This document shows, in pieces, positions 1 to 64,000 of a stretch of 64,000 nucleotides of DNA. Made by a program: the position numbers and the translations under genes. The DNA lies in NCBI GenBank assembly GCA_964438255.1, contig CAYTKA010000010.1, forward strand, positions 787-64,786, read 5' to 3'. The notes beneath the pieces were generated by a model. The model worked only from the letters and a program-made list of their open reading frames with translations. It was not told the origin of the DNA and ran no database searches. How positions within the stretch are numbered: the first letter of the stretch is position 1; each line of letters opens with the position of its first letter. The stretch comes from an uncultured Gemmatimonadaceae bacterium (lineage in GTDB: Bacteria > Gemmatimonadota > Gemmatimonadetes > Gemmatimonadales > Gemmatimonadaceae).

Positions 1-3000
1 TCGCGAGGACCGCCGCCAGGTCGTCCAGTTGAAAGGGCTTGATGACGCTCGGTCGCCCCGACTCCGAGAGGAAGGTCCGTGCGTGCTCGCTCTGCGCGTC
101 GCCCGTCACGAACACGACGCGGCTGGCGTGGCGCGGGTCACGCTGCTCGAGCTCGCGGAACAACGCGTCGCCGCTGCCACCAGCCATGCGCAGATCGAGC
201 AGCACGACATCATACGCGTCGGACGCGAGAAGGGCTCGCGCCTCGGCAGGCGTGCTCGCCGTATCGACCGCATCGCCGAGCGTGCCGAGGTACGTCGAGA
301 TCGCGGCGCGCATGGTGGGCTCGTCGTCCACCACGAGCACCCGGCGTCCCGTACGCGGAATGGAAGCAGTGACGGCCTGCGCGGCGACCGCGGGCATCGC
401 GACCGCAACGCGCGGGAGCTGGATGATGAACGTGGCTCCCTCGCCGGGATGCGATTCGACCCGGATCTGTCCCCCGTGCTCGCGCACGATGCCGTCCGAG
501 ATCGAGAGCCCGAGCCCCGTGCCCTCACCCACCGGCTTGGTCGTGAAGAACGGATTGAAGATCTGATCGCGCTCTGCTGCCGGGATCCCCGGCCCGGAAT
601 CGGAGACGGCCAGCATGATCGAGCTCGTATCGTAGCGCGTCCACACGGCGACACGGCGCGGACCCTGCCAGCCCGCCAGCGCCTGCTCGGCGTTGGTGAA
701 CAGGTTGAGCACGACCTGCTGGAGCTGGTAGGGATCCGCCCATGTGCGCGGCAGTGTGGGGTCGAGCACGACATCGAGCTCGATCCCGGCGACGTTGAAT
801 GCATAGCGCCGCAGGGCGAGCGTGTCGTTCACGATCGCGTTGAGATCGGCCTCCATTCGCTCCGCCGGACGTTGCCGCGCGAAGGTGAGGAGATGCGACA
901 CGATCTTGGCCGCTCGCACCGACTCGTGGTGGATCGTCTCGAGCCCGCGGCGCATCTCGTCGTCCTCGGCGGCGCGCGACGCGAGCAGCAGCTCGGAGAA
1001 CGCCATCACCCCGGCGAGCGGATTGTTCAGCTCATGCGCGACGCCGCTCACGAGCTGTCCGACGGCGGCGAGCTTCTCCTGCTGGAGGAGCTGCGCGGCG
1101 AGCCGCTGTTCCTCGGTCACGTCGCGCATGATGCCGAGGACGCCGACGATCGCGCCGTCCTCGAACACGGGCGCCGTGATCACGCTGCCGTTTCGCACCT
1201 CACCATCGGCGGCGCGGTACCGCAGCGATCCACGGCATCGCTCGCCGGCGAACGTCTTGCGCAGCAGCTCCTCCGCCCCCTCCACGTCGCGTGCGTCGAG
1301 CACGCACGAGATGGGTGCGTCGATCAGCTCCGTGCGCGGGCGCCCCACGCCCATCTCCAGCGCGCGGTTCACTGCGGTAAAGCAGCCGTCGCGCCCGACC
1401 GTGAAGATTGCGTCGGACGCCGACTCGACGAGCCGCGTGTACCGAGCCTCGGAGCGCACCAGGGCGGCCGCGCGCGCACGCTCGTCCGTCACGTCGCGCG
1501 CCACCCCCAGCACACCGACGATCTGCGTGCCGGCGCGGATCGGCGTGTTCGTCACCGAGATCAGTCGCCGCTCGCCGTCGCTGCGCCGGAAATGGCACTC
1601 GTAGCGCACGGACTCGCCGTCCACCGCGCGGCGGAACTGCTCGACGACGTGCGCCAGATCGACGGCGTCTTCCTCGTCGAACAGCAGCCGCGAGCTCTGA
1701 GCGAGCAGTTCGGTGCGCGGTCGGCCACACATGCGCACGGTGGCCTCGTTCACCGACGTGAAGTTGCCCTCGAGGTCGAGGGTGTAGATCGAGTCCGACG
1801 CCGAGTCGAACAGGTTGCGGTAGCGGGCCTCGGACTGCGTGACCGCGTCGCGTGCACGGCGCTCCTCGGTGATGTCCCGCAGCGACGCAACGGTCCCCGT
1901 CACCTCACCCCCCTCCCGCAGCGGGGCCGTGGCAATCGCCACGATCCGACGCTCGCCATCGGCGCGCACGACGGCGCCCTCGTAACGTTGCGGCTGGCCG
2001 GCGAGCGCCTCGTCCTCGCGCTGGCGCACGAGGTCGCGCATGTCCGGGGGGAGCGTGCGCCAGACCGGCATGCCGATGAGCGACTCCCCGTAGCCGAAGA
2101 AGTCGATCGCCGCCGGGTTCGCAAAGGCAATGCGCCGCTCGCGATCGGTGATCACGATCGCGTCGCGCGAGGTCTCGACGACGAGACGATGCTGCTCGGC
2201 GACGGCACGCTGCTCCGTCGCTTCCTCGAACAGACGTGCGTTCACCACCGCCACGGCGACCTGGTCGGCAAGTCGCTCGAGGACGTTCGCGTCGACGCTC
2301 GTGAACGACTCCACGCGATTGAACACGGAGAGCGCGCCGATCGTCCCTTGATCGCCCGCAGAGAGCGGAACGATGATGAGGTTGCGCATCCCGGCGGCAC
2401 GCACGGTTGCCGGATGGGCGTCCGGATCTTCGCTCGTGCCGATGAAACTCTTCCCCGAGCGCACCACCCTGCCATTCAGGCTGCCGACGACTGGGAGGCG
2501 TAGTCCGACGAGCGCTTCGCCCGTTCCGATCCCGGCGACGACCTCCAGCGCATCGCCACGTTGCAGCGAAATGGAGGCGCCGTCCGTGCGGAGCAGCGCG
2601 ATCGCGTGGCGCAGGATGAGCCGCAGCACCTGCTCGAGCCGGAGTGATTCGCCGACGGCCCGCGACACGTCGGCGAGCGCTTCCGTCTGCCGCCGCTGCC
2701 GTTGACTCTCGGCGTACATCCGGGCGTTGCTCATCGCGGCCGCCGCCTGGCCCCCGATCGTGAGCAGGAGATCGACGTCGTCCGGATGGACCACCGCGCC
2801 GCCGCGATGCTCTATGGTGACGACGCCGAGCACGGAGCCGGCGAGGATCGCCGGCACAGCGACGCGCTGCCCCTCGACGACCACCCGACGTGCATCTGCC
2901 GCCCTGGCCGCGTGCGCGCTCACGGGGAGGGGCACGCTCGTCGCATCGGTCTCGTAGCCGTTACGCCGGTATGCGCGCGGCCAGGACACCCCTGCGTCGT

Positions 3001-3781
3001 CGGTGGCGAACACGGCGACGTCGGCACCGGGGAGAACGTTCTCCACCTCGCGCGCGAGCGCGCGCAGGATCGTGTCCTCGTCGAGCGAGCGGGCCAGGAC
3101 GGACCCCGTCTCGTGGAGCTTCTGCAGTCGTGCGGCGCGATGTTCGGCGAGGTCGGCGAGCGCGGCCCGCTCCAGCATCGCCGCGACCTGTCTGCCGAAC
3201 AGCTCCACCGTGCGGACGCGCGTCAGCGACGGCCGCGCACGGTCCGCCGGATCATCGAGCAGCAGCGTCGCAATGATCGTCCCGTCCGCACCCCGCAGGG
3301 GCACGAGCAGCGCGTCGTTGGGCGACCAGTCGGCGTCCGGCGACGGGGTCATCCGGCTCGCGACACCGCCGCCGAACGCGCTCGCGACCCACGGATCGCG
3401 GCCGTCGAGATAGTACGAGTCGCTGACCCGGAACCGCTCGATCGCCGCGAGCCGCTGGCGCCACGTTGCCCCCGAGGCGGGATTCGCGCGGAGCTCGCCC
3501 AACTCCTCGTCGGTGAGACCGGCGCCGACGACCGCCGTCGCCTCCATGTTCGCGTCACGCAGCGTGAGCGCGACACGGCCGAAACCGACCTTCCGGATGG
3601 CGTCGACGAAGATCTCGAGCCGAGCGCCGATCGTCGCGGCGCGCTCCGCCTCCACGAGCGCGTCGTGGAGCAGCAGCAGATGATCGCGCTCGCGCTGAAG
3701 CTCGCGCACTGCCTCGACAGGGACGGCGCCCGCCGATGCAGCGAGGAAATGTGTGCCGTCGAACGTGTCCCGACTGGTCAT
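1..3781 (-). CDS. Hybrid sensor histidine kinase/response regulator (GAF-like, 3x PAS, HisKA, HATPase_c, C-terminal receiver); C-terminus runs off the left edge
   Basis: Absent from the ORF track because no stop lies inside the window. My own minus-strand translation from ATG 3781-3779 stays open to position 2, and no listed minus ORF in 1-3781 uses this frame. Read directly: H-box VSGVAHELNNPLAG, G-boxes VSDSGPGIP and GEGTGLGLSISDGIV, then receiver RRVLVVDDEP...DVVLLDLRMAGG...VVFVTGD...VIKPF. ATGA overlap with the stop of the upstream lipid-kinase gene. Confidence 0.85.
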   Translation of the reverse strand, partial: MTSRDTFDGTHFLAASAGAVPVEAVRELQRERDHLLLLHDALVEAERAATIGARLEIFVDAIRKVGFGRVALTLRDANMEATAVVGAGLTDEELGELRANPASGATWRQRLAAIERFRVSDSYYLDGRDPWVASAFGGGVASRMTPSPDADWSPNDALLVPLRGADGTIIATLLLDDPADRARPSLTRVRTVELFGRQVAAMLERAALADLAEHRAARLQKLHETGSVLARSLDEDTILRALAREVENVLPGADVAVFATDDAGVSWPRAYRRNGYETDATSVPLPVSAHAARAADARRVVVEGQRVAVPAILAGSVLGVVTIEHRGGAVVHPDDVDLLLTIGGQAAAAMSNARMYAESQRQRRQTEALADVSRAVGESLRLEQVLRLILRHAIALLRTDGASISLQRGDALEVVAGIGTGEALVGLRLPVVGSLNGRVVRSGKSFIGTSEDPDAHPATVRAAGMRNLIIVPLSAGDQGTIGALSVFNRVESFTSVDANVLERLADQVAVAVVNARLFEEATEQRAVAEQHRLVVETSRDAIVITDRERRIAFANPAAIDFFGYGESLIGMPVWRTLPPDMRDLVRQREDEALAGQPQRYEGAVVRADGERRIVAIATAPLREGGEVTGTVASLRDITEERRARDAVTQSEARYRNLFDSASDSIYTLDLEGNFTSVNEATVRMCGRPRTELLAQSSRLLFDEEDAVDLAHVVEQFRRAVDGESVRYECHFRRSDGERRLISVTNTPIRAGTQIVGVLGVARDVTDERARAAALVRSEARYTRLVESASDAIFTVGRDGCFTAVNRALEMGVGRPRTELIDAPISCVLDARDVEGAEELLRKTFAGERCRGSLRYRAADGEVRNGSVITAPVFEDGAIVGVLGIMRDVTEEQRLAAQLLQQEKLAAVGQLVSGVAHELNNPLAGVMAFSELLLASRAAEDDEMRRGLETIHHESVRAAKIVSHLLTFARQRPAERMEADLNAIVNDTLALRRYAFNVAGIELDVVLDPTLPRTWADPYQLQQVVLNLFTNAEQALAGWQGPRRVAVWTRYDTSSIMLAVSDSGPGIPAAERDQIFNPFFTTKPVGEGTGLGLSISDGIVREHGGQIRVESHPGEGATFIIQLPRVAVAMPAVAAQAVTASIPRTGRRVLVVDDEPTMRAAISTYLGTLGDAVDTASTPAEARALLASDAYDVVLLDLRMAGGSGDALFRELEQRDPRHASRVVFVTGDAQSEHARTFLSESGRPSVIKPFQLDDLAAVLA

Positions 3782-4758
3782 CGACGAGGAACGAGGAGCT
3801 GAGCGGCGAGGGGGTCCACGGTAATCTCGACCGGCGTAGGTCCGATCAGCTCCCCGTCGGCCTGCATGATCAGCACGGGGTCCGTCGTGAGCCGGAAGCG
3901 TCGCCCTTTTCTATATAGTATCGCCGCGTCGGGACGAAAGTCGCGTCTTGTCACACGCCACATGATACGCAGCGCGTCAAGTAAGTTGGTGGGCGAGAAG
4001 ACGCAGCAATCCAGCATCCCGTCGTCGACGGCGATGTCCGGCCCGAACGCGATCCGATCGTCGAGGATCGCCCCGAAGTTGGCGAACATGACGGCGGCGG
4101 CGTGGCGTTCGATCACCTCGGGCTGATCGTCCACCTGCACCCGGACGGCGAAGAAGCGCCGGAACAGCAGCGCGCGCAGCGCCGCCTTGGTCGCGATCAG
4201 CGTGTACGCGAGCACGCCCAGCCGCCGTTTCAGCCAGCGCGGTGTTTCCTCGATCATCGCGGCGTCGATGCCGACGCCCGCCGCGATGGCGAAGCGGCGG
4301 CCGCGCACCACGCCGAGATCGATGCACCGCACCTCACCGTCGAGCAGGGCGGGGACGGCACGCTTGATCGACCGCGGAATGCCGAGCGCTCCGCCGAGCA
4401 GGTTGCCCGTACCGCCGGCGAGCACGCCGATGGCAACGCGCGAGTTGGCGAGCGCGCCGGCAACTTCCATCGCCGTGCCGTCGCCACCGAGCGTGAACAC
4501 CATGTCGTAGCTCGCGCCGCGCGCCGCGGCGATCTCCGCCGCATGCCCCGAGTGCTCGGTTCGCGCGACGTCACACGCGGCCCCGGCCGCGCGCAGCGCA
4601 GCGCTGGCAGCCGCTTCGAGGCGCGCGCCCTGACGCGACGCAGGGTTCGCGATGAGAAGAACGCGCCGTGTCAGAACGACCAGGACCGAAAGAGGGAAAG
4701 CCCCCACTGCTGCGGGGTCTGCACGAAGCCGCGGATGGCGTCCGACCCCCCGCTGCAA
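3778..4758 (-). CDS. Diacylglycerol-kinase-family lipid kinase (YegS/LCB5-like)
   Basis: 326-aa ORF with DAGK catalytic-domain signatures LLIANPASRQG, FTLGGDGT and GVLAGGTGNLLG. The only possible starts (TTG 4758, GTG 4707) both overlap the tamB 3' end (stop 4671-4673). Confidence 0.8.
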   Translation of the reverse strand: MQRGVGRHPRLRADPAAVGAFPLSVLVVLTRRVLLIANPASRQGARLEAAASAALRAAGAACDVARTEHSGHAAEIAAARGASYDMVFTLGGDGTAMEVAGALANSRVAIGVLAGGTGNLLGGALGIPRSIKRAVPALLDGEVRCIDLGVVRGRRFAIAAGVGIDAAMIEETPRWLKRRLGVLAYTLIATKAALRALLFRRFFAVRVQVDDQPEVIERHAAAVMFANFGAILDDRIAFGPDIAVDDGMLDCCVFSPTNLLDALRIMWRVTRRDFRPDAAILYRKGRRFRLTTDPVLIMQADGELIGPTPVEITVDPLAAQLLVPRR

Positions 4759-7700
4759 CGCAGCGCGCTCGCCGCCGGCTCCCGGCCGGCGCGCAGTGAG
4801 AAGCGATCGGCGCCCGAGAGCGGGAACCGATACTCGAGCTTTCCCTCGATCGTGTTCGAGAGGCCGCGCAGCCCCTGCGACTCGGCACCGGTGCCGTTGC
4901 TTCCACCCAGCAACGGCTGGAGCGCACAGAGCCCCGTGCTGAAGCTCAGGAAGAGTCGATCACTGATCTGCTTCTCACCGCCGACGCGCGTCGTGTACAG
5001 AAAGCCGAACTGATTGTTCGTTCCGGGCTGGTTGACCGTGTTGTCGTACGCCGCCCCCGATTGAATCTGGAACAGATCCATGAAGCCGAGCTGGTCGCGC
5101 AGCGACTTGCTGAGCGTCGCCGTCGCCGTGGGCAGCAGGAACTCGATCACGCGCTGTGTCTGCGACGGGCCACCCACGCCACCGCCGCCCGTGAGGCCGG
5201 CGAGCTCTTCGCTCTTGCGGCCGGTCACGAGATAGCTCACGAGATCCGACGGGGAGATCGACGCATCGGTGCTGGACAGCGCGAGTGACGGCTGCGGGAA
5301 GAAGTTTCCGGAGATGTGCGCCAGCACGCCGATGTCGGCGCGGTTCGTCTGCTTGACCTGGTAGAGCGCTTTGACGTCGATCTCGGGGTTGAAGTCCGGC
5401 GTCCCGAAGAAGGTGATGCGCCCGCTCTGCACCTGGAACTCGCGTCGCACCACGTCGAGATCGAGGGTGTACGTGCCGCGGTCGGCGCTCAGCGTACCGC
5501 TCAACGCGAGTGTGTACTTCGGTGCGATGCGCGTCGTATCGGCGAAGGGATCGAAGGTCGAGATGCGCGTGTCCCGCTCGTCACGCGCTCGTGTCACGTT
5601 GAGCGAACCGCCCAGCTTGATGTTCGCTTCCTTCGACCGCAGCCACACGTCGTCGCCGACGTTGACGGAGACACCGGCAAGGCGTAGATGCTCCACGAGC
5701 TTGCTCTGCGTCGCCGGCATCAACGGCTTGATGCGCACGTCGGTCGTGTCGAACTGCATCGCGAAGTCGTCGAGCGTCAACTCGACGAGCTCCTTCTTGA
5801 TCAGCTCGGGGATGAAGATCGTGCCCCGATCCACGTTCAGCGCGCCGCTGAGCGTCGCGTCGTCGGGCGTGCCGTTCAGCGTGATTCCCGAGCGCCCCGT
5901 GGAGACGTCGAGTCGCGCCAGCGAACGCCTGTCGACGACGCGCAGTGCATGCGCGTCGAGCCGCAGGGCGAACCGCGGATTGTAGAGATCACGGAACACC
6001 ATCGCTCCGCCAAGCGACGCGGTACCTCCACTCGCCGGACTCGTCCACCGCAGATGATCGATCGCGAGTGAATCGCGGTCCGCGTTCACCCGCATCGCGC
6101 CATCGATCGCCGTGAACCGGAGGCCCGCGGTCGGCACGTCGAACGCACCGTCATGCACGCTCGCGACCCCGCCGACGTGCGGCCGGCCCGGATCGCCGCT
6201 GAGGGCGAGATCGAGCACGAGCCGACCGCTGACGTTCTGCAGCTTGTCCGACACCGCCTGCACGAGCGCGAGATCCACGCTGTCGCCGCGAATGCGGCCG
6301 CGCAGGGCGTCGCCCGTCGCGCGCACCGCGAAGAGCGTCAGCGCGATCGGATAGTCCACGTCGACGTCGAGGATCGAGCGGCCGCCGCGCAGGAGCTGCG
6401 CCTGCAATCGCGCACGCTCCTGACCGTAGCCGCCGTTCACGGTGAACGCCTCGAGCGGGATCGCGCCCACCTTGAGCGTCCGTGCCCCCGCGCTCCACGT
6501 CATCACCGGCCGGTCGCGCGTGCCGGTGATGTCGACGTCCGCATTCATCCGCCCCTCGAACGACGGCGGGAGCTGCGCGAGTCGTCCAAGATCGGCGAGC
6601 GGGACGCCGCTCGCCTCGAAGTGTCCCCGCGCCGGTGCGCCGACACCGGAGCCGCGCACGAACCCGCTGATGCGCGCGCCCGTCGCGTCCGCGAAGGCGA
6701 GCGTATCGAGGGACAGCCGCGTCGGCGACGAGACGAGGTGCGTCGGCCGACGCAGCGCCCACCGTGCCGTACCGATCGACGCGTTGAGGGTGTCGAGCTG
6801 CAGGGTGGTCGTGTCCCCGAGCAGCGTGAGCTCACCTGCGGCGCGGACCCGGTCTCCATTGTCCGCCAGCGTGCCGATGCCGAAGCGCGTCCGACCACGG
6901 TCGAGCATCCGCGCGCTGGCCACCGCGCTTCGCATGTGCAGCCCCGCCGTGACGATCGTGTCCGCCCGCAGCTCCACGTTCGCCGTCGTGCGACCGTGCA
7001 CACTGCGCACGGCCAGCGTGCCCTTCATCGCGTTCGCATGCCCGGCACTCGCCTGCAATCCCTTTCCCTGCACCGCGCCGTGCAGATCCAGCGAATCGAG
7101 CCAACCGCGCAGCGCACCGCGGAACGCGAGCGTACCACGGAGCGTGTCCGCCCTGGTGCGTCCACTCGTTGCCGCCGTCGCCGTCTCGAGGTAGCGGCGC
7201 AGTCCGCCCAGCGAATCCACGTCCACGGCGAGTGAAAGCGAGTCGGCGCCCGCGGAACGCGTGAGGCCGAGCGTGCCGTGCGCGCGCAGCGTCCCCGGCA
7301 TTCCCTCGACGCGAAGCGTGTCCACGTGCAGCACGCCGAGATCGAAGCGGAGCCGCGACGTCGCCGACGCGACGCGCACGCTATCGATCTCCGAGCCGCT
7401 CAGGCGAAGCCCGACCGCGCCGGCGAGCGTGGCCAGCGAGTCGCCGACGAGATCCACGTCGTACGTACCGGCGAGTCTCGTCGCCGGCTTTGCCATGCCG
7501 AACAGCGCTGTGGCATTCAGCGCGTCGAACGATCCGCCACCGCGGGCGCCGTAGCCGCCAACCGAGTCGGCGTCGACGTGGCCCGAGTACACGATGTGCC
7601 CCGCCGCGCCGGTGAGATCGGCGTCGACGAGAAGATCGGGCGCCATCCCCTTCACTTTGATCGGACCGGAGAAGGTGCCGCGTAGGGGGAGCTTGGGATA

Positions 7701-9335
7701 CGATCGCCCCAGCGTGGTGAGGGAGAGCGGTGCCGCGCGGAGATCGAGATCGTACGTCATGTACTTCACGCCGTACGTGATCCGTCCGCCCCCGGTCGCA
7801 CGGCTCGGCTCGGCCGGTCCGTCCACGTGCGTCAGCGCGGCGTTCGACACGCGCACGTCGAGCCACGACGAATCCAGCACCGCGCTCCCCTTCACGATGC
7901 CGCCGATCTTCGGGAAGTTCGGGTAGATCTTCGTGATGCTGCGCAGGTCGAGCCTGTCCGTGGCCGCCGTGAAGTGATGGAACTTCGTGAACGCGGGAAG
8001 GAGGATGTCCAGCTCCCCGTGTCCGGTGAGATGCGACACCGCGCCCGGCACGTGCGCGTCGCGGAAGGTCATGTTCGCCGCGTCGACGTAGAAGCGATTC
8101 AGCGGGCCGCCGCGCGCCGTCACCGTCCCGGTGAGCGTGCCCCGCCAATCGGCCGGGAAGGGCTTGCCGTTCAGCGTGCGCAGAAGATCCCAGTCCACGG
8201 GATCGGCCTGCATCTTCACGTCGTGCACCTTCAGCACTTTGCCGCCCACCTCGAACGTCATCGACCCGCGCAGCCGCGACTTCGTCGTGCGGACGTCCAT
8301 GTCGCTGATCGCGTAGTCGAGCAGATTGAGGTTCGGCTCGTTCTTGATGTCGAGCACCATCCTGCCGCCACCCGTGCGCGGCAGCGTGGGATACACCCAG
8401 GCCACGTCGGCCAGGGAAACGGAGTCCCCCCAGACGCGAAGCCCGTAGCGAACCGGGAGATCGCTCCCCCACGTCACCCGCCCCTCGGCGTGCCCGGTGG
8501 AGCCGGGAAGATCCCAGTGCGGTGCCTTGAGCCACACCGTGTCACCGCGCAGCCGCACGACCCCCTTCACGTTGCGCCACTTGAAGGGCGGCACCGATTC
8601 GTCCGCATGCAACGTGTCGACGACAAACAGCTTGCCGGCGCTGTCGGGATCGTTGATGCGCGCGTACGGCACGAATGCGTAGGCGTTCGTCCAGCGGTAG
8701 GTCTGCGTGTAGCCCTCGCGCGTACGGCGGATCTCGTGCTCCTTCGACACGAGACTCGCGTGGATCGCGCTGTCCCGCCGTACGCCGTGCAGCGAGTCGT
8801 CGGGATGCCACGGGATGGTCACCCGGAAGTGCGCATTGCGCACGTGCGCCGAATCCACGACGACGTAATCGCCGAAGCCGCGCCCGGGGCCACGGGGAAG
8901 CGACGGCTTTCCCGTCTCGAGCATCCGCTTGAAGTTCCAGCTCCAGTTCTCGTGCTGGCGCAGCACGATCACCGGATTCTGGACCTCGACCTGCCGGAAG
9001 TGGAGGCGCCGGTCCACGAGGTCGCGCGGGTCGTACTGCAGGCGGATCGGCCCGGAGGCGACGAACAGCGAGTCTTCGTCGTCGCGCAGCTCGAGCGAGT
9101 CGATCTCGAGGCCGGTGATGAAGTTCCCGCTGACTCGCCCGACGTGGAGCTTGCCGTGCATCGAGGATCCGACCTGGAGCTCGACCCACTTCCGCAGCGC
9201 CCGCTGACCGGTCTCGGTCTTCGTGGCCACCACGCCGACGCCCAGCACGATGACGCCGAGCACGGCGAGCGTGCACAGGCTCACGAGAGCGATGAAGCGG
9301 CGGCGCGTCATGCGCGGACGGCGAGCGGCGGGCAA
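4671..9335 (-). CDS. tamB: TamB-like translocation and assembly module protein (AsmA/DUF490 family)
   Basis: 1554 aa. N-terminal signal anchor RRRFIALVSLCTLAVLGVIVLGV, a very long beta-rich body and a DUF490-like C-terminal region. Lies 13 nt downstream of an Omp85 gene, the classic TamA-TamB arrangement. Confidence 0.8.
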   Translation of the reverse strand: MPAARRPRMTRRRFIALVSLCTLAVLGVIVLGVGVVATKTETGQRALRKWVELQVGSSMHGKLHVGRVSGNFITGLEIDSLELRDDEDSLFVASGPIRLQYDPRDLVDRRLHFRQVEVQNPVIVLRQHENWSWNFKRMLETGKPSLPRGPGRGFGDYVVVDSAHVRNAHFRVTIPWHPDDSLHGVRRDSAIHASLVSKEHEIRRTREGYTQTYRWTNAYAFVPYARINDPDSAGKLFVVDTLHADESVPPFKWRNVKGVVRLRGDTVWLKAPHWDLPGSTGHAEGRVTWGSDLPVRYGLRVWGDSVSLADVAWVYPTLPRTGGGRMVLDIKNEPNLNLLDYAISDMDVRTTKSRLRGSMTFEVGGKVLKVHDVKMQADPVDWDLLRTLNGKPFPADWRGTLTGTVTARGGPLNRFYVDAANMTFRDAHVPGAVSHLTGHGELDILLPAFTKFHHFTAATDRLDLRSITKIYPNFPKIGGIVKGSAVLDSSWLDVRVSNAALTHVDGPAEPSRATGGGRITYGVKYMTYDLDLRAAPLSLTTLGRSYPKLPLRGTFSGPIKVKGMAPDLLVDADLTGAAGHIVYSGHVDADSVGGYGARGGGSFDALNATALFGMAKPATRLAGTYDVDLVGDSLATLAGAVGLRLSGSEIDSVRVASATSRLRFDLGVLHVDTLRVEGMPGTLRAHGTLGLTRSAGADSLSLAVDVDSLGGLRRYLETATAATSGRTRADTLRGTLAFRGALRGWLDSLDLHGAVQGKGLQASAGHANAMKGTLAVRSVHGRTTANVELRADTIVTAGLHMRSAVASARMLDRGRTRFGIGTLADNGDRVRAAGELTLLGDTTTLQLDTLNASIGTARWALRRPTHLVSSPTRLSLDTLAFADATGARISGFVRGSGVGAPARGHFEASGVPLADLGRLAQLPPSFEGRMNADVDITGTRDRPVMTWSAGARTLKVGAIPLEAFTVNGGYGQERARLQAQLLRGGRSILDVDVDYPIALTLFAVRATGDALRGRIRGDSVDLALVQAVSDKLQNVSGRLVLDLALSGDPGRPHVGGVASVHDGAFDVPTAGLRFTAIDGAMRVNADRDSLAIDHLRWTSPASGGTASLGGAMVFRDLYNPRFALRLDAHALRVVDRRSLARLDVSTGRSGITLNGTPDDATLSGALNVDRGTIFIPELIKKELVELTLDDFAMQFDTTDVRIKPLMPATQSKLVEHLRLAGVSVNVGDDVWLRSKEANIKLGGSLNVTRARDERDTRISTFDPFADTTRIAPKYTLALSGTLSADRGTYTLDLDVVRREFQVQSGRITFFGTPDFNPEIDVKALYQVKQTNRADIGVLAHISGNFFPQPSLALSSTDASISPSDLVSYLVTGRKSEELAGLTGGGGVGGPSQTQRVIEFLLPTATATLSKSLRDQLGFMDLFQIQSGAAYDNTVNQPGTNNQFGFLYTTRVGGEKQISDRLFLSFSTGLCALQPLLGGSNGTGAESQGLRGLSNTIEGKLEYRFPLSGADRFSLRAGREPAASALRCSGGSDAIRGFVQTPQQWGLSLFRSWSF

Positions 9336-9348
9336 CGGTCGAAGCAGC

Positions 9349-11664
9349 TTAAAAGTCCGAACCGATCGAGAAGGTGAACGTGAGACGACGCAGGAAGCCC
9401 ATGGGGCGTTCCGGCGTGAACGTCGCGGGACAGCTCCGGGTCACGTCCTGCTCGAGTACGTTGCCGTTCGTCGGGTTCGGCGTGGCCGGAATGCGGTTCC
9501 CCGGGGTGACGCAGTACAGCGCCAATCCCTGGGTGTTCGGCGCATCCCAATAGATGGCGCCGGGCGGCTGTGGAAACGGGTTGTACCCCACGTTGGCCTG
9601 AAAGGGCCCCACGGGGGTGAACACGCGGACGCCGATGCCGGGCGTCCATTTGAGACCGTTGAGGAACAGCGCCGACGCTTTGTGTGTGCGCGAGCCGATC
9701 TCCGTGCCGCGCTGCCACACGTCCCCCGCGTCGGCGAAGAACGTGTACTGGAGCAACTCGGGAAAGAGAGGACTGCGCAACCGGAGCTCGAAGTTCGCGA
9801 CGACGAGCGACGTGCCGCCCACCGGTACGACGCGTCGCACCGCCTGACTGTCACGCGTGGCGCCCAGCTCGAAGTATACCGTATCTCCGTTCCCGGCGAC
9901 GCGGCGTGGATCCGACTCGGCGATGTAGATCAGGTCGCCGAGGTTGTTCTGCTGGAAGCCGCGCACGCTCGTCGGGCCGCCGGCATAGAGGCGTTCTTCC
10001 GGCGGGATGAAGCCCGCGGAGTCGGCGAACGAGAGCGTGCGGCCGAGCACGGTGCCGATGCGCAGCCGTGCCGCGAACGTCACGTTGCTCGACAGCGGAC
10101 GGTAGAACGACGCATCGCCGAGCAGCTTGGTGAACTGGAGCGCCGAATCGGAGCCGAGCTCGCGGAACGCCGTGCGAACGTCGAAGCGCAGGATGGTTCC
10201 GTCGCGCGGATTGAGCGGGTTGTCCGTGCGGACGCGATCGAGATGCGCGCTCGCCACGGCGAGCCGCCGGTTCTTCTCGATGAACGCGCGCGACTGCGCG
10301 TCGCACTTGCTGAACAGCGCGCATTCCAGCGCGGGGGGTGCCTCGGTTCGACCGTACTCGAGCGAATACGCCAGCCGCAACGGCAGCCCGCGTCCCACCT
10401 CTCGCGTCAGCGACGCTTCGCCGCCGAGGACCGTGGTGCGCAGGTACGCGAGATATTCACTGCGCCGCTCGCTGTAGATCGACAGCGTCGGCGACGTGCG
10501 ATAGCCGAACAGCGTCGGCACGCGGATCAGCGCCGACGTGAAGTAGTTCAGCTTCGAGCTGAACGCGGAGTCCTCGCGGATCGCCGGCGCGCAGAGATTG
10601 CCGTTCGCAAAGCGCGTCGGCGTCGCGAAGCCGACCTTCGAGACCTGCGCCGTCAGCTCGAGGCGGCGTGCCTCGCCAAGGAAGTTCTTGTCGATGTACT
10701 GCGTGCGCTCCTTGAAGCAATCGAGCACGGCCCACCCGAACTCGGTGTCGAGCTGGCGCAGATAGTTCTCTCGCAGCAGGATGTCGATCGTGACGAGCGT
10801 GTCGCCCTTGGGCTGCACGCTGTCCGGCGCGATGCGCACCTCGACTTTCTGAAACAGGTCCGTCTGATACAGCCCGCGCTGCGCGTCGGCGAGATCCTGC
10901 TCGCGATAGAGGTCGCCGGGGTGCACGGTGGCCAGTCGCTGCACGATCTGCGCGCCGAGGCGCGGTGCCTCGCCGGTGAGCGGCTCGCTGAACACGCGCA
11001 CTTCGCCGATCCGTCCTCGACTCCCCGGCAGGACGTCGAGGTCGACGAGCGCGCGGTGCTGCGCCGTATCGACGGTGTAGCTCGCCGCCACGTCGGCGCG
11101 CGGATAGCCGGTGTTGCGCAGGCGCGCCTTGATCGAATCGATCGTCGCTTGAAGCGCGGTGCGGTCGAACACGGCACCCTTGCGCAGGTCCACTCGGCTC
11201 GTGTCCGCGATCGGCCCGGTGACGCTGTCGAGCCCCTCGACTCGCAGGGAGTCGATGACCACCGGCTGCCCCTCGTCGATCAGGAAGGCGACGTCGACGC
11301 TGCCGTCGGGCGCGGACGTGACCGCCGTGTCGACGGTGGCGCCGTAATACCCGTGTCGCTGATAGAAGACGCGCAGGCGGCCGACGTCGAGCCGCAGTAC
11401 GTCACTGTCGAGACAGCGCCGCGTGCCAATGTGAAGGCCGCGGCGAAAGAGCGAGGGCTGTGTCGTCGCCACGCGCAGCGCGAGATCCCGGCTCGAGAAT
11501 GCCCTGTTGCCCCTGAACGTCAGCGACCGGAGCTCTCGTTCGCCGACCGAGCCGTCGCATTCACCACTCTGCGCCTGCGCCAGGGCGGGGAGTGCCGCCA
11601 CGAGGAACAGCGTCAGCGCGGCACGACGCCATCGCCAGGCCGCATCACCGACGCCGAAGCTCAT
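9349..11664 (-). CDS. Omp85-family outer-membrane protein (BamA/TamA/TamL-like, POTRA repeats plus beta-barrel)
   Basis: 771 aa. Signal peptide ending ALPALAQA, POTRA-like repeats, surface-antigen (D15) barrel, and C-terminus ...FTFSIGSDF with a terminal aromatic residue typical of OMP barrels. Confidence 0.8.
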   Translation of the reverse strand: MSFGVGDAAWRWRRAALTLFLVAALPALAQAQSGECDGSVGERELRSLTFRGNRAFSSRDLALRVATTQPSLFRRGLHIGTRRCLDSDVLRLDVGRLRVFYQRHGYYGATVDTAVTSAPDGSVDVAFLIDEGQPVVIDSLRVEGLDSVTGPIADTSRVDLRKGAVFDRTALQATIDSIKARLRNTGYPRADVAASYTVDTAQHRALVDLDVLPGSRGRIGEVRVFSEPLTGEAPRLGAQIVQRLATVHPGDLYREQDLADAQRGLYQTDLFQKVEVRIAPDSVQPKGDTLVTIDILLRENYLRQLDTEFGWAVLDCFKERTQYIDKNFLGEARRLELTAQVSKVGFATPTRFANGNLCAPAIREDSAFSSKLNYFTSALIRVPTLFGYRTSPTLSIYSERRSEYLAYLRTTVLGGEASLTREVGRGLPLRLAYSLEYGRTEAPPALECALFSKCDAQSRAFIEKNRRLAVASAHLDRVRTDNPLNPRDGTILRFDVRTAFRELGSDSALQFTKLLGDASFYRPLSSNVTFAARLRIGTVLGRTLSFADSAGFIPPEERLYAGGPTSVRGFQQNNLGDLIYIAESDPRRVAGNGDTVYFELGATRDSQAVRRVVPVGGTSLVVANFELRLRSPLFPELLQYTFFADAGDVWQRGTEIGSRTHKASALFLNGLKWTPGIGVRVFTPVGPFQANVGYNPFPQPPGAIYWDAPNTQGLALYCVTPGNRIPATPNPTNGNVLEQDVTRSCPATFTPERPMGFLRRLTFTFSIGSDF

Positions 11665-11894
11665 CCCCGCGGGCGCCGGCCCGCCCCTGTCGCGTGATGC
11701 TTGCCGGTCCGGCGGTCCTCCGGCAGCAATGGCGTTCGCTCCAGGAACAGCTTCGCGACGTAATAGGCGGCCAGACCGGTCACAATCCCCGCGCCGACGG
11801 CCGGAATCAAGTCGCGCCCAGTCAGCCGACGGCGGTAGACGTATCCTTCCAGGCGTGCAATCTCGCGCGACGGTCGATCAGAGTGCTTGGTCAT
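11661..11894 (-). CDS. Hypothetical small membrane protein (one predicted TM helix)
   Basis: Internal ATG of the 107-aa ORF gives MTKHSDRPSREIARLEGY...IPAVGAGIVTGLAAYYVAKLF. ATGA overlap with the Omp85 start. No recognisable family and no clear SD. Confidence 0.35.
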   Translation of the reverse strand: MTKHSDRPSREIARLEGYVYRRRLTGRDLIPAVGAGIVTGLAAYYVAKLFLERTPLLPEDRRTGKHHATGAGRRPRG

Positions 11895-11988
11895 GTCGGA
11901 GGACGGACACGAAGGAAGGGACGCAACTTGCAGCGGACAAAGCACGATGCGCCCGCACGGCGGGCAGCTCCGGCGGGCGCGCATTTGA

Positions 11989-12017
11989 TTGACGCTGCAT
12001 CGCAGCGCGCGTAAGTT
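11989..12017 (+). promoter_or_regulatory. Sigma-70-like promoter candidate TTGACG-N17-TAAGTT
   Basis: TTGACG at 11989-11994, a 17-nt spacer, and TAAGTT at 12012-12017, about 44 nt upstream of the binding-protein ATG. Confidence 0.35.
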
Positions 12018-12060
12018 CTCGCGCCTTCACCATGAAGTCAACTGCTTACGCCAGAACGTC

Positions 12061-13632
12061 ATGCGTCGTTCCACCGCCCTGCTTCTCCCTCTCGTTTTCG
12101 CGGCCTGTGGCGGGAGCAGCGGCTCCACGGATCGTCGCACGCTCATCGACTCCCGCGACAACTACGACCCGCGCTCCCTCGACCCAGCGCTCTCGACCGA
12201 CGTTCCCACGGGCCGCGCGGTGGGTTACCTCTTTGACGGCCTGACCCGCTTTACCCCCGATGCGCGCGTTGTCTCCGCGCTCGCCACGAGCTGGGACGTC
12301 TCGAAGGACGGAACGGTCTACACCTTCCACCTTCGCCGCGGCGTTACCTTCACCGACGGCACGCCCTTCACCGCACGGCAGGTCGCCACGAGCTGGCAGC
12401 GGGTGCTCGACCCGAAGGTGCGCGGCGGGCGCGGCTGGCCACTCTACCCCATCCTCGGCGCCAAAGAGTTCGCCGACGGGAAGGCGACCACCATCCCCGG
12501 CATCACCACAGCGAACGACTCCACCGTCGTCGTGACGCTCAAGGAGCCATTCGCCATCTTCCCCAAGCTGCTCGCCATGCCGGTGGCCTCCATCGCGCCG
12601 GAGAACATCCCGCCCAACTTCGGCGAGCGCCCCGTGGGCACCGGCCCGTGGCAGCTCGTCGAATGGAAGCACGACGACTACCTCCTCTTCACGTCGAACA
12701 AGAAGTACTGGGGGGGCGCACCAAAGGCGGATTCGCTCAAGGCACGCATCATCGCCGAGCCGAGCACCGCCGTCGCAGAGTTCCAGAGCGGCAACGTGGA
12801 CGTGCTCCAGGTGCCACAGGGAGAGATCCGTGAATGGGAGGAGGACACGGAGCGCAGGAAGCTCCTCGCCTCCACGCCGGCGCTCGAGCTGGTGTACGTC
12901 GCCATCAACACGACCCGCGGTCCGCTCTCCGACGTACGCGTCCGCCAGGCGATCAATCATGCGATCGACCGGCGCACGATCGTGCGCAACCTCGTCGCCG
13001 GCCGCGGCGAGCTCGCATCGGGTGTCGTCCCCTCGCAGCTTCCCGGCTCCGACAAGACGCGCATCGGCTATCAGTTCGACACGCTGCGCGCGAAGCAGCT
13101 CCTGCGGGACGCCGGCTACCCGAACGGGATCGACGTCGAGCTGTGGACCTCCACGACGCCGATCTTCGTGCGAATCGCCGAAACGCTCCAGGGCTATCTC
13201 GCCCTCGCCGGCATTCGGGCCAAGATCGTGCAGCGTGAAAGCGCCGCGGCGCGTGAAGCGGCACGCAAGGGGCAGACCGATCTGTTCGTCAAGGACTGGT
13301 ACGCCGACTACCCCGACGCGGAGAACTTTCTCTACCCACTGCTTCACAGCTCGAACAAGGGTGTCGGCGGCAACGTGTCGTTCTACCAGAACGCGCAGTA
13401 CGATTCGCTCGTCTCCGCGGCACGGCGCGAGCAGGACGAGACGAAGCGCGTCGCGCTGTACAGGCAGGCCGACGAGCTCGCGTTTCGTGAGGCGCCCATG
13501 ATCTTCCTCTACTTCTACAACGAGCTCTATGCCGTGCAGCCCTGGGTGACGGGCTTCAAGCCGCCGGTCATCTTCAACGGCCAGCCCTGGACGGACGTGG
13601 CGATCGTGCACACAGCGAAGGCGGCGAGATGA
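12061..13632 (+). CDS. ABC transporter substrate-binding lipoprotein, family 5 (Dpp/Opp/Nik type)
   Basis: Start moved to ATG 12061, giving MRRSTALLLPLVFAACGG (lipobox). The body matches peptide/nickel SBP family 5 (…WQLVEWKHDDYLLFTSNKKYWGG…). Confidence 0.85.
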   Translation: MRRSTALLLPLVFAACGGSSGSTDRRTLIDSRDNYDPRSLDPALSTDVPTGRAVGYLFDGLTRFTPDARVVSALATSWDVSKDGTVYTFHLRRGVTFTDGTPFTARQVATSWQRVLDPKVRGGRGWPLYPILGAKEFADGKATTIPGITTANDSTVVVTLKEPFAIFPKLLAMPVASIAPENIPPNFGERPVGTGPWQLVEWKHDDYLLFTSNKKYWGGAPKADSLKARIIAEPSTAVAEFQSGNVDVLQVPQGEIREWEEDTERRKLLASTPALELVYVAINTTRGPLSDVRVRQAINHAIDRRTIVRNLVAGRGELASGVVPSQLPGSDKTRIGYQFDTLRAKQLLRDAGYPNGIDVELWTSTTPIFVRIAETLQGYLALAGIRAKIVQRESAAAREAARKGQTDLFVKDWYADYPDAENFLYPLLHSSNKGVGGNVSFYQNAQYDSLVSAARREQDETKRVALYRQADELAFREAPMIFLYFYNELYAVQPWVTGFKPPVIFNGQPWTDVAIVHTAKAAR

Positions 13633-14549
13633 CGGCGTTCATCGTCCGGCGCCTGCTCCTCTCCATCCCGACGCTGTTCGGCGTGCTCGTCGTGGCTTTT
13701 CTGCTGCTGTACGTGGCACCCGGCGATCCGGTGCAGGCCATGGTGGGCGAGCGCGCCGACTCCACGACGATCGCCCGGCTGCGGCAGGAGCTCCGCCTCG
13801 ACGATCCGCTCTACGTGCAGTTCGGGCACTACGTCGGCGGCATCGTGAAGGGCGACCTCGGAAGATCGTATATCACCAACCGGCCTATCCTGCGCGACAT
13901 CCGCGAGCGCTTCCCCAAGACGCTGCAGCTCGCCGGCGCCGCCATGCTGCTCGCCACGATCTGCGGCGTGACGCTCGGCATCTTCAGCGCGAGGCATCCG
14001 GGCGGCACAATAGACCGGTTTGGGCTCGCGGTGGCGTATCTCGGGATCAGCTTTCCCGTCTATTGGGTCGGCCTGCTGCTCATCCTGCTCTTCGCCATGA
14101 CGCTGCGCTGGCTCCCCCCTTCGGGATTCGGCAGCGCACGGTATCTCGTGCTTCCCGCGCTCGCGCTCGGGATGCGCTCCATCGCGTTCCTCGCCCGCAT
14201 GACGCGCTCCGCCATGCTCGACTCGCTCGGCGCCGACTACGTGCGTACCGCACGGGCCAAAGGGCTGCGCGAGAGCGTCGTCGTCGGACGGCACGCGCTG
14301 CGCAACGCGCTCATCCCGATCATCACCGTGCTCGGCCTCGACTTCGGCGCGTATCTCACGGGGAGCATCCTCACCGAGACGATCTTCTCCTGGCCCGGGC
14401 TCGGACGTTACGTCGTGAACGCGATCGCGCGGCGCGATCTCCCCGCCATCCAGGGGTCGGTGCTCTTTCTCAGTGCGGTGTTCGTCCTCGTGAACCTGAT
14501 CACCGACGTCGCCTACGCGAAGGCCGATCCGCGGGTCACCTACGCGTGA
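13629..14549 (+). CDS. ABC transporter permease (DppB/OppB-like)
   Basis: 306 aa, six hydrophobic segments, and the typical N-terminus MTAFIVRRLLLSIPTLFGV. ATGA overlap with the SBP gene. Confidence 0.85.
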   Translation: MTAFIVRRLLLSIPTLFGVLVVAFLLLYVAPGDPVQAMVGERADSTTIARLRQELRLDDPLYVQFGHYVGGIVKGDLGRSYITNRPILRDIRERFPKTLQLAGAAMLLATICGVTLGIFSARHPGGTIDRFGLAVAYLGISFPVYWVGLLLILLFAMTLRWLPPSGFGSARYLVLPALALGMRSIAFLARMTRSAMLDSLGADYVRTARAKGLRESVVVGRHALRNALIPIITVLGLDFGAYLTGSILTETIFSWPGLGRYVVNAIARRDLPAIQGSVLFLSAVFVLVNLITDVAYAKADPRVTYA

Positions 14550-14857
14550 CGACTCGCTCCGCGCTCGACGCGTATCAGGACGCCGCGGCCCGCACGATCA
14601 ACCCGTCGCTCACGGACGACCAGCGCCTGCTCGACGCCGCGGCCGGCCTCGCCGAGGAGGCCGGGGAAGTGCTCGCGCACGTGCGCAAGCACCTCATGCA
14701 AGGTCGCGCGCTCGACCGCGACGCGCTCACGAAGGAGCTCGGCGACGCGCTCTGGTGCATCGCCATCGTCGCGCGCTCGATCGACGTTCCGTTCAGCGAG
14801 GTGGCGGAGCGCAATGTCGAGAAGTTGCGGGCGCGCTACCCGGATGGATTCCGGTAG
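14546..14857 (+). CDS. MazG-like nucleotide pyrophosphohydrolase domain protein
   Basis: GTG 14546 overlaps the permease stop (GTGA). The translation VTTRSALDAYQDAA...LAEEAGEVLAHVRKH...KELGDALWCIAIVA shows the EExGE...E..D MazG motif. Confidence 0.7.
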   Translation: MTTRSALDAYQDAAARTINPSLTDDQRLLDAAAGLAEEAGEVLAHVRKHLMQGRALDRDALTKELGDALWCIAIVARSIDVPFSEVAERNVEKLRARYPDGFR

Positions 14858-14890
14858 GACGAAGTCCTTCGCTTCGCTCAGGACGCCGGA

Positions 14891-15916
14891 TCAATCGTCC
14901 TTTTGGCCGAAGACGGCCATGTTGCTCGAGTGCCCGGGCGCGACCTTCTTGTCGGGATAGATCCAGTGCACGGCCTGATTCACCGCCGTCGCCGCCTCAC
15001 CGAAGCCGCAGGCGATCAGCTTGAGCTTGCCTGGATACATCGTCACATCGCCCGCCGCCCAGACGCCCGGCCGACCGGTCTCCATCAGTTGGTTGACGAC
15101 GATCTCGTCCTTCTCGAGCGTGAGCCCCCACTCGGCGATCGGACCGATGTCGCTCACGAAGCCGAGCATCGGCAGCACGACGTCGGCCTCGATCTCCGTC
15201 GTCGTCTTCGCCTTCACGTCGCGCAGCACGATGTGCGTGAAGCGGTCGCCCTCGCGCCTGCAGAGCACGTCGGCCAGCTCGTGGAAGGTGTAGAGCGAGG
15301 CGTGCCCATGGGCCATGTCGCGATGGAACTGCGTGACGGTCGCCCCGTGCGCGCGGAAGCGGTCGCTGCGGTGCACGAGCGACACGTGCGTCGCCACGCC
15401 GCGAAGCTGTGTCGCCCAGTCGAACGCCGAGTCGCCGCCGCCGACGATCACCACACGCTGCCCCTTGAACTGCTGCGGGTCCGTGACGACGTCGAAGATG
15501 CCACGCCCATACCAGGGCTCGGCACACGCCTGCGGCAGGCGGCGCGGTGAGAAGGCGCCGATTCCCGCCGCGATGATGATCGCGCGGGTCGGGTAGTCGC
15601 CCTTCTCTGTGTGCAGCACGAAGTGACCGTTCTGCTGTCCGAGGCCGGTGACGCGTTGCCCCAGATGGACCGGCTGATGGAATTGCGCCGCCTGATCGCG
15701 CAGCGACCGCACGAGGTCCCTGGCGAGCACCTTCGGGTAGCCGGCGACGTCGAAGATGTATTTCTCCGGATACAGCGCAGCGAGCTGTCCGCCGAGCTCC
15801 GGAAGGGCGTCGACGATCTGGGCGGTCGCCCCGCGCATGCCGGCGTAAAAGAGCGCGAAGAGCCCGGTGGGGCCGCCGCCGATGATGGTGATGTCCTTCA
15901 TTTCGTGTTCCGTCAT
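14891..15916 (-). CDS. Ferredoxin-NADP+ reductase, thioredoxin-reductase-type (YumC-like)
   Basis: Start at internal ATG 15916 (MTEHEMKDITIIGGGPTGLFALFYAG). Second nucleotide-binding motif VVIVGGGDSAFDWA. The longer 608-aa ORF would run through the neighbouring plus-strand gene. Confidence 0.85.
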   Translation of the reverse strand: MTEHEMKDITIIGGGPTGLFALFYAGMRGATAQIVDALPELGGQLAALYPEKYIFDVAGYPKVLARDLVRSLRDQAAQFHQPVHLGQRVTGLGQQNGHFVLHTEKGDYPTRAIIIAAGIGAFSPRRLPQACAEPWYGRGIFDVVTDPQQFKGQRVVIVGGGDSAFDWATQLRGVATHVSLVHRSDRFRAHGATVTQFHRDMAHGHASLYTFHELADVLCRREGDRFTHIVLRDVKAKTTTEIEADVVLPMLGFVSDIGPIAEWGLTLEKDEIVVNQLMETGRPGVWAAGDVTMYPGKLKLIACGFGEAATAVNQAVHWIYPDKKVAPGHSSNMAVFGQKDD

Positions 15917-16033
15917 GGCCTGAATACTAAAACGGGCGCGGCGCTTATCGAGGGAGTTCGGTGAGGCGGCGCTGTGCGCTGCCGCCCGATAAGGGCCGCG
16001 CCCGATCAGCCCGGCGCCCTTATATTCCCGGCA

Positions 16034-16579
16034 ATGAAGATCTACACGAAGACCGGCGATCAGGGCTCTACCGGGCTCTTCGGCGGCGGGCGCGTCCCCA
16101 AGGACGACATCCGCGTCGAGGCCTACGGTGACGTAGACGAGCTCAATGCCGTCATTGGCATGGCACGCTCGGTCGAGATGATGCCGCGCATCGACGAAGT
16201 GCTCGTGCCCATCCAGCGCGATCTCTTCGCCATCGGTGCGCTCCTCGCTACCCCGGACCGCGACAAGATGGCGCAGCATCTCGAGAAGGCCCGGATCGAC
16301 GAGGGACGCATTGTGGAGCTCGAGCGCGCCATCGATGACGGCGATGCCGAGCTCGAGCCCCTGCGAGCGTTCATCATCCCGGGTGGCACCCCCAAGGCCG
16401 CCGCATTGCACGTCGCGCGCACCGTCTGCCGCCGTGCCGAGCGGCGGGTGGTGACGCTGCAGCAACAGGTCGAGCTTCCCCCCCTCGCCGTCATCTATCT
16501 GAACCGGCTGTCCGACCTGCTCTTCACCCTGGCGCGCGTCGCCAATCGGCGCGCCGGTGCGGGCGAGGTGACCTGGTAG
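16034..16579 (+). CDS. ATP:cob(I)alamin adenosyltransferase, PduO type
   Basis: ATG 16034 gives MKIYTKTGDQGSTGLFGGGRV..., the characteristic PduO/MMAB N-terminus. Confidence 0.85.
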   Translation: MKIYTKTGDQGSTGLFGGGRVPKDDIRVEAYGDVDELNAVIGMARSVEMMPRIDEVLVPIQRDLFAIGALLATPDRDKMAQHLEKARIDEGRIVELERAIDDGDAELEPLRAFIIPGGTPKAAALHVARTVCRRAERRVVTLQQQVELPPLAVIYLNRLSDLLFTLARVANRRAGAGEVTW

Positions 16580-16580
16580 G

Positions 16581-17693
16581 ATGAGCACCGCCACGGCCCC
16601 TGACCATGAGCGCATCGTCACGCGTGTGATCGACGCGGGCGGATATCGCGTCATCATCGGCGCAGGGTTGCGGCGCGAGTTCGCCGACCGGGTCGCCGCC
16701 GCGGCGCCGGCGCACACCTATGCCGTCATCACCGACGACGACGTGGCGCCGCGCTACGGCGAGGCCCTCGTCGCGGAGCTGGCGCGCCATGGCCGAAGCT
16801 CGCTGCATCGCATGCCGTCGGGCGAGACGCACAAGACGCGCGACACGTGGGCCCGTCTCACCGACGGGCTGCTCGCCGCGGGCTGCGGCCGCGACACCAC
16901 CGTCGTCGCCCTCGGCGGCGGCGTCGTGGGCGACGTCGCCGGCTTCGTTGCCGCAACGTACATGCGCGGCGTTCCCGTCGTGCAGTGTCCGACGACGCTG
17001 CTCGCGATGATCGATGCGTCCATCGGCGGCAAGACCGGCGTGGACACGGCCGCCGGAAAGAATCTCGTCGGCGCATTTCACCCGCCGGCCGCCGTGCTGG
17101 CGGACGTCGAGACCCTCGGCACACTGCCGCTGGCGCACCGCCGTGCCGGTCTCGCCGAGGCGATCAAGCACGGCGTCATCGCCGACGCCGACTACTTCGC
17201 GCGCATCCACGCCACACTGCCGGCGCTTCTTGCGAGCGAGCCCGGTGCGACGCTCGAGCTCGTGTCGCGCAGCGTGGAGATCAAGGCCTCCGTCGTGCGC
17301 GCCGACGAGCGCGAGCACGGGCTTCGCAAGACGCTCAACTTCGGCCACACACTCGGCCACGCGATCGAGCTCGCGAGCGGGTTCTCCCTGCTGCACGGCG
17401 AAGCAGTGGCGATCGGCATGGTGCTCGAGGCGCGGATCGCCGAACGACTTGGCGTCGCTCCTGCCGGGACGGCCGGCGCGATCGAGCAAGTCGTGCGTCG
17501 TGCCGGACTGCCGGCGGATCGGCCGGCGGCGATCGACGCCGAAGCGGTGCTTGCCGGCACACGCCACGACAAGAAGACTCGCGAAGGTGTCGTATCCTTC
17601 GCGCTTCCCGCGCACATCGGTGCAATGGCCGGGGCGGAGCGCGGCTGGTCGACCGAGGTGAGCGACGCGCTCATGCGTGAGGTGCTGGCGTGA
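16581..17693 (+). CDS. aroB: 3-dehydroquinate synthase
   Basis: 370 aa with GGGVVGDVAGFVAATYMRGV, IDASIGGKTGVD, GKNLVGAFHPP and NFGHTLGHAIE. Confidence 0.9.
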   Translation: MSTATAPDHERIVTRVIDAGGYRVIIGAGLRREFADRVAAAAPAHTYAVITDDDVAPRYGEALVAELARHGRSSLHRMPSGETHKTRDTWARLTDGLLAAGCGRDTTVVALGGGVVGDVAGFVAATYMRGVPVVQCPTTLLAMIDASIGGKTGVDTAAGKNLVGAFHPPAAVLADVETLGTLPLAHRRAGLAEAIKHGVIADADYFARIHATLPALLASEPGATLELVSRSVEIKASVVRADEREHGLRKTLNFGHTLGHAIELASGFSLLHGEAVAIGMVLEARIAERLGVAPAGTAGAIEQVVRRAGLPADRPAAIDAEAVLAGTRHDKKTREGVVSFALPAHIGAMAGAERGWSTEVSDALMREVLA

Positions 17694-18439
17694 GCAACGC
17701 GCACACCCCCGCCGACGGCGTGCCCGTGATCGATCCCACCGTCGAGGCAGTGATCGAGGAGCTGATTGCGCCCCCGCTCGTCGAGGCACCGGCGCAAACG
17801 TATCCCCCGGTCCCCGCCCTCCCGCCGTTCATCGGGAACGGGCGCCCATTCAAGCGCCCTCGCCGCCGCCTCGGGAAGTATTCGTCGACGGCGATCGTGC
17901 TCGTGCTGCTCGTCACCATCGCGGCAGGAATCGTGCGCGTGTGGTACGGGTTCGAACCGAAACGAACGCTCGAGATCGCACCGGTCGTCGTATCCGCGCC
18001 GATCCGTCTCGACGGTGCGCTCGTGCTCGGCGCGGCGCGCGATTGGGTCGTGAAGCGCGACATACCGCTGCGCTATGGCGACCCTGTCCCCGTGTCGCTC
18101 ACTGCATACTGTCTGCGCGGTCTCACGCGTCGCGACCATTACGTACGCGAAGGGATCATCGCCTCGGATCCGAAAGTGTTTCCTCTTGGGCGCTACCTCG
18201 AGGTGTACGTCGGCAAGGCGTACTACGGGCGCTTTCTGATCGATGACACGGGCGGCGCGATCAAGGGCAACCGCCTCGACATCTGGACGCCGACCTGTCG
18301 TGAAGCGCGCATCTTCGGGCGCGTGAAGGGAACGGCCGTGCTGGTACCGAAGCCGCACGGCGCGGCGCCTGATACGGTGACCACGGGCCGCCTCGGTGGC
18401 GCTCGTCCAGGACACTCGGCAGTCTCGTCGCTTCGCTGA
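17690..18439 (+). CDS. 3D-domain protein (MltA/RlpA-like DPBB fold), N-terminal membrane anchor
   Basis: C-terminus GIIASDPKVFPLGRYLEVYV...FLIDDTGGAIKGNRLDIWT matches the three-Asp 3D domain. TM segment STAIVLVLLVTIAAGIV. ATGA overlap with aroB. Confidence 0.7.
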   Translation: MSNAHTPADGVPVIDPTVEAVIEELIAPPLVEAPAQTYPPVPALPPFIGNGRPFKRPRRRLGKYSSTAIVLVLLVTIAAGIVRVWYGFEPKRTLEIAPVVVSAPIRLDGALVLGAARDWVVKRDIPLRYGDPVPVSLTAYCLRGLTRRDHYVREGIIASDPKVFPLGRYLEVYVGKAYYGRFLIDDTGGAIKGNRLDIWTPTCREARIFGRVKGTAVLVPKPHGAAPDTVTTGRLGGARPGHSAVSSLR

Positions 18440-18540
18440 TCCGGCGCCGCCGCCCGAAGAACGCAGCGCCCCATACGGGCAGCACCCGATCTGGTCCCGT
18501 CCTTGCTCGTCGTCGCCAGCGACTCCATCGGACCGACCCT

Positions 18541-18747
18541 ATGTCCTCCTTCAGCACCTATCTGATCGGCTTCATCGTGCTGGTGATCGGCCTCGCGATC
18601 GCGGCGTTCCTGCTCAACGTGCCGCCGATGTGGATCGCCGTCGGGGTGATCATCATGCTCGGCATCGGGATCCTCACCGCCACGAGCCGCACGAAGATGA
18701 AAGATCCACCACAGCCACCCGGGCCCGGCCCCGGCCCACGCGCCTGA
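18541..18747 (+). CDS. Hypothetical small membrane protein (2 TM, Pro/Gly tail)
   Basis: 68 aa with high GC3 codon usage and two hydrophobic helices. No family recognised. Confidence 0.5.
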   Translation: MSSFSTYLIGFIVLVIGLAIAAFLLNVPPMWIAVGVIIMLGIGILTATSRTKMKDPPQPPGPGPGPRA

Positions 18748-18924
18748 GCTGGCTGGGAGGCCGAGGGCGCGGCGCGAGGTGATGGCAGAGGCCGCCTAAC
18801 GGACATCCTGCCCGAACTGGTCGAGGTTGCCCGAAAGATTGGCAAGTAACCCCCAACCTCCTGTCATTCAAGCAGTTATGTGGGTCACAAATCTGTGGAG
18901 GGGGCCAATCTGGCAAACTGACTG

Positions 18925-18953
18925 TTGACGGGTTTTTCCCCCGACATTACTGT
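18925..18953 (+). promoter_or_regulatory. Sigma-70-like promoter candidate TTGACG-N17-TACTGT
   Basis: Sits in the comparatively AT-rich intergenic region upstream of the sigma-factor gene. TTGACG 18925-18930 and TACTGT 18948-18953. Confidence 0.35.
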
Positions 18954-19036
18954 GGCCGTCCTGCTGACTCACGCGGGCGGGCGGCCAGACCGGCCGTGCC
19001 TCCCGACCACCTTCCGGCGACAGGTAAGGGGCGTGT

Positions 19037-19930
19037 ATGGAGCAAGCGACCGAGACCAGGTCCAGAGGTTATTTCCGCTCGTCTCCCTCCACCGCGTTCG
19101 ATCAGTACCTACAGGACATCCAGAAGCTGCCGCTGATCAGTGATGCCGCCGAGGAGCGGCGGCTGGCGCGGCTCGCCCAGAAGGGCGACGAGGCCGCCGC
19201 CGAGCGGCTCGTGACGGCAAACCTCCGCTTCGTCATCTCGTACGTGAAGAAGTACCAGGGCCACGGACTCGACCTCTCCGAGCTCGTCGCCATCGGGAAC
19301 GAGGGACTGCTCAAGGCGGTCCGCAAGTTCGATCCCGACCAGGGAGTGAAGTTCATCTCCTATGCGGTGTGGTGGGTGCGCCAGGCGGTGCTCAAGGCGC
19401 TGGCCGAGCAGACGCGCAGCGTCCGTATCCCGCTCAACCAGAACTCGCAGCTCATCCGGCTGGCCCGCGCCGAAACGATCCTGGCGCAGGTGCTCAAGCG
19501 GGATCCCACCGAAGGCGAGATCTCCCGTCTCCTCGAGGAGTCACCCGAGCAGGTGCGCGCGGCCAAGCAGATGTCGTCCACCGAGGTCTCGCTCGACGCT
19601 CCCATCGATCGCTCGGACCGCGAGGCGTCCACCCTTGGCGAGCGCTTCGCCGGCGTCGACGGGACGGAGATCGAGGACGTGACGGACTACAAGCTCATGA
19701 AGGAGTTCATCGAGCGCGTCTTCCGGAAGTACCTCACGCCGCGCGAGCGCAAGATCCTCTTCCTGTACTACGGGCTCGACGAGAGCGGCGAGCCGATGAC
19801 CCTGGAGAAGATTGGCGCACTCATGGGTGTGACCCGCGAGCGTATCCGGCAGATCCGCGAGCGCGCCTTCGAGAAGCTGCGCGAGTCCCCCGATGGGCGG
19901 GCCCTCGCCGGGTTCTGGCAGGCAGCCTAG
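19037..19930 (+). CDS. RNA polymerase sigma-70 family factor (non-primary, RpoD/RpoS-like; regions 1.2-4)
   Basis: 297 aa with DQYLQDIQKLPLIS (region 1.2), NLRFVISYVKKY and GLLKAVRKFD (region 2) and LMGVTRERIRQIRERA (region 4.2). No region 1.1, so probably not the housekeeping sigma. Confidence 0.85.
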   Translation: MEQATETRSRGYFRSSPSTAFDQYLQDIQKLPLISDAAEERRLARLAQKGDEAAAERLVTANLRFVISYVKKYQGHGLDLSELVAIGNEGLLKAVRKFDPDQGVKFISYAVWWVRQAVLKALAEQTRSVRIPLNQNSQLIRLARAETILAQVLKRDPTEGEISRLLEESPEQVRAAKQMSSTEVSLDAPIDRSDREASTLGERFAGVDGTEIEDVTDYKLMKEFIERVFRKYLTPRERKILFLYYGLDESGEPMTLEKIGALMGVTRERIRQIRERAFEKLRESPDGRALAGFWQAA

Positions 19931-19959
19931 AGGCCGAGTCCAGCCGCGGATCGAACGAT

Positions 19960-19994
19960 GAGCGGGGCGGAGAGTATGAATCTCCGCCCCGCTT
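19960..19994 (+). terminator. Intrinsic-terminator-like hairpin after the sigma gene
   Basis: GAGCGGGGCGGAGA (19960-19973), a 7-nt loop, and TCTCCGCCCCGCTT (19981-19994), followed by GTTTCGTCT. Confidence 0.6.
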
Positions 19995-20025
19995 GTTTCG
20001 TCTGGATTGTAACTTGAACGCTCCC

Positions 20026-23000
20026 ATGGACCGTCGCCACTCCCCCATCTTCCTCGACTACACCGGCAGGCGCTGGCGCCGCATCCGCCGCGCCGCGCTG
20101 GTGCTCGGAGTGGCGACCACGATCATTGCGCTCGTGCTCGCCGGCAGCCTGGTGCTGTCGCCGCCCATCCCGCCGGAGCTGCCGCTCGCCGTCGTCAACA
20201 ACCAGCCGATCGCCCGCGCCACGACGGGCAGGCCCGGCGCGTACACCAAGATCGATCGCCTCCGCATCGCCTACCGGCGTAAGCTCGCCGCCGCGATGAA
20301 GCGGTACGGCGCCTCGACCTCGTCCCGGCGCCCCGAGGCAGTACCGGTGCGCAACGTCGGCACCGGCAATCGCCCGACGCGCACGGACGCGATCGTTGCC
20401 GGCTTCTACATCAACTGGGAAGACAACTCCTTCGCGTCGCTCAAGCGCAATTACGACAAGCTCGACTGGGTGATCGCCGAGTGGGCGTTCGTCGCGCCGA
20501 CGGCCGATTCGCTCACCCTGCGCGTCGACAAGAAGGTGATCGATCTGCTCGGCAGCAAGCCGCCGGAGACGCGGCCCTCGCTCTTCCTCATGTTGAGCAA
20601 CTTCATCGTGTCGGGGCGCGATTCGGTGCGAGGGCACTTCGATGCGAAGGTCGTGCGTGCCTTTCTCCAGAATCCCGCTGCGCGCGCGGCGGCCATTCGG
20701 CAGATCCAGGGAGCGGTGCAACAATACGGCTTTGCCGGCACGACGCTCGACATGGAGAGCTTCGACCCGACACTCGAGCCTCAGGTGCTCTCCTTCGCGC
20801 GCCAGCTCCACGACGCGATGCATGCGATGGGCAAGCTGGCCACCCAGGCCGTGGCGGCGAGCGATGCGGATGCATATGTCCGCCAGGCGGCGTTGGTGAA
20901 CGACAAGCTGTTCCCGATGCTCTACGACGAGCATTACAGCTCGGGTGATCCGGGACCGATCGCGAGCCAGCACTTCTACGCCACGCAGGCGGAGCGCTTC
21001 GCAACGCTCGTGTCGCCCTCGAAGCTCGTCCTGATGGTGGGCGCGTACGGCTACGATTGGAACGACGCGGAAGCAGTGGCGAACCATCAAGCAGAGCTCT
21101 ACAGCTTTCAGGAGACGATGCGCGCCGCCCGCGGTCCGACGCAGCCGCGCCCGCGCTTCGACCCGGTGTCGCTCAATCCCTATCTCACCTGGACGAGCCC
21201 CGACTCCACCGACCACGTCCTCTGGTATCTCGACGGAGTCACCGCCTACAACGAGATGAAGGTGGGACAGGCGCTCGGCGTGGCCGGTCACGCGATCTGG
21301 CGACTCGGCTCCGAGGACCCGTCGCTCTGGAATGCCGTGGCCGTCGACGGCCGGTTGCTCGCCGTCGACAGCTTGCAGCGCATCCCGCCGGGATACGACG
21401 CCGAGTTCAACGGCACGGGCGAGATCCTGCAGATCACGTACTTCCCGCAGGACGGCCGGCGCAACATCCAGATCGATCCCGCGACTGGATACGTATCGAG
21501 CCAGACGCTCGTGCGCGTGCCGGTGCCGTACGTCCTCGCGCGGACGGGAGGACAGCCGCGCAATCGGCATCGCGTCGCCCTGACCTTCGACGACGGGCCG
21601 GATGCACGCTGGACGCCGATGATCCTCGACACGCTGCGCTCACGGGGCGTGAAGGCGACGTTCTTCGTCGTGGGACAGAACGTCGACACGCATCTGCGGC
21701 TGCTCGAGCGTGAGTTCGCCGAAGGACACGAGATCGGCAACCACACGTACACGCACCCGAACATGGCGCTTCAGGGCGTGCGCCGCGATCGGATCGAGCT
21801 CGACGCGACCGCCTCGCTGCTGGAGGCGGTGATCAACCGGCGCACGGCGTTCTTCCGGCCGCCGTACTTCGGCGACGCCGAGCCGACGACCGATGCCGAG
21901 CTTGTACCGGTCGGCATCGCGTCCCGGCGGAACTACTGGACGATCGGTCTACACGTCGACGGCGAGGACTGGAAGGAGCTGCCGCGCGACTCGATCATCA
22001 AGCTCGTGCTCGAGCGTCGCGCCGCGCCCAACGCGATCAACGCCACGACGCAGGACTCGGCGCGCAACGTCATCCTGCTCCACGACGCCGGCGGCAACCG
22101 CATCAACACCGTCGCCGCCGTCGGGCCGCTCATCGACTCGCTGCGCGCGCGCGGTGACACGATCGTGCTCGTGAGCGAGCTCGCGGGCATCACGCGCGAC
22201 GATGCGATGCCTCAGCTCCCGCCATCGAGCGAAGCAACGCGTCTCGTGCGCAAAGCCGGCTTCGTGCTGCTCGGCACGGGCGAGACGGCACTGTTCTGGG
22301 TGTTCAGCATCGCCGTGGTGCTCGGCGTGGGGCGACTGCTCTTCATCGGCGTGCTCGCGTTGCTGCAGCGTATCCGGCGCCACCAGGACCGTGACGCCCC
22401 GGTGACCTTCACCCCCGGCGTGAGTGTGATCGTGCCGGCGTACAACGAAGAGAAGGTCGTCGTCAAGACGATCACGTCCCTGCTCAACCAACGCTACGCC
22501 GGTGAGCTGGAGATCGTCGTCGTGGACGACGGATCGACCGACGATACGTCGGCGATCGTCAGCGAGGCGTACGGCACGCATCCACGGGTCAGCCTCTACC
22601 GCAAGGCGAACGGCGGCAAGGCGACGGCGCTCAACTACGGCATCGAGCGGGCGCGACATGAGATCGTGATCGGGCTGGACGCCGATACCGTGTTCGACGA
22701 CGACACCGTGGCCGAGCTCGTGCAGCCGCTGCAGGATCAGCGGGTCGCCGCGGTCGCCGGCAATGCCAAGGTGGGCAATCGCATCAACCTCGTCACGCGC
22801 TGGCAGGCATTGGAGTACGTGACGAGCCAGAACCTCGATCGCCGCGCCTTCTCGCTCCTTGATTGCATCACCGTGGTGCCGGGCGCCGTCGGTGCCTGGC
22901 GCCGGTCGGTCGTGCAGGAAGTCGGCGGCTTCCGTGAGGACACGCTCGCCGAAGATCAGGATCTCACGCTCGCAATGCGCCGCGCCGGCTACTCGGTGGC

Positions 23001-23601
23001 ATACGCCGACGGCGCGATTGCCTACACCGAAGCACCGGACACGCTGCGCGGATTGGCCAAGCAACGCTTCCGCTGGTCATTCGGCACGCTGCAATGCGCA
23101 TGGAAGCACCGCGACGCCTTCTTCCGCCGGCGCTATGGCTCGCTCGGGCTCATCGCGCTCCCGAACGTGTTCCTGTTCCAGCTCCTTCTCCCCGCCATCT
23201 CACCGATCGCCGACTTGATGTTCGTCTGGAGCATCTTCTCGGTGTGGCTGAATGCACTCGGGCACACGGTCGACGGACGTCTCGAGTATGGGCTCGTGAA
23301 TCTCGAGCAGGTGCTGTTGTACTACGCCATCTTCCTGATGGTCGACTGGTTGGCCGCGGTGCTTGCCTTCCTGATGGAGGCGGACGAGGAGAAGCAGCTC
23401 ACGTGGTTGATTTTCCTTCAGCGATTTGCGTATCGCCAGGTGATGTACTGGGTCGTCGTACGCTCCTTCGCGGCCGCGCTCAGCGGGCGCCTGCAAGGAT
23501 GGGGGAAGTTGGAGCGCAAGGCGACGGTCTCGCTGCCAGAGCGGCGATCGGTGTGGGGCGGCATCGGCAAGTTGCTCCCTTGGCGCCGCGCGTATGACTG
23601 A
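20026..23601 (+). CDS. Tri-domain exopolysaccharide enzyme: GH18-like domain + CE4 (NodB) polysaccharide deacetylase + processive GT2 synthase (PgaC/IcaA/NodC-like)
   Basis: Start moved to ATG 20026 (MDRRHSPIF..., in frame with the 1410-aa ORF, which otherwise overlaps the sigma gene). GH18-like FAGTTLDME. CE4 RVALTFDDGPD...ATFFVVGQNV...EIGNHTYTHP. GT2 VIVPAYNEE, VVDDGSTDDT, DADTV, LAEDQDL and QRFRWSFG. TM segments lie before, between and after the domains. Confidence 0.85.
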   Translation: MDRRHSPIFLDYTGRRWRRIRRAALVLGVATTIIALVLAGSLVLSPPIPPELPLAVVNNQPIARATTGRPGAYTKIDRLRIAYRRKLAAAMKRYGASTSSRRPEAVPVRNVGTGNRPTRTDAIVAGFYINWEDNSFASLKRNYDKLDWVIAEWAFVAPTADSLTLRVDKKVIDLLGSKPPETRPSLFLMLSNFIVSGRDSVRGHFDAKVVRAFLQNPAARAAAIRQIQGAVQQYGFAGTTLDMESFDPTLEPQVLSFARQLHDAMHAMGKLATQAVAASDADAYVRQAALVNDKLFPMLYDEHYSSGDPGPIASQHFYATQAERFATLVSPSKLVLMVGAYGYDWNDAEAVANHQAELYSFQETMRAARGPTQPRPRFDPVSLNPYLTWTSPDSTDHVLWYLDGVTAYNEMKVGQALGVAGHAIWRLGSEDPSLWNAVAVDGRLLAVDSLQRIPPGYDAEFNGTGEILQITYFPQDGRRNIQIDPATGYVSSQTLVRVPVPYVLARTGGQPRNRHRVALTFDDGPDARWTPMILDTLRSRGVKATFFVVGQNVDTHLRLLEREFAEGHEIGNHTYTHPNMALQGVRRDRIELDATASLLEAVINRRTAFFRPPYFGDAEPTTDAELVPVGIASRRNYWTIGLHVDGEDWKELPRDSIIKLVLERRAAPNAINATTQDSARNVILLHDAGGNRINTVAAVGPLIDSLRARGDTIVLVSELAGITRDDAMPQLPPSSEATRLVRKAGFVLLGTGETALFWVFSIAVVLGVGRLLFIGVLALLQRIRRHQDRDAPVTFTPGVSVIVPAYNEEKVVVKTITSLLNQRYAGELEIVVVDDGSTDDTSAIVSEAYGTHPRVSLYRKANGGKATALNYGIERARHEIVIGLDADTVFDDDTVAELVQPLQDQRVAAVAGNAKVGNRINLVTRWQALEYVTSQNLDRRAFSLLDCITVVPGAVGAWRRSVVQEVGGFREDTLAEDQDLTLAMRRAGYSVAYADGAIAYTEAPDTLRGLAKQRFRWSFGTLQCAWKHRDAFFRRRYGSLGLIALPNVFLFQLLLPAISPIADLMFVWSIFSVWLNALGHTVDGRLEYGLVNLEQVLLYYAIFLMVDWLAAVLAFLMEADEEKQLTWLIFLQRFAYRQVMYWVVVRSFAAALSGRLQGWGKLERKATVSLPERRSVWGGIGKLLPWRRAYD

Positions 23602-24523
23602 TCGCATTCCCGCCATCGTCAACGTCGCCTCGGGCACGGCTGACGAAGCGCGCGAGGCGCTCTCACTGAGTGGTGCGTTCGACGTGCGCGAGGTGCAGCC
23701 GACGGACATCGCGCGCACGGTGAAGCGAGAGGTGAAGCAGGGCGCACGACGGGTGCTCGTCGCCGGCGGCGACGGCACGATCGCGACCGCCGCGGCGGCA
23801 CTGGTCGAGGCGCCGGTGGAGCTCGCCGTGCTCCCGGCGGGCACGCTGAACCACTTCGCGCGCGACCTCGGCATCAGCACGATCGCTGCCGAAGCGGTGG
23901 AGCTCGCCACCAGTACCGGCTGTCGCACGGTCGACGTCGGCATGGTGAACGGTCGCGTCTTCCTCAACACGAGCAGCGTCGGCGCGTATGTTCGGTTCGT
24001 GCGCGTTCGCGATTATCTCGAGCCGCGATTCGGGTACCGGCTCGCGTCGGCGATCGCCGCGTTCCGCCTTCTCCTCACGATGCGACTGATGGCGGTGGAG
24101 CTGGAGGTCGATGGTGAGACGCGCGTCGTTCACACGCAGCTTGTCTTCGTCGGCGTCGGCGAGCGCGAGCTGCGACTGCCGTCGCTCGGTAAGCGAGTCC
24201 CGAATGGGAAACGCGGCCTGCACGTCATGGTCGTGCAGGGACGCTCCCGGGCGCGGCTGCTCGCCCTCGCGCTCGCGGCGGTCGCGCGTGGGGTGAAGGC
24301 CGTGTCGGATACACCGCAATTCCAGAGCTTCATCGTCGATCACTTCCGCATCCACACGCACGGGGGGGGCACCGTTGCCGTGGACGGCGAGATCGTGCAA
24401 CTCACACCGCCGCTACGTTACGAGCTGAAGCGGGACGCGCTGACCGTCGTGTGCCCGCCCGCGGAGACCGAGCTCGCGAAGGAGGAGCGGAAGGAGCACA
24501 AGCAGGAGAAGAAGAAGGTATGA
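23594..24523 (+). CDS. Diacylglycerol-kinase-family lipid kinase (second copy), Lys/Glu-rich tail
   Basis: 309 aa with VLVAGGDGTIATAAAAL and LAVLPAGTLNHFARDLG. Its start overlaps the synthase stop by 8 nt. C-terminal ELAKEERKEHKQEKKKV. Confidence 0.75.
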   Translation: MTDRIPAIVNVASGTADEAREALSLSGAFDVREVQPTDIARTVKREVKQGARRVLVAGGDGTIATAAAALVEAPVELAVLPAGTLNHFARDLGISTIAAEAVELATSTGCRTVDVGMVNGRVFLNTSSVGAYVRFVRVRDYLEPRFGYRLASAIAAFRLLLTMRLMAVELEVDGETRVVHTQLVFVGVGERELRLPSLGKRVPNGKRGLHVMVVQGRSRARLLALALAAVARGVKAVSDTPQFQSFIVDHFRIHTHGGGTVAVDGEIVQLTPPLRYELKRDALTVVCPPAETELAKEERKEHKQEKKKV

Positions 24524-25974
24524 CGTCGGCCACGCTCGCCTCGCCGGAGACGGCGCTCGTCTCGCGCCTCGCAGAGATCGTCGGCGAGCGACGGGTGCTC
24601 GTGCGCGCCGGTGAGCTGCGGACGTACGAGTCGGATGGCCTGCCAGGCTATCAGCAGCGGCCGTCGATTGCCGTCTTCCCCGGTACGCGCGACGAGACGA
24701 TCGCCGTCGTGCGTTTGCTTCACGAGCTTCGCGTCCCCTTCGTGCCGCGCGGCGCCGGCACCGGATTGTCCGGTGGTGCGCTCGCCGACGGCATCGTGCT
24801 GCTCGGTCTCCACCGGCTGACGCGCATCATCTCGATCGATGCGGAAGACGCGCGCGCCGTCGTCGAACCGGGCGTGGTGAACGCGTCGCTCACCCGCGCC
24901 GTGACGCCGTTCGGTCTGCACTACGCACCCGATCCGTCGAGCCAGACGGCGTGCACGATCGGCGGCAATGTCGCCGAGAACGCCGGCGGTCCGCACTGCC
25001 TGAAATACGGCGTCACGCTCAACCACGTGCTCGCGATCACGGCCATGCTCCCGAACGGCGAGATCGTGACGCTCGGGAACCCGGACGGAGAGCGCGAGGG
25101 GTATGATCTCCTCGGCGCATTCATCGGCAGCGAAGGCTGCTTCGGCGTCGCACTCGACGTCACCGTGCGGCTCCAGCGCAACCCGCAGGCGGTGCGCACG
25201 CTGCTCGCCGACTTCATGTCGATCGATGCTGCAGCACGCGCCGTGTCGGCGATCATCGCGGCGGGCATCGTACCGGCGGCGATGGAGATGATGGACGCGG
25301 CGACGATCCAGGCGGTAGAGGCATCGATCTACGCAGCCGGCTATCCCACCGATGCCGCGGCGATCCTGCTCATCGAGCTCGATGGCGCGTCGGCGGGGAT
25401 CGACGACGACGCCGCACGGGTCGCCGCGTTCTGCCGCGACGCCGGGGCGCGCGGCGTGCGCGTCGCCACGGATCCCGCCGAGCGGGCGCGACTCTGGCAG
25501 GGACGCAAGAAGGCGTTCGGTGCGATGGGACGCATCGCGCCGCATCTCGTCGTACAGGATGCAGTCGTGCCGCGTACCAAGCTGCCCGCGGTGCTGGCGG
25601 AGATCGCCCGCATCGCGAGCGAGCTGGGGGTGCACGTGTGCAACGTCTTCCACGCCGGAGACGGCAACCTGCACCCGAACATCCCGTACGACGCGACCGA
25701 CGAGCGTGAAGCCGAGCGGGTGCATCGCGCCATGTCGGCGATCATGCGAGCATGCGTCGACGCCGGTGGCACGATCACCGGCGAGCATGGCATCGGGTTG
25801 GACAAGCTGCCGTACATGGACGCGCTCTTCTCGCCCGACACGCTCGGCGCCATGTGCGCGCTACGCACGGTGTTCGATCCCGACCGCCGCGCCAATCCCG
25901 CCAAGGTCGTACCGGTGCACAGCTGCCGCGAGTGGCATGGCGTGCCCTCGGCCCGGGCGGGAGTCGCGTCGTGA
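24520..25974 (+). CDS. glcD: Glycolate oxidase subunit GlcD (FAD-linked oxidase)
   Basis: ATG 24520 (ATGA overlap). FAD-binding PCMH region VPFVPRGAGTGLSGGA. C-terminal GGTITGEHGIGLDK. Confidence 0.85.
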   Translation: MTSATLASPETALVSRLAEIVGERRVLVRAGELRTYESDGLPGYQQRPSIAVFPGTRDETIAVVRLLHELRVPFVPRGAGTGLSGGALADGIVLLGLHRLTRIISIDAEDARAVVEPGVVNASLTRAVTPFGLHYAPDPSSQTACTIGGNVAENAGGPHCLKYGVTLNHVLAITAMLPNGEIVTLGNPDGEREGYDLLGAFIGSEGCFGVALDVTVRLQRNPQAVRTLLADFMSIDAAARAVSAIIAAGIVPAAMEMMDAATIQAVEASIYAAGYPTDAAAILLIELDGASAGIDDDAARVAAFCRDAGARGVRVATDPAERARLWQGRKKAFGAMGRIAPHLVVQDAVVPRTKLPAVLAEIARIASELGVHVCNVFHAGDGNLHPNIPYDATDEREAERVHRAMSAIMRACVDAGGTITGEHGIGLDKLPYMDALFSPDTLGAMCALRTVFDPDRRANPAKVVPVHSCREWHGVPSARAGVAS

Positions 25975-27122
25975 GCGCAACGGTGGCGAGCGGGTCGGCG
26001 CGCACGATCGCCGAGCGTGTGCGCGCGGCACGGTCCGCAGGCACGCCGCTGCGAATTGTCGGTGCGGGCAGTTGGCTCGATGCGGGCCGACCGGCGCGTG
26101 CGCGAGAGACGCTCGATCTGTGCGCTGCGGGCGGGATCGTGGAATACGAGCCGGGTGATCTCACTCTCACGGCGCGTGCCGGCACGTCGCTGGCCGAGAT
26201 CGTGCGGGTGACGCGCGCCGAGCATCAGTGGCTCGCGCTCGATCCCCATGGCACCCCCGACGGCACGATCGGCGCGACCGCCGCGACCGCCTCCGCGGGA
26301 CCGCTCGCGTCTGCGTTCGGCACGCCGCGCGATCAGCTACTCGGCTGCGAGGTCGTGACGGGACGTGGCGAGATCGTGCGGGCAGGCGGACGCGTGGTAA
26401 AGAACGTGGCGGGATTCGACCTCGTGCGACTCATGGTCGGCGCGTGGGGCACACTCGGCGCGATCACCGAGGTCACCGTTCGCCTTCGCGCATTGCCGGA
26501 GGTCGAGCGCACGCTCGCGCTGGAGGCGAACGCCGACGATGCGCGTCGTTGGCTGCGCGCCACCGAGTTCGTTCCCTTCGCCGCCGAGCTGCTCACGCCA
26601 GCCATCGCCGCGACGCTCGGCGTCGGCTCGACCACCACGCTCCTACTTCGACTCGGCGGCAATGCGGCGCTCGTGCGCGCGGCGGCGGAGTCCGCCGCCA
26701 CGTTGGCACCCATCCGCGATGTGGATGGAGCGGTGTGGCGCGCCCTCGGCGCGAGCGAGCCGGGCGACGCTGCCGTGGTGCGGCTGAGCACCGTTCCCTC
26801 TCGTCTCCCGGCTCTCTGGGAGCGCGCGGCCGCGTCGATGGAGCGTGTCGGCGGCTACGCCCACGCGACGCTTCAGCGTGGCGTCGTGCGCTGCGTCATT
26901 CCTTCGGTCGGCACGGACGACGAGGTCGTTGCGCGCCTTCGCGGCATCATCACGGCGCTCCGCATCGAGGCGACCTGCATCGCCGAGCGGCTGCCCGCCA
27001 CCCTCTGGCCGGCACTCATGCCCTCGGCCGCGGCCGATCCACTCTCGATCAGAGTGCGCGACGCGTTCGATCCCGACCGTCTGTTGAACCCCGGCGTCCT
27101 CGGCGAGCCCGATCCCGCGTGA
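25971..27122 (+). CDS. glcE: Glycolate oxidase FAD-binding subunit GlcE
   Basis: GTG 25971 (GTGA overlap with glcD). PLRIVGAGSWLD and VKNVAGFDLVRLMVG. Position between glcD and glcF. Confidence 0.75.
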   Translation: MSATVASGSARTIAERVRAARSAGTPLRIVGAGSWLDAGRPARARETLDLCAAGGIVEYEPGDLTLTARAGTSLAEIVRVTRAEHQWLALDPHGTPDGTIGATAATASAGPLASAFGTPRDQLLGCEVVTGRGEIVRAGGRVVKNVAGFDLVRLMVGAWGTLGAITEVTVRLRALPEVERTLALEANADDARRWLRATEFVPFAAELLTPAIAATLGVGSTTTLLLRLGGNAALVRAAAESAATLAPIRDVDGAVWRALGASEPGDAAVVRLSTVPSRLPALWERAAASMERVGGYAHATLQRGVVRCVIPSVGTDDEVVARLRGIITALRIEATCIAERLPATLWPALMPSAAADPLSIRVRDAFDPDRLLNPGVLGEPDPA

Positions 27123-28423
27123 GTCACCCGCATAGCCCCTATCCCGCCGCGTGCGCCATCCCCGGTACGCCGCTCGCCGACGCGAGCGCCGGCATCGACG
27201 CGTGCGTGCACTGCGGCTTCTGCCTGCAATCCTGCCCGACCTATCTCGCCCTCGAGGACGAGAACGACAGTCCACGCGGGCGCATCGTGCTGATGAAGGC
27301 CGTCGTCGAAGGGACGCTGCCGGTAGACGATGCCGATGTTCGCACGCACATCGACCGCTGTCTGGGATGCCGCGCGTGCGAGACGGCGTGTCCGTCGGGT
27401 GTCCCATACGGCCATCTGCTGGAGGCCACGCGCGCCACGGTCACGCGCGTGAAGTCCAATCCGCCGATGGCGCGACTCATTCTGTTCGTGTTCGCGCGCC
27501 CGCTGCTCACGAGGCTCGCGATGCTCGGTGGCCGCGTAGCGCGCGCGACGCGCCTCGCGTGGCTGCTCGCCCGCCTGCCCGGCCGACTGGGCTTCGCCAT
27601 GGCGATGCTCGACTCGACGCGCTCGCCCCTGCAGCTGCGTCGCTACGAGACCAGGAGTGAGGGCACGCGCGGTACGGCCACGCTGCTCAGCGGTTGCGTC
27701 ATGGAAGGTCTCTTCGCCGTGACCAACCGTGCCACGGAGCGGACGCTCACCGCGAACGGATACACCCTCGTCGGCACGGGCGGCCAACGCTGCTGTGGCG
27801 CGCTGCACGCGCACGCCGGGGACGACGAGACAGCGCGCAAGCTCGCGCGCGCGAACGTCGCCGCGTTCGAGCGATCGGGAGCTGACTTCATCGTCGTGAA
27901 CGCCGCAGGATGCGGCGCGATGATGAAGGAGTACGGTCAACTCCTCGCCGACGATCCGGCGTGGTGCGATCGCGCCGCCGCAGTGGCGGGGCGGGTGCGC
28001 GACGTGAGCGAGCTGCTCGCCGAAGCCGGTCCACGTCCAGGCAGCGACCTGCCGCTCACCGTCACGTACGATGCGCCCTGTCATCTGCTGCATGCACAAC
28101 GTGTAGCCTCCCCTCCACTTGCCGTGCTCGGCGCGGTGCCCGGGCTCACGCTCGTGCCGCTCGAGGGGAGTGAGCATTGCTGCGGAAGCGCGGGCATCTA
28201 CAACCTCATCGAGCCCGACGTGAGTGATCGCGTGCTGGCGCCGAAGCTGGCGAACATCGCCGCCACGCGTGCGCCGCTCGTCGCGACCGGGAACCCGGGA
28301 TGTCTCATGCAGATCGGCGCTGGGCTCAGGCGGGCCGGGATGCATGCGCGCACGGTGCACCCAGTCGCACTGCTCGACGCGTCGTACGCGCTGGCCGCCG
28401 AGAAGAAGAACGTCGACGGCTGA
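27119..28423 (+). CDS. glcF: Glycolate oxidase iron-sulfur subunit GlcF
   Basis: GTG 27119 (GTGA overlap). Two ferredoxin-type motifs, CVHCGFCLQSCP and CLGCRACETACP, plus CCG repeats (HCCGSAG). Confidence 0.85.
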   Translation: MSHPHSPYPAACAIPGTPLADASAGIDACVHCGFCLQSCPTYLALEDENDSPRGRIVLMKAVVEGTLPVDDADVRTHIDRCLGCRACETACPSGVPYGHLLEATRATVTRVKSNPPMARLILFVFARPLLTRLAMLGGRVARATRLAWLLARLPGRLGFAMAMLDSTRSPLQLRRYETRSEGTRGTATLLSGCVMEGLFAVTNRATERTLTANGYTLVGTGGQRCCGALHAHAGDDETARKLARANVAAFERSGADFIVVNAAGCGAMMKEYGQLLADDPAWCDRAAAVAGRVRDVSELLAEAGPRPGSDLPLTVTYDAPCHLLHAQRVASPPLAVLGAVPGLTLVPLEGSEHCCGSAGIYNLIEPDVSDRVLAPKLANIAATRAPLVATGNPGCLMQIGAGLRRAGMHARTVHPVALLDASYALAAEKKNVDG

Positions 28424-28471
28424 GCGCCGGGGCCGTAGCGCCCCCGCCCGCTCGCGGTTTACTTATTCGTC

Positions 28472-29158
28472 ATGGTAGACGCGGTGCTCCTCGAGTGGGA
28501 CGGCGTGCTCGCCGACACGGGTGATGCGCGTCGTGATGCGTTGCTTCGCGCGCTGGCCGATGAAGGCGTGTCCGTCACGGCGACGACGTACAACACCTGC
28601 TGCGACGGTCTCGACGCGCGCTCTGCGGTGGCAGCGGCGCTCGCGCACGCGGGCCATCGCGACGCCACCCTCGCGGATCTCGTCGCGCTGCGCGCGAGCA
28701 ATGCATTCGTGGCATCCCTCGCGCATGGGTTCAGTCTTTGCACCGGCGCAGCAGAGCTCGTGTCGCACGCCGAATCGCGCACGCGCGTGGCGATCGTGAC
28801 ACGAGCGACCCGCGCCGAGACCGAGCTCGCGCTCCGTCTCGCAGCCATCGAGGGGTCGATCGGCTGTGTCGTGACGATCGACGACGTGCTCGACCCGCCG
28901 CCGGCGCCCGAGCTGTACCAGCGCGCGATCGCGCGTCTGGCACAGCGGCGCGGCGTGACAGCGGAGCGCGTGGTGGCGTTGGTGAGCACGTCGGCGCAGG
29001 TACGCGCCGCGCGCGCGGCAGGCGTTCGTGTGCTCACCGTGGGTGCGCCGGCGCACGTTGCAATGGAGGCCGACGCGGCGGTCACGGGGCTTACCGATCT
29101 TTCGCTCGACGCGATCGCCATGCTCGCCGGCGTGCCGCGCGCGGTGCTCCCCGAATGA
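28472..29158 (+). CDS. HAD-superfamily protein with degenerate catalytic motifs (phosphoglycolate-phosphatase/beta-PGM-like fold)
   Basis: 228 aa. Motif I reads LLEWDGVLAD (Glu where the nucleophile Asp is expected). The motif III position reads DPPPAPELY instead of KPxP. Motif IV reads LVSTSAQ instead of (E/G)DS. Confidence 0.6.
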   Translation: MVDAVLLEWDGVLADTGDARRDALLRALADEGVSVTATTYNTCCDGLDARSAVAAALAHAGHRDATLADLVALRASNAFVASLAHGFSLCTGAAELVSHAESRTRVAIVTRATRAETELALRLAAIEGSIGCVVTIDDVLDPPPAPELYQRAIARLAQRRGVTAERVVALVSTSAQVRAARAAGVRVLTVGAPAHVAMEADAAVTGLTDLSLDAIAMLAGVPRAVLPE

Positions 29159-30288
29159 ACACGGTTCCGGTGCAAGCCGGCGCGGCAAGCGTCGGCGACG
29201 TCGGGGGGCGGAGTGTCGTGCTCGCGTACGGGAGTGTGGCGGCGGAGTACGAGGCGCTGCAATCACACGCCGCCGTGTTCGATCGGAGCCATCGCGGCCG
29301 CCTCCGGGTGCTCGGCGAGCGCGCCGCCGAGATGGTCGCCGGTCTCGTGACGAACGACGTCACCGGCTTGGCGCCGGGCCAGGGATGCTACGCCGCGGCG
29401 CTCACGGCCAAGGGAAAGATCGTCGCCGACGTACGGGTGTTCGTCGAGGAGGGTTCTGTGTTGACGGACGTCCCCCCGCGCGCCGCCGAGGGCTGGGCGG
29501 CGATGGTGAAGAAGTTCGTCAACCCGCGCCTCGCGCCGCATTCGAACGAGGGGGCGAGTCTCCGCGACATCGGTGTCTTCGGCGTCAACGCGCGACACGT
29601 CGTGGGTGCGGTGGCCGGCGTGCAGGCGCCTGCGCTCGCGGTGCTTGCGCCCTATGCGCATGCCACCGTCGAGATCGACGGCGCCAAGGTACTCGTGGCG
29701 CGCGTTCCTGAGCTCGCGGTCGAGGGGTTCGAGCTGATCCTGCCCGCCGAGGCATACGAGACGCTCTGGCAGCGCATCGTCGAGGCAGGCGCGACACCTG
29801 CCGGGCTGGACGCGTGGGAGATCGCACGCGTCGAGGCCGGACGGCCGGAATGGGGGCTCGACATCGACGACACCACGATCCCGCAGGAAGCGAACTTCGA
29901 CGAGCTGCACGCCATCTCGTACACGAAGGGGTGCTACGTCGGCCAGGAGACAGTGGCCCGCGTGCATTTCCGCGGGCACGTGAACAAGCATCTGCGCGGT
30001 CTGCGCGCGCCTGGTGCCGAGGCGCCCCCGCGCGGCGCGACGTTGCACGATGCATCGGGCGTGCAGGTCGGCGACGTGCGCAGCACGGCGCGCTCTCCGC
30101 TGCTCGGCGGGATCGCGCTCGGGATGGTGCGGCGCGAGATCGCGCCCGGCACGGAGTTGGTCGCGCGTTGGCGTGCCGAGGGTGCCGGCGCTGACGACAC
30201 GGTGACCAGCACCAACGGTGCGAGCAGTCCCGCAGCAGACGCCGAGCGTCGCGTGGACGTCGCGCAGCTTCCCTTCTCGCTCTCGTAA
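29155..30288 (+). CDS. YgfZ/GcvT-family folate-binding protein
   Basis: ATG 29155 (ATGA overlap). FDRSHRGRLRVLG and the YgfZ signature YTKGCYVGQE. Confidence 0.7.
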   Translation: MNTVPVQAGAASVGDVGGRSVVLAYGSVAAEYEALQSHAAVFDRSHRGRLRVLGERAAEMVAGLVTNDVTGLAPGQGCYAAALTAKGKIVADVRVFVEEGSVLTDVPPRAAEGWAAMVKKFVNPRLAPHSNEGASLRDIGVFGVNARHVVGAVAGVQAPALAVLAPYAHATVEIDGAKVLVARVPELAVEGFELILPAEAYETLWQRIVEAGATPAGLDAWEIARVEAGRPEWGLDIDDTTIPQEANFDELHAISYTKGCYVGQETVARVHFRGHVNKHLRGLRAPGAEAPPRGATLHDASGVQVGDVRSTARSPLLGGIALGMVRREIAPGTELVARWRAEGAGADDTVTSTNGASSPAADAERRVDVAQLPFSLS

Positions 30289-30291
30289 GGC

Positions 30292-31296
30292 GTGCCGGTC
30301 GCGCTCGTGACCGGAGGCACCGGCCTCGTCGGGACGCATCTCGTGCAGCGGCTGCGCACCGACGGCTGGGCAGTGCGCGCGCTCGTCCGCGACAATGCGC
30401 GCGCCGGAGCGCTCAGCCGCGCCGGCATCGTGCTCGCCACCGGTGACACGCTCGAGCCGACGAGTCTGGCCCGTGCAGCGCGTGGGTGCGACGTGATCTT
30501 CCACGCCGCGGCTGCCGTGATGCCGCGCGGGGGATGGGAAGCCTACCGGCGTCCGAACGTCGACGGCACGCGCAACGTGATCGCTGCCGCGGCGAACGCG
30601 AAGGCGCGGCTCGTGCATGTCAGCAGCGTGGCGGTGTACGGTGAGACGGCGCGTTATGCGCCCGGCGGGGAGAGAACGAGCGAGGACACGCCGCTCACCG
30701 ACCTGCCGCCGGATCGCTACTACGCACGATCGAAGCGCGAGTCGGAGGCACTCGTGATGGAGGCGCACGCTGCCGGCCGCGTGTGGGCCACCGCCGTACG
30801 TCCCGACGTGATTTACGGGACGCACGACCGACAGTTCGTGCCGCGGCTCGCGCGGCTGCTGCGGCACGGTGTCGCACCCCTCGTGGGTGGCGGGCGTAGC
30901 ACCCTCGCCGTCGTGCACGCAGCCAACGTCGCCGACGGAATGGTGCGCGCCGCGGTCACCGATGCCGCGGGTGGGCGCGCCTACAACTTGACGAACGACT
31001 ACGACGTCACGGTCGCCGAGTTCTTTCGTCTCGCCGGGGAGGGGATGGGGGTGCGGCTGCGCATGATCCCTGTCCCGATCGTCGTTGCGCGCGGCGTGCT
31101 CGGGCTGGTGCGACTGCTCGCGCCAGTGATCGTTGGCTCGCGGTTCAACACCGTGACGTCGGCGTCACTGCATTTTCTGTCGCGCGACAACCCATTCACC
31201 TCCGACCGCGCGCGTCGCGAGCTCGCGTGGGACCCGCCCGTGCGTCCCGAGCAGGGCGTACCCGACGCGTTTCGCTGGTGGGCCGCGCATCACTGA
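30292..31296 (+). CDS. NAD-dependent epimerase/dehydratase (extended SDR)
   Basis: GTG start. ALVTGGTGLVGTHLV Rossmann motif and YARSK active-site motif. Confidence 0.8.
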   Translation: MPVALVTGGTGLVGTHLVQRLRTDGWAVRALVRDNARAGALSRAGIVLATGDTLEPTSLARAARGCDVIFHAAAAVMPRGGWEAYRRPNVDGTRNVIAAAANAKARLVHVSSVAVYGETARYAPGGERTSEDTPLTDLPPDRYYARSKRESEALVMEAHAAGRVWATAVRPDVIYGTHDRQFVPRLARLLRHGVAPLVGGGRSTLAVVHAANVADGMVRAAVTDAAGGRAYNLTNDYDVTVAEFFRLAGEGMGVRLRMIPVPIVVARGVLGLVRLLAPVIVGSRFNTVTSASLHFLSRDNPFTSDRARRELAWDPPVRPEQGVPDAFRWWAAHH

Positions 31297-31353
31297 GCGC
31301 GGCGATCGCTCGCGGAGAGGAATGCGCGACCGAAAAGTGGATTGCGCGAAAAC

Positions 31354-31390
31354 GAGCGGGGCGGTGCACTCGGAGTGCACCGCCCCGCTC
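31354..31390. terminator. Bidirectional terminator hairpin between convergent genes
   Basis: GAGCGGGGCGGTGCACTC (31354-31371) pairs perfectly with GAGTGCACCGCCCCGCTC (31373-31390), an 18-nt near-perfect palindrome. Confidence 0.7.
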
Positions 31391-31413
31391 ACACTGCGTG
31401 CGAGGAAGAACGC

Positions 31414-31662
31414 TTACTTCGTCTTCTTCTTCGCTTCCTTGATCGCGCTCTTCGCCTCGTCGATCTTCTTCGCGGCCGTATCGGCCTTCTTCGCCGCCGT
31501 GTCGATCTTGGCCGCGGCGGTCGTGTCCTTCTTGGTCGTGTCGACCGCCGTCGCAGGGGCGGGGGTCGGAGCCATCGCCGGGGCGGCGGTGTCAGCCTTC
31601 GGGGTTTCCTTCGTGCTGCAGGCGGCGACGAACACAGCGGCGACAAGGGCCAGGCGCTTCAT
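31414..31662 (-). CDS. Small lipoprotein with Lys/Ala/Thr-rich repeats
   Basis: ATG 31662 gives MKRLALVAAVFVAACSTKE (lipobox), then DTAAKKADTAAKKIDEAK repeats. GAGGA lies 7 nt upstream. Confidence 0.55.
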   Translation of the reverse strand: MKRLALVAAVFVAACSTKETPKADTAAPAMAPTPAPATAVDTTKKDTTAAAKIDTAAKKADTAAKKIDEAKSAIKEAKKKTK

Positions 31663-32020
31663 GTAGTTGTCCTCGGGTGGTCTTGTGTGGTGAATGACGC
31701 GTTGGTCCGTGCACGCGGTGGAGTGCCCGGCTTCGGCGGCGTGAAACTTAGATTTCCCGTAGGTCCTGTCAAGGGCGAATCGAAACGCGCCAAGTGCGTG
31801 TACGCCAACGCGTTCGTCCACCGGCTCGACAATTTGCATCATCCGCCCTGCCGCATCGTTCGCCCGCTCCGCACACGTCTGTTTACGTCGACCCGGTAAG
31901 CCGCTTCCTGTCAATGAGTTATCAAGGGCGACCTTAGTCGTCCGTCGCGCGGTGCTCGCGCTGCGCCGTGGTTCGCGCGCTCGCGTTCCGCTACTTTGCG
32001 CTAGTTGCCCTCTCAGCAAA

Positions 32021-34147
32021 ATGACCGTCCCCGCACCCGCTCCCGCCCACGCTCCGACGTCCGACCGGCAATTGCCGCGCGACGGCGTCGTGCGCGGCGC
32101 GTGTCCGCACGATTGCCCGGACACGTGCGCCATGCTCGTCACAGTCGAGAACGGACGAGCGGTGCGCGTCGCTGGCGATCCGGACCACCCCGTCACGCGC
32201 GGCTTCCTCTGCGCGAAGGTCAATCGCTACGTCGAGCGGACGTATCACCCCGAGCGACTTCACGCGCCGCTCCGCCGTGTCGGACCGAAGGGGAGTGGCC
32301 AATTCGCTCCCATCTCCTGGGACGACGCCCTCGACGAGATCGCCCGCCGGCTCGGCGACATCGCCCAGTCGCCCGACGGTCCGCAGGCGATCCTCCCCTA
32401 CTCGTACGCCGGCACGATGGGCCTCGTGCAGGGCGAGGCGATGGATCATCGCTTCTTCCACCTGCTCGGCGCGTCGCAGCTCGATCGCACCATCTGCTCG
32501 ATGGCGGGCACCGTCGGCATGCGCATGACGGTCGGCGCGAACATCGGCGCCGACAGCGAAGGTGTACCGCAGAGCGATCTCGTGCTGCTCTGGGGCACCA
32601 ACACGCTCACGGCCAATCCGCACCTGTGGCCATTCATCCTCGAGGCGCGGGAGCGTGGCGCTCCGGTGATCTGCGTCGATCCCATCCGTACGCGCACCGC
32701 GCAGCAATGCGACGAATGGCATGGCATCCGCCCCGGCACCGACGGCGCATTGGCGCTCGGCATGATGCACGTGCTGTTCACGCACGGGCTCGAGGACCGT
32801 GACTATCTCGAGCGCTACACGCTCGGCCACGACGCGTTGCGCGCACGCGCGGCAGAGTGGCCCCCCGCACGCTCGGCGGCCGTGACGGGACTGTCGGAGG
32901 ACGCGATCATCTCGCTCGGCGTGCGGTACGGGCGCGCGCGTGCGGCGTTCATTCGCGTGAACTACGGCCTGCAGCGCCACGCCGGCGGTGGCATGGCCGT
33001 GCGCAACATCGCCTGCTTGCCCGCCATCACGGGACACTGGCGCCGGCCCGGCGGCGGCGTGCAGCTCTCGACGTCGGCGAACTTCCAGTTCAATCGCGCC
33101 GCGCTGCAGCGCCCCGATCTGTCGCCCCCCGTGCGGACGATCAACATGATCCGACTCGGCGACGCGCTCACACGGCCGGATGCAGGCGTCGGCGGACCGC
33201 CGGTGAAGGCGCTCGTCGTGTACAACAGCAATCCCGCCGCCGTTGCGCCCGATCGCAATACCGTGCTGCGCGGGCTGGCGCGCGAGGATCTGTTCACCGT
33301 GGTGCTCGAGCATTTCCAAACCGACACGGCCGATTGGGCGGACATCGTGCTGCCGGCAACGACGCAGCTCGAGCACTGGGACATCCACTTCGCGTACGGG
33401 CACCATTACGTCACGCTCAACCGTCCGTCGATCGCGCCCCTCGGCCAGTCGAAGCCGAACAGCGAGATCTTCCGGCTGATCGCCGCGCGCATGGGGATCA
33501 CGCACACGGTCATGCAGGACGACGACCTCACACTGATCCGGCAGGCGCTCACGTCGCAGTCCCCCAAACTCCAGGGTGTGACGCTCGACGCGCTGCTGGA
33601 GCGCGGATGGATGCGCCTCAACGTGCCGACGCCGTACCTCCCGTACGCCGACGGCGCGTTCACGACGCCGAGTGGAAAGTGCGAGTTTTATTCGGAGCGG
33701 ATGGCCGCCCTCGGATTCGATCCCCTTCCCGACTACATCCCGCCGTACGAGTCGCCGGAGCGCGATCCGGCGCTGGTGGCGAGGTATCCGCTCACGCTGA
33801 TCTCGTCGCCGGCGCACACCTTCCTGAACACCACGTTCGTGAACGTGACGTCGCTGCGCCGGCAGGCTCGCGAGCCCGAGGTGCTGCTTCATCCGCACGA
33901 CGCCGAACGACGTGCGATCTCCCCGGGGATGATGGTGACGGTCCGTAACGACCGCGGTGCATTCCTGGCGAGGGCGCGCGTGGAGTCGTCCATCCGCGAG
34001 GGGGTGGTGTGGGCACCGTCGATCTGGTGGGGAAAGCTCGCCGGCGATTCGGCGAACGCCAATCAAACCACGTCGCAGCGCGAGACCGACCTCGGACACG
34101 GACCGGTGTTCTACGACAATCAGGTCGAGGTGGAGATCGCGGCGTGA
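32021..34147 (+). CDS. Molybdopterin (bis-MGD) oxidoreductase, DMSO-reductase superfamily, N-terminal 4Fe-4S motif
   Basis: ATG 32021. CPHDCPDTCAM (CxxCxxxC) followed by ...GFLCAK, with molybdopterin and C-terminal dinucleotide-binding barrel regions. Substrate unknown. Confidence 0.85.
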   Translation: MTVPAPAPAHAPTSDRQLPRDGVVRGACPHDCPDTCAMLVTVENGRAVRVAGDPDHPVTRGFLCAKVNRYVERTYHPERLHAPLRRVGPKGSGQFAPISWDDALDEIARRLGDIAQSPDGPQAILPYSYAGTMGLVQGEAMDHRFFHLLGASQLDRTICSMAGTVGMRMTVGANIGADSEGVPQSDLVLLWGTNTLTANPHLWPFILEARERGAPVICVDPIRTRTAQQCDEWHGIRPGTDGALALGMMHVLFTHGLEDRDYLERYTLGHDALRARAAEWPPARSAAVTGLSEDAIISLGVRYGRARAAFIRVNYGLQRHAGGGMAVRNIACLPAITGHWRRPGGGVQLSTSANFQFNRAALQRPDLSPPVRTINMIRLGDALTRPDAGVGGPPVKALVVYNSNPAAVAPDRNTVLRGLAREDLFTVVLEHFQTDTADWADIVLPATTQLEHWDIHFAYGHHYVTLNRPSIAPLGQSKPNSEIFRLIAARMGITHTVMQDDDLTLIRQALTSQSPKLQGVTLDALLERGWMRLNVPTPYLPYADGAFTTPSGKCEFYSERMAALGFDPLPDYIPPYESPERDPALVARYPLTLISSPAHTFLNTTFVNVTSLRRQAREPEVLLHPHDAERRAISPGMMVTVRNDRGAFLARARVESSIREGVVWAPSIWWGKLAGDSANANQTTSQRETDLGHGPVFYDNQVEVEIAA

Positions 34148-34398
34148 GCGGCGTCGTTCGCGCCGCGCTGTAGCTCCGTGACGCTGACGCGAAGGCGAGG
34201 GTTTGCTGGGTCGCGAAGATCGAGCAGCTCCCACGGCACCGTGTGGGAGCCGACCCGGAACTCGCGCACGACGTACTCACTCCCTTCATCGAGCGCGATC
34301 TCCGCCGTCAGCTCCTTCACGCGCCCGACGACTTCGCCATCCGCGTCGCGGACCTTCCGGCCGACGAGCGCGCTCAGCGTGATCTGACGTTCGCTCAT
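34120..34398 (-). CDS. PRC-barrel domain protein
   Basis: ATG 34398 gives MSERQITLSALVGRKVRDADGEVVGRVKELTAEI. ATGA overlap with the upstream PRC-barrel gene. Its 3' end overlaps the convergent oxidoreductase by 28 nt. Confidence 0.55.
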   Translation of the reverse strand: MSERQITLSALVGRKVRDADGEVVGRVKELTAEIALDEGSEYVVREFRVGSHTVPWELLDLRDPANPRLRVSVTELQRGANDAAHAAISTST

Positions 34399-34775
34399 TG
34401 CTTGCGCGCCCCGGCGCCCGGAATGCGGCAGATCACGTGATCGGCCAGCCAGTCCTCGAGGTGATGCGACTCGAGGTCGTGACGGTCGACGTCGACCTGG
34501 ATGGTGTCGGCGACGCAACGAACCTTGCGGAACGGAATGCGATCGACGCCGGGCCGGCGTGCTCGTCCGAGCGCGTGCAGGGCGCGCGCGAGCCACATCG
34601 CCCATCGGCCAATCCGTGCGGCGCGCGCCGGGCCGCCTGTGAGGATGGCCGCCACGCGCGGCGGCGCTCCGTCCCGCAGCTCGAGGACGAGGGCGTCGAC
34701 ACGCCCGATCTTGCGGTGACTGCGGTCGACGAGCTGCGCGTCGATCACGTCGTGGACGAGGCGTATGCCCGACAT
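34395..34775 (-). CDS. PRC-barrel domain protein
   Basis: 126 aa with AQLVDRSHRKIGRVDALVLELRDGAPPRVAAIL. Starts 2 nt after the NRAMP stop. Confidence 0.55.
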   Translation of the reverse strand: MSGIRLVHDVIDAQLVDRSHRKIGRVDALVLELRDGAPPRVAAILTGGPARAARIGRWAMWLARALHALGRARRPGVDRIPFRKVRCVADTIQVDVDRHDLESHHLEDWLADHVICRIPGAGARKQ

Positions 34776-34776
34776 C

Positions 34777-35994
34777 TCAGCTTCCTCCGGCGAGCTGGAG
34801 CGGCAGCGCCGCGACGAGCAGTACGATCGAGAGCGCGGACAACAACACGAGCGCAGTGTTCGTCGCCCATCCGTTGGTGTGCTTCCGCATCACGTCGGCG
34901 TCGTTCATCAGCACGAGCAGCGGGATGACCGTGACCGGCAGGCTGGCGGCCGTGAGCACCATCGACAGGTTGGTCAAGCCGAGTGGGGCGACACCAAATG
35001 CCGTCGGGAGCGCAGCGGCGAAGATTGCGATGCTGTAGCTGGTCGAGAAGCGAGAATCGTCGCAGGGTGGAAGGTTCTCGCTCCAGTTCCATCCGAACCC
35101 CTGCGCGAGCAGGTAGGCGATGGAGAGGGCGATCTCCACCGTGGCGCCGAAGCAGCAGATGCACAGCGTCGCGAGAAGCAGCGCGAAGCCGGCGCGCCCC
35201 AGAGGAGACGTGAGCAGCAGGCCGACCTGCTCGTACGCCTCCACACGAATGTGCCGTGGGGCGAACACGAGCGCGGCGACGACGAGCAGCGCGAAGTTGA
35301 GCCCTCCACCGAATCCGTTCCCGAGCCACGCGGTGACGCGGTTGACGGCGAGATGGTCCAAGGACCAGCCGTCCTCGATCGCGCCCGCGGAATAGAAGAG
35401 ATAGAGGTACGGGCTGATCGACGCGCCGAGGATGCTCACGGCGAGATACCAGTAGCGCGCCGCATCATGCGCCGGCGCCGTGGGGATCAAGCCGGCGCTC
35501 ACGGCGCTCCACTGTGGGTGGAGCTTCCATGCGCCGACGGCGATCACGAGCGCAACGAGTCCGAGTCCGGCGGTGCCCTGCTCCACGATGCCGAAGTTGC
35601 CGCGCCAGAGCAGCAGCCATCCGAGGATCGCGACGGGGAGCGCCCACCAGCGAAGACCGATGCCCGTCGCCATCTGCAGCGCGATGGAGACACCGCCGAT
35701 CTCCGACGCGAGCACGAGGAAGCTCACGAGCAGCGTGGCGGCGAGGGGCAGCATGAAGAAGCGAATGCCGAACCGCTCACGCAACAGATCGGCGTATGTC
35801 CGCCGGCTCACGGCGGCGAGCCGTCCGGTCATCTCCATCAGGAGTGCGAGCGCGGCGATGCCCAGTACCAGCGCCCAGCCGAGCTGAGCGCCGTACTCCG
35901 CCCCCGCCTGCGCCGAGGTCGCGATCGAGCCGACCTCGAGAAAGCCACCGATGCTCGTGATGACGCCGAGTGCAATCTCGCCCCACTTCTTCAT
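34777..35994 (-). CDS. NRAMP-family divalent metal cation transporter
   Basis: 405 aa with about 11 TM segments. N-terminus GGFLEVGSIATSAQAGAEYG...LMEMTGRLAAVS is typical of bacterial Nramp/MntH relatives. Confidence 0.85.
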   Translation of the reverse strand: MKKWGEIALGVITSIGGFLEVGSIATSAQAGAEYGAQLGWALVLGIAALALLMEMTGRLAAVSRRTYADLLRERFGIRFFMLPLAATLLVSFLVLASEIGGVSIALQMATGIGLRWWALPVAILGWLLLWRGNFGIVEQGTAGLGLVALVIAVGAWKLHPQWSAVSAGLIPTAPAHDAARYWYLAVSILGASISPYLYLFYSAGAIEDGWSLDHLAVNRVTAWLGNGFGGGLNFALLVVAALVFAPRHIRVEAYEQVGLLLTSPLGRAGFALLLATLCICCFGATVEIALSIAYLLAQGFGWNWSENLPPCDDSRFSTSYSIAIFAAALPTAFGVAPLGLTNLSMVLTAASLPVTVIPLLVLMNDADVMRKHTNGWATNTALVLLSALSIVLLVAALPLQLAGGS

Positions 35995-36341
35995 GGGGCG
36001 TGGAACGCCGCGTCGAGCTGTCGGACCGCGGTGGCAAGGGAATCAGCGGCGGGGACCAGTCGCGCCGTCGCCTCGGGCGAAAAGGCGCCCTGCGCAAGCT
36101 GGCGCCGTGTGCCGTCGAGGGCTTTCGACGCGACGTCACGGATCTCCGCCGTGTACGTCGCCGTGACCGCGCCTCTCCGGAGCTCGGCGGCGGTGAAGCG
36201 TGCCGTCACCGCCCAGGAGCGCATGCTGTCGAGCGCGTTGTCGGGGTCGGGCGCACTGGAGCATCCGCCGGCGACAAGGAGCAGGAAGGCCGCGGCGAGG
36301 CCCGAGTATACGGCGCGGCAGTGGAGCGTGTGGTAAGCCAT
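35991..36341 (-). CDS. Hypothetical lipoprotein
   Basis: 116 aa with lipobox LLLVAGGCSS. ATGA overlap with the NRAMP start. Confidence 0.5.
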   Translation of the reverse strand: MAYHTLHCRAVYSGLAAAFLLLVAGGCSSAPDPDNALDSMRSWAVTARFTAAELRRGAVTATYTAEIRDVASKALDGTRRQLAQGAFSPEATARLVPAADSLATAVRQLDAAFHAP

Positions 36342-36508
36342 CGCGAGGTGATGGTGGCTGAGCTGGGACGGATCGTCGAAATTCGCGCCGGCGAAGGCGC
36401 AGGAAGCGTACCGAGCATTCTGGGCGTGCCTTCGTCGTGCGTTGCCCTTGCGTCGCCTCGCACCGCCGCGCTGATTCCCGATAGACTCTGTTCTGCCCCG
36501 GAGGCAGT

Positions 36509-37996
36509 TTGTCGCCGTCTTCCCGCTCCCTCCCTGAGACCTTCGGCGCGCTCAAGCGAACGCCGTTCGGTGCCCCTGACCGTCAGCGGCGTTCCGTCAA
36601 GGACGAGATCCGCCAGAACCTCATTGGCCGGCTCGCGACGGGCGGCCCGCTCTTCTCGGGCGTGATCGGCTACGAGGAGACGGTGATGCCGCAGATCGTC
36701 AACGCGCTCCTCTCGCGGCACAACTTCATCCTGCTCGGCCTACGCGGCCAGGCGAAGTCGCGCATCCTGCGCGCCCTCGTGACGCTGCTCGACGACGTGA
36801 TGCCGATCGTGGCAGGAAGCGAGGTGAACGACAATCCGTTCGCACCGATCTCGCGCTATGCCAAGAACCTGCTCACCGAGGCGGGCGACGATGCGCCGAT
36901 CGGCTGGGTGGACCGCGACAGTCGGTACGTCGAGAAGTTGGCGACGCCCGACGTGACGATCGCCGACATGATCGGGGACCTCGACCCGATTCGCGCGGCG
37001 CGTGGCGGTCACGTGCTCTCGGACGAGCTGACGATTCACTACGGCATGCTACCGCGCGCCAACCGCGGCATTTTCGCGTTGAACGAGCTTCCCGATCTCG
37101 CTGGAAAAGTCCAGGTCGGGTTGTTCAACGTGATGCAGGAGGGCGACGTCCAGATCAAAGGCTATCCCGTCCGCCTGCCGCTGGATGTGCAGCTCTGCTT
37201 CACGGCGAACCCGGAAGATTACACCGCGCGCGGCAAGATCATCACGCCGCTCAAGGATCGTATCGGCAGCGAGATCATCACGCACTACCCAGAGACCGTG
37301 CAGCTCGGGATGGAGATCACGCAGCAGGAAGCGTGGACGGACCGCGGCGGAAAGCCGGTGCGCGTCCCCGACTTCATCGGCGAAGTGGTGGAGCGCGTCG
37401 CGTTCGAGGCACGAACGGACAAGCGGATCGACCGCCGCTCCGGGGTGTCGCAGCGCATGCCGATCAGCGTGATGGAGAACGTGATCTCCAACGCCGAGCG
37501 TCGGGCAATCGTGACGGGGGAAAGCGAGGTCGTGCCCCGCATCTCCGACGTGTACTCCGCACAGCCCGCGATCACCGGCAAGATCGAGCTGGAGTACGAG
37601 GGGGAGCTGGTAGGTGGGCACGCGATTGCGCGCGAGCTGATTCGGCGCGCGGCCGACGCGACGTTCCAGGACCGCGCCGGCGGCGTCAATGTCGACGACA
37701 TCGTGATCTGGTTCGACGAAGGGGGCGCGCTCCAGGTGACGGACGACGAACGCGCTGACGCCATGGCGTCGGCGTTCGGCATCGTGCCCGGCCTCGTGGA
37801 GCTGGTGCGTCACGTCGGGCTCGCGCCCATGGGGGACGCGCCACTCACCGTGGCGGCGTGTGAGCTCGTGCTCGAGTCGCTCGTCGCGCGCAAGCGCATC
37901 TCGCGGTCGGACGGCGGAATGTATGGCCGTGCCGAGCCCGAGAAGCGCCGCCGCCGTCCGAACGAGGATTTTTTCGGGGGCGGCCTGTCCGCCTGA
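36509..37996 (+). CDS. ChlI/Mg-chelatase-like AAA+ ATPase (uncharacterised family normally partnered with a vWA protein)
   Basis: TTG start 5 nt after GGAGG. 495 aa with the P-loop region ILLGLRGQAKSRILRAL and the Walker-B region RGIFALNELPDL. Overall ChlI-like layout. Confidence 0.75.
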   Translation: MSPSSRSLPETFGALKRTPFGAPDRQRRSVKDEIRQNLIGRLATGGPLFSGVIGYEETVMPQIVNALLSRHNFILLGLRGQAKSRILRALVTLLDDVMPIVAGSEVNDNPFAPISRYAKNLLTEAGDDAPIGWVDRDSRYVEKLATPDVTIADMIGDLDPIRAARGGHVLSDELTIHYGMLPRANRGIFALNELPDLAGKVQVGLFNVMQEGDVQIKGYPVRLPLDVQLCFTANPEDYTARGKIITPLKDRIGSEIITHYPETVQLGMEITQQEAWTDRGGKPVRVPDFIGEVVERVAFEARTDKRIDRRSGVSQRMPISVMENVISNAERRAIVTGESEVVPRISDVYSAQPAITGKIELEYEGELVGGHAIARELIRRAADATFQDRAGGVNVDDIVIWFDEGGALQVTDDERADAMASAFGIVPGLVELVRHVGLAPMGDAPLTVAACELVLESLVARKRISRSDGGMYGRAEPEKRRRRPNEDFFGGGLSA

Positions 37997-38000
37997 CACC

Positions 38001-38537
38001 ATGACGGCCTCCGGCGCAGTGAGGCATCGATCGGCACAAGACAGCGACGCCGTGACGGTGCGCGCGGCGGGTCCGCGGGATCTCGACGCGGTTGTCGCGC
38101 TCCGGCTCGCGCTGTTGCGCGAGCACCCGGACCATCCGGTCTACGGTCGCCTGCGCCGGGACGTGCTCGACCGGGCGCGCGAGCTGTTCGCACACCAGCT
38201 TCGCTCCTCCATGGAAGTGATCTTCCTCGCCGAGCGTGATGCAGAGGTGATCGGTGTGCTCCGCTGTATGGAATCGGTCGGGTCGCCGTTGCTCGAGCCG
38301 GCGCGCTATGCGTACGTCTCGTCGGTATACGTTCGTCCCGAGGCCCGGCGCACCGGCGTGCTGCGCGCGCTGCTGGAGGCCGCCGATCGATGGTCGCGCG
38401 GACGCGGGCTCTATCAGATGCGATTGCACAACGTGGCGGGGAGTGCGGCGGCAGAGGGCGCGTGGTCGGCGCTGGGCTTTGCCGTCGTGGAACAGGTGCG
38501 TGTGCGAGATCTCGACCGCTCACCAGTGAACGACTGA
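38001..38537 (+). CDS. GNAT-family N-acetyltransferase
   Basis: ATG 38001. ...YVSSVYVRPEARRTGVLRALLEAADRWSRGRG is a motif A-like Q/RxxGxG/A segment. Confidence 0.7.
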   Translation: MTASGAVRHRSAQDSDAVTVRAAGPRDLDAVVALRLALLREHPDHPVYGRLRRDVLDRARELFAHQLRSSMEVIFLAERDAEVIGVLRCMESVGSPLLEPARYAYVSSVYVRPEARRTGVLRALLEAADRWSRGRGLYQMRLHNVAGSAAAEGAWSALGFAVVEQVRVRDLDRSPVND

Positions 38538-39172
38538 TGCCGATCGTCACCATCTCGCGACAGTACGGTTCCGGGGGCTCGGAGGTCGCCGAACGCGTCG
38601 CGCGCGCACTCGGCTGGAAGCTCTACGACAATGTGATGGTCGACGAGGTCGCGTCGCGGCTGCGGATGACACCCGCCGAGGTGTCCGCACGCGAGGAGCG
38701 CGTGCCGTCGCTCGTCGAGCGCATGGCGTCGGCAATGGCCCTCGGCGTGCCAGAGGTGATGCCGGTGGTCGGCGACATCGCCACGCAGCCGAGCGAGGAG
38801 CGCCTGGTGATGGTGACGCGCCGCGTGATCGAGGACGCGGTGCGCGCCGGCCCTGCCGTGCTCGTGGGACGCGGTGCACAGTGCATGCTCGCCGCGCGGA
38901 GCGACGCGCTGCACGTGTTCTGCTATGCGCCGTTCGAGGAGCTGGTACGGCGCGCCGTCGAGGAGCTGGGGGTACCCTTCCCCGAAGCGCGAAAGCAGGT
39001 GGCCGAGATGAACCACCAGCGCGAGGAGTATGTGAAGCGCTATTTCCAGCGCGACTGGCGCGACGTGGCCAACTACGACCTGTGCGTCAACACGTCGCGG
39101 CTCGGGTTGGACGGCGCGGCGGAGCTCGTCGTCCGGGTCGCGCGCGAGCGGTTCACGACTGATCAGACGTAA
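38537..39172 (+). CDS. Cytidylate-kinase-like family protein
   Basis: ATG 38537 shares one nt with the GNAT stop. MPIVTISRQYGSGGSEVAERVA is typical of the Cytidylate_kin2 family. Confidence 0.7.
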   Translation: MPIVTISRQYGSGGSEVAERVARALGWKLYDNVMVDEVASRLRMTPAEVSAREERVPSLVERMASAMALGVPEVMPVVGDIATQPSEERLVMVTRRVIEDAVRAGPAVLVGRGAQCMLAARSDALHVFCYAPFEELVRRAVEELGVPFPEARKQVAEMNHQREEYVKRYFQRDWRDVANYDLCVNTSRLGLDGAAELVVRVARERFTTDQT

Positions 39173-40448
39173 CCGTGCCGTCCTCCTCGGCACGTTCCAG
39201 CTCGCGCACCTCCGGCCGACGGAATGCCCACAGGCCGTAGAGCAGCATGATCGCCGCCGCGAGCCCGATCGTGGCGCGTACGCCGAGCGCGTGGGCGAGT
39301 ACGCCCCCCGAGAACGCGCCGATGACCTGCGACAACCCCACGACGACGAGCCCGTACGCCGCCATCATGCGTCCGCGCAGGTGATCCGGGACGATTCCCT
39401 GAAGGAGTCCATTCGAGATCGCGCCGTTGAGAATCATCGTCACACCGACGCCGAGGAGCAGAACGTACGCCTGCCAGGGTTGGCGACTGAGCGAGAACAG
39501 GATCAACAGCACCGCCCAGGTCATCGACGCCGCGACGAGCAGCTTGGTGCGCGAGACGCGGTATCCGACGCCGGCGAGTGACAGCGCCCCGGCGAGTCCG
39601 CCGATGCCGAGAAAGGAGAGGAGCAACCCGTACCCCTCCGCGCCGAGCCCGAACATCTCGCGCGCCACCACCGGCATCAGGGCGAGGATGGGTGCACCGA
39701 GGATGGAGTAGACGGTCACCATCTGCATCAGCGCGCCGACGCGTGGCGTCTCGCGCACGTAGCGGAGCGCCTGCCACATGCCGATCCACGGACGGGCGTG
39801 TCCCGGATGCGGTTTGTACGGGGGCAGCGTGATCATGAAGAGCCCGATCAGCACCGCGACGTAACTCGCCCCGTTGAGAAAGAAGCACCACGCGATGCCG
39901 AGGCGTGCGATCACGGCCGCGGCGAGTCCGGGACCGAAGACGCGCGCCAGGTTGAAGCCGCTCGAGTTGAGCGCGATCGCGTCGGGGAGATCGTCTCGAC
40001 CGACGAGGTCGATGAACATCGACTGACGCGCCGGGATCTCGATCGACGCGATCACGCCGCTGAGGAAGGCGAGGCCGAGCAGCGAGTCGATCGTGATGCG
40101 ATGCGTGACGGTGAGGCCCCACAGCACGAACGCCTCGAGCAGATACGCCGCCTGCGCGATGCGCACCAGCCGCAGCTTGTCCGAGCGGTCCACGAGCACG
40201 CCCGCCGGCATGGTGAGCACCAGCACGGGGACCGACGCCGCCGTCGCGACGAGCCCGACGAGGAAGGCGTTGTTGGTCAGCTCGAGGGCCAGCCACCCCT
40301 GCGCCATCGTTTGCATCCACGTGCCGATGAGCGAAAGCGTCTGACCGATCAGGAAGAGCCGGAAGTTCCGGTGTCGGATGACGACACGGAAGGGATTGAT
40401 CGACGTCGACGCTGCAGACTCTGGCGGGGGCGGGGGCGGAGCGGCCAC
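39153..40448 (-). CDS. MFS transporter (EntS/MFS_3-like)
   Basis: 431 aa with 12 TM segments. HRNFRLFLIGQTLSLIGTWMQ. GTG start giving M-A-A-P6. Confidence 0.8.
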   Translation of the reverse strand: MAAPPPPPPESAASTSINPFRVVIRHRNFRLFLIGQTLSLIGTWMQTMAQGWLALELTNNAFLVGLVATAASVPVLVLTMPAGVLVDRSDKLRLVRIAQAAYLLEAFVLWGLTVTHRITIDSLLGLAFLSGVIASIEIPARQSMFIDLVGRDDLPDAIALNSSGFNLARVFGPGLAAAVIARLGIAWCFFLNGASYVAVLIGLFMITLPPYKPHPGHARPWIGMWQALRYVRETPRVGALMQMVTVYSILGAPILALMPVVAREMFGLGAEGYGLLLSFLGIGGLAGALSLAGVGYRVSRTKLLVAASMTWAVLLILFSLSRQPWQAYVLLLGVGVTMILNGAISNGLLQGIVPDHLRGRMMAAYGLVVVGLSQVIGAFSGGVLAHALGVRATIGLAAAIMLLYGLWAFRRPEVRELERAEEDGTVTSDQS

Positions 40449-40531
40449 GCACGCAATATAGACGGGGCGGCTGTGACCTTTGGCATGGCACTCCTGCGTT
40501 TCCAGCGGTATCTCTCAAGCAGGAGGGCCCG

Positions 40532-41812
40532 ATGCGCTTTCATACCTACAGCAAGTACTCGCCGGAGATGGCCGACGCAGTCGATCTCCAGGCGTTGCTC
40601 GACAAGCTCGCCGACTTCCTCCTCCAGTCCGGCTTCGCCGGCGGCGAGGGGCAGCCGTACTACGGGATGGGCTTCGAGGAGCCGGGCGACCGCTCGCTCG
40701 ACGCGTTGCGGGACGCAATCCTCAAAGCGCTGATGGAGAGCGGCCAATTCACCCCCGAGATGCTCGAGGCCCTGCGCGGCGAGGGCGATGAAGAGGCACA
40801 GGCCAAGCTCGCGAAGCTGCTCGATGATCTCGTCAAGCGTCTCGTCGACGAGGGATACCTCAACCTCGACACCCCGCCGCAGATGCCGGCGAGCCACCAA
40901 CCGCTCGAGGGCAAGGGCTCGATCGCCCAGGCCGCGGCGCGCGACGTGAACTTCAATCTCACCGAGAAGGGGATCGACTTCCTCGGCTACAAGACGCTGC
41001 GCGGCCTCCTGGGCTCACTCGGCAAGTCGAGCTTCGGGAGCCACGACACGCCGTATCTCGCCACCGGGATCGAGGCGGACGGGTGGAGCAAGCAGTACGA
41101 GTTCGGCGACGTGCTCAACATCGACGTGAACGAGACACTGAAAGCCTCGATGATCCGCACCGGCGACATCAAAGTGCCGATGGATCTCGACTACGGCGAT
41201 CTCATGGTGCGGCAGGCCGAGTACCGCTCGAGCTGCGCGACGGTGCTCATGCTCGACTGCTCGCACTCGATGATCCTGTATGGCGAGGAGCGGTTCACGC
41301 CGGCCAAGAAGGTGGCGCTGGCGCTGACGCATCTCATCCGGACGCAGTTCCCCGGCGACACGATCAAGGTGATCCTCTTCCACGACTCGGCGGAGGAGAT
41401 CCCGCTCGCGACGTTGGCGGGAGCGCAGGTGGGGCCGTATCACACGAACACCGCCGAAGGCCTCAAGCTCGCGCGCCGGCTGTTGATGGCGCAGAAGAAG
41501 GACATGCGCCAGATCATCATGATCACCGACGGCAAGCCGAGCGCACTCACGCTGCCGGACGGGCAGATCTACAAGAATTCATTTGGTCTCGACGTTACAG
41601 TTATCGAGAGGACGCTGCAGGAGGTGGCGGCCTGCCGGAAGGCGGGGGTGATGATCAACACCTTCATGCTCGCCCGCGACCGCGCGCTCGTGGAGTTCGT
41701 GAAGCGCATGAGCGAGATCAGTCGTGGCAAGGCCTACTTCACGACGACGATGACGCTCGGACAGTTCATTCTCATGGACTTCCTGAAGCGGAAGACGCGC
41801 AAGGTGAGTTGA
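40532..41812 (+). CDS. vWA-domain protein (probable partner of the ChlI-like ATPase)
   Basis: 426 aa. MIDAS-type LMLDCSHSM (DxSxS) ...[17 protein letters not shown] lies 6 nt upstream. Confidence 0.8.
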
Positions 41813-41830
41813 TCGGGGCAGCGCCGACCG

Positions 41831-42820
41831 TCACAGCTCCCGGTTCAGGATCCTCCGAAGCATCCCCGTATCCAGGTTTCCCCCGCAGAAGATCACGCCG
41901 ACGCGCTGACCCGTGAGGGTGGGGGCGAGCTTGCGTGCCGCGGCGACGCCCATCGCACCCGCCCCCTCCACCAGGTGATGCGTCGACGAGAGGATGAGCC
42001 GCACGGCGTCGGCGATCTCGGCATCCGTCACGGTGATGAAGTCAGCGAGCCCGTCGATCAGCGCTGGCAGGGTGAGCTCGTAGGTCGTACGCGTCGCCAC
42101 ACCTTCGGCAAAGGTCGCGGCGCGCTCGGTCTTCCGTGGGGCGCGAGCGTGCCAGCCGTCGTGCACGGCGGGCGCGCCTGCCGCCTGCACGCCGATGATG
42201 CGAAGCGCCGGGCGCATCGCGCGTGCAACGGTGATCGCGCCCACCGCTTGTGAGCCGCCGCCGACGGCGATGAGCAACGTGTCGAGCGCGGGCGTCTGCT
42301 CCATGATCTCGAGCGTCATCGTGCCCGCGCCGGCGAGGACGTTCGGGTTGTTCGTCGAATGCGCGAGCGTGCGCCCTTCACGCTCGACGAACCGCTGCGC
42401 GACGGCGACTGCGTCGTCGTAGTCCGCCCCCTCCTCGATTACCTGCGCCCCCCAGGCGCGGAGCGCCGCGTTCTTCTCCGGGTTGTTCCCGCGCGGGACG
42501 CAGATGGTGACCGGCACGCCGAGCTGCCGGCCGGCGAAGGCGAGGCCGAGGCCGTGATTGCCCGTCGTGGCGCCGACGACACCGGCGCCCCGCTGCGACG
42601 CGGTCAGCGCCGTGACGGTCGCGAGCCCGTTCCGCACCTTGAATGATCCCGTCGGCTGCATGTTCTCGTGCTTCACGAGCACGGTCAGGCCGGGGAGCGC
42701 ATCGTCGAGGATGGGATATTGGCGAAGCGGCGTCGGCGTGAGGTACGGGGCGAGACGCTCACGCGCGGCACGGACGTCGTCGATCGTGATGGGCGGGGGC
42801 GGGGGCGGGGGCGCGGCCAT
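41831..42820 (-). CDS. PLP-dependent serine/threonine dehydratase (fold type II, no ACT regulatory domain)
   Basis: Start taken at ATG 42820 (MAAPPPPPPPITIDDV). PLP-lysine motif PTGSFKVRNG and glycine loop GGGSQAVG. Confidence 0.8.
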   Translation of the reverse strand: MAAPPPPPPPITIDDVRAARERLAPYLTPTPLRQYPILDDALPGLTVLVKHENMQPTGSFKVRNGLATVTALTASQRGAGVVGATTGNHGLGLAFAGRQLGVPVTICVPRGNNPEKNAALRAWGAQVIEEGADYDDAVAVAQRFVEREGRTLAHSTNNPNVLAGAGTMTLEIMEQTPALDTLLIAVGGGSQAVGAITVARAMRPALRIIGVQAAGAPAVHDGWHARAPRKTERAATFAEGVATRTTYELTLPALIDGLADFITVTDAEIADAVRLILSSTHHLVEGAGAMGVAAARKLAPTLTGQRVGVIFCGGNLDTGMLRRILNREL

Positions 42821-42921
42821 GCTGGAGATGATAGATTGCCCGCACCGCTTTGTCATCCCGCAGGAACGAGGGACGCGAGCGAGTGTCGGGACGGAGACGG
42901 CACAACCGAGACGAGGTGCAC

Positions 42922-43317
42922 GTGAGAACGTTCTGGGCAATCGCCGTTGGCGCGGCCGTGGGTGGCGTGGCGCGATTCTACCTGGCGGCCGCAGTGCAGC
43001 AGCGAGTGGGGACGGCCTTTCCCTGGGGCACCTTGCTGATCAACGTCTCGGGCAGCCTGTTGCTCGGTTTCATCATCCGCTACGCCCTGGCGACGTCCGC
43101 CATGAGCGTCGAGCTGCGCGCGCTGCTCACCACGGGCTTCTGCGGCGGATACACCACCTTCTCGACGTACAGCTACGAGACCGCCGCGCTGCTCGAGGAC
43201 GGCCAGTACGAGCGCGCGGCGATCTATGCGTTCGGCAGCATGCTCGTTGCCCTCGCCGCCACGTTCTGCGGCTTCGTTCTCGCGCGCGAGCTGCTCGCCT
43301 TCCGCGAGCGAGTTTGA
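42922..43317 (+). CDS. crcB: Fluoride ion channel CrcB/FluC
   Basis: GTG 42922 (alternative GTG 42916). FPWGTLLINVSGSLLLGF and TGFCGGYTTFSTYS are CrcB signatures. Confidence 0.85.
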   Translation: MRTFWAIAVGAAVGGVARFYLAAAVQQRVGTAFPWGTLLINVSGSLLLGFIIRYALATSAMSVELRALLTTGFCGGYTTFSTYSYETAALLEDGQYERAAIYAFGSMLVALAATFCGFVLARELLAFRERV

Positions 43318-43333
43318 CCGACTCGGAGGAGCC

Positions 43334-43705
43334 ATGCAGGGTTTGATGGGGGAGCGGGTCCTCATGCGGATCCACATCGGGGAGCGCGACAAGTTTCAGG
43401 GCAAGCCACTGTACGTCGCGATCGTCGAGCTGCTGCGGAGAAAGCACTACGCCGGCGCCACCGTGCTGCGCGCGATCATGGGGTTCGGCGCCAGCTCGAC
43501 GCTGCACACCGACCGCATCGAGGTGCTCTCGCTGGATCTGCCGATCGTCGTGGAGTGCGTGGAGACAGCCGAGCGCATCGACGCCATCCTCCCCGAGATC
43601 GACGCGATGATCGGTGGAGGACTGATCACCCTCGAGCGCGCCAACGTGATCATGTACCGGCCGCACGCGGCCGCCGGTGAGCAGCCATCCGGCGGGCCAG
43701 GTTAG
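43334..43705 (+). CDS. DUF190 protein (PII-like; family commonly linked to crcB/fluoride genes)
   Basis: ATG 43334 after GGAGGAG. LMRIHIGERDKFQGKPLYVAIVELLRRKHYAGATVLR. Confidence 0.75.
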   Translation: MQGLMGERVLMRIHIGERDKFQGKPLYVAIVELLRRKHYAGATVLRAIMGFGASSTLHTDRIEVLSLDLPIVVECVETAERIDAILPEIDAMIGGGLITLERANVIMYRPHAAAGEQPSGGPG

Positions 43706-44369
43706 CTTTATCGCCGTGCTCACGGCCCTCGTCACCCTCGTCGCGCTGGGCTTTCTGCTCGGCATGCGGCACGCCACCGATCCCGATCACGTGGTCGCGG
43801 TCACGACCATCGTGTCGCAGCAACGGTCGCTCGCGCGGGCGGTGCGAACGGGCGTCCTGTGGGGGATCGGCCACACGGCGACGATCCTGCTCGTCGGCGG
43901 GGCGATCATCGTGCTCAAGGTGCGGATCTCGGGGATCCCACCGCGGATCGGACTCTCCCTCGAGCTCGCGGTCGCGGTGATGCTGATCGTCCTCGGCCTG
44001 CTCACGCTCGCCGGCGGCGTACGCCGCGTCGCAGACAGCACGGCGCGCCCCCTCACCGTGGGCTTCGTGCACGGTCTCGCCGGCTCGGCCGCCGTCGCCA
44101 CGCTGCCCCAGGTGGCGCTCATCCCCGACCCGCTGTGGGCAGTGAGCTATCTCGCCGTGTTCGGCGTCGGCACGATTGCCGGAATGCTTCTGATCACCGC
44201 GTCGATTGCCGCACCGTCGCTGATGGCGGCGCACCGCTTCGCCGGGATGAGCCGCACGCTGCGCATCGCGTCGGGGGTGGCGAGCATCGGTTTCGGGCTC
44301 TTCCTCGTCCACCGCATCGGTTTCGTGGACGGCCTGTTCACGACGACGCCGAGCTGGACGCCGCAGTGA
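43677..44369 (+). CDS. NicO/NiCoT-like nickel/cobalt transporter family membrane protein
   Basis: MRHATDPDHVVAV (HxxDxDH) and GIGHTATILLVG, with 6 TM segments. The start may be GTG 43716 rather than 43677. Confidence 0.6.
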   Translation: MSSHPAGQVSFIAVLTALVTLVALGFLLGMRHATDPDHVVAVTTIVSQQRSLARAVRTGVLWGIGHTATILLVGGAIIVLKVRISGIPPRIGLSLELAVAVMLIVLGLLTLAGGVRRVADSTARPLTVGFVHGLAGSAAVATLPQVALIPDPLWAVSYLAVFGVGTIAGMLLITASIAAPSLMAAHRFAGMSRTLRIASGVASIGFGLFLVHRIGFVDGLFTTTPSWTPQ

Positions 44370-45055
44370 GCAGCGCCGCCGGGATCTCGATCGATCCGCG
44401 GCGCGGCCGGCGCTTCGGTACCCTGCTCCGCCGGTGGTTTCGCGCCAATGGTCGCGACCTTCCGTGGCGACGCACGCGCGATCCCTATCACATCCTCGTC
44501 TCCGAGCTGATGCTCCAGCAGACGCAGGTGTCGCGCGTCGTGCCGAAGTACGCGGAGTTTCTGTCCACCTTTCCCACGCTGCACGACGTCGCGCGAGCGC
44601 GCCCAGGGCGAGTGACGGAAGCGTGGTCGGGGCTCGGCTACTACGCGCGAGCGCGCAACCTCCACGCCCTCGCCAAGGGAGTCACCGACGGCGGTCGTGA
44701 CACTGCCGGCACCATTCCGCCCGACGTGGAGTCACTGCGCGCACTGCCCGGCGTCGGCGCCTACACGGCGGGTGCGGTCAGCTCGTTCGCCTACGAGCGG
44801 CGCGCCGAGCTGGTCGACACGAACGTCGCCCGCGTGCTGAAGCGCGCCTTCGCCCCGCACGTCGACGTGAAGTCAGGGCGCGGACAGAAGCAGATCTGGT
44901 CGATCGCACGCCGCCTGCTCCCCCGAACCGGCAAGGCGACGTGGACGCACAACCAAGCGCTCATGGAGCTCGGCGCGCTCGTGTGCACGGCGCGTGTGGC
45001 ACACTGCGGGAAATGCCCGGTGAGGTCGGTATGCGAGACGGCAGTGAGACGGTGA
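44366..45055 (+). CDS. MutY-like adenine DNA glycosylase, catalytic HhH-GPD/FeS domain only
   Basis: GTG 44366 (GTGA overlap). DPYHILVSELMLQQTQVSRV, LPGVGAYTAGAV (no Nth-type Lys), VDTNVARVL, and Fe-S loop CTARVAHCGKCPVRSVC. Only 229 aa. Confidence 0.75.
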   Translation: MSSAAGISIDPRRGRRFGTLLRRWFRANGRDLPWRRTRDPYHILVSELMLQQTQVSRVVPKYAEFLSTFPTLHDVARARPGRVTEAWSGLGYYARARNLHALAKGVTDGGRDTAGTIPPDVESLRALPGVGAYTAGAVSSFAYERRAELVDTNVARVLKRAFAPHVDVKSGRGQKQIWSIARRLLPRTGKATWTHNQALMELGALVCTARVAHCGKCPVRSVCETAVRR

Positions 45056-45125
45056 GACGGTCGGACGGTCGGACGGTCGGACGGTCGGACGGTCGGACGG
45101 TCGGACGGTCAGACGGTCAGACGGT
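45046..45125. repeat. Octanucleotide tandem repeat, 10 units (2x GAGACGGT, 6x CGGACGGT, 2x CAGACGGT)
   Basis: Read directly. The array starts in the last codons of the MutY-like gene (stop TGA 45053-45055) and ends on the first base of the gltA stop (45125-45127, minus strand). Confidence 0.95.
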
Positions 45126-46498
45126 CACTTCCTCACCGCGTCCTTCTGCTTCAGTCCCGGCGTGTAGTCCAGCGACGACTTGTACGGGCGCTCGGGATAG
45201 CCGACGTAGATCTGGCGCGGGCGGGCGATCTTCTGCTCCTTGTCGTTGAGCATCTCCTCCCACTGCGACAGCCACCCTGCGGTCCGCGCGACGGCGAACA
45301 GCACGGTGAAGAAGTCCGTCGGGAACGCCATCGAGCGGTAGATCAGCCCCGTGTAGAAGTCCACGTTCGGGTAGAGCTTCCGCGAGATGAAGTAGTCGTC
45401 GGAGAGCGCGATGCGCTCCAGCTCGAGCGCGATCTCGAGGTCCTTGTCCATCCCGACGACCTTGAACACCTCGTCGGCGAGCTTCTTCACGATGCGCGCG
45501 CGCGGATCGTAGCTCTTGTAGACGCGGTGGCCGAACCCCATCAGGCGGCCCTTCCCCTGCTTCACGCTCTCGATGAACGCGGGAATGTTCTTCTTGTCGC
45601 CGATCTCCTTGATCATGTGCAGCACGGCTTCGTTGGCGCCGCCGTGCAGGGGGCCGTACAGCGCGGCGATGCCGGCGGCGATGGCCGAGAAGGGATCGAC
45701 GTGCGAGCTACCGACGGCGCGCACGGCGTTCGTCGAGCAGTTCTGCTCGTGGTCGGCGTGGAGGATGAACAGCACCTCGAGCGCCTTCACGAAGATCGGG
45801 TTCGCCTCGTATCGCGGCTCCGTCATCCGCGCGACCATCGAGAGGAAGTTCTCGACGTACGACAGCTCGTTGTCGGGGTAGATGAACGGCAGCCCCTTGG
45901 CGTGGCGATAGATGAACGCCGCGATCGTCGGCACCTTGGCGAGCAGGCGTACGATGCTGATGTGTCGCTCCGCCGGGTCCTGGATGTTCTTCGCCGAGGG
46001 ATAGAACGACGACAGCGCCGCGACGGAGCTGCACAGCATCGACATCGGGTGCGCGTCGTAGCGGAAGCCCTGGAGGAACGTCTTGATGTTCTCGTGGACG
46101 TACGTGTGATACGTGATCTGGTGCGTCCAGTCGTCGTATTCCGTCTGCGTCGGCAGCTCGCCGTTGCGCAGGAGCCAGGCGACCTCGAGGAAGCTGGCCT
46201 TCTCGGCGAGCTGCTCGATCTGGTAGCCGCGATAGCGCAGGATTCCCTTGTCACCGTCGATGAAGGTGATGGCGCTCTTGCACGACGCGGTGTTCATGAA
46301 CGCCGGGTCGTACGTCATGAGCCCGAACTCGTCGGGCGTCTGTTTGATCTGCCGCAGATCCATCGCGCGGATGGTGGTGTCGCCCTCCGTGCCCGGCGGC
46401 AGAATTGAAACGTTAAAGTTGGCACCCGTGCGCGTGTCGGTGATCTCGAGCACTCCGGCAGCGGCCGCGCCCGTCCCCTTCGCCTCAGTCTTGCCCAT
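45125..46498 (-). CDS. gltA: Citrate synthase (type II)
   Basis: 457 aa with GILRYRGYQIEQL, LHADHEQNCSTNAVR and GFGHRVYKSYDPRA. Confidence 0.95.
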   Translation of the reverse strand: MGKTEAKGTGAAAAGVLEITDTRTGANFNVSILPPGTEGDTTIRAMDLRQIKQTPDEFGLMTYDPAFMNTASCKSAITFIDGDKGILRYRGYQIEQLAEKASFLEVAWLLRNGELPTQTEYDDWTHQITYHTYVHENIKTFLQGFRYDAHPMSMLCSSVAALSSFYPSAKNIQDPAERHISIVRLLAKVPTIAAFIYRHAKGLPFIYPDNELSYVENFLSMVARMTEPRYEANPIFVKALEVLFILHADHEQNCSTNAVRAVGSSHVDPFSAIAAGIAALYGPLHGGANEAVLHMIKEIGDKKNIPAFIESVKQGKGRLMGFGHRVYKSYDPRARIVKKLADEVFKVVGMDKDLEIALELERIALSDDYFISRKLYPNVDFYTGLIYRSMAFPTDFFTVLFAVARTAGWLSQWEEMLNDKEQKIARPRQIYVGYPERPYKSSLDYTPGLKQKDAVRK

Positions 46499-46615
46499 GT
46501 CAGCTTTCCCCCTGGGATTACCGCATCACTCGGCGGAGCCCGTGCCCGGCCGCGGTTGAAATGTATCGGGGGACGGGGCGGGACGGCATGGTGGTGAACG
46601 GCCGGAGAGCGCTCG

Positions 46616-47101
46616 TCAGCCGCCCCCCATCCCCAGCGCGTAGATGATCTCCCACTCCTTCTCCGAGACCGGCTGTACGCTCAGGCGGCTTCCCTTCTTG
46701 AGCAGCACCATCCCCTCGAGCCCCTTCACGCCGCGCAACTCGGCGAGCGTGACCGGGCGCGCGAGGCGCTCCACGGCGCGGAGATCCACCGACATCCAGG
46801 TCGGCTCGTCGGGGCGGCTCTTCGGGTCGAAGTAGGGATCCCTCCGGTCGAGTGCGGTCGGGTCCGGGTACGCCTCGCGCACCACCTCGACTGTCCCGAC
46901 GACCGCCGTCGGATCGGCACTGGAGTGATAGAAGAAGGCGAGGTCTCCCGTCTTCATCTCGCGCAGGAGGTTGCGCGCCTGGTAGTTTCGCACGCCGGTC
47001 CACGAGGTCGTCCGCCCGGGGCTGGCGAGCAAGTCGTCGAACGAAAAAGCGTCCGGCTCGGACTTCACGAGCCAGAGGCGGCGCGCGCGTGCAGTGCTCA
47101 T
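46616..47101 (-). CDS. EVE (PUA-like) domain protein
   Basis: ATG 47101 gives MSTARARRLWLVKSEPDAFSFDDL...WTGVRNYQARNLLREMKTGDLAFFYHS. Confidence 0.75.
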   Translation of the reverse strand: MSTARARRLWLVKSEPDAFSFDDLLASPGRTTSWTGVRNYQARNLLREMKTGDLAFFYHSSADPTAVVGTVEVVREAYPDPTALDRRDPYFDPKSRPDEPTWMSVDLRAVERLARPVTLAELRGVKGLEGMVLLKKGSRLSVQPVSEKEWEIIYALGMGGG

Positions 47102-47188
47102 GGTCGGATCGGGCGGGAGAGAGAACGGACAATGTAGCACGTTCGGTGCATCTTGTAGTCGGCGCGGCGGACGGTCAGCTTTGGCCGT

Positions 47189-47791
47189 ATGATCGTGCTC
47201 GATGCTCTCGCCACGCTCGCGCAACTGTTGCGCAGCACGCTGCTCGCCGGTGCCGTCATCCTCGCGATCGTTGCGCTGCTCGACTGGAGCGCCCGCACTC
47301 GACGCATCAGCCCCTTCGGTGGCGTCGCGCGGTTCATGCGCGCGCGGGTCGATCCGCGGATGGCTGGCCTCGAGCGCCGGGTCGTGCGCGCCGGCGGCCA
47401 TCCGGCGGCCACCCCCTGGTGGGCCCTCGTCGTGTACGTCGTCGCGGGCGCGCTCCTCCTCGCCGCGATCGACTTTCTCGCCTCGCTGATACGGGAAGCC
47501 GCCTTCGCCTCGTCGATGGGCGCGGGCGGAGTGCTGCTGCTCCTGGTCGGTTGGACCTTCGCCCTTCTGCGCTTCGCTCTGCTGGTGCGCGTCATCGCGT
47601 CCTGGTTTCCGTCGCTCGCCGCGCGACGGTGGGTGTCCTGGAGCTACGGTGTCACAGAGTGGATGCTGCGTCCACTGCGCCGCGTGATTCCCACCGTGGG
47701 AGTGATCGACGTCACACCGCTCGTGGCATACTTCGCGCTTTGGTTAGGGGAAGCCTTTGTCACGAGCGTGTTGAGATCGTTTCTCGTGTGA
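47189..47791 (+). CDS. YggT-family membrane protein
   Basis: 200 aa. C-terminal LLVRVIASWFP...LRPLRRVIPTVGVIDVTPLVA is the YggT repeat. Confidence 0.7.
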   Translation: MIVLDALATLAQLLRSTLLAGAVILAIVALLDWSARTRRISPFGGVARFMRARVDPRMAGLERRVVRAGGHPAATPWWALVVYVVAGALLLAAIDFLASLIREAAFASSMGAGGVLLLLVGWTFALLRFALLVRVIASWFPSLAARRWVSWSYGVTEWMLRPLRRVIPTVGVIDVTPLVAYFALWLGEAFVTSVLRSFLV

Positions 47792-47792
47792 C

Positions 47793-48098
47793 GTGAGCGT
47801 ATTGCGCATCGAGGCACGAGGAGCGAGGATACGCATCAGCGTCCACGTGCAGCCGCGGGCGTCGCGCAGCGAAGTCGTCGGCATACACGGCGCGGCGCTG
47901 AAAGTGCGTCTCCTCGCTCCGCCGGTCGATGGCGCAGCGAACGATGCACTGGTGGAGTTTCTGGCCGAGGGGTTGCACGTACCCAGACGCGCCGTGCGGA
48001 TCGTGGCGGGTGAGACGTCACGCAGCAAGACGGTGGAGATCGAAGGCACGACGGAGGCCGCGGTGCGCGCGCTCGCGGCCGGCGAAGGGAGACCCTGA
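47793..48098 (+). CDS. DUF167 (YggU) family protein
   Basis: GTG start. ISVHVQPRASRSEVVGIHG..LKVRLLAPPVDGAANDALVEFLA. Confidence 0.75.
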   Translation: MSVLRIEARGARIRISVHVQPRASRSEVVGIHGAALKVRLLAPPVDGAANDALVEFLAEGLHVPRRAVRIVAGETSRSKTVEIEGTTEAAVRALAAGEGRP

Positions 48099-48114
48099 CG
48101 GAGTACCGCGATCG

Positions 48115-48525
48115 ATGACGCATGTGATGCTGGTCGGAGGCGACGTCGCCCTGCTCGAAGGACTCGCGCAATCGCTCGCCGCGCTTGGCCATGTGCCGCA
48201 CGTCACGCGAACCCTCGCCGAAGCGCGGGAGGTCGCCGGTGGAAATCCGCCGCTCGTGCTCGTCGTGGATCGGGCGCTCGCCAGCAGTGCTGGTGCAGAG
48301 CTGCTCGGGACACCGATCGCTGCCGGAGGGGCGCGCCTGCTGTACCGCACGGCCGCCTCGCCCCTCGCACCGCTGCTTCCCGCGCTGCAACGCGCGGTGC
48401 TCGCCGATCTGACTCTACCGCTGGAGCGACACCGGCTCGCGGCGCTCGTGCAGTCGGTAGGCGAACGCGCGCGGCTCAGCGGCCGCACGCAGCGCAACAC
48501 GCCGCCGGAGACGCGAACTCTCTAA
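48115..48525 (+). CDS. Hypothetical protein with degenerate receiver-like fold
   Basis: ATG 48115 gives MTHVMLVGGDVALLEGL...PLVLVVDRAL. The acidic pocket is only partly retained and no conserved Lys was recognised. Confidence 0.35.
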   Translation: MTHVMLVGGDVALLEGLAQSLAALGHVPHVTRTLAEAREVAGGNPPLVLVVDRALASSAGAELLGTPIAAGGARLLYRTAASPLAPLLPALQRAVLADLTLPLERHRLAALVQSVGERARLSGRTQRNTPPETRTL

Positions 48526-48538
48526 GAGGGTTTTCCTC

Positions 48539-48994
48539 TCACGGCAGGTCCTTGGCGTGCACCCCCTTGTATCGGCTCACGCTCGACCGCTCGCGATCGA
48601 GCTCGGGGATGTGGCGCTCGTCATAGCCGAGACGCCGGAAGAACTCTCCGCTGTTGCTCACCGCGAACACAGTCGCATACCCGCGCACGCGCGCCAGTCG
48701 CTCCAGCCCGGCCACGAGGGCCGCGCCGACCCCGAGTCCCTGTGCGCCCGGCGCGACGGCGAGCGAGCGCACCTCGGCGAGGCTCGGGGCGTACTCGTCG
48801 AGGTGCACGCAGCCGATCACGTCGCCTTCCGAATCGGCGACGAGAAAGTGGTGCACGTTGAGGTGGACGAATTCCGGCGTGCGAGGAAGCAGCTCCCCAC
48901 TCGGCACGTTGAGATCGATGAGCGCGACGATGGCGTCGACGTCGGCAAGGGTCGCGGTACGGATGACGTACGGCTGCGTGGCGCGGCTGGGCAT
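48539..48994 (-). CDS. GNAT acetyltransferase, short ArgA (N-acetylglutamate synthase)-like
   Basis: 151 aa with EVRSLAVAPGAQGLGVGAALV and ...FFRRLGY. Size and motifs resemble single-domain NAGS. Confidence 0.65.
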   Translation of the reverse strand: MPSRATQPYVIRTATLADVDAIVALIDLNVPSGELLPRTPEFVHLNVHHFLVADSEGDVIGCVHLDEYAPSLAEVRSLAVAPGAQGLGVGAALVAGLERLARVRGYATVFAVSNSGEFFRRLGYDERHIPELDRERSSVSRYKGVHAKDLP

Positions 48995-49055
48995 GGCGAG
49001 CGAACGAGATGACGAAGTTGGTGAAGCCGGATGATAGCGACCGGACGCAAGGCCG

Positions 49056-50093
49056 CTACGGCTTCAGCGTCGTCGCCAGGGTGTTCGCCGCCCGGCTCAG
49101 CTCGAGCGCGATCTCGGTCCACCACGAGCCGGCCCGTGGGCCGCCCTGGCAGGTTCCGTCCGATTCGCCCGGCTGCTTGATCCAGAGAAAGGCGTCGACC
49201 AGCGGATGTCCGGTGTTCGTCGTCGGCGCGACGCCGAGCGCCTGGCCACGCGGGTTGCACCACTCCATGGCCGTGCCGAGCCCGTTACGGCTGGTGTCGA
49301 TGATGAAGTGCTTGCCGCCGAGGAGGCGCGACAGCCGCTCGCCGTAGGCGATGTTCACCGCGTTGGTCATGTAGTTCGAAACGTTCAGCGAGAAGCCGTC
49401 CGCCGCGTCGACGTCCGCGGCGCGCAGGCGCGCGGCCATCACGTCGGCCGATTTCCATCTCGCATTGCCCGCGTCGATGTACACGGCGGCGCCCTGCGCC
49501 TTGAGCGCATGCACGGCATCTCGGAGCAGCGCGAGACGATCCTGCTGTCCTCCCGCGCTCAGGCAGTCCATGCCGGGAAGCGCATCGGGCTCGAGCACCA
49601 CGAGCGCCTGGCGTCCGCGAAGGCCGTTGGCGAACGAGCGGATCCACGAGCGGTAGGCGTCACTCCCGCTCGCGCCCCCCGCTGAATACTGACCGCAGTC
49701 ACGCCCGGGAATGTTGTAGGCGACGAACACCGGCATGGCACCGGCGCGCGTGATCGCGGAGACCGCGTTGTCCACCTCGCGGCCGATGTCCGCCACCCAG
49801 CCGCCGAGCCACTTCGCCGCCGGCTGGTCAGCGATCCGTGCGAGCATTGCAGCATCCTGCGGACGCGACCGGCGCAGTGTCTCCGCCTGTCGCCGTGCCT
49901 CCGAGTTGGGGTCCACGTAGAGCCGCTTCCCCGCGAGCGGATTTCGCTGGAGCAGCGCGGCGAGAAACGAGCCGGGAAGCGCCGCCCCGACGAGCGCCGG
50001 AAGTGAGACGACGAGGGCGAGTCGCGTGAGCCTCGCCGTGCGCCGGCCTCTCCCTCCCAGGAGGTGCGCCGGTCTAGGGCCGACGGTCCGCAT
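49056..50093 (-). CDS. Glycoside hydrolase family 6 (endoglucanase/cellobiohydrolase-like), secreted
   Basis: 345 aa with VAYNIPGRDCGQYSAGG, LVVLEPDALP, YIDAGNARW, IDTSRNG and WIKQPGESDG, the GH6 catalytic motifs. Confidence 0.85.
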   Translation of the reverse strand: MRTVGPRPAHLLGGRGRRTARLTRLALVVSLPALVGAALPGSFLAALLQRNPLAGKRLYVDPNSEARRQAETLRRSRPQDAAMLARIADQPAAKWLGGWVADIGREVDNAVSAITRAGAMPVFVAYNIPGRDCGQYSAGGASGSDAYRSWIRSFANGLRGRQALVVLEPDALPGMDCLSAGGQQDRLALLRDAVHALKAQGAAVYIDAGNARWKSADVMAARLRAADVDAADGFSLNVSNYMTNAVNIAYGERLSRLLGGKHFIIDTSRNGLGTAMEWCNPRGQALGVAPTTNTGHPLVDAFLWIKQPGESDGTCQGGPRAGSWWTEIALELSRAANTLATTLKP

Positions 50094-50508
50094 GGGAGCC
50101 GGCGCCCGACGACGACGGGCTTCCCTTCGCGTCGGCGATCTGCCGCATCATGTACGCGATCCGCGCGGTGAGAATGCGCGTCGCACGGATGTCGTAATGT
50201 GACTTGACCCACAGCACAGCGAGATCTCCGATCGCCCACAGCAGCCCGGCAAAGATCAGGAGGCGCACCGCTTCCGCGAGCAGCACGCCGATCGACACCG
50301 GCACCGTGCCGGTGAAACCGAAGAAGAGCTGCGCCGCCATGAGCAGCAACAGGATGATCGCCATGCCGCGGAAGAGAATGGCGAGGGCGCGAATCCCCTT
50401 CACCGGCTCGATGTCGTCCTCGCGGACCTCGACGCCGGCGAGCAGGTGCCGCTCGCCGCTGACCCGGCGGTCGTCCGCGGTGATGGTGCTGCCTGAATCT
50501 CTATCCAT
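50074..50508 (-). CDS. Hypothetical membrane protein (3 TM)
   Basis: ATG 50508 gives MDRDSGSTITADD.... Hydrophobic core ALAILFRGMAIILLLLMAAQLFFGF. No family recognised. Confidence 0.4.
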   Translation of the reverse strand: MDRDSGSTITADDRRVSGERHLLAGVEVREDDIEPVKGIRALAILFRGMAIILLLLMAAQLFFGFTGTVPVSIGVLLAEAVRLLIFAGLLWAIGDLAVLWVKSHYDIRATRILTARIAYMMRQIADAKGSPSSSGAGSHADRRP

Positions 50509-50591
50509 GGTCTGGTATACCGCGTGAGGATGGCGTGTGGTCCGACGACCACGCGATCGCCGAGGGTGCAAGGATCGCACCCCGGAACTGC

Positions 50592-50620
50592 TTGCTTCTG
50601 CCATGCGCGCCGGCTATCTA
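50592..50620 (+). promoter_or_regulatory. Sigma-70-like promoter candidate TTGCTT-N17-TATCTA
   Basis: TTGCTT 50592-50597, a 17-nt spacer, and TATCTA 50615-50620, upstream of the metH leader. Confidence 0.35.
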
Positions 50621-50657
50621 TAAAGGGTACCACAAAGCGCACCACACAACCGTCGTC

Positions 50658-50741
50658 GTGGCGATTTCCAGCAAATTGCGGCCACGTTAATCCTCTGCTA
50701 AAGCGCGAGCCCGCACGCCGATCGCGTTTGGGCCTTTTTTT
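50658..50741 (+). promoter_or_regulatory. Candidate riboswitch/attenuator leader (motif copy A) with intrinsic terminator, upstream of metH
   Basis: Hairpin CGUGGC...GCCACG with the loop starting GAUUU, conserved tail GUUAA...UGCUAA..GCGCGA, then GCCC(GC)...(GC)GuuuGGGC and a U7 run (50735-50741), 15 nt before the metH ATG. About 41/57 aligned positions are identical to the copy at 56665-56725. Confidence 0.55.
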
Positions 50742-50755
50742 CGTCCGGTACTTCG

Positions 50756-53700
50756 ATGTCCGATTCTCCTGCATTCTCCCCGCATCGCTCGTCCTCTCCC
50801 TACCTCCGTGCGCTGGACGAGCGCGTGCTCGTCTACGACGGGGCAATGGGGACGAACATTCAGCGGCACAATCCCACCGCCGAGGACTACGGGGGCAAGT
50901 CGCTCGAGGGGTGCAACGACAACCTCGTCCTCACGCGGCCGGACATCATCCAGTCCATCCACGAGTCCTTCCTCGCCGTGGGCTGCGACGTGGTGGAGAC
51001 CTGTACCTTCCAGAGCACGCCGCACCGTCTGCGCGAGTGGGGGATCGAGGACAAGGCTCGCGACCTCAACGTTCGAGCAGCGCAGCTCGCCCGCGCGGCG
51101 TGCGACAAATACGCCACCCCCGACCGCCCGCGCTTCGTCGCCGGCTCGATCGGCCCGACGGGAATGCTCCCGTCGAGCAGCGATCCCGCCCTGTCCAACA
51201 TCACCTTCGATGCGCTCGCCGAAACGTACTACCTCCAGGCCAAGTACCTGGCTGAGGGAGGAGTGGACGTGCTGCTCGTCGAGACGGCGCAGGACATCCT
51301 CGAGGTCAAGGCGGCGCTCACCGGCTTCGAGCGGCTGTTCGCCGAGCTGGGACGTCGCATCCCGGTGCAGGCGCAGGTCACGCTCGACGTGAGCGGCCGC
51401 ATGCTGCTCGGCACCGACATCGCCAGCGCGCTCACCACGCTCGAGGCGATGCGCGTGGACGTCGTGGGGCTCAACTGCTCCACCGGCCCCGAGCACATGC
51501 GCGAGCCCGTGCGCTTCCTCACCGAGCACGCGTCGCTCCCCATCTCGGTGATCCCGAACGCCGGCCTTCCCCTCAACACCGGCACGGGTGAGGCGATCTA
51601 TCCCCTCGAGCCGAAGCCGATGGCGGGGATGCTGCGTGACTTCGTCGAGGAGTTCGGCGTGCGCATCGTCGGCGGCTGCTGCGGCACGACGCCGGAGCAC
51701 CTGCGGGAGATCGTGTCCGCCGTGCGCACCGCCGATCCGGTGGAGCGGCCCGCACACGCGCGCGAGGCAACGGTGTCGTCGGCCATGCGCGCGACGTCGA
51801 TCCGGCAGGAGCCGGCGCCGCTCCTCGTCGGCGAGCGCGTGAACGCGCAGGGGTCGCGCAAGGTGAAGCGGCTGCTGCTCGCCGACGACTACGAGGGGAT
51901 CCTCGAGGTCGCGCGCGAGCAGCAGGAGTCGGGTGCGCACGTGCTCGACATCTGCGTCGCCGTCACCGAGCGCGCCGACGAAGCCGACCAGATGGCGAAG
52001 CTGGTCAAGCTGCTCTCGATGAGCGTCGAGACACCGCTCATGATCGACTCCACCGAGGCGCCGGTCATCGAGGCCGCGCTGGAGCACGTGCCGGGGCGCG
52101 CGATCATCAACTCCATCAACATGGAGAATGGCCGCAAGCGCATCGACTCCGTGGTGCCGATCGCCAAGAAGCACGGCGCCGCGCTCGTGGCGCTGACGAT
52201 CGATCCGATCGGCATGGCCAAGACACGCGAGCGCAAGCTCGAGGTGGCGAAGAAGATCTACGACATCGTCGTCGGCGAGTACGGCCTGAAGCCGGAAGAT
52301 CTCGTCTACGACGCGCTCACCTTCACCCTCGCCACGGGCGACGCGGAGTGGGTGGACAGCGCGCACGAGACGATCGAGGGGATCCGCCTGATCAAGCGCG
52401 AGCTGCCCGGTGTCTTCACCATCCTCGGGGTCTCCAACGTGAGCTTCGGGCTCGATCCCGACGCGCGGCACGTGCTCAACTCCGTCTTCCTGCATCACTG
52501 CGTGGCAGCGGGGCTCGACGCGGCCATCGTCAACCCGGCGCACATCAAGCCGTACGCCGAGATCAGCGCCGAAGAGCGTACGCTGGCGGACGATCTCGTG
52601 TTCAATCGTCGGCCGGATGCGCTCCAGCGGTTCATCGACGCCTTCGCCAGCAAGGGCGGGAGCAGCGCCGTCGAGGAGAAGGAAGATCCGACGGCCGGCA
52701 TGACACCGGAGCAGAAAGTCCACTGGATGGTCCTTCATCGCAAGAAGGAAGGGATCGAGGACGCGCTCGATACCGCCGGCGTGCAGGAGAATCCGGTGCG
52801 CGTGCTCAACGACGTACTGCTCCCCGCCATGAAGGAGGTCGGCGACAAGTTCGGCGCCGGTGAGCTCATCCTTCCCTTCGTGCTCCAGAGCGCCGAGGTG
52901 ATGAAGAAGGCGGTGAAGCACCTCGAGCAGTTCCTGGAGAAGGCGGAGGGCTACACGAAGGGCAAGGTCGTGCTGGCCACCGTGTATGGAGACGTGCACG
53001 ACATCGGCAAGTCGCTCGTCAACACGATCCTCAGCAACAACGGCTACACCGTGTTCGACCTCGGCAAGCAGGTGCCGGTGAACACGATCATCGAGAAGGC
53101 GCTCGAGGTGGAGGCCGACGCGATCGGACTGTCCGCGCTGCTCGTGAGCACGAGCAAGCAGATGCCGCTCTGCGTGCAGGAGCTCGACAAGCGCGGCATT
53201 CAGATCCCCGTGCTCATCGGCGGCGCGGCGATCAACCGCCGTTTCGGCCGGCGCGCGATGTTCGTCGACGGCGAGCGCCCGTACGACTCCGGCGTCTTCT
53301 ACTGCAAGGACGCGTTCGAGGGGCTGGAGACGATGGACTCGCTTCAGGACAGCCCCGAGCGGCGGCGGGACGCCATCGCGCGCCTCATCGACGAGGCGCG
53401 CAAGGACGTCTTCCTGCACGGCAACGTCGGCAAGGACGTGAAGGCGGGGATCGCCGGCGGCGAGCGGAGCGACGTGACGCACGATCACGCCATTCCGTCA
53501 GCGCCGTTCTTCGGCACGCGCGTGCTGAACGACATCCCGCTGAACGAGGTGTTCGACCTGCTCGACCTCGACGAGCTGTATCGCCTCCAGTGGGGCGGCC
53601 GCGGCTCGGGGCCGGAGTTCGAGCGCATGGTGCGCGAGGAATTCGAGCCCACGCTCGAGCGGCTGAAGAAGGAAGCGCTGGCCGAAGGGTGGGTGACGCC

Positions 53701-54283
53701 GCGTGCCGTGTACGGCTACTTCCCGGCGCAGAGCGTCGGCAACGAGCTGGTCGTCTACGACCCTGACGCGTACGCGAAGGACGGCTCGCTCGTGGAGAAG
53801 ACGCGCTTCCATTTCCCGAGACAGGAAGGGCGCGAGCGGCTGTGCATCGCCGATTACTTCCGCTCGTCCACCAGCGGCGACGTCGACGTCGTCGGCTTCC
53901 AGATCGTGACGGTGGGCGACGAGGCGACGCGTCGCTTCGAGGCGTTGCAGGCGGCGGGCGAGTACACGGAGGCGTTCTACTCCCATGGCCTTGCTGTCGA
54001 GACGGCGGAGGCGGTCGCCGAGTGGCTGCACCGCCACGCACGTCGCGAGCTCGGGATTCCCGGCGGGCGCGGCAAGCGCTACTCGTGGGGGTACGGCGCC
54101 TGCCCCGACCTCGAGGACCACGCGCAGCTCTTCACGCTGCTCCCCGCCGAGGCGGCGCTGGGCATGGAGCTGACGTCGGCGTTCCAGCTCATTCCGGAGC
54201 AGAGCACGGCGGCGATCATCGTGCATCACCCGCAGGCCAAGTATTACGCGGTTCGTACGGGCGGGGAGGCAGTGCTGTCGTGA
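50756..54283 (+). CDS. metH: Cobalamin-dependent methionine synthase
   Basis: 1175 aa. Hcy-binding domain (VYDGAMGTNIQ, GGCCGTTPEH), pterin-binding domain, B12 domain (GDVHDIGK) and AdoMet-activation domain (RYSWGYGACPDL). Confidence 0.95.
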   Translation: MSDSPAFSPHRSSSPYLRALDERVLVYDGAMGTNIQRHNPTAEDYGGKSLEGCNDNLVLTRPDIIQSIHESFLAVGCDVVETCTFQSTPHRLREWGIEDKARDLNVRAAQLARAACDKYATPDRPRFVAGSIGPTGMLPSSSDPALSNITFDALAETYYLQAKYLAEGGVDVLLVETAQDILEVKAALTGFERLFAELGRRIPVQAQVTLDVSGRMLLGTDIASALTTLEAMRVDVVGLNCSTGPEHMREPVRFLTEHASLPISVIPNAGLPLNTGTGEAIYPLEPKPMAGMLRDFVEEFGVRIVGGCCGTTPEHLREIVSAVRTADPVERPAHAREATVSSAMRATSIRQEPAPLLVGERVNAQGSRKVKRLLLADDYEGILEVAREQQESGAHVLDICVAVTERADEADQMAKLVKLLSMSVETPLMIDSTEAPVIEAALEHVPGRAIINSINMENGRKRIDSVVPIAKKHGAALVALTIDPIGMAKTRERKLEVAKKIYDIVVGEYGLKPEDLVYDALTFTLATGDAEWVDSAHETIEGIRLIKRELPGVFTILGVSNVSFGLDPDARHVLNSVFLHHCVAAGLDAAIVNPAHIKPYAEISAEERTLADDLVFNRRPDALQRFIDAFASKGGSSAVEEKEDPTAGMTPEQKVHWMVLHRKKEGIEDALDTAGVQENPVRVLNDVLLPAMKEVGDKFGAGELILPFVLQSAEVMKKAVKHLEQFLEKAEGYTKGKVVLATVYGDVHDIGKSLVNTILSNNGYTVFDLGKQVPVNTIIEKALEVEADAIGLSALLVSTSKQMPLCVQELDKRGIQIPVLIGGAAINRRFGRRAMFVDGERPYDSGVFYCKDAFEGLETMDSLQDSPERRRDAIARLIDEARKDVFLHGNVGKDVKAGIAGGERSDVTHDHAIPSAPFFGTRVLNDIPLNEVFDLLDLDELYRLQWGGRGSGPEFERMVREEFEPTLERLKKEALAEGWVTPRAVYGYFPAQSVGNELVVYDPDAYAKDGSLVEKTRFHFPRQEGRERLCIADYFRSSTSGDVDVVGFQIVTVGDEATRRFEALQAAGEYTEAFYSHGLAVETAEAVAEWLHRHARRELGIPGGRGKRYSWGYGACPDLEDHAQLFTLLPAEAALGMELTSAFQLIPEQSTAAIIVHHPQAKYYAVRTGGEAVLS

Positions 54284-54338
54284 ACGACAAACGCGAGTAT
54301 CTCGCAGGCGGTACTTCCGTACCTCGAACGCGCGTGGA

Positions 54339-54549
54339 GGCCGTAACAATGCACCGACGCATCACGCACGCCGATGGTACTGCGGTACTCGGGTACTGCG
54401 TACTTCGTACGGCGACTCGGCGCAGCTATTCTCTCGACGCGCGCGGCGCCAAATGCGGCATGAGACCGCCGGCTCTATCGGGAGGCGTGCAAGCCCGGTG
54501 TGGTTTTCCGCCGGTCACCGCACCGGAGCATCGGTGCATTGTTACGGCC
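54339..54549. repeat. Perfect 19-bp inverted repeat (core of a longer imperfect palindrome) in the metH / yitJ-like intergenic region
   Basis: GGCCGTAACAATGCACCGA (54339-54357) and TCGGTGCATTGTTACGGCC (54531-54549), 173 nt apart. Flanking segments cgtgga/tccacg, cctcga/tcgagg and ggta/tacc extend the pairing to about 54310-54585. Confidence 0.9.
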
Positions 54550-54649
54550 AGTCTGTGAGTTCCACGTACTCGAGGACTGCCTACCAATTGCTCGCCGTTC
54601 ACTCCCCGCCAGTCCAGGTATCTGGCACCGCAAGGATGCGGAGCATTCA

Positions 54650-56575
54650 ATGAGTACAGCAACACTGCATCGCCTGACCGACCCCGACTCGCTCGTCCTG
54701 TTCGACGGTGCGATGGGAACGATGCTGTACGCGAAGGGCATCTTCATCAATCAGTGCTACGACGAGCTGAATCTCCGCTCCCCCGATCTCGTGCGCGACG
54801 TGCATCGCCAGTACGTGGCGGCGGGCGCGGAGGTGCTGGAGACGAACAGCTTCGGGGCGAATCGGCTCAAGCTCGCGCCCTTCGGGCTCGCCGCGCAGAC
54901 GCGCGAGATCAATCGCCGCGCCGCGGAGCTGGCGCGCGAGGCAGCCGACGAGGGGCACGACGTGCTCGTCGCCGGGGCCGTCGGACCGCTCGGCGTGCGA
55001 CTCGAGCCCTATGGCCCCACGTCGGCGGCGGAGGCGCGCGAGATCTTCCGCGAGCAGATCGAAGGGCTCCGGGAAGGGGGCGCGGATCTGTTCATCCTCG
55101 AGACCTTCGGTGACCTGCACGAGATCGGGCAGGCGATCGTTGCGGCGCGCGAGGTGGATGCGTCGATTCCCGTCGTGGCGCAGATGACGATCGGCGCGGA
55201 CGGGCTCACACCATACGGTGCGACGCCGGAAGACGTGGCGCGCGCACTCGACCGCTTCGGCGCCGACGTCATCGGTCTCAACTGCTCCGTCGGCCCGCAG
55301 GCGATCCTCGACGCGATCGAGAAGATGGCCCCGGTGACGAAGAAGAAGCTCTCGGCGCAGCCGAATGCCGGCATGCCGCGCGACGTGAGTGGTCGCCGCA
55401 TGTACATGGCGAGCCCCGAGTACATGGCGACGTACGCGCGGCACCTCGTGCAGGCGGGCGCGAAGATCGTGGGTGGCTGCTGCGGCACGACGCCGGAGCA
55501 CATTCACGCCATGGTCGAAGGGGTGCGCCCGCTCAGCCCACGCTTCGCGCGCGTCGGCGGTGCGGCGCACGCCGGCGCGACGGCACCGCCGCGCGACACC
55601 AGGCGCGTGCCGGACGTGGAGGCGGTGCCGCTCGCCCAGCGCTCGCGCTGGGGTGCAAAGATCGCCGCCGGAGCGTTCGTCACGAGCGTGGAGATCGTGC
55701 CGCCGCGCGGGGTGGACGCGACGCGCATGCTCGCCGACGTCGGACAGCTCAAGCGCGCCGGCGTGGACGCCGTGAACGTCCCCGACGGCCCGCGCGCGCA
55801 GAGCCGCATGGGCGCCCTGCTCACGTCGCTGCTGGTCGAGCAGCGCGTCGGCATCGAGACGGTGACGCACTACGCGTGTCGCGACCGCAACCTGCTCGGC
55901 ATGCTGAGCGACCTGCTGGGCGCATCGGCCGTCGGCCTGCGCAACCTGCTGCTCATCACCGGCGACCCCCCGAAGATGGGGCCGTACCCGAGTGCCACGG
56001 CGGTGTTCGACATCGACGCGATCGGGCTCACGAACCTCGTACGCAACCTCAATCACGGCCGCGACCCCGGCGACAACGCCATCGGCGCGCCGACGCAGTT
56101 CGTGATCGGCGTCGGGGTGAACCCCGCCCCGATCGATCTGGAGCACGAGCTGAAGCGGTTCGCGTGGAAGGTCGAAGCCGGTGCGGAGTTCGCCGTCACG
56201 CAGCCCGTGTTCGACGCGGCGCAGCTCGAGAACTTCCTGCGTCGCACGGAGGGCAATCGCATCCCGATCGTCGCCGGCATCTGGCCGCTCGTCAGCGTGC
56301 GCAACGCCGAGTTCCTCGCCAATGAGGTGCCGGGCGTGAGCGTGCCCGAGGGCGTGATCACGCGCATGCGAAAGGCGGGCGAGCGCTCGAAGGAACATGC
56401 GGTGGCCGAGGGGATCGCCATCGCGCGCGAGATGCTCGAGCGCGTGCGCGCGAGCGTGCAGGGCGTGCAGGTGTCGGCGCCCTTCGGCAAAGTCGAGCTG
56501 GCGCTCGAGGTGTTCGGCGACACCGTCGCCCCCGATCCGATCGCTGCCAGCGCGTCCGCGCCTGCTCCCGCGTGA
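54650..56575 (+). CDS. Bifunctional homocysteine S-methyltransferase / 5,10-methylenetetrahydrofolate reductase (YitJ-like)
   Basis: ATG 54650 after GGAG. N-terminal LFDGAMGTMLY...GGCCGTTPEHI (Hcy-binding domain) and a C-terminal MTHFR domain (VTSVEIVPPRG...LLLITGDPP). Confidence 0.9.
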   Translation: MSTATLHRLTDPDSLVLFDGAMGTMLYAKGIFINQCYDELNLRSPDLVRDVHRQYVAAGAEVLETNSFGANRLKLAPFGLAAQTREINRRAAELAREAADEGHDVLVAGAVGPLGVRLEPYGPTSAAEAREIFREQIEGLREGGADLFILETFGDLHEIGQAIVAAREVDASIPVVAQMTIGADGLTPYGATPEDVARALDRFGADVIGLNCSVGPQAILDAIEKMAPVTKKKLSAQPNAGMPRDVSGRRMYMASPEYMATYARHLVQAGAKIVGGCCGTTPEHIHAMVEGVRPLSPRFARVGGAAHAGATAPPRDTRRVPDVEAVPLAQRSRWGAKIAAGAFVTSVEIVPPRGVDATRMLADVGQLKRAGVDAVNVPDGPRAQSRMGALLTSLLVEQRVGIETVTHYACRDRNLLGMLSDLLGASAVGLRNLLLITGDPPKMGPYPSATAVFDIDAIGLTNLVRNLNHGRDPGDNAIGAPTQFVIGVGVNPAPIDLEHELKRFAWKVEAGAEFAVTQPVFDAAQLENFLRRTEGNRIPIVAGIWPLVSVRNAEFLANEVPGVSVPEGVITRMRKAGERSKEHAVAEGIAIAREMLERVRASVQGVQVSAPFGKVELALEVFGDTVAPDPIAASASAPAPA

Positions 56576-56618
56576 GCGCGCGCCGGAGTTTGTACGCCGA
56601 CGCGACGAAAGGTCGCGC

Positions 56619-56647
56619 TTGACGGCTCGCCGGGAACGCCATAGACT
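56619..56647 (+). promoter_or_regulatory. Sigma-70-like promoter candidate TTGACG-N17-TAGACT
   Basis: TTGACG 56619-56624, a 17-nt spacer, and TAGACT 56642-56647, about 20 nt before leader motif copy B. Confidence 0.4.
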
Positions 56648-56667
56648 CGCTTGCAGAACCGAACGCC

Positions 56668-56757
56668 GTGGTGATTTGCCGCCGTTGCCGCCACGTTAAA
56701 CAAGATGCTAACACGCGACTCGCCCGGCGGCGCTCCCGACCGGGCGTTCTTCGTTTC
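56668..56757 (+). promoter_or_regulatory. Candidate riboswitch/attenuator leader (motif copy B) with intrinsic terminator, heading the sulfur-assimilation operon
   Basis: Hairpin CGUGGU...GCCACG with the loop starting GAUUU, tail GUUAA...UGCUAA..CGCGA, then terminator CGCCCGG (56721-56727) / CCGGGCG (56740-56746) plus UUCUUCGUUUC. Confidence 0.55.
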
Positions 56758-56874
56758 ACCACGCGCCACCGTTCCATCACGCCAGTGTCCACCATCGCTC
56801 CGACCACCGCCGCCGTCCTCGCCACGATCGCCCTCGCGATCGTGCGGAATGGTGCGTGTGCGTGTCGTGACGGG

Positions 56875-56946
56875 ATGTGTGCGTGCGCCTGTATCGGCGC
56901 GCACGCGACGACACGACGACGGTCGGGGAGGGGACGGCGCGGCTGA
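56875..56946 (+). CDS. Candidate Cys-rich leader peptide (MCACACIGAHATTRRRSGRGRRG; the frame is open upstream to GTG 56785, adding ...NGACACRDG)
   Basis: Frame read directly: ggt gcg tgt gcg tgt cgt gac ggg atg tgt gcg tgc gcc tgt. That is 5 Cys in 12 codons, 4 of them TGT. Only a weak SD. Lies between two terminators upstream of Cys/sulfur genes. Confidence 0.3.
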   Translation: MCACACIGAHATTRRRSGRGRRG

Positions 56947-56986
56947 CACCGCACGAGTTCCACCACCGAAGGGAAGAAGCTCACCC

Positions 56987-57013
56987 GGCCGCTCGTTCGA
57001 GCGGCCTTTTTTT
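56987..57013 (+). terminator. Strong intrinsic terminator 38 nt upstream of the rhodanese start
   Basis: GGCCGCTCG (56987-56995), a short loop, CGAGCGGCC (56998-57006) and T7 (57007-57013). Confidence 0.8.
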
Positions 57014-57051
57014 GTCCCATCACGCGGCCCACCACCGCAGGAGAGCCGAAC

Positions 57052-57939
57052 ATGCCTACCATCGCAGTCGACCCGACGCCCGCCGCGATCGCCGACAAGG
57101 GCTACGTCCACCCCGACGCCCTCGTCTCGACATCGTGGCTCGCGGAGCACCTCGACGATCCGTCCGTGCGGATTCTCGAGAGCGACGAGGACGTGCTCCT
57201 CTACGACCTCGGCCACATCCCGAACAGCCAGAAGATCGACTGGCATGAGGACCTCAACGACCCCGTGCAGCGCGACTACGTGAGCCGCAAAGCGTTCGAG
57301 GCGCTCGTGCGCCGGCTCGGCATCGACGAGTCCACCACCGTCGTGTTCTACGGCGACAAGAACAACTGGTGGGCGACGTACGCCTTCTGGGTCTTCCGCC
57401 TCTTCCACTTCCCGAACGCGCGGATCCTCGACGGCGGGCGGACGAAGTGGGAGGAGGAGGGGCGCCCCTTCGTCACCGAGACGCCGACCTTCCGCGCCAC
57501 GACCTACCGCGCCCCCGAGCGCGACGACCGCGTCATCCGCGCCTTCCGCGACGAGGTGCTCGCGCACAGCGCGGCGCGCCGCCCGCTGATCGATGTGCGG
57601 TCACCCGACGAGTACACCGGCAAGAAGACGCACATGCCGGAGTATCCGCAGGAGGGCGTGCTGCGCGGCGGCCACATCCCCGGCGCGAAGAGCGTCCCAT
57701 GGGCGCGCGCCGCAAATCCCGACGGGACGTTCAAGAGCGCACCCGAGCTCCGCGCCATCTACGAGAGCGAGGCCGGCCTCCGTACCGGCGACGACGTCGT
57801 GGCGTACTGCCGCATCGGCGAGCGCTCGTCGCACACCTGGTTCGTGCTCACGTATCTCCTCGGCTACGAGAAGGTGCGCAACTACGACGGGAGCTGGACG
57901 GAGTGGGGCAACGCGGTGCGCCTCCCGATCGAGAAGTGA
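57052..57939 (+). CDS. Thiosulfate/3-mercaptopyruvate sulfurtransferase (tandem rhodanese, SseA/CysA2-like)
   Basis: 295 aa with active-site loop [12 protein letters not shown] and AGGAGA as SD. Confidence 0.9.
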
Positions 57940-57961
57940 CGACGCGCCGGGTGATCGCCGC

Positions 57962-58801
57962 ATGAGCCGCCGCGCCGTGGTGAGCGTCCCGGCCTCCTGG
58001 GTGAGCCGGGGGTGGGGGACGGCGCTCGGGGTGACCCTCGAGCGCTGGCTGACCGCGTCGTTCACGCTGACCGGGGGCACCTTCGCGCCGGTGGTCGAGG
58101 GCGCGGGGACGCTGCGCGACCGGCCTGCGCCGCCGGAGGGGGACCCTCTGCTCCGCGGCTTCCACGCGGCGTGCACGCACGGGCGCCGTCCGCTGCCGCG
58201 CGGACTCCTCGTGCGCGCGAGCTCGCACATTCCGCTGCGGCGAGGGCTGGGCGCATCCGCGGCGGCGGTCGTGGCGGGCGTGGTGGCGGCGAACGCGCTG
58301 TACGGGCTCGCCCTCGGCGACCACGACGTCGCCGGCGTGGCGGCGCGCGTACTTCGCGGGCCGGCACAGGGGACGCACACGGCGCTCGCCACATGGGGAG
58401 GCACCGTGGTGGCGCACGCCCACGCGAGCGATCCGCTCCACGTCACGCCGATCGACGTGCATCCGGCGCTGGCGCTCGTCATCGCCGTCCCCGAATGCGT
58501 CGCGGCATGGACGTCGGCGAACGTCCGCACAGAGGACGCCGTGCGTCGCGTGATGCGCGCGGCGCTCGCCGCGGGCGCGGTAGGCGCCGTGCCGGGCCGC
58601 GACGGCGCGACGATCGTCGCCATCGGCGCGCACGACGTCGTCGAGACGGTCCGCGCGGCGATGGTGGCCGCGTGGCGTGACGCCGGCGTCGCGGCCGAGG
58701 TGTCGCTCAACCCGTCGCGCGTGGCCGGCCACCGCGCGCGAGTGCAGCACGTCTGCGACGATCACTCCGCCGCGCCAGCCGCAGCGCACCCGGTCTCCTG
58801 A
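57962..58801 (+). CDS. Divergent GHMP-kinase family protein (homoserine-kinase-like)
   Basis: ATG 57962. VSVPASWVSRGWGTALG resembles the ThrB N-terminus. GHMP motif II is IPLRRGLGASAAAVVAG. Motif III is degenerate (VPGRDGATIVAIG). Confidence 0.5.
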   Translation: MSRRAVVSVPASWVSRGWGTALGVTLERWLTASFTLTGGTFAPVVEGAGTLRDRPAPPEGDPLLRGFHAACTHGRRPLPRGLLVRASSHIPLRRGLGASAAAVVAGVVAANALYGLALGDHDVAGVAARVLRGPAQGTHTALATWGGTVVAHAHASDPLHVTPIDVHPALALVIAVPECVAAWTSANVRTEDAVRRVMRAALAAGAVGAVPGRDGATIVAIGAHDVVETVRAAMVAAWRDAGVAAEVSLNPSRVAGHRARVQHVCDDHSAAPAAAHPVS

Positions 58802-58994
58802 GCCCACGACCCACGATGACGCCGATTCCCTCGCTCGACGCCCGCTACACACGCCGCATGCCGGCGCGCGCGTCGATCAATCCGATTCCCCATCCCTGTC
58901 CGCCGGCGTGTGCACGCCCGACACGGGCGGGAGCGATGCCGGACCGATGTCCGTAGGCGACGCGCGACGCGCGCACCACGAACGATCGAATACC

Positions 58995-59024
58995 GGGCCC
59001 GCTCTCGCCGCCGAGAGCGGGCCC
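58995..59024 (+). promoter_or_regulatory. Perfect 13-bp stem-loop upstream of cysC (attenuator, processing or stabiliser element)
   Basis: GGGCCCGCTCTCG (58995-59007), loop CCGC, and CGAGAGCGGGCCC (59012-59024). The tail GTCGCTCTTCC is only weakly U-rich. Confidence 0.5.
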
Positions 59025-59073
59025 GTCGCTCTTCCGGATTCCATGCCACCTTCACCCACTGGAGCACCAGGTC

Positions 59074-59670
59074 ATGACCACGGCACTCTCGTCCGTCCAC
59101 CTCCGTCACGAACCGCGCGCGCGCCCGCTCGGCTTCACCGTCTGGCTCACCGGGCTCTCCGGCGCGGGCAAGTCCACCATCGCCCGCGCGCTCGCTGGGC
59201 GCCTGCGCGCCGAGGGGCTCGCGACCGAGCTGCTCGACGGCGACGAGGTGCGCGAGCACCTCTCCCAGGGACTCGGCTTCTCGCGCGCCGACCGCGACAC
59301 GAACGTCCGCCGCATCGCGTACGTGGCGCAGCTCCTCACGCGCAACGGCGTCGCCGTCGTCATCGCGGCGATCTCGCCCTACGCCGAGGCGCGCGCTGCG
59401 GCGCGGAAGACGGTCGGCGAGTTCGTCGAGGTCTTCGTGAACGCGTCGGTCGAGACGTGCATCGCGCGCGATCCGAAGGGACTCTACTCAAAGGCGATGG
59501 CGGGGGTGATCACCGCCTTCACCGGGATCTCCGATCCGTACGAGGCCCCCACCGCCCCCGACGTGGAGATCGACACCGAGCGCGAGAGCGTGGACGGCGC
59601 GGTGGCGCGGCTGCTCGGCCTCCTCGGCGAGCGCGGATACCTCGCGCGCCCGGAGTCCCGCCGTGTCTAA
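59074..59670 (+). CDS. cysC: Adenylylsulfate (APS) kinase
   Basis: 198 aa with WLTGLSGAGKSTIA and LDGDEVREHLSQGLGFSRADRDTNVRR. Confidence 0.9.
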   Translation: MTTALSSVHLRHEPRARPLGFTVWLTGLSGAGKSTIARALAGRLRAEGLATELLDGDEVREHLSQGLGFSRADRDTNVRRIAYVAQLLTRNGVAVVIAAISPYAEARAAARKTVGEFVEVFVNASVETCIARDPKGLYSKAMAGVITAFTGISDPYEAPTAPDVEIDTERESVDGAVARLLGLLGERGYLARPESRRV

Positions 59671-60370
59671 CCTCGCGGCCCTCGCCACGAGCGAGGTGGC
59701 GCTGCGCGAGGCCGCGCCCGAGGCGATCCTCGCCTGGGCGGTGCGGACCTTCGGCGAGCGGCTCGTCCTCACGCTCAGCTTTGGCGGTCCGGGCGTCGCG
59801 CTGGCACACATGCTCCGCCAGCTCGAGGCGCGCGTGCCCGTCGTGTTCCTCGACACGCGCATGCTCTTCCCGGAGACGTACGCCTTCCGGGACGAGTTCG
59901 CCGCGCGCTACGGGCTCACTGTGCTGACCGCCAGCCCAGAGGAGGATCCCGGGCCGCTGTACCGGACCGATCCCGACGCGTGCTGCCGCATCCGCAAGGT
60001 CGAGCCGATGCGCCGCGTGCTCGCGCGGTACGACGCGTGGGTGAGCGCGCTCCGGCGCGACCAGAGCGCGGCGCGTGCCGGCACGGAGGTCGTCGAGCAC
60101 GACGTGGTCGACGGCCGGCCGCTGGTGCGCATCCACCCGCTCGCGTTCTGGAGCCGCGCGCAGGTGTGGGACTATCTCGTGCGCCACGGCGTGCCGTACC
60201 ACCCGCTGCTGGACCGCGGCTACACGAGCCTCGGCTGCTGGCCGTGCACGCGATCGACCGCGGCCGGCGAGGACGAGCGCGCGGGACGCTGGAGCGGCCG
60301 CGCGAAGACCGAGTGCGGGCTGCACACCTTCAGCCGGTCCGCGGTGCGGCACGGCACGGAGCGCGGCTGA
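59663..60370 (+). CDS. cysH: Adenosine 5'-phosphosulfate / phosphoadenosine phosphosulfate reductase (Fe-S type)
   Basis: GTG 59663 overlaps cysC by 8 nt. Cys pairs [10 protein letters not shown] and LGCWPCT, and the C-terminal KTECGLH. Confidence 0.9.
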
Positions 60371-61119
60371 TGTCGCCGCCGCTCGCCGCCGCCGGCCTCG
60401 TCGTCGGCTTCATGATCGGCCTGAGTGGCGTCGGGAGCGGCGCGCTCATGGCGCCGCTACTGCTGCTCTTCGGGCTACAGCCCGCGGTCGTCGTTGGGAG
60501 CGATCTGCTCTTCGGGCTGCTCACCAAGATCGTCGGCGTCGGGCCGCATCTCGCGCGGCGCTCGATCGCGTGGCCCTGGGTCGCGCTGCTCGCCGCCGGC
60601 AGCCTGCCCGGCGTCGTGGTCGGCGCGCGCGTCGTGCACCACTTCGCCGCCGCGCCGCAGACGATCCGCGCCTGGATCGCTGCACTGCTCGTCGTCGCGC
60701 CCGTCGTCGCCATTGCCGCCGATCATCTCCGGGACGGCGCCGCGCCGCGGCGGCGCCCGCGGCGGTGCGCCGTCGTCGCGATCGGTGCGACCATCGGCAT
60801 CACCGTCGGCGCCACGTCGGTCGGCAGCGGCAGCCTCGTCGACGTCGCTCTCATGCTCTTCTCCCCGCTCGCCGGCGCGGAGCTCGTGGGTACCGGCATC
60901 GCGCACGCCGTGCTGCTCACCGCCGTCGGCGCCGTGGCGCACTGGAGCCTCGGTACGATCGATCTCCCCCTCGTCTCCAACCTGCTCGCCGGCTCGATCC
61001 CCGGCGTGCTTCTCGGCGGCTGGCTCACTGGACGGATCGCCCCGCGGCCGCTGCGCTGGGGCGTCTCCGGGCTCGTGCTCGCAAGCGCGCTCACCCTTCT
61101 CCTCCAATCCAGACCATGA
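60370..61119 (+). CDS. TauE/SafE (DUF81) family anion permease
   Basis: ATG 60370 shares one nt with the cysH stop. 249 aa, about 8 TM segments, [15 protein letters not shown] and [10 protein letters not shown] repeats. Confidence 0.8.
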
Positions 61120-62318
61120 CGTCCCTCACCGCCGCACCGCCCGCCGCCCTTCGCTCGCGCGCTCGCGCCGAGCCGCCGCTCATCGCCCCGCACGGCGGCA
61201 TCCTCGTCGATCGCGTGCTCGACACCGCCGCCGCTGCGGAGATGCGCGAGCGGGCGGACCGCTGGCCGTCGGTCATACTCTCGCCCGCCGCGGCGTCCGA
61301 TCTCGAGATGATCGCCACCGGCGCCCTCAGCCCGCTCACCGGCTTCCTCGACAGGCCGGACTACGCGTCCGTGCTCGACGAGCTGCGGCTCGCGAACGGG
61401 CTGCCGTGGACGATCCCCGTCACGCTTCGCGTGGACGCCGTGCCCGCCGCCGACCGCGTCGCGCTGCGAGACGCCGACGGCAAGCTCCTCGGCGTGCTCG
61501 AGCTCCGCAACGCGTATCCCGCCGATCGCGAGCGCGAGGCGCGCCTGGTGTACGGTACGACCGACCCGGCGCATCCCGGCGTGCAGCGGCTGCTCGCCGC
61601 CGGCGCGTACGCGCTGGCGGGGGACGTGTGGCTCGTGCGCGCACGACCGGCGGCGTTCCCCGCCCTCGCACTCACGCCGCGCGAAACGCGCCGCGCCTTC
61701 GCCGAACGCGGCTGGCGCACCATCGTCGGCTTCCAGACGCGCAACCCCGTGCACCGCGCGCACGAGTACATCCAGAAGGCGGCGCTCGAGACGGTGGACG
61801 GGTTGCTGCTGCATCCTCTCGTCGGCGAGACGAAGGGGGACGACGTGCCCGCCGCCGTCCGCGTGCGCAGCTACGAGGTGCTGCTCGAGCACTATTATCC
61901 GGGCGATCGCGTGCTGCTCGCCGCGTTCCCCGCTGCGATGCGCTACGCCGGCCCGCGCGAGGCCGTCTTCCACGCCATCGCGCGCCGGAACTACGGGTGC
62001 ACGCACTTCATCGTCGGGCGCGACCACGCCGGCGTGGGCGCGTACTACGGCACCTACGACGCGCAGCGCATCTTCGACCGGTTCGACCCCGCCGAGCTGG
62101 GAATCCAGCCGGTGCGCTTCGACCACACCTTCTGGTGCCGCGCCTGCGGCGGCATGGCGTCGGCCAAGACGTGCCCGCATCGCGACGAGGCGCACGTCAC
62201 CCTCTCGGGCACGAGGGTGCGCGAGCTGCTGCGCGCGGGCGTGCTGCCACCGCCGGAGTTCAGCCGCCCCGAGGTCGCGCGCGTGCTCGTGGCCGGACTG
62301 CGGGAGCGTGTCGCATGA
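61116..62318 (+). CDS. sat: Sulfate adenylyltransferase (ATP sulfurylase, monomeric Sat type)
   Basis: ATG 61116 (ATGA overlap). [13 protein letters not shown] and [11 protein letters not shown]. Confidence 0.9.
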
Positions 62319-64000
62319 GCGCCGAGCCCACCGCCACCACCACGACGGCGTCGAGTACCGCCGACGTGTCCGCGCCGCCCGCCCCGTCCGTGAAGGAAAC
62401 CGCCGCGCAGCGCGTCGAGCGGATCAAGCGCGAGCGCGCGCCATGGTCCATCATGGACGACATTCGCCGCTACGCGCGCGAGGGGTTCGCATCCATTCCC
62501 AGCGACGACCTCACCGTGCGCTTTCGCGCCTGGGGGCTGTACACCCAGGGCGACGGAGGCGGCACGCGTGGCGAGGAGATGCCGTTCTTCATGATGCGCG
62601 TTCGGACGCCGAACGGCGTGCTGACCTCGGAAATGGTCCGCACGATCGCCGACCTCTCCGACCGGTACGCGCGGAGCAGCATCGACATCACCAACCGGCA
62701 GAACTTCCAGCTCCACTGGCTGCGCATCGAGGACATCCCGGCGGTGTGGGACGCGCTCGCGGGCGTCGGCTGGGGAAGCCAGGGTGCGTGCGGCGACAAC
62801 ACCCGCACCGTCACCGGCTGTCCGCTCGCCGGCGTGGACCACGAGGCGCTGATCGACGCCTCGCCGATCGCCATCGCCGTGGACCGATTTCTCAACGGCA
62901 ATCCCGACTTCGCCAACCTGCCGCGCAAGTTCAAGATCACGATCACCGGGTGCGCGCACTGGTGCACCTATCCCGAGATCAACGACATCGGCGTCACCGC
63001 AGTCCGCCGCGACGACGGCGTCGTCGGGTTCCACGTGCGGGTCGGCGGCGGGCTCTCCACGCGGCCGCATCTCGCGCGGCTGCTGCCCGCCTTCGTGCTG
63101 CCAGCACAGGTGCCGGCGGTCGTCACGGCGATCGCGGCGATCTTCCGCGACTCCGACGAGCTGCGCGTCAACCGCGCGAAGGCGCGGATGAAGTTCCTTT
63201 TCATCAATCACGGCGCCACGCCGGAGTCGTTCCTCGCCGAGGTGGAGCGGCGCATCGGCTACCGCCTGGCACCTGCGGCGCCGGAGACGCCGCCCGAAGG
63301 ACCGTACCGCGACCACATCGGGGCGCACCCGCAGCGGCAGCCCGGATTGCACTATGTCGGGTTCTCCGTTGTCTCGGGACGCATCACGCCGGAGCAGTTG
63401 CGCCGCACAGCGGCGCTCGCCGAGCGCTACGGCGACGGCACGATGCGCCTCTCGGCGATGCAGAACCTCCTCGTGCTCAACGTGCCCGACGCGCAGGTGC
63501 CGGCGCTCCTCGCCGATGCCGAGCTCGCGGGGCTCTCGTTCGGCGCGTCGCCGTTCCAGCGCGGCACGGCCTCGTGCACCGGCCGCGAGTACTGCAAGCT
63601 GGCGATCACGGAGACGAAGGCGTTCAGCATCCGGCTCGCGCGCGAGCTCGAGGAGCGGCTGCCCGGCTTCGGGGAGGCGATCAAGCTGCACGTCACCGGG
63701 TGCCCCAACGCCTGCGGCCAGCACTGGATCGCCGACGTCGGGCTCCAGGGCGTGCTGCTCGACCGCGACGGCGCGCAGGTCGAGGGGTTCGACGTCTTCG
63801 TCGGCGGCGGGCTGGGCGCGCACGGCGGTTTCGCACGGCGCATCGGCTTCCGCGCGCCGGCGGACGATGTCCCGGACGTGCTCGAGCGGCTGTTCGAGCG
63901 CTTCGTCGCCTCGCGCGCGCCGGATGAGATCTTCCGCGCATGGGCGGCGCGCGTCGGCGACGCGGCGGTCAAGGGGATCCTCGCCGAGGGTGCTGCGCGG
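62315..64000 (+). CDS. sir: Ferredoxin-dependent sulfite reductase (NirA/Sir family); 3' end beyond the right edge
   Basis: Not in the ORF track (no stop in the window). My translation from ATG 62315 (ATGA overlap with sat) gives [10 protein letters not shown]...[15 protein letters not shown]...[15 protein letters not shown]...[11 protein letters not shown]...[14 protein letters not shown] and later [18 protein letters not shown], in the same frame. Confidence 0.85.

Follow-up and report, generated by a model that had tools for sequence, protein, structure and literature searches.

The closest described counterparts of the RNA element reported here are the SAM-II riboswitches, represented by the metA element of A. 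tumefaciens, whose aptamer binds SAM selectively and discriminates against SAH (PMC1273637), and by the metX aptamer with a known crystal structure (PDB 2QWY). In this structure, the RNA forms an H-type pseudoknot whose P2b major groove accommodates residues U10-U12 of loop L1. The SAM adenine is stacked between U21 and G22 on the 5' side of P2b; its pairing partner is U44, an otherwise unpaired residue of the 3' strand, and the U20-A46 and U21-A45 pairs flank it (PMC3303485). The adenines A33 and A35-37 of loop L3 form an A-minor twist on P1 (PMC12434664). The arrangement of promoter, aptamer, terminator and Met gene was published for SAM-II in 2005 (PMC1273637), and a survey found SAM-II to be the riboswitch class most often linked to regulatory terminators (PMC2258182). 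A further met-gene leader RNA, the beta-proteobacterial 'metXZ element', was proposed to be novel and to work by a terminator-antiterminator mechanism (Leyn et al. 2014; PMC4239095), and has since been described as canonical SAM-II (PMC5473149).

We analysed a GC-rich stretch of 64 kb (64,000 nt, referred to as the window in its full length) from a Gemmatimonadaceae-like bacterium. A sequence-only reading of this DNA had described a block of about 57 nt shared by the leaders of metH (copy A, 50654-50709) and of a sulfate-assimilation cluster (copy B, 56664-56719), and had interpreted it as an unclassified, candidate novel riboswitch of the Met/SAM family without a match to the SAM-II or SAM-V consensus. 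The block itself was confirmed, as 41 of 57 columns were identical in a global alignment of the two copies. Taken by itself, this pairwise likeness was only marginally above the shuffled background (local score 15.5, compared with 12.3 ± 1.2 and a maximum of 16.5 for shuffles in the 64-kb GC-rich window), and it is the profile and covariance-model evidence which shows that the resemblance goes beyond chance. An nhmmer profile made from relatives recognized copy A with E = 6e-17 and copy B with E = 4e-11, and no third match was found in the window at E <= 1. A covariance-model search of the window, one of the checks that the sequence-only reading had proposed, gave the same picture: our own model built from relatives, with both window copies in its training set, scored copy A at 72 bits and copy B at 47.7 bits, the next match being at 12.8 bits. 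By both methods, the window contains exactly two copies.

The class of the element was identified with the Rfam covariance models, which had also been proposed as a check. The whole window was scanned with Rfam 15 at gathering thresholds, and the single match was that of copy B (56658-56728, forward strand, upstream of the rhodanese/sulfate-assimilation cluster) to RF00521 with 38.8 bits. This family (SAM_alpha) is the SAM-II riboswitch, or 'metA element', and has a gathering score of 36 bits. In a permissive scan of positions 50540-50800 (261 nt), copy A (50648-50720, forward strand) matched RF00521 with 23.3 bits (E = 0.0022), i.e., below the gathering score. RF00521 was the sole family matching copy A at E <= 10; SAM-V (RF01826), SAM-II long-loop (RF01726), SAM/SAH and SAH were absent, so that copy A differs in this respect from SAM-V and from the long-loop variant. 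A permissive Rfam scan of the copy B leader for further families returned nothing credible.

The N-terminus of the window MetH is 67-88% identical to MetH proteins from Gemmatimonadaceae MAGs, and 80 related metH loci served as the comparison sample. The same element was present upstream of metH in 79 of these 80 loci, 40-230 nt before the MetH match; in the exception, L065, the upstream sequence is only 31 nt long. Homologues in front of metH in relatives, which the sequence-only reading had named as a further check, are therefore common. When 56 of the metH leaders were scanned with Rfam, 41 exceeded the RF00521 gathering score (37.7-48.9 bits), so that copy A is orthologous to leaders already classed as SAM-II by curated annotation. 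L071, with the leader type of the cultured relative Gemmatimonas aurantiaca, scored 41.6 bits. The other 15 were sub-threshold, among them all 11 tested leaders with the L3 type of the window. RF01726 matched in a single relative (L031), and only weakly (30.9 bits, cut-off 44).

Since copy B passes the RF00521 cut-off, copy A matches this family alone and most metH orthologues are above threshold, the claim of an unclassified, novel element had to be given up, as had the statement that no SAM-II consensus fits: RF00521 matches both copies, copy A sub-threshold. The functional part of the same proposal, a SAM-family transcriptional riboswitch in which a promoter is followed by a ligand-sensing RNA and then by an intrinsic terminator and a Met gene, is supported by the RF00521 matches and by the layout. 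We conclude that the metH leader of this Gemmatimonadaceae-like bacterium very probably contains, as copy A, an S-adenosylmethionine riboswitch of the SAM-II class that works as an OFF switch via termination. It would be a slightly divergent SAM-II copy and not a new riboswitch class, and most likely stops metH transcription when SAM is plentiful. The one mark of family membership that copy A lacks is the RF00521 gathering score, which is an annotation threshold and not a biological criterion. Its position is that of a SAM-II element, on the sense strand (forward) in the 5' leader of a gene of Met/SAM metabolism, and binding of SAM with rejection of SAH would be expected from its membership in the class.

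Two other structured elements were observed upstream of metH leaders in the relatives. L049 carries a c-di-GMP-I-GGC riboswitch (RF03167, 61.6 bits, cut-off 59) at 814-913 on the reverse strand; it is on the strand opposite to the metH leader and precedes it by a few hundred nt. In L064, a long imperfect inverted repeat of GGGUGCUUC-like units (30-165) precedes the metH leader and is probably a hairpin of repeat origin; it produced spurious sub-threshold matches to models of miRNA precursors from plants and animals.

Copy A shares with the A. tumefaciens metA element and the metX aptamer the order of its parts (P1, L1 with GAUUU, UUGC, P1', L3, GCUAAA), the predicted H-type pseudoknot, the SAM-pocket residues and the promoter-aptamer-terminator-Met gene layout (PMC1273637, PMC3303485). 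All of its parts lie on the forward strand. The 5' strand of P1 (CGUGGC, 50657-50662) pairs with its 3' strand (GCCACG, 50681-50686), and this helix of about 6 bp encloses L1 and the 5' strand of P2, as in SAM-II. L1 (GAUUUC, 50663-50668), of which GAUUU (50663-50667) is found in 79/80 leaders, is the counterpart of U10-U12 of 2QWY, the residues engaged in triples in the P2b major groove (PMC3303485). The 5' strand of P2b (UUGC, 50676-50679), directly before the 3' strand of P1, is present in 80/80 leaders and corresponds to U20, U21, G22 and C23 of 2QWY (PMC3303485). The 3' strand of P2b (GCUAAA, 50697-50702), likewise present in 80/80 leaders, is followed by GCGC as a candidate 3' strand of P2a, the two together covering 50697-50706; U50699 is the equivalent of the unpaired U44 that pairs with the SAM adenine in 2QWY. 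Judged by its sequence, copy A thus holds P1 and every SAM-pocket motif of the crystal structure (GAUUU, UUGC and GCUAAA).

The proposed helices were compared in 76 distinct leaders. P1 was paired in 99.3% of the cells, and all four P2b pairs between UUGC and GC..AA were formed in 76/76 leaders. The covariation test of P1 and P2b in the same leaders showed pairs that were 99-100% compatible yet invariant, and hence no covariation: since these positions never vary, the alignment provides compatibility and no covariation support. It is the Rfam model together with the crystal structure that supports the predicted fold of copy A, not the alignment of leaders. For the candidate P2a, columns 21-57 and 22-56 are invariant G-C and C-G pairs (G21-C57, C22-G56), and a short P2a in the leaders is plausible. 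The sole varying pair is that of columns 20-58, with GC in 47 leaders, AU in 10, GU in 7 and no pairing in 11, including the clade of the window.

The bases flanking UUGC and GCUAA in copy A (50675 and 50702) are both A, like the A19/A47 mismatch of 2QWY (PMC3303485). In copy B (56686-56712), a G precedes UUGC and a C follows GCUAA, forming a possible G-C pair; most relatives have C and A. This may be a compensated P2 position. In the pseudoknot-free minimum free energy fold of the window leader (50663-50679), GCGAUUU pairs with AAAUUGC and extends P1, so that without ligand neither L1 nor the 5' strand of P2b would be accessible. In relatives with AACUUGC, a mismatch is expected in this pairing.

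The part of copy A that departs from canonical SAM-II is L3 (50687-50696, forward strand). Canonical L3 is UUAAACAAUC, with UUAAACAAnnC as the consensus; copy A has the pyrimidine-rich variant UUAAUCCUCU with two adenines, in which the conserved UUAA start is retained and the later adenines are replaced by pyrimidines, and its score is below the curated cut-off. This L3 type, (U)UAAUCC... in place of UUAAACAA..., occurs in leaders L001-L007, L014, L036, L040 and L044, and 11/11 tested leaders of this type were below the Rfam cut-off. A comparison of leader L011 (40.1 bits) with leader L007 (26.5 bits), which agree in P1, L1 and the loop and diverge chiefly in L3 and the tail, locates the score deficit in these two segments. 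The pyrimidine-rich L3 of the window clade reduces the model score with the ligand pocket untouched, as far as the pocket motifs indicate.

Promoter, aptamer and terminator are all conserved among the relatives. The promoter-like pair that had been claimed upstream of copy A is present as TTGCTT (50592-50597) and TATCTA (50615-50620) with a 17-nt spacer (50592-50620, forward strand, read from the sequence); it fails a stricter sigma-70 scan, and what holds is the loose pattern, which is kept in relatives. TTGnnn-N16-18-TAnnn[AT] was found within the 82 nt before the aptamer in 59/77 orthologous leaders, compared with about 0.004 expected per stretch of this size from the rest of the loci. An ACAA[CT] box is conserved 9-13 nt upstream of P1 in 52/79 leaders (about 50644-50651 in the window); its position behind the -10-like element probably places it at the transcript 5' end or close to it.

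The intrinsic terminator proposed in front of metH is also present (50709-50741, forward strand). It consists of a hairpin (50709-50733, GCCCGC...GGGC) with the outer stem GCCCG/UGGGC and the inner stem ACGC/GCGU, -13.9 kcal/mol, followed by seven U (T7 in the DNA, 50735-50741); the distance from T7 to the ATG at 50756 is 14 nt, not 15 as had been stated. It lies between P2 and the ORF, as in SAM-II members whose expression platform is a terminator. A hairpin ending at most 3 nt before a U tract was found in 78/80 orthologous leaders (median dG -14.2 kcal/mol, median z -2.6 against shuffles), with dG <= -8 in 77 leaders. The terminator stems vary between lineages with complementarity kept, for example from GAGCCC/GGGCUC to GAGCUC/GAGCUC in L005, which belongs to the clade of the window.

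We propose the following mechanism for copy A. At abundant SAM, the ligand would bind in the P2b major groove and lock the tail GCUAAAG(CGC) into the pseudoknot/triplex; with the tail locked, the hairpin 50709-50733 with its U7 tract would form, and RNA polymerase would terminate before metH. At low SAM, the free tail AAGCGCGAGC could pair transiently with the terminator segment ...UCGCGUUU and delay the terminator, which would allow read-through into metH and probably also into the downstream gene for a homocysteine-methyltransferase/MTHFR fusion. The candidate antiterminator (50701-50729, forward strand), suggested by folds of the nascent tail, would pair AAGCGCGAGC with GC (50717-50718) and UCGCGUUU (50722-50729); the tail segment 50701-50708 is AAGCGCGA. 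In nascent-transcript folding, the antiterminator helix (-10.6 kcal/mol) was the best structure just before GGGCC was made, and afterwards the terminator won (-13.9 to -15.0 kcal/mol). Most other lineages allow pairing between their tail, AGCGCY, and RGCGC in the terminator 5' arm, and folds of truncated transcripts, before controls, showed an apparent antiterminator in 52/55 leaders. Shuffled controls gave a median z of -1.3 (5 pairs compared with 3.75 in shuffles); the longest tail helix had a median of 5 bp compared with 4.2 bp in dinucleotide shuffles and was significant at 5% in 7/78 leaders, the clade of the window not being among them. Since the controls removed most of the signal in this GC-rich sequence, we keep the antiterminator of copy A as an inference only. 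In L007, UCGCGUUU is retained despite the loss of the inner 5' arm, its partner in the terminator, which is a small hint for an antiterminator. In equilibrium folds the terminator forms whether the tail is blocked or free; therefore, any switching must be kinetic.

Copy A might instead be a decayed SAM-II relic that has lost SAM binding; its hairpin and U7 tract would then attenuate metH constitutively or under some other control, or have no role. Its position under the Rfam cut-off, the loss from L3 of two adenines used in docking to P1 (PMC12434664) and the missing significance of the antiterminator would fit such a reading. However, P1 and all pocket-forming motifs are identical to those of above-threshold orthologues, the promoter and terminator are retained as well, and the L3 type is kept in 11 leaders that belong to MetH proteins 74-88% identical to that of the window and in which flanks, L3 details and terminator loops vary around an invariant core. 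The presence of the same variant in 11 related leaders indicates that it is tolerated, and the unchanged core between varying flanks points to a functional element rather than a relic, this being the pattern expected under purifying selection. We therefore regard decay as very improbable.

Another reading accepts copy A as a genuine SAM-II aptamer and places its main effect on the initiation of metH translation or on mRNA stability, with the hairpin and U7 tract either being incidental or contributing to a dual mechanism like that of S. meliloti metA. Masking of the ribosome-binding site is known for many SAM-II members, the crystallized metX RNA included (PMC3303485), S. meliloti metA has a demonstrated dual role (PMC9373788), and the terminator is always the equilibrium fold in the copy A leader. 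However, the P2 3' strand neither contains nor adjoins a purine-rich Shine-Dalgarno sequence, about 50 nt separate the end of the aptamer from the ATG, so that it is the U tract and not the aptamer that adjoins the start codon, and the hairpin with its U tract is kept in 78/80 leaders with compensatory changes. Control mainly at the level of translation or stability is thus highly improbable. It is extremely unlikely that copy A belongs to a new riboswitch class, or that it is a SAM-II-like fold which has come to recognize a different ligand (SAH, methionine or homocysteine). The only points in favour are its sub-threshold RF00521 score and unusual L3. Against such a reading, SAM-II is its sole family match, its paralogue copy B and most orthologues are bona fide RF00521 matches, the variation sits in L3, which contacts P1 rather than the ligand (PMC12434664), the residues in contact with the ligand are all retained (PMC3303485), and there is the precedent of a 'novel' met-gene RNA (PMC4239095) that was later judged canonical SAM-II (PMC5473149).

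The gene that a SAM-II switch in copy A would regulate is metH (50756-54283, forward strand), as had been proposed: it encodes a cobalamin-dependent methionine synthase of 1175 amino acids with all five Pfam domains (S-methyl_trans, Pterin_bind, B12-binding_2, B12-binding and Met_synt_B12). The following ORF (54500-56575, forward strand) encodes a fusion of homocysteine S-methyltransferase and MTHFR domains (Pfam PF02574 and PF02219). A terminator scan of the forward strand between metH and this ORF found none, and the fusion ORF may be co-transcribed with metH and hence be under the control of copy A.

The statement that each copy ends in an intrinsic terminator just before the first gene holds for copy A; the hairpin behind copy B is weak, and about 240 nt with a second terminator precede the rhodanese gene. 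The copy B hairpin (GCCCGG...CCGGGC, 56722-56757, forward strand) is followed by the interrupted U tract GUUCUUCGUUU, and the approximately 240 nt after it include a short Cys-run ORF, a strong terminator and a Shine-Dalgarno-like GGAGAG, before the rhodanese ATG at 57052. The short ORF, MCACACIGAHATTRRRSGRGRRG, starts with the ATG at 56875, has its Cys codons at 56878-56892 and ends with the stop codon at 56944-56946 (forward strand); the strong intrinsic terminator is located at 56987-57013 (forward strand), about 40 nt before the rhodanese ATG. Since the hairpin at 56722-56757 is far weaker than that at 56987-57013, the leader of the sulfate-assimilation cluster appears to hold two successive termination points.

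The SAM-II motif was found in none of 80 metagenomic rhodanese loci in which orthologues of copy B were sought. Four of these SAM-II-less loci contain a Cys-run ORF with a terminator (L085 MPCCCDRC..., L087 MLCCC..., L099 MCAACPC... and L113 MCCACPC...), and a fifth, L160, is doubtful. The combination occurred in 5/69 cases on the forward strand (including the doubtful L160), in 0/69 on the reverse strand and in 1/69 coding-region controls. Polycysteine leader ORFs are Cys-responsive attenuators in mycobacteria (bioRxiv 10.1101/834739; PMC1262725). By analogy, the ORF and terminator of the window are a candidate Cys leader-peptide attenuator, apparently in tandem behind the SAM-II copy B, and the mechanism would be of this known type.

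The comparison with the described systems can now be completed. The fold of copy A is unrelated to that of SAM-I, which has a four-way junction, and no SAM-I Rfam match was found in the window. SAM-I controls the yitJ-type homocysteine-methyltransferase/MTHFR. With SAM-I (S-box) of Firmicutes, copy A would share the ligand, the OFF logic, transcription termination and the control of methionine and sulfur genes (for the general role, see PMC4239095). With the 'metXZ element', copy A shares, as far as descriptions go, the nature of a met-gene leader RNA with a terminator, and both were first proposed as a new RNA and then recognized as SAM-II; taxon and target genes differ. Unlike known SAM-II riboswitches, which have alpha-proteobacterial or Bacteroidetes hosts and the reported targets metA/X/Y/Z, hom, metC and metW (PMC4239095), copy A has a Gemmatimonadota-like host and metH as its target. 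Our literature search for SAM-II or riboswitches in Gemmatimonadetes/Gemmatimonas found no relevant paper. Relative to the literature searched, the phylum and metH as a SAM-II target are new; the range is extended and the kind is the same.

A more far-reaching interpretation can be formulated for the leaders with the AAUCC-type L3, that is, the window and at least 11 relatives in three MetH-identity groups, of which the tested ones were below the Rfam cut-off. They could form a structurally distinct SAM-II subtype without the four-adenine A-minor twist, in which folding, binding or the timing of the decision could therefore depart from canonical SAM-II; together with copy B, SAM-II would then have been recruited in Gemmatimonadota to the B12-dependent MetH and, in tandem with a Cys-codon attenuator, to sulfate assimilation. 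We consider this unlikely.

For SAM-II as a family, the main value of the finding is corrective, as it places the metH leader RNA in a known class. Since the lineage-specific L3 variant drops the score under the Rfam gathering score, routine annotation will miss real members, and adding the variant-L3 leaders to the RF00521 seed alignment would improve recall. The L3 variant also offers a natural test of how important the A-minor twist between L3 and P1 is for SAM-II function. For the organisms, the practical value is modest: across Gemmatimonadaceae, the standard leader of metH is a SAM-II element.

Follow-up and report, generated by a model that had tools for sequence, protein, structure and literature searches.

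Introduction

The SAM-II riboswitch (RF00521, the metA element) is represented by A. tumefaciens metA, S. meliloti metZ and the Sargasso Sea metX RNA of crystal structure 2QWY, and its founding paper places it in alpha-proteobacteria, a few other proteobacteria and Bacteroides (PMC1273637). SAM-V shares the pseudoknot and triplex binding-site architecture of SAM-II (PMC6061858). SAM-V (RF01826) is described as a translational switch. Two riboswitches can also stand in one leader: B. clausii metE reportedly carries a tandem of SAM-I and AdoCbl riboswitches that works as a logic gate, and 'Ca. Pelagibacter' is said to carry a SAM-II/SAM-V tandem.

Other leaders join RNA sensing to the translation of a small ORF. 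In the Salmonella mgtA leader, Mg2+ sensing is combined with a proline-codon leader ORF. The Salmonella mgtCBR-type leader holds direct RNA sensing and a ribosome-stalling small ORF in one mRNA leader (PMC3641672). The mycobacterial polycysteine ORF Ms5788A, upstream of the cysA2 sulfurtransferase operon, senses tRNA-Cys by ribosome pausing (Canestrari 2020), and actinobacterial cys leader peptides have been described as well (Seliverstov 2005). ORFs of the Ms5788A type are leaderless, carry their Cys run at the 3' end and unmask a Shine-Dalgarno sequence for translation, without a terminator.

The locus analysed here, in a 64,000-nucleotide stretch of a Gemmatimonadaceae genome (the window, meaning the whole stretch), holds a riboswitch of a known class, in a lineage new to it, within an unusual two-sensor leader. 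I lean towards reading this leader of ~400 nt as a natural two-input gate, a SAM-II element with its terminator followed by a leader-peptide attenuator, which recurs in Gemmatimonadaceae with a Cys leader (the window and the related locus L092) or with a Met leader (upstream of metX-metY, 5/5 loci). Unlike known SAM-II elements, this one has a host in Gemmatimonadaceae and not in alpha-proteobacteria or Bacteroides; its loop (17-18 nt) and its probable P2a (3-4 bp, formed through a lineage-specific CGCGA box) are both much shorter, and a putative ribosome-dependent attenuator lies downstream. Like the tandem riboswitch gates, the leader would place two sensors in series, each with its own terminator and either signal able to silence the operon, but the second sensor is proposed to be a translated ORF that reads the charging of tRNA-Cys (of tRNA-Met at the metX genes of relatives). 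In mgtA and mgtCBR, which respond to Mg2+ or ATP and use proline codons, the ORF lies within the structure that does the sensing; here the two modules follow one another as separate units, and each has its own intrinsic terminator. The ligands and folds differ too.

Like Ms5788A, the second module has a Cys-rich upstream ORF before an operon with a thiosulfate sulfurtransferase. However, this ORF begins ~130 nt into the transcript, has its Cys cluster in mid-ORF and is followed by a candidate antiterminator/terminator pair; it would share the signal of the Ms5788A type without being a member of it. With the trp/his/leu attenuators it has in common a codon cluster, a stretch within the ORF that complements the terminator's 5' arm and, just before the first gene, a GC-rich hairpin followed by a U-tract; unlike in those, cysteine (methionine in sister loci) would regulate, and the attenuator is placed behind a riboswitch terminator. 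A literature search found no description of a classical terminator-type cysteine attenuator or of a methionine-codon attenuator. If the proposal is true, leader-peptide attenuation with classical terminators extends to cysteine and methionine. The tandem of SAM-II with a Cys- or Met-codon ORF suggests a natural two-signal logic of SAM and aminoacyl-tRNA, while the riboswitch itself would amount to ordinary SAM feedback control by a known class.

Identity of the element

An Rfam cmscan search placed RF00521 (SAM_alpha, SAM-II riboswitch) at 56658-56728 on the forward strand, a match seen again in related copies and hereafter called copy B. Its score is 38.8 bits (gathering score 36), with an E-value of 3.3e-5 for the whole 64-kb window; the motif is therefore beyond chance, although its margin over the threshold is just 2.8 bits and copies in this lineage reach 36-41 bits where 75-81 bits are typical of SAM-II. 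The same search gave no match to SAM-V at copy B or at a second copy upstream (copy A) at E-values up to 10. The SAM-II signature nucleotides of copy B match the crystal contacts one to one (U10-12, U18-A48, A19.A47, U20-A46, U21-A45, U44 and G22), and its whole-element minimum free energy (MFE) is no better than that of shuffles (z = -0.7). Judged by covariance model and signature nucleotides, this Gemmatimonadaceae element is a divergent member of the SAM-II class; it has its own terminator and would be expected to bind SAM. The first-pass annotation, made from the letters of the DNA, had proposed an H-type pseudoknot like those of small SAM aptamers, which agrees with the Rfam match; the span that it gave, 56668-56757, starts one base inside P1.

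All parts of copy B lie on the forward strand. P1 is a 6-bp hairpin of CGUGGU (56667-72) with GCCACG (56690-95). Its loop opens with GAUUU (L1, 56673-77), the (G)AUUU triplex strand, and continues with the P2 5' strand (56678-89), in which UUGC occupies 56685-88. An A-rich L3 (56696-56706) leads to a GCUAA box (56707-56711), the canonical P2b 3' strand and partner of the loop UUGC, and then to a CGCGAC box (56714-56719), which holds GCGA and stands at the P2a position of the Rfam consensus.

Copy A (50648-50748, forward strand), a SAM-II-like aptamer with a terminator, lies directly upstream of metH (50756-54283). Its aptamer (50648-50720) reaches only 23.3 bits (E = 0.53), below the RF00521 gathering score of 36, and it shares with copy B the P1, GAUUU, UUGC, GCUAA and CGCGA boxes; its P1 pairs CGUGGC (50657-50662) with GCCACG (50681-50686). 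The terminator hairpin (-13.9 kcal/mol) is followed by U7, and copy A has no second checkpoint. The closing helices are thus present in both copies as first annotated, and both loops do open with GAUUU and close with UUGC and a single further nucleotide. Where copy A has C-G, copy B has U-G, which had been taken as compensatory; only one side of the pair changes, and the outcome is a wobble.

Seven Gemmatimonadaceae loci hold orthologous or paralogous SAM-II copies of 36.5-41.2 bits, above the RF00521 threshold, and among relatives the aptamer is nearly invariant while the adjoining MetX protein falls to 67% identity. The informative relatives were the closer ones only, reached by exact-protein look-ups; in scans with the protein of the first regulated gene, a rhodanese, neither the 80 genome-contig nor the 80 metagenome-contig loci had SAM-II near the gene (regex and nhmmer). 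Pattern scans of viral contigs gave 120 full-motif matches, mostly chance, from which three SAM-II representatives were retained, L259, L282 and L244; the first two are above the RF00521 threshold and the third is below it. P1 is 98% paired across 10 distinct sequences, with two double-sided changes, both in L244. The P1 hairpin alone is not diagnostic, because GCUAA stood at the correct distance in just 3 of 28 hairpin-only matches from viral contigs. These copies document a divergent, barely detectable Gemmatimonadaceae subgroup of SAM-II, some members of which, copy A for example, are overlooked by threshold-based annotation.

Copy B sits between metH and metF-like genes on one side and a sulfur-assimilation operon on the other. 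The first regulated gene (57052-57939, forward strand) encodes a two-domain rhodanese, thiosulfate/3-mercaptopyruvate sulfurtransferase-like by Pfam and NCBIfam, whose homologues in Gemmatimonadaceae MAGs are named sulfurtransferase. A GHMP-family kinase-like gene (~57962-58801, forward strand) lies 3' of it, followed by a TauE-like gene and then by sulfate adenylyltransferase (Pfam/NCBIfam, and tblastn to the L092 operon).

Termination and read-through

A promoter-like site, TTGACG and TAGACT separated by 17 nt, occupies 56619-56647 on the forward strand and predicts a transcription start ~10-15 nt upstream of P1. It is the sole sigma-70-like site found in 50300-57300, and TTGAC-type boxes stand at the same place in relatives. 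SAM-II elements usually have a promoter a few nucleotides upstream of P1 (Corbino 2005, PMC1273637), and copy B fits this layout with its promoter just upstream, its terminator on the 3' side and its position in a sulfur-gene leader.

Intrinsic terminator 1 (56721-56757, forward strand) has the composition first described for it, CGCCCGG (56721-27), a 12-nt loop, CCGGGCG (56740-46) and then UUCUUCGUUUC (56747-57), and its predicted energy is -19.1 kcal/mol (z = -2.74). Three inner pairs can be added to the stem, which then counts 10 bp, has one bulge and closes on a 5-nt loop; the U-rich tract is interrupted. Across seven loci the pair flanking GCCCGG/CCGGGC covaries, taking four standard forms (C-G, C-G, G-U, A-U, A-U, A-U and U-A).

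Overlapping the 5' arm of terminator 1 is GGCGGC (56726-56731, forward strand), a proposed antiterminator or anti-aptamer strand that is complementary to two GCCGCC repeats of the aptamer, one in the loop (56678-83) and one covering P2b and the P1 3' arm (56687-92). In folds that end before the terminator 3' arm, GGCGGC pairs with the aptamer and is 3-5 kcal/mol better than with P1 enforced (4/4 B-type copies). The full-length MFE structure of copy B is this antiterminated fold, and terminator 1 appears whenever the aptamer is held closed in constrained folds.

These elements can be arranged into a mechanism. Transcription would begin just 3' of the TTGACG/TAGACT promoter, and P1 (56667-72 with 56690-95) would form next. 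With SAM bound, the loop would fold onto the 3' tail as an H-type pseudoknot through pairing of UUGC with GC-U-AA (56707-11), a triplex pocket around SAM would be built from the unpaired U and the GAUUU strand, and a short P2a would probably form between the loop GCCGCC and the CGCGAC box. This fold would sequester both GCCGCC repeats and leave GGCGGC/CGCCCGG free, and terminator 1 (56721-57) would stop transcription. In the absence of SAM, GGCGGC would pair with a GCCGCC repeat, terminator 1 would be pre-empted and the polymerase would read through.

A different arrangement, which I consider unlikely, is that the aptamer is a real SAM-II aptamer whose control does not run through SAM-dependent intrinsic termination: terminator 1 would be constitutive and yield a riboswitch-containing sRNA, or SAM would act through Rho, RNA stability or small-ORF translation. 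Against such uncoupling stand the overlap of GGCGGC with the 5' arm of terminator 1 and, in every B-type copy, its complementarity to two stretches of the aptamer, even though the antiterminator is thermodynamically not obvious, because the full-length MFE folds of L092 and L081 already hold P1 and the terminator together without constraint. Thermodynamic switching models are mixed overall and are consistent only in co-transcriptional-style folds of shortened transcripts. S. meliloti SAM-II leaders (RZ/RA1) yield terminated sRNAs, and no SAM response is predicted for the terminator they contain (PMC9373788). Corbino 2005 (PMC1273637) found that many SAM-II elements precede terminators and interpreted these as OFF switches. 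The pairing of GGCGGC with GCCGCC has no covariation to support it, since both sides are invariant in 7 copies; the biosynthetic gene context is consistent with feedback repression. On the modelled folds, GGCGGC may act as the antiterminator, and I judge it quite probable that copy B is a divergent Gemmatimonadaceae SAM-II subtype acting as a transcriptional OFF switch.

Pairing of the loop and tail

In the SAM-II crystal structure, U20, U21, G22 and C23, the equivalents of UUGC, pair with a GC-U-AA box whose middle U (U44) is unpaired and contacts SAM (PMC3303485). U56709 of copy B is the counterpart of U44. The GCUAA box lies 11-12 nt 3' of P1 in every copy (12 nt in copy B), and all four pairs of the P2b core are present in 10/10 distinct sequences; this is a count at sequence level over invariant positions, and the three outgroup sequences (L259, L282 and L244) came from a pattern requiring GCTAA. 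One further pair, G56684-C56712, is G-C in copy B only and A.A in the other copies and in the crystal RNA.

The first-pass annotation had instead paired the loop with GCGA in the tail. GCGA is indeed in both tails (56715-56718 in copy B and 50705-50708 in copy A), 19-20 nt after the helix and not ~25 nt, and the complementarity of GUUGC with GCGAC in copy B and of UUGCG with CGCGA in copy A exists. As the ligand pseudoknot, with GCUAA serving elsewhere, this pairing is very improbable. Its 4-bp core, which includes one G-U, is possible in 8/8 Gemmatimonadaceae copies, where GCGA is invariant, and in copy A UUGC is the best available complement of CGCGA; yet UUGC cannot hold two partners simultaneously, and the crystal structure gives it to GC-U-AA, a box present here (PMC3303485). 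Nor does the extension of the core on opposite sides in the two copies, once offered as evidence, carry weight, each extension being valid in a single sequence. Across 10 distinct sequences the UUGC/GCGA helix is 62% paired and the canonical one 85%. The GCGA-type box is found in 8/8 Gemmatimonadaceae copies but in 0/3 of the other SAM-II representatives (L259, L282 and L244), and a tail change in L282 leaves a G.A mismatch under UUGC/GCGA where P2a has a compensated U-A pair: its covarying partner is a mid-loop position, in line with P2a, rather than the G of UUGC.

With UUGC paired to GCUAA, the CGCGAC box is most likely the P2a 3' strand. In copy B, G56715, C56716 and G56717 of the box would pair with C56682, G56681 and C56680, and C56719 with G56678. 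The candidate P2a pairs are C17-G50, G16-C51, C15-G52 and G13-C54, 3-4 pairs that are mismatched and depend on the alignment. Numbered by A2 columns, pair 19-53 is kept in 10/10 sequences and pair 18-54 in 9/10, and one U-A replacement occurs among them (L282). At pair 12-57 the B-type copies have G-C where copy A has C-G. The P2a positions thus show two double-sided changes (U-A in L282; G-C to C-G in copy A) in a short, mismatched helix. The CGCGA box could alternatively pair with the conserved UUCG of the U-tract. Within the lineage neither pseudoknot model shows covariation, all positions being invariant, so covariation is unable to prove the P2b, GCGA or GCCGCC/GGCGGC segments.

That this low-scoring subgroup has changed its ligand within a SAM-II-like fold (to SAH or another sulfur metabolite, for example) is scarcely credible, for although this subgroup scores close to the Rfam threshold, has a shortened loop and P2a and carries a lineage-specific CGCGA box, it keeps every pocket nucleotide that the structure identifies (U10-12, U20, U21, G22, U44, A45 and A46), and the controlled genes (metH, metX-metY and sulfur assimilation) are the classical SAM regulon.

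A proposed second checkpoint

From the U-tract of terminator 1 to the ATG at 57052 there are 294 nt, close to the ~300 nt of further leader first noted, and the suggestion that copy B is the first of two checkpoints is borne out by a Cys-codon ORF and a second terminator downstream, both conserved in relatives. The small leader ORF (56785-56946, forward strand) has a GTG start and 53 codons (VSTIAPTTAAVLATIALAIVRNGACACRDGMCACACIGAHATTRRRSGRGRRG, then a stop), with five Cys codons in 12 codons at 56857-56892. Such clustering was matched by 1/1000 dinucleotide shuffles for the window ORF and by 0-7/1000 in L091, L093, L174 and L098. In L081, L091, L093, L174, L177 and L098 a homologous Cys-rich ORF occupies the corresponding position ahead of rhodanese; L092, the closest ortholog with SAM-II, retains only 2 Cys codons in its leader. 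No Shine-Dalgarno sequence is visible upstream of the GTG, and no Rfam family matched 56760-57050 at E-values up to 10. Among relatives the peptide is conserved at APTTAA and in M-T/S-S/T N-termini, and an in-frame Cys-codon indel separates the ORF of L093 from that of L174; this peptide-level conservation and the indel suggest that the ORF is translated.

Two other readings of this region were rejected. The N-terminus of the ORF is hydrophobic in the window, as in a membrane peptide, and this feature is not conserved in relatives. An AUG at 56705, which overlaps GCUAA, might have opened a regulated ORF, but it is in a different frame from the Cys ORF in the window, and metX-type copies have no start codon there.

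Intrinsic terminator 2 (56984-57013, forward strand) consists of (CCC)GGCCGCUC, the loop GUUC, GAGCGGCC and U7, and ends 38 nt upstream of the rhodanese ATG. A terminator scan gave its stem (56987-57013) 8 pairs, 7 of them G-C, and its energy is -17.6 kcal/mol (z = -5.5). It is kept in L081, L091, L092, L093, L174 and L177. In the 3' part of the leader ORF, box 2 (GACGGUCGGG, 56918-56927, forward strand) is complementary to the terminator 2 5' arm (CCCGGCCG, 56984-56991) and is the proposed antiterminator. The sequence GCGGCCGG(G/A) lies constantly 49-54 nt upstream of the terminator in six relatives, and L098 has a different terminator sequence with a correspondingly different partner. In folds ending before the terminator 3' arm, region 3 (the terminator 5' arm) pairs with box 2 in 7/8 loci. 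When a stalled ribosome was modelled by masking, terminator 2 did not flip in full-length MFE folds, and the switching is not clean.

The leader thus has the features of a trp/his-type attenuator, a regulatory-codon cluster and a terminator with an alternative pairing of its 5' arm within the ORF. The Cys ORF, box 2 and terminator 2 are conserved, and from them I infer the ribosome-stalling logic. RNA that reads through terminator 1 would reach this independent checkpoint, in which a ribosome would sense the five clustered Cys codons. A ribosome stalled there would leave box 2 free to pair with the terminator 2 5' arm, giving antitermination, and one that translates through box 2 would allow terminator 2 to form. 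Since the two checkpoints are in series, the rhodanese/sulfate-assimilation operon is proposed to be on only when SAM and charged tRNA-Cys are both low.

The arrangement with methionine was seen in all five metX-metY loci examined, where SAM-II stands in tandem with a Met-rich leader ORF (MISMRRMQMRMSM...) upstream of the genes. In the window the riboswitch-terminator cassette lies between the promoter and the Cys attenuator, and in close relatives the attenuator stands directly behind the promoter; the position of the cassette is consistent with modular evolution of the leader.

A divergent SAM-II riboswitch

The element at 56658-56728 (+), ahead of the rhodanese gene, belongs to the known SAM-II riboswitch class, in a divergent Gemmatimonadaceae subgroup that barely exceeds the Rfam threshold. 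An Rfam scan of the whole window matched this copy (copy B) to RF00521 (SAM_alpha) at 38.8 bits against a gathering score of 36 (E 3.3e-5), the only match in the window above gathering score. Under permissive thresholds copy A (50648-50748, before metH) also matched RF00521, at 23.3 bits, below the gathering score, and would thus be missed by standard annotation while containing all SAM-II signature nucleotides; neither SAM-V nor any other Rfam family matched at either copy, and no family matched 56760-57050.

Inspection of 56200-57500 shows that helix P1 of copy B pairs CGUGGU (56667-72) with GCCACG (56690-95) around a 17-nt loop that starts GAUUU and ends UUGCC, with GCGA in the tail at 56715-18. 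Copy A (50657-50709) has a CGUGGC/GCCACG helix, a GAUUU...UUGCG loop and CGCGA in its tail. The first-pass annotation described this hairpin and tail box correctly, except that helix and GCGA are 19-20 nt apart instead of about 25, and that the C-G to U-G difference which it called compensatory alters one side only and gives a wobble pair.

The gene neighbourhood fits SAM-II identity: metH and then a bifunctional homocysteine methyltransferase/MTHFR gene follow copy A, and genes for a two-domain rhodanese sulfurtransferase, a GHMP-family kinase-like protein, a TauE-like protein and sulfate adenylyltransferase follow copy B. The only sigma-70-like site in the 7 kb scanned (TTGACG, 17 nt, TAGACT; 56619-47) lies just 5' of P1, as in the SAM-II layout of Corbino et al., who reported promoters just upstream and frequent terminators downstream, and interpreted the terminators as OFF switches (PMC1273637). 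Homologues of the rhodanese at 73-83% identity carry Gemmatimonadaceae or Gemmatimonadota names, which makes the host a Gemmatimonadaceae MAG, outside the SAM-II range given in that founding paper (PMC1273637); a literature search for SAM-II or riboswitches with Gemmatimonadetes or Gemmatimonadota found nothing relevant.

Operons with an added SAM-II (window 57052-58801; L092:2501-5912, a locus from a relative) have a GHMP-family, homoserine-kinase-like gene after the rhodanese, and that of L092 additionally has ThiS- and ThiF-like genes. Where SAM-II is absent, relatives carry at that place cysK or OsmC plus sulfite reductase. Speculatively, the gene content of the SAM-II operons may reflect a sulfur-carrier or phosphohomoserine route to homocysteine.

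The pseudoknot and the CGCGA box

In the solved SAM-II structure (PMC3303485), nucleotides U10-U12 of L1 lie in the P2b major groove, U20 and U21 pair with A46 and A45, the helix continues through A19.A47 and U18-A48, and SAM is stacked between U21 and G22, touching unpaired U44. The Gemmatimonadaceae copies overlay exactly on it (GAUUU = 8-12, (U)AUUGC = 18-23, GCUAAAA = 42-48), and therefore loop UUGC pairs with GCUAA (56707-11) rather than with GCGA, the partner first proposed. At positions 19/47, which are A.A in the crystal RNA and in every other copy, copy B alone has a pair (G56684-C56712).

I compared copy B with seven further copies (L092, L081, L177, L324, L325, L326 and copy A), and also with three SAM-II sequences, typical or outgroup, from IMG/VR contigs (L259 and L282, 75-81 bits, and L244). 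The GCGA box occurs in 8/8 Gemmatimonadaceae copies and 0/3 of the others, which were retrieved by a pattern requiring GCTAA, so that GCUAA is there by construction while the absence of GCGA is not. In the alignment of these copies, the canonical P2b core pairs are kept in 10/10 distinct sequences and the canonical P2b/P2a helix (columns 18-26 with 45-54) is 85% paired, versus 62% for the UUGC/GCGA helix, whose core pairs are broken in the outgroups and whose two extension pairs occur in one sequence each. Within the lineage zero variation means that covariation does not discriminate between the two models. The earlier proposal thus had the right topology and a genuinely conserved box, matched to the wrong loop nucleotides.

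The box sits at the position of the P2a 3' strand, and pairing of its GCG to CGC of the loop would be in register with P2b. This candidate P2a register has the support of two double-sided changes: L282 has U-A in place of G-C at columns 18-54, and the nucleotide right after GAUUU and the last box nucleotide are G-C in copies resembling copy B and C-G in copy A. This assignment of the box is provisional, as it could alternatively pair with a UUCG in the terminator U-tract. Such a UUCG, the complement of the box's conserved (G)CGA(A), lies inside or just after the U-tract in 8/8 Gemmatimonadaceae SAM-II terminators (window 56747-56757 and 50737-50748; same place in L092, L081, L177 and L324-L326). 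Separately, an IMG/VR contig (L298:~1190-1220) has a hairpin identical to the P1 and loop of L259, with the canonical UUAAAC...GCUAAA tail swapped for unrelated sequence, which may be a rearrangement or integration junction.

Terminator 1 and its predicted antiterminator

The terminator described in the first-pass annotation (56721-57) is present and stable: CGCCCGG, 12 nt, CCGGGCG, then UUCUUCGUUUC (-19.1 kcal/mol, z = -2.7), which can lengthen to 10 bp. The pair flanking GCCCGG/CCGGGC varies over seven loci (C-G, C-G, G-U, A-U, A-U, A-U, U-A), and this is direct covariation for the hairpin. Its 5' arm overlaps GGCGGC (56726-31), which is complementary to two GCCGCC repeats of the aptamer: the first is within the loop, the second spans P2b and the 3' arm of P1. 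In transcripts ending before the terminator 3' arm, GGCGGC:GCCGCC pairing is better than the P1-enforced fold by 3-5 kcal/mol in 4/4 B-type sequences, and when the aptamer is constrained closed terminator 1 forms in 5/5 sequences folded. In full-length minimum free energy folds this pairing is dominant in copy B, and P1 and the terminator already coexist in L092 and L081. SAM would lock the aptamer, freeing GGCGGC and letting terminator 1 form, the usual OFF logic; this step is an inference, as the GGCGGC and GCCGCC strands are both invariant and thus give no covariation.

A candidate cysteine attenuator as second checkpoint

Copy A has one terminator and no second checkpoint. Behind copy B, 294 nt separate terminator 1 from the first ATG (57052), and here the suggestion of two checkpoints is supported by a small ORF, a complementary box and a second terminator. 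The ORF (GTG 56785 to TGA 56946, +) has five Cys codons in 12 (56857-92), a clustering found in 1/1000 dinucleotide shuffles. Terminator 2 (56987-57013; GGCCGCUC, loop GUUC, GAGCGGCC, then U7) is the strongest in the region (-17.6 kcal/mol, z = -5.5). Close relatives without SAM-II before the rhodanese (L081, L091, L093, L174, L177) have the module directly behind a promoter, with an ORF of 40-54 codons and 3-7 Cys, a terminator as in the window, and, 49-54 nt upstream of that terminator and still within the ORF, a box GCGGCCGG(G/A) that perfectly complements the terminator 5' arm. Box 2 of the window, CGGUCGGG at 56920-27, pairs with CCCGGCCG, one G-U included, and in a further locus, L098, the terminator differs and its box partner differs to match. 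In 7/8 loci, folds that end before the terminator 2 3' arm have box 2 paired to the 5' arm.

Since box 2 is part of the ORF, a ribosome that reads through box 2 would block antitermination, and stalling further upstream, at the Cys codons, would permit it; this is the logic of classical attenuation. The stretch 56785-57013 is a candidate for a cysteine leader-peptide attenuator of the classical kind and is conserved before the rhodanese in Gemmatimonadaceae relatives. Three points weaken this reading: full-length minimum free energy models of this leader show no switching, no Shine-Dalgarno is visible before the ORF, and L092, the sole ortholog found with SAM-II in common, keeps only two Cys codons. 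Actinobacterial Cys-codon leader ORFs are known, one of them upstream of an operon with the sulfurtransferase cysA2, but these act on translation, without terminators (bioRxiv 10.1101/834739; PMC1262725).

Composite leaders before metX-metY

The gene cluster of L081 and L177 carries a second leader as well, upstream of metX-metY, consisting in order of a promoter, SAM-II with terminator, a small ORF rich in Met (MISMRRMHMRMSM...) and a second terminator. Three further MetX loci, selected at 82%, 72% and 67% protein identity, have the same arrangement in 3/3, with aptamers all above the Rfam threshold. The ORFs of the five leaders (L081:4383-4690; L177:~6503-6830; L324:1181-1500; L325:1190-1500; L326:1190-1500) read MISMRRMQMRMSMAAAS..., with 6-7 Met, and each leader is possibly a methionine-codon attenuator in tandem with a riboswitch. 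Together with the window, these five leaders indicate that SAM-II in series with a leader ORF rich in one amino acid is conserved in Gemmatimonadaceae, the candidate ORFs using methionine codons for metXY and cysteine codons for the rhodanese operon of the window. This composite of a metabolite-sensing riboswitch and a predicted ribosome-sensing attenuator is a more interesting result than the riboswitch itself. A literature search for methionine-codon leader peptides, or for SAM-II with leader peptides, found no such design described, which is not proof of novelty.

Cys-run ORFs near rhodanese genes number 17 loci on the forward strand versus 5 in the reverse-strand control; as 8 of the 17 (L081-L088) represent a single locus in near-identical form, the enrichment is modest. 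Short Cys-run ORFs lie 80-250 nt upstream of rhodanese genes in L012, L040 and L044 (Chloroflexota MAGs), L079 (a Cellvibrionaceae MAG) and L126, which suggests that Cys-leader control of rhodanese genes is widespread; example peptides from other phyla are MMTMPLYPPAVCCPTCCCT..., ...MQCCCTEADC and ...MICYCCCKN.

Follow-up and report, generated by a model that had tools for sequence, protein, structure and literature searches.

In a Gemmatimonadaceae bacterium, a sulfate-assimilation operon is preceded by a SAM-II riboswitch, and between the two we found a conserved cysteine-rich mini-gene followed by a switchable terminator. The element occupies positions 56785-57013 of the stretch of DNA that was analysed (64,000 nucleotides, hereafter the window). 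We think it probable that it acts as a ribosome-mediated transcription attenuator, which would report the supply of charged tRNA-Cys and would be the second of two serial attenuators in the leader. The case is built on the anatomy of the leader, on the conservation of the reading frame, the Cys enrichment, the antiterminator strand and the terminator, and on the predicted alternative folds. The core of the original prediction, a leader peptide with Cys codons and a terminator/antiterminator switch placed after a riboswitch, is thus supported by conservation in orthologous leaders. The features of the region are as follows.

56619-56647, + strand: promoter-like site TTGACG-17-TAGACT, the sole such site in the leader (1 found versus 0.0 expected in shuffles)
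56658-56728, + strand: SAM-II riboswitch aptamer (RF00521), a full-length match
56721-56757, + strand: terminator 1, a CGCCCGG/CCGGGCG hairpin (56721-56746) plus TTCTTCGTTTC (-22 kcal/mol, z = -2.6)
56785-56946, + strand: leader short ORF of 53 codons, whose GTG 56785 aligns with the ATG of its homologues; homologous ORFs stand in eight other distinct leaders
56857-56892, + strand: candidate regulatory codon cluster and putative ribosome stalling site, whose 12 codons include five Cys (4 TGT, 1 TGC) and one Met, from codon counts and the phase of TGY triplets
56920-56927, + strand: predicted antiterminator 5' strand (region 2), CGGTCGGG, matching the nearly invariant GCGGCCGGG of the homologues
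56939-56952, + strand: hairpin H, GCGG-CTGACA-CCGC, whose loop holds the stop codon TGA (56944-56946) of the short ORF
56984-56991, + strand: predicted antiterminator 3' strand (region 3), CCCGGCCG, overlapping the 5' arm of terminator 2
56987-57013, + strand: terminator 2 (the attenuator), with an 8-bp GC stem, a GTTC loop and T7 (-17.6 kcal/mol, z = -5.2), with hardly any variation among the eight closest leaders
57040-57939, + strand: Shine-Dalgarno sequence GGAGAG (57040-57045) and rhodanese/thiosulfate sulfurtransferase gene (ATG 57052 to 57939), the first gene of the operon
57940-64000, + strand: rest of the operon, from a GHMP-kinase-like gene onward, assigned by gene and family matches

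Leader layout and the operon behind it

The promoter-like site probably drives the entire leader and the operon, and a homologous promoter (TTGACG..TAGACTCGCT) is also present in two of the homologous leaders, L172 and L177. The riboswitch-like element that had been suspected upstream of the short ORF was identified as a SAM-II aptamer, with a score of 38.8 bits for the RF00521 covariance model (gathering score 36) over model positions 1-79 of 79. Terminator 1, expected to end at about 56757, does end at 56757, and the 3' end of the aptamer match reaches into its hairpin, which is followed by a U-rich tail. In the SAM-free minimum-energy fold, the 5' side of the aptamer pairs with the 3' arm of the hairpin 56721-56746, and terminator 1 is predicted to be the expression platform of the riboswitch. 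The homologous leader L171 carries a SAM-II element at the homologous place (36.5 bits) and has also kept the stem of terminator 1. Since SAM-II with its own terminator lies upstream of the short ORF, the leader would hold two attenuators in series.

The proposal that a CysA2-type rhodanese heads the downstream operon was supported, and genes of the assimilatory sulfate-reduction pathway follow it. They include APS kinase (59074-59670), PAPS/APS reductase (59663-60370), then TauE/SafE, ATP sulfurylase (ending at 62318) and sulfite reductase (from 62315, running beyond the window). As the segment from terminator 2 to the rhodanese ATG holds no promoter-like site, expression of the operon depends on read-through.

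A cysteine-rich short ORF and its homologues

As predicted, the frame is open from GTG 56785 to TGA 56944-56946; it extends upstream as far as GTG 56668, and the translation of the short ORF reads VSTIAPTTAAVLATIALAIVRNGACACRDGMCACACIGAHATTRRRSGRGRRG. The codon listing bore out the description of five Cys within 12 codons, four of them TGT, at 56857 (TGT), 56863 (TGT), 56878 (TGT), 56884 (TGC) and 56890 (TGT). TGT is indeed the rare Cys codon here, with TGC 45 : TGT 11 in the 15 clear genes of the window, where Cys makes up 0.65% of codons. The internal ATG at 56875 gives the 23-codon peptide MCACAC... that had been described, and offers an alternative start.

Some features of the short ORF count against our reading. 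Consecutive Cys codons are absent from it (ACACRDGMCACAC, with the pattern C-A-C and C-A-C-A-C), no Shine-Dalgarno sequence was found before it, and the hairpin over the Cys cluster (56855-56909), considered as an RNA polymerase pause hairpin, folded no better than shuffles (z = -0.97). The short ORF is not leaderless, its GTG lying 137 nt past the only -10-like hexamer. Given this distance, the GTG start and the missing Shine-Dalgarno sequence, initiation at GTG 56785 is only putative. In L176, a relative of this leader, and in L012 and L017, two unrelated leaders of Chloroflexota, an ATG lies 7 nt after the -10 hexamer, and these short ORFs are therefore probably leaderless.

The density of Cys codons is by itself only moderately unusual when compared with chance. 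With all six frames counted, open 12-codon stretches with at least five Cys stand at four places in the 64 kb, and about 0.015 would be expected in the 476-nt leader. The other three stretches (at 13675, 62218 and 63081) are wrong-frame readings of genes for an ABC permease, ATP sulfurylase and sulfite reductase, respectively. The significance of the Cys density appears to come from its conservation in relatives.

The comparison set consisted of nine distinct leaders (the window and eight others) upstream of orthologous rhodanese genes, whose proteins are 70-83% identical. Conservation of the Cys-rich frame in orthologous leaders was a check named beforehand, and it came out in favour of the prediction. 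All eight other leaders keep an ATG-started ORF in the equivalent frame, through to the stop, and seven of them have 3-8 Cys codons (two in L171). The DNA of the short ORFs is 45-89% identical among the nine leaders, and 46-71% identical to that of the window. Runs of CC or CCC occur in seven of the eight homologues, L171 being the one without. Across the nine leaders, Cys takes 11.2% of the codons, compared with 0.65% in the genes of the window, and TGY triplets fall 48 times in the ORF frame versus 21 and 15 times in the other two phases (p = 1.6e-5), which contain 10 and 5 stop codons. Codon choice differs as well, with 30 TGT : 18 TGC in the leader family versus 11 : 45 in the genes, and an in-frame insertion of TGC distinguishes L177 from L172. 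The ORF has kept a length of 40-54 codons (30 in L085). The peptides are scarcely conserved beyond the Cys residues and a nucleotide-constrained RPG, and the number and spacing of Cys vary freely, from 2 to 8. A search of the leader peptides against Pfam and NCBIfam, with E up to 10, gave no family match, and the short ORF was not called by gene callers in any of the source assemblies. At the loci L178-L185 (rhodanese 78-81% identical), where the upstream regions are short or unrelated, no Cys leader was found, and the leader is thus not universal in the clade; the genes called downstream of rhodanese at these loci are OsmC only, or OsmC and a PALP-family gene.

Terminator, antiterminator and the proposed switch

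The textbook terminator reported at 56987-57013 with T7 was confirmed. Its arms GGCCGCTC/GAGCGGCC occupy 56987-57006, the T7 follows at 57007-57013, and none of 200 shuffles was as stable. A terminator hairpin and U-run lie between short ORF and gene in all nine leaders, and the module from region 2 to the terminator is the best conserved part of the leader. The nearly invariant GCGGCCGGG is complementary to the 5' arm of the terminator, and the RNAalifold consensus independently yielded the antiterminator helix 56920-56927/56984-56991. This helix is 95.8% paired across eight leaders versus at most 53% when the partner strand was slid. L085 has a different terminator, GACCCACC/GGTGGGTC, which matches its different region 2/3 pair, GGTCGGGG/CCCCGACC. 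Besides L085, the antiterminator helix shows one compensatory pair; true covariation is thin because the key helices are almost invariant in the close set, and this counts against our reading.

A different antiterminator had been proposed, in which GCGGCUG (56939-56945) pairs with CGGCCGC (56986-56992). This pairing exists; as a conserved antiterminator it was rejected, being 11-12 kcal/mol worse than the alternatives and reduced to only 3-6 consecutive pairs in homologues. We take the helix of 56920-56927 with 56984-56991 in its place. The segment 56939-56945 belongs instead to the 5' arm and loop of the separate conserved hairpin H. The stop codon lies within a hairpin loop in eight of the nine leaders, with seven different stem sequences, as judged from folds of the single sequences (MAFFT and RNAalifold did not align H). 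In E. coli trpL, too, the stop codon lies in a hairpin loop. Region 2 is located within the short ORF, and its end precedes the stop codon by 17 nt in the window and by 17-18 nt in seven of the nine leaders.

Searching the leader against Rfam with E up to 1 gave, beyond SAM-II, only BcKCsr2 (E = 0.86), which is terminator-driven noise. A covariance model of the region 2-to-terminator module, run on 164 sources (the window and 163 loci), found only the close group, with a weak match to L085, and no second copy in the window. The sequence family is thus narrow.

Folding the leader with and without a ribosome mask, as had been suggested, switched the predicted state in all nine leaders. The untranslated RNA folded to the terminator in nine of nine, and so did the RNA with a ribosome masked at the stop codon. 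When a ribosome was placed at the last Cys codon and only the RNA beyond it was folded, at a stage at which the terminator still lacks its 3' arm, the antiterminator formed, again in nine of nine. These folds agree with the predicted outcome for each ribosome position, termination at the stop codon and antitermination upon stalling at Cys; the strand that is freed or blocked, in contrast, is 56920-56927 and not 56939-56945. The two states differ by no more than 1-2 kcal/mol in seven of nine leaders. Another point against our reading is that the end of region 2, 17-18 nt from the stop, falls at the very edge of the footprint of a terminating ribosome and not inside it. Since region 2 only abuts a ribosome at the stop codon, the way in which termination would be favoured under Cys-replete conditions is only putative. 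No conserved region 1, that is, a strand of Cys codons pairing with region 2, was found in the main family, where the predicted partners differ between homologues. In the fold of the window, codons 5-7 (56798-56805) are the partner of region 2, and in the predicted fold of L085 the Cys codons themselves pair with region 2.

We infer from these features that the short ORF would be translated, that ribosomes would stall at its Cys codons, that co-transcriptional folding would be timed to suit the switch, and that the first stage would respond to SAM. Transcription would begin at the promoter-like site 56619-56647, and the SAM-II riboswitch with terminator 1 would present a first, SAM-dependent stop to the transcript. 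Next, ribosomes would translate the leader ORF of 53 codons. With plentiful Cys-tRNA, the ribosome would pass CGGUCGGG (56920-56927) and reach the stop codon in the loop of H, 17 nt further on. There it would melt H and occupy the base of the would-be antiterminator, and the terminator 56987-57013 would form and end transcription. When Cys-tRNA is scarce, the ribosome would stall within 56857-56892 and so stay at least 27 nt short of the strand 56920-56927. Left free, this strand would pair with 56984-56991 once that is made, removing the 5' arm of the terminator. RNA polymerase would then go on to transcribe rhodanese, APS kinase, PAPS reductase, TauE, ATP sulfurylase and sulfite reductase. 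Taken together, the two stages would most likely switch the operon on only if both SAM and charged cysteine-tRNA are low. If this model is true, changing CGGTCGGG to CGGAGCGG would abolish induction, and a compensatory change in 56984-56991 would restore it.

A purely RNA-based element, either a second riboswitch or a protein-binding leader, might instead control terminator 2 without translation, the Cys codons being a by-product of a UG-rich structured segment. The strong conservation of the region 2-to-terminator module would fit such an element, as would the missing Shine-Dalgarno sequence, the C-terminal RPG of the peptides, which is a mere reading of GCGGCCGGG, and the terminator state already reached by untranslated RNA. 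L171, which retains the RNA switch with only two Cys codons, also points this way and counts against our reading. We nevertheless regard this explanation as unlikely. The Cys-codon segment is poorly conserved in sequence and yet its frame stays open between the aligned ATG and a stop whose position is fixed, TGY enrichment is confined to one phase (48/21/15), the other phases hold 10 and 5 stops, and the difference between L177 and L172 is an in-frame TGC. Moreover, independent non-homologous leaders of the rhodanese gene in other phyla also encode Cys runs, and no matching Rfam family appeared even with E up to 1. The canonical hairpin and U-run in nine of nine leaders bear on a further alternative, to which we give slightly less weight still, namely a translational attenuator of the mycobacterial type, where a ribosome stalled in the Cys tract would act by exposing the ribosome-binding site of rhodanese, not by averting transcription termination. 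The GGAGAG at 57040-57045 lies 27 nt past the T-run and outside every predicted pairing, and the conserved alternative pairing uses the terminator arm, not the Shine-Dalgarno sequence; both argue against translational control. Cys-rich leaderless short ORFs of M. smegmatis do act in this way before a cysA2-containing operon (10.1101/834739), and the Cys short ORF of locus L113 ends 23 nt before the gene, with no terminator.

It appears improbable that the ORF encodes a functional small Cys-rich protein (a metal- or sulfur-binding or membrane peptide) and that terminator 2 merely ends its mRNA. The conserved length of 40-54 codons (30 in L085) and the hydrophobic N-terminal half in the window (TIAPTTAAVLATIALAIV) would suit a protein, whereas the peptide is barely conserved outside Cys and RPG, its Cys count and spacing are free from 2 to 8, Pfam and NCBIfam returned no match with E up to 10, and no gene caller reported the ORF in any source assembly. 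In addition, the 3' third of the ORF also serves as the antiterminator strand, and past terminator 2 there is no separate promoter-like site from which the operon could be transcribed. A chance open frame in GC-rich intergenic DNA beside an ordinary terminator might be imagined, since many long spurious ORFs occur in a window of 68.7% GC and the three other 5-Cys stretches are wrong-frame artefacts. This is very improbable and already contradicted by the frame, start, stop and Cys enrichment kept in eight further leaders at 46-71% identity. Ribosome-mediated attenuation by Cys codons hence remains our preferred reading.

Relation to known attenuators

To our knowledge, cysteine has long been without a classical leader-peptide attenuator, the tested cases being translational, leaderless and confined to mycobacteria. 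We also know of no CysB-type regulator annotated in this neighbourhood in the phyla considered here. Unrelated Cys-rich short ORFs with terminators were found before the same gene in other phyla, at 11 of 128 loci in the sense direction versus 0 of 128 in the antisense control. Look-alike Cys leaders occur in Chloroflexota and in one gammaproteobacterium. On a wider and distinctly more tentative view, about which we are somewhat more doubtful than convinced, the leader would be a two-sensor RNA logic gate in series (SAM-II and a Cys, possibly Cys plus Met, attenuator) that gates a complete sulfate-assimilation operon. The Cys module would then belong to an undescribed set before rhodanese-led sulfur operons, arising repeatedly across Gemmatimonadota, Chloroflexota and Gammaproteobacteria, a 'Cys ribulon' extending well beyond Actinobacteria.

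If true, a terminator-based Cys attenuator in Gemmatimonadota would make ribosomal sensing of Cys-tRNA a general and repeatedly invented control of sulfur assimilation, and the look-alikes in Chloroflexota and the gammaproteobacterium point toward such repeated invention. The serial arrangement of SAM-II and a leader peptide would be a natural gate with two inputs, one read by a riboswitch and the other by a ribosome sensor, and would offer synthetic biology a compact part. It would also provide a simple annotation rule for uncalled short ORFs in metagenome-assembled genomes.

The closest known parallel is found in mycobacteria, where Cys-codon short ORFs were experimentally shown to sense Cys. 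This group comprises the polycysteine leaderless short ORFs Ms5788A/Rv0815A and five others, for which two or more Cys codons in a row were the criterion (Canestrari et al., 2020; 10.1101/834739). The original prediction had rightly pointed to such attenuators, including one with CysA2; the case is Ms5788A-Ms5788-cysA2 of M. smegmatis (10.1101/834739). Both systems have a Cys-rich upstream short ORF, ribosome stalling (predicted for the window) and cysteine or sulfur operons, one with CysA2 (10.1101/834739). In contrast, the mycobacterial case that was studied is translational, with the Cys tract pairing with the Shine-Dalgarno region and no terminator, whereas the window has a terminator/antiterminator switch. 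The ORF of the window is not leaderless, its Cys codons are interspersed rather than consecutive and lie mid-ORF rather than C-terminally; it shares no sequence homology with the mycobacterial ORFs and comes from a different phylum (Gemmatimonadota). Cys leader peptides have further been predicted in Actinobacteria, for the cys operon of Mycobacterium and P. acnes and for cbs of B. longum (Seliverstov et al., 2005; PMC1262725). These are likewise short ORFs with Cys codons upstream of cysteine genes; theirs, however, stand in runs and lack a conserved terminator hairpin, Rho dependence having been proposed, whereas the window has a conserved textbook terminator. The uORFC-8-2 motif upstream of cysS in Rhodobacterales, a predicted ribosome-mediated attenuator (Brewer et al., 2021; PMC8632094), resembles our leader in its conserved Cys codons within a uORF followed by an intrinsic terminator. 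It differs in having only two tandem Cys codons (at about positions 14-15), mostly UGC, and two stems of unrelated sequence and structure, and it controls a tRNA synthetase gene in Alphaproteobacteria rather than a biosynthesis operon; the window is not a member of uORFC-8-2.

With the classical attenuators (trpL, hisL, thrL, ilv and leu of Proteobacteria; trp and ilvB of Actinobacteria, PMC1262725), the leader shares a short ORF with regulatory codons and a terminator before the first structural gene, with an antiterminator competing for the terminator's 5' arm, and the terminator as default fold of the untranslated RNA. Unlike in these, the regulatory codons are Cys and are located outside the strand pairing with region 2; region 2 itself precedes the stop, within the ORF, instead of following closely after it, and the stop is held by a separate hairpin. 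Tandem riboswitches (SAM-II/SAM-V and SAM-II doublets; PMC9481103) also place two sensors in one leader, and share with ours a first stage of SAM-II with its own terminator; the terms uORF, attenuat- and ribosome-mediated are absent from the text of that review. The Salmonella mgtA leader combines an Mg2+ riboswitch with the Pro-codon short ORF mgtL, in which interspersed, non-consecutive regulatory codons do work (PMC6460261). The second stage proposed here differs from both, as it is a predicted ribosome-mediated attenuator with its own terminator, is no second aptamer and stands apart from the riboswitch. In summary, the leader of the window appears to be a new variant among the Cys leader peptides known from mycobacteria, where they act on translation, and from cysS of Rhodobacterales.

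The leader and the operon behind it

Our analysis supported the leader-peptide interpretation that the original prediction had given for 56785-57013, but with its antiterminator corrected. The proposed attenuator lies in an intergenic leader of 476 nt, in a window of 68.7% G+C, and its surroundings are as follows.

54500-56575: homocysteine S-methyltransferase and MTHFR domain fusion gene, directly upstream of the leader
56619-56647: promoter-like site TTGACG-17-TAGACT, the sole such site in 56400-57200
56658-56728: match to a SAM-II aptamer
56721-56746: hairpin of terminator 1, CGCCCGG/CCGGGCG, directly after the aptamer, with tail TTCTTCGTTTC
56785-56946: short ORF, with its Cys cluster at 56857-56892
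56939-56952: hairpin H, GCGG-CUGACA-CCGC
56987-57013: terminator 2, the terminator of the proposed attenuator
57052-57939: rhodanese/thiosulfate sulfurtransferase gene, directly downstream of the leader
3' of the rhodanese gene: GHMP-kinase-like gene
59074-59670: APS kinase gene
59663-60370: PAPS/APS reductase gene
between the PAPS/APS reductase and ATP sulfurylase genes: TauE/SafE permease gene
ending at 62318: ATP sulfurylase gene
from 62315: sulfite reductase gene

With the rhodanese, APS kinase, PAPS/APS reductase, ATP sulfurylase and sulfite reductase genes downstream, the leader thus heads a complete assimilatory sulfate-reduction operon. No promoter-like site was found between terminator 2 and the rhodanese ATG in the search of 56400-57200. 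The nearest named relatives of the rhodanese are proteins of Gemmatimonadaceae metagenome-assembled genomes. On the other side, the fusion gene is directly preceded by a 1175-aa ORF (50756-54283), which we take to be a putative metH; no riboswitch was found ahead of either gene.

The element upstream of the short ORF is, by its full-length match to Rfam SAM_alpha (RF00521; 38.8 bits, gathering score 36), a predicted SAM-II riboswitch. In the ligand-free minimum-energy fold, the 5' side of the aptamer stem pairs with the 3' arm of the 56721-56746 hairpin. This pairing is a plausible antiterminator, in which case SAM binding would favour termination.

The Cys-rich frame and its homologues

Re-reading of the sequence bore out the open frame from GTG 56785 to TGA 56946 and its peptide, the internal ATG at 56875, and the 8-bp GC hairpin with T7 at 56987-57013, for which we calculated a folding energy of -17.6 kcal/mol (z = -5.2; 0 of 200 shuffles equally good). 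The 12-codon stretch 56857-56892 does hold five Cys codons, of which four are TGT, while the window genes use 45 TGC to 11 TGT and Cys makes up 0.7% of their codons. Taken alone, this density is only moderately unusual, as six-frame translation of the 64 kb yielded four 12-codon windows with five Cys, that of the leader included. The other three (13675, 62218 and 63081, + strand) were set aside as out-of-frame readings of genes, namely those for ATP sulfurylase, sulfite reductase and an ABC permease. No Shine-Dalgarno sequence was found ahead of the short ORF, whose start codon in the window is GTG, and ATG 56875 could be an alternative start. A hairpin over the Cys cluster was no more stable than shuffled sequences.

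We then compared the leader with 160 genomic and metagenomic rhodanese loci, together with contigs carrying the closest proteins. The same architecture was present in eight other distinct leaders (L163, L175, L172, L177, L176, L174, L171 and L085), in the order ATG, ORF of 30-54 codons, Cys cluster, region 2 (the 5' strand of the proposed antiterminator), small hairpin, terminator, and rhodanese Shine-Dalgarno sequence and ATG. Their ATG aligns with GTG 56785 of the window. Region 2 hardly varies (GCGGCCGGG; in the window, CGGTCGGGG), and the terminator reads CCGGCCGCTC-loop-GAGCGGCC plus a T-run. Leader peptides include MTRPSSALAAISGQLAAARVRACAMACCCGAMNVRCCACACSDTHWRPGTRLAP (L175), MTSAHRNHALAAAALATGQAAACCCVCRMEACACMCAVAYPHTLRPGLRQRG (L177), MTTSARRGNVLTTSALDTAMVAACVCPCCAPAMCLCMARSTPTQRPGPRIRV (L176) and MTCAPSMHMPCCCDRCMRRSGQRHVRWSSP (L085). 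DNA identity of the short ORFs is 45-89% among homologues and 46-71% to that of the window.

Cys accounts for 11.2% of leader codons versus 0.65% in genes, and TGY triplets are distributed 48/21/15 over the three phases of the leader ORFs (p = 1.6e-5). The rare-codon usage noted in the original prediction extends to the whole family, with TGT 30 : TGC 18 versus 11 : 45 in genes (p = 9e-6), and L177 and L172 are separated by an in-frame TGC insertion. The two other phases contain 10 and 5 stop codons. Together these features suggest that selection has acted on a Cys-rich frame that is translated.

The genes 5' of the leader vary by locus (aconitase, a toxin-antitoxin pair, a sigma/anti-sigma pair and others), so the leader travels with the rhodanese operon. 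Some close relatives, L178-L185, lack a leader of this kind; the genes called after the rhodanese there were OsmC alone, or OsmC plus a PALP-family gene. L171 is an exception in that it has two Cys codons only but keeps the RNA switch, and its sensor may be in decay or have taken on another purpose. Its SAM-II aptamer, antiterminator, hairpin H and terminator are all present (2728-2892), and its operon differs: rhodanese, pantoate transferase-like, GHMP kinase, ThiS and ThiF/rhodanese.

Compared with window 56605-56800, L172 (2625-2745) and L177 (2560-2680) have the promoter of the window (TTGACG..TAGACTCGCT) and share with it the T-rich motif TTTCCGTTTCAC. In place of the SAM-II aptamer and terminator 1 of the window and L171, these two have nothing more than a 13-nt hairpin, GCCGCCTCGCGGC, and in sequence the riboswitch looks like a module gained or lost among leaders. 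In L163 (4883-4959) and L174 (6503-6574), a SAM-II riboswitch lies outside the rhodanese leader, further downstream, before an Abhydrolase_1 gene that is presumably metX-like; in L163 a Cys_Met_Meta_PP gene, presumably metY-like, follows. A T-rich motif (TTCTTCGTTTC at 56747-56757 of the window; also TTTCCGTTTC and TTTCTTTG) is conserved in all homologues 15-35 nt before the short-ORF start, and the start codon behind it is without a Shine-Dalgarno sequence. The motif might serve as the tail of a terminator, as a -10-like element or as a landing site for ribosomal protein S1.

Internal Met codons were also counted in the window leader (cluster 56857-56892) and in L163, L175, L172, L177, L176, L174, L171 and L085. 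They make up 19 of 428 codons (4.4%; genes, 2.0%; p = 0.0025), and all but three of these 19 fall inside the Cys cluster +/- 3 codons. Met adjoins Cys also in unrelated Cys-rich leaders of other phyla (L012, L031, L087, L099 and L079). This enrichment could reflect a second sulfur-amino-acid sensor or internal start codons.

Predicted antiterminator, hairpin H and the proposed switch

GCGGCCGGG is fully complementary to CCCGGCCGC, a sequence overlapping the terminator's 5' arm. Region 2 of the window, CGGUCGGG (56920-56927), pairs with region 3, CCCGGCCG (56984-56991), with one U-G pair included. Across the eight closest leaders, 95.8% of cells in this helix are paired, compared with at most 53% when the partner strand was slid by 1-3 columns, and the helix is the RNAalifold consensus structure. 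Covariation is thin (one compensatory pair) because both strands are nearly invariant. The more distant L085 is an independent test of the pairing: it has GACCCACC/GGTGGGTC as terminator, and within the ORF a strand, GGTCGGGG, that matches CCCCGACC. The original prediction had instead paired 56939-56945 with 56986-56992. These 7 bp can form in the window, but as an antiterminator the pairing is 11-12 kcal/mol worse, and homologues retain only 3-6 consecutive pairs; the conserved strand is 56920-56927. The segment 56939-56945 is the 5' arm and loop of another conserved hairpin, H, which holds the stop codon in its apical loop in eight of nine leaders, with seven different stem sequences. Its lower stem is either GAGG/CCUC or GAAG/CUUC, and in seven of nine leaders the stop codon lies 17-18 nt beyond the end of region 2.

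The terminator formed in 9/9 leaders when untranslated RNA was folded, and again in 9/9 with a ribosome mask on the stop codon. With a ribosome at the last Cys codon and the 3' arm of the terminator not yet made, the antiterminator formed in 9/9. The final terminator and antiterminator states differ by 1-2 kcal/mol at most in 7/9 leaders. Folding of the main leader family revealed no conserved 'region 1' containing the Cys codons.

From the observed leader anatomy, its conservation and the predicted folds, we infer short-ORF translation, stalling, a steric effect of the terminating ribosome and the kinetics as follows. When Cys is replete, the ribosome would cross region 2 and arrive at the stop codon in the loop of hairpin H, where it would melt the hairpin and fill the inside of the would-be antiterminator up to its base, so that the local terminator hairpin would win. 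Such a terminating ribosome would do no more than abut region 2. When Cys is limited, the ribosome would wait in the Cys cluster (26 nt separate the last Cys codon from region 2 in the window, and 7-26 nt in the family as a whole), leaving region 2 and hairpin H free; helix 2:3 would pair once region 3 emerges, and RNA polymerase would read through. We consider ribosome-mediated Cys attenuation a likely mechanism for 56785-57013. With the SAM-II stage in front, expression would require both low SAM and low Cys-tRNA, a gate that fits an operon feeding cysteine and, via cysteine, methionine and SAM.

Candidate Cys leaders in other phyla, and known systems

A strict scan for short ORFs with at least three Cys per eight codons, followed by a hairpin and T-run and lying at most 450 nt upstream of the gene, matched 11/128 non-redundant rhodanese loci on the sense strand versus 0/128 in the antisense control. 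Matches outside the leader family are unrelated in sequence. They come from Anaerolineae and Chloroflexota (L012, L017, L031 and L044, with L017 from an earlier, looser scan), metagenome contigs (L087, L099 and L103) and a Cellvibrionaceae genome (L079, MMIIMICYCCCKN). This distribution suggests that Cys leaders were invented repeatedly before rhodanese-led sulfur operons. In L012 (365-548), L017 (2727-2899) and the family member L176 (657-905), the Cys-ORF ATG stands exactly 7 nt beyond the end of a promoter-like -10 hexamer, so that these mRNAs are probably leaderless. In this they resemble the mycobacterial short ORFs. Each of the three ORFs is followed by an intrinsic terminator. L012 and L017 have a second promoter-like site between terminator and gene.

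Cys-rich leader ORFs without terminators have been predicted upstream of actinobacterial cys operons (PMC1262725), and those of M. smegmatis are leaderless Cys-responsive translational attenuators, including Ms5788A before Ms5788-cysA2 (10.1101/834739). Rhodobacterales cysS has a predicted Cys-codon uORF with a terminator (PMC8632094). A review of tandem riboswitches lists tandem SAM-II arrangements, but the words uORF, attenuat- and ribosome-mediated are absent from it (PMC9481103). In the Salmonella mgtA leader, a Mg2+ riboswitch is accompanied by the Pro-codon short ORF mgtL, in which interspersed regulatory codons work (PMC6460261). Full-text searches returned nothing relevant on Cys leader peptides together with rhodanese. 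Given these known leaders and the empty search, we place the window element as a variant of known attenuators. As interpreted here, it represents a Cys leader attenuator of the terminator-based type in a phylum new for it, acting in series with a riboswitch. Its geometry is unusual, with region 2 lying within the ORF and a hairpin loop enclosing the stop codon.
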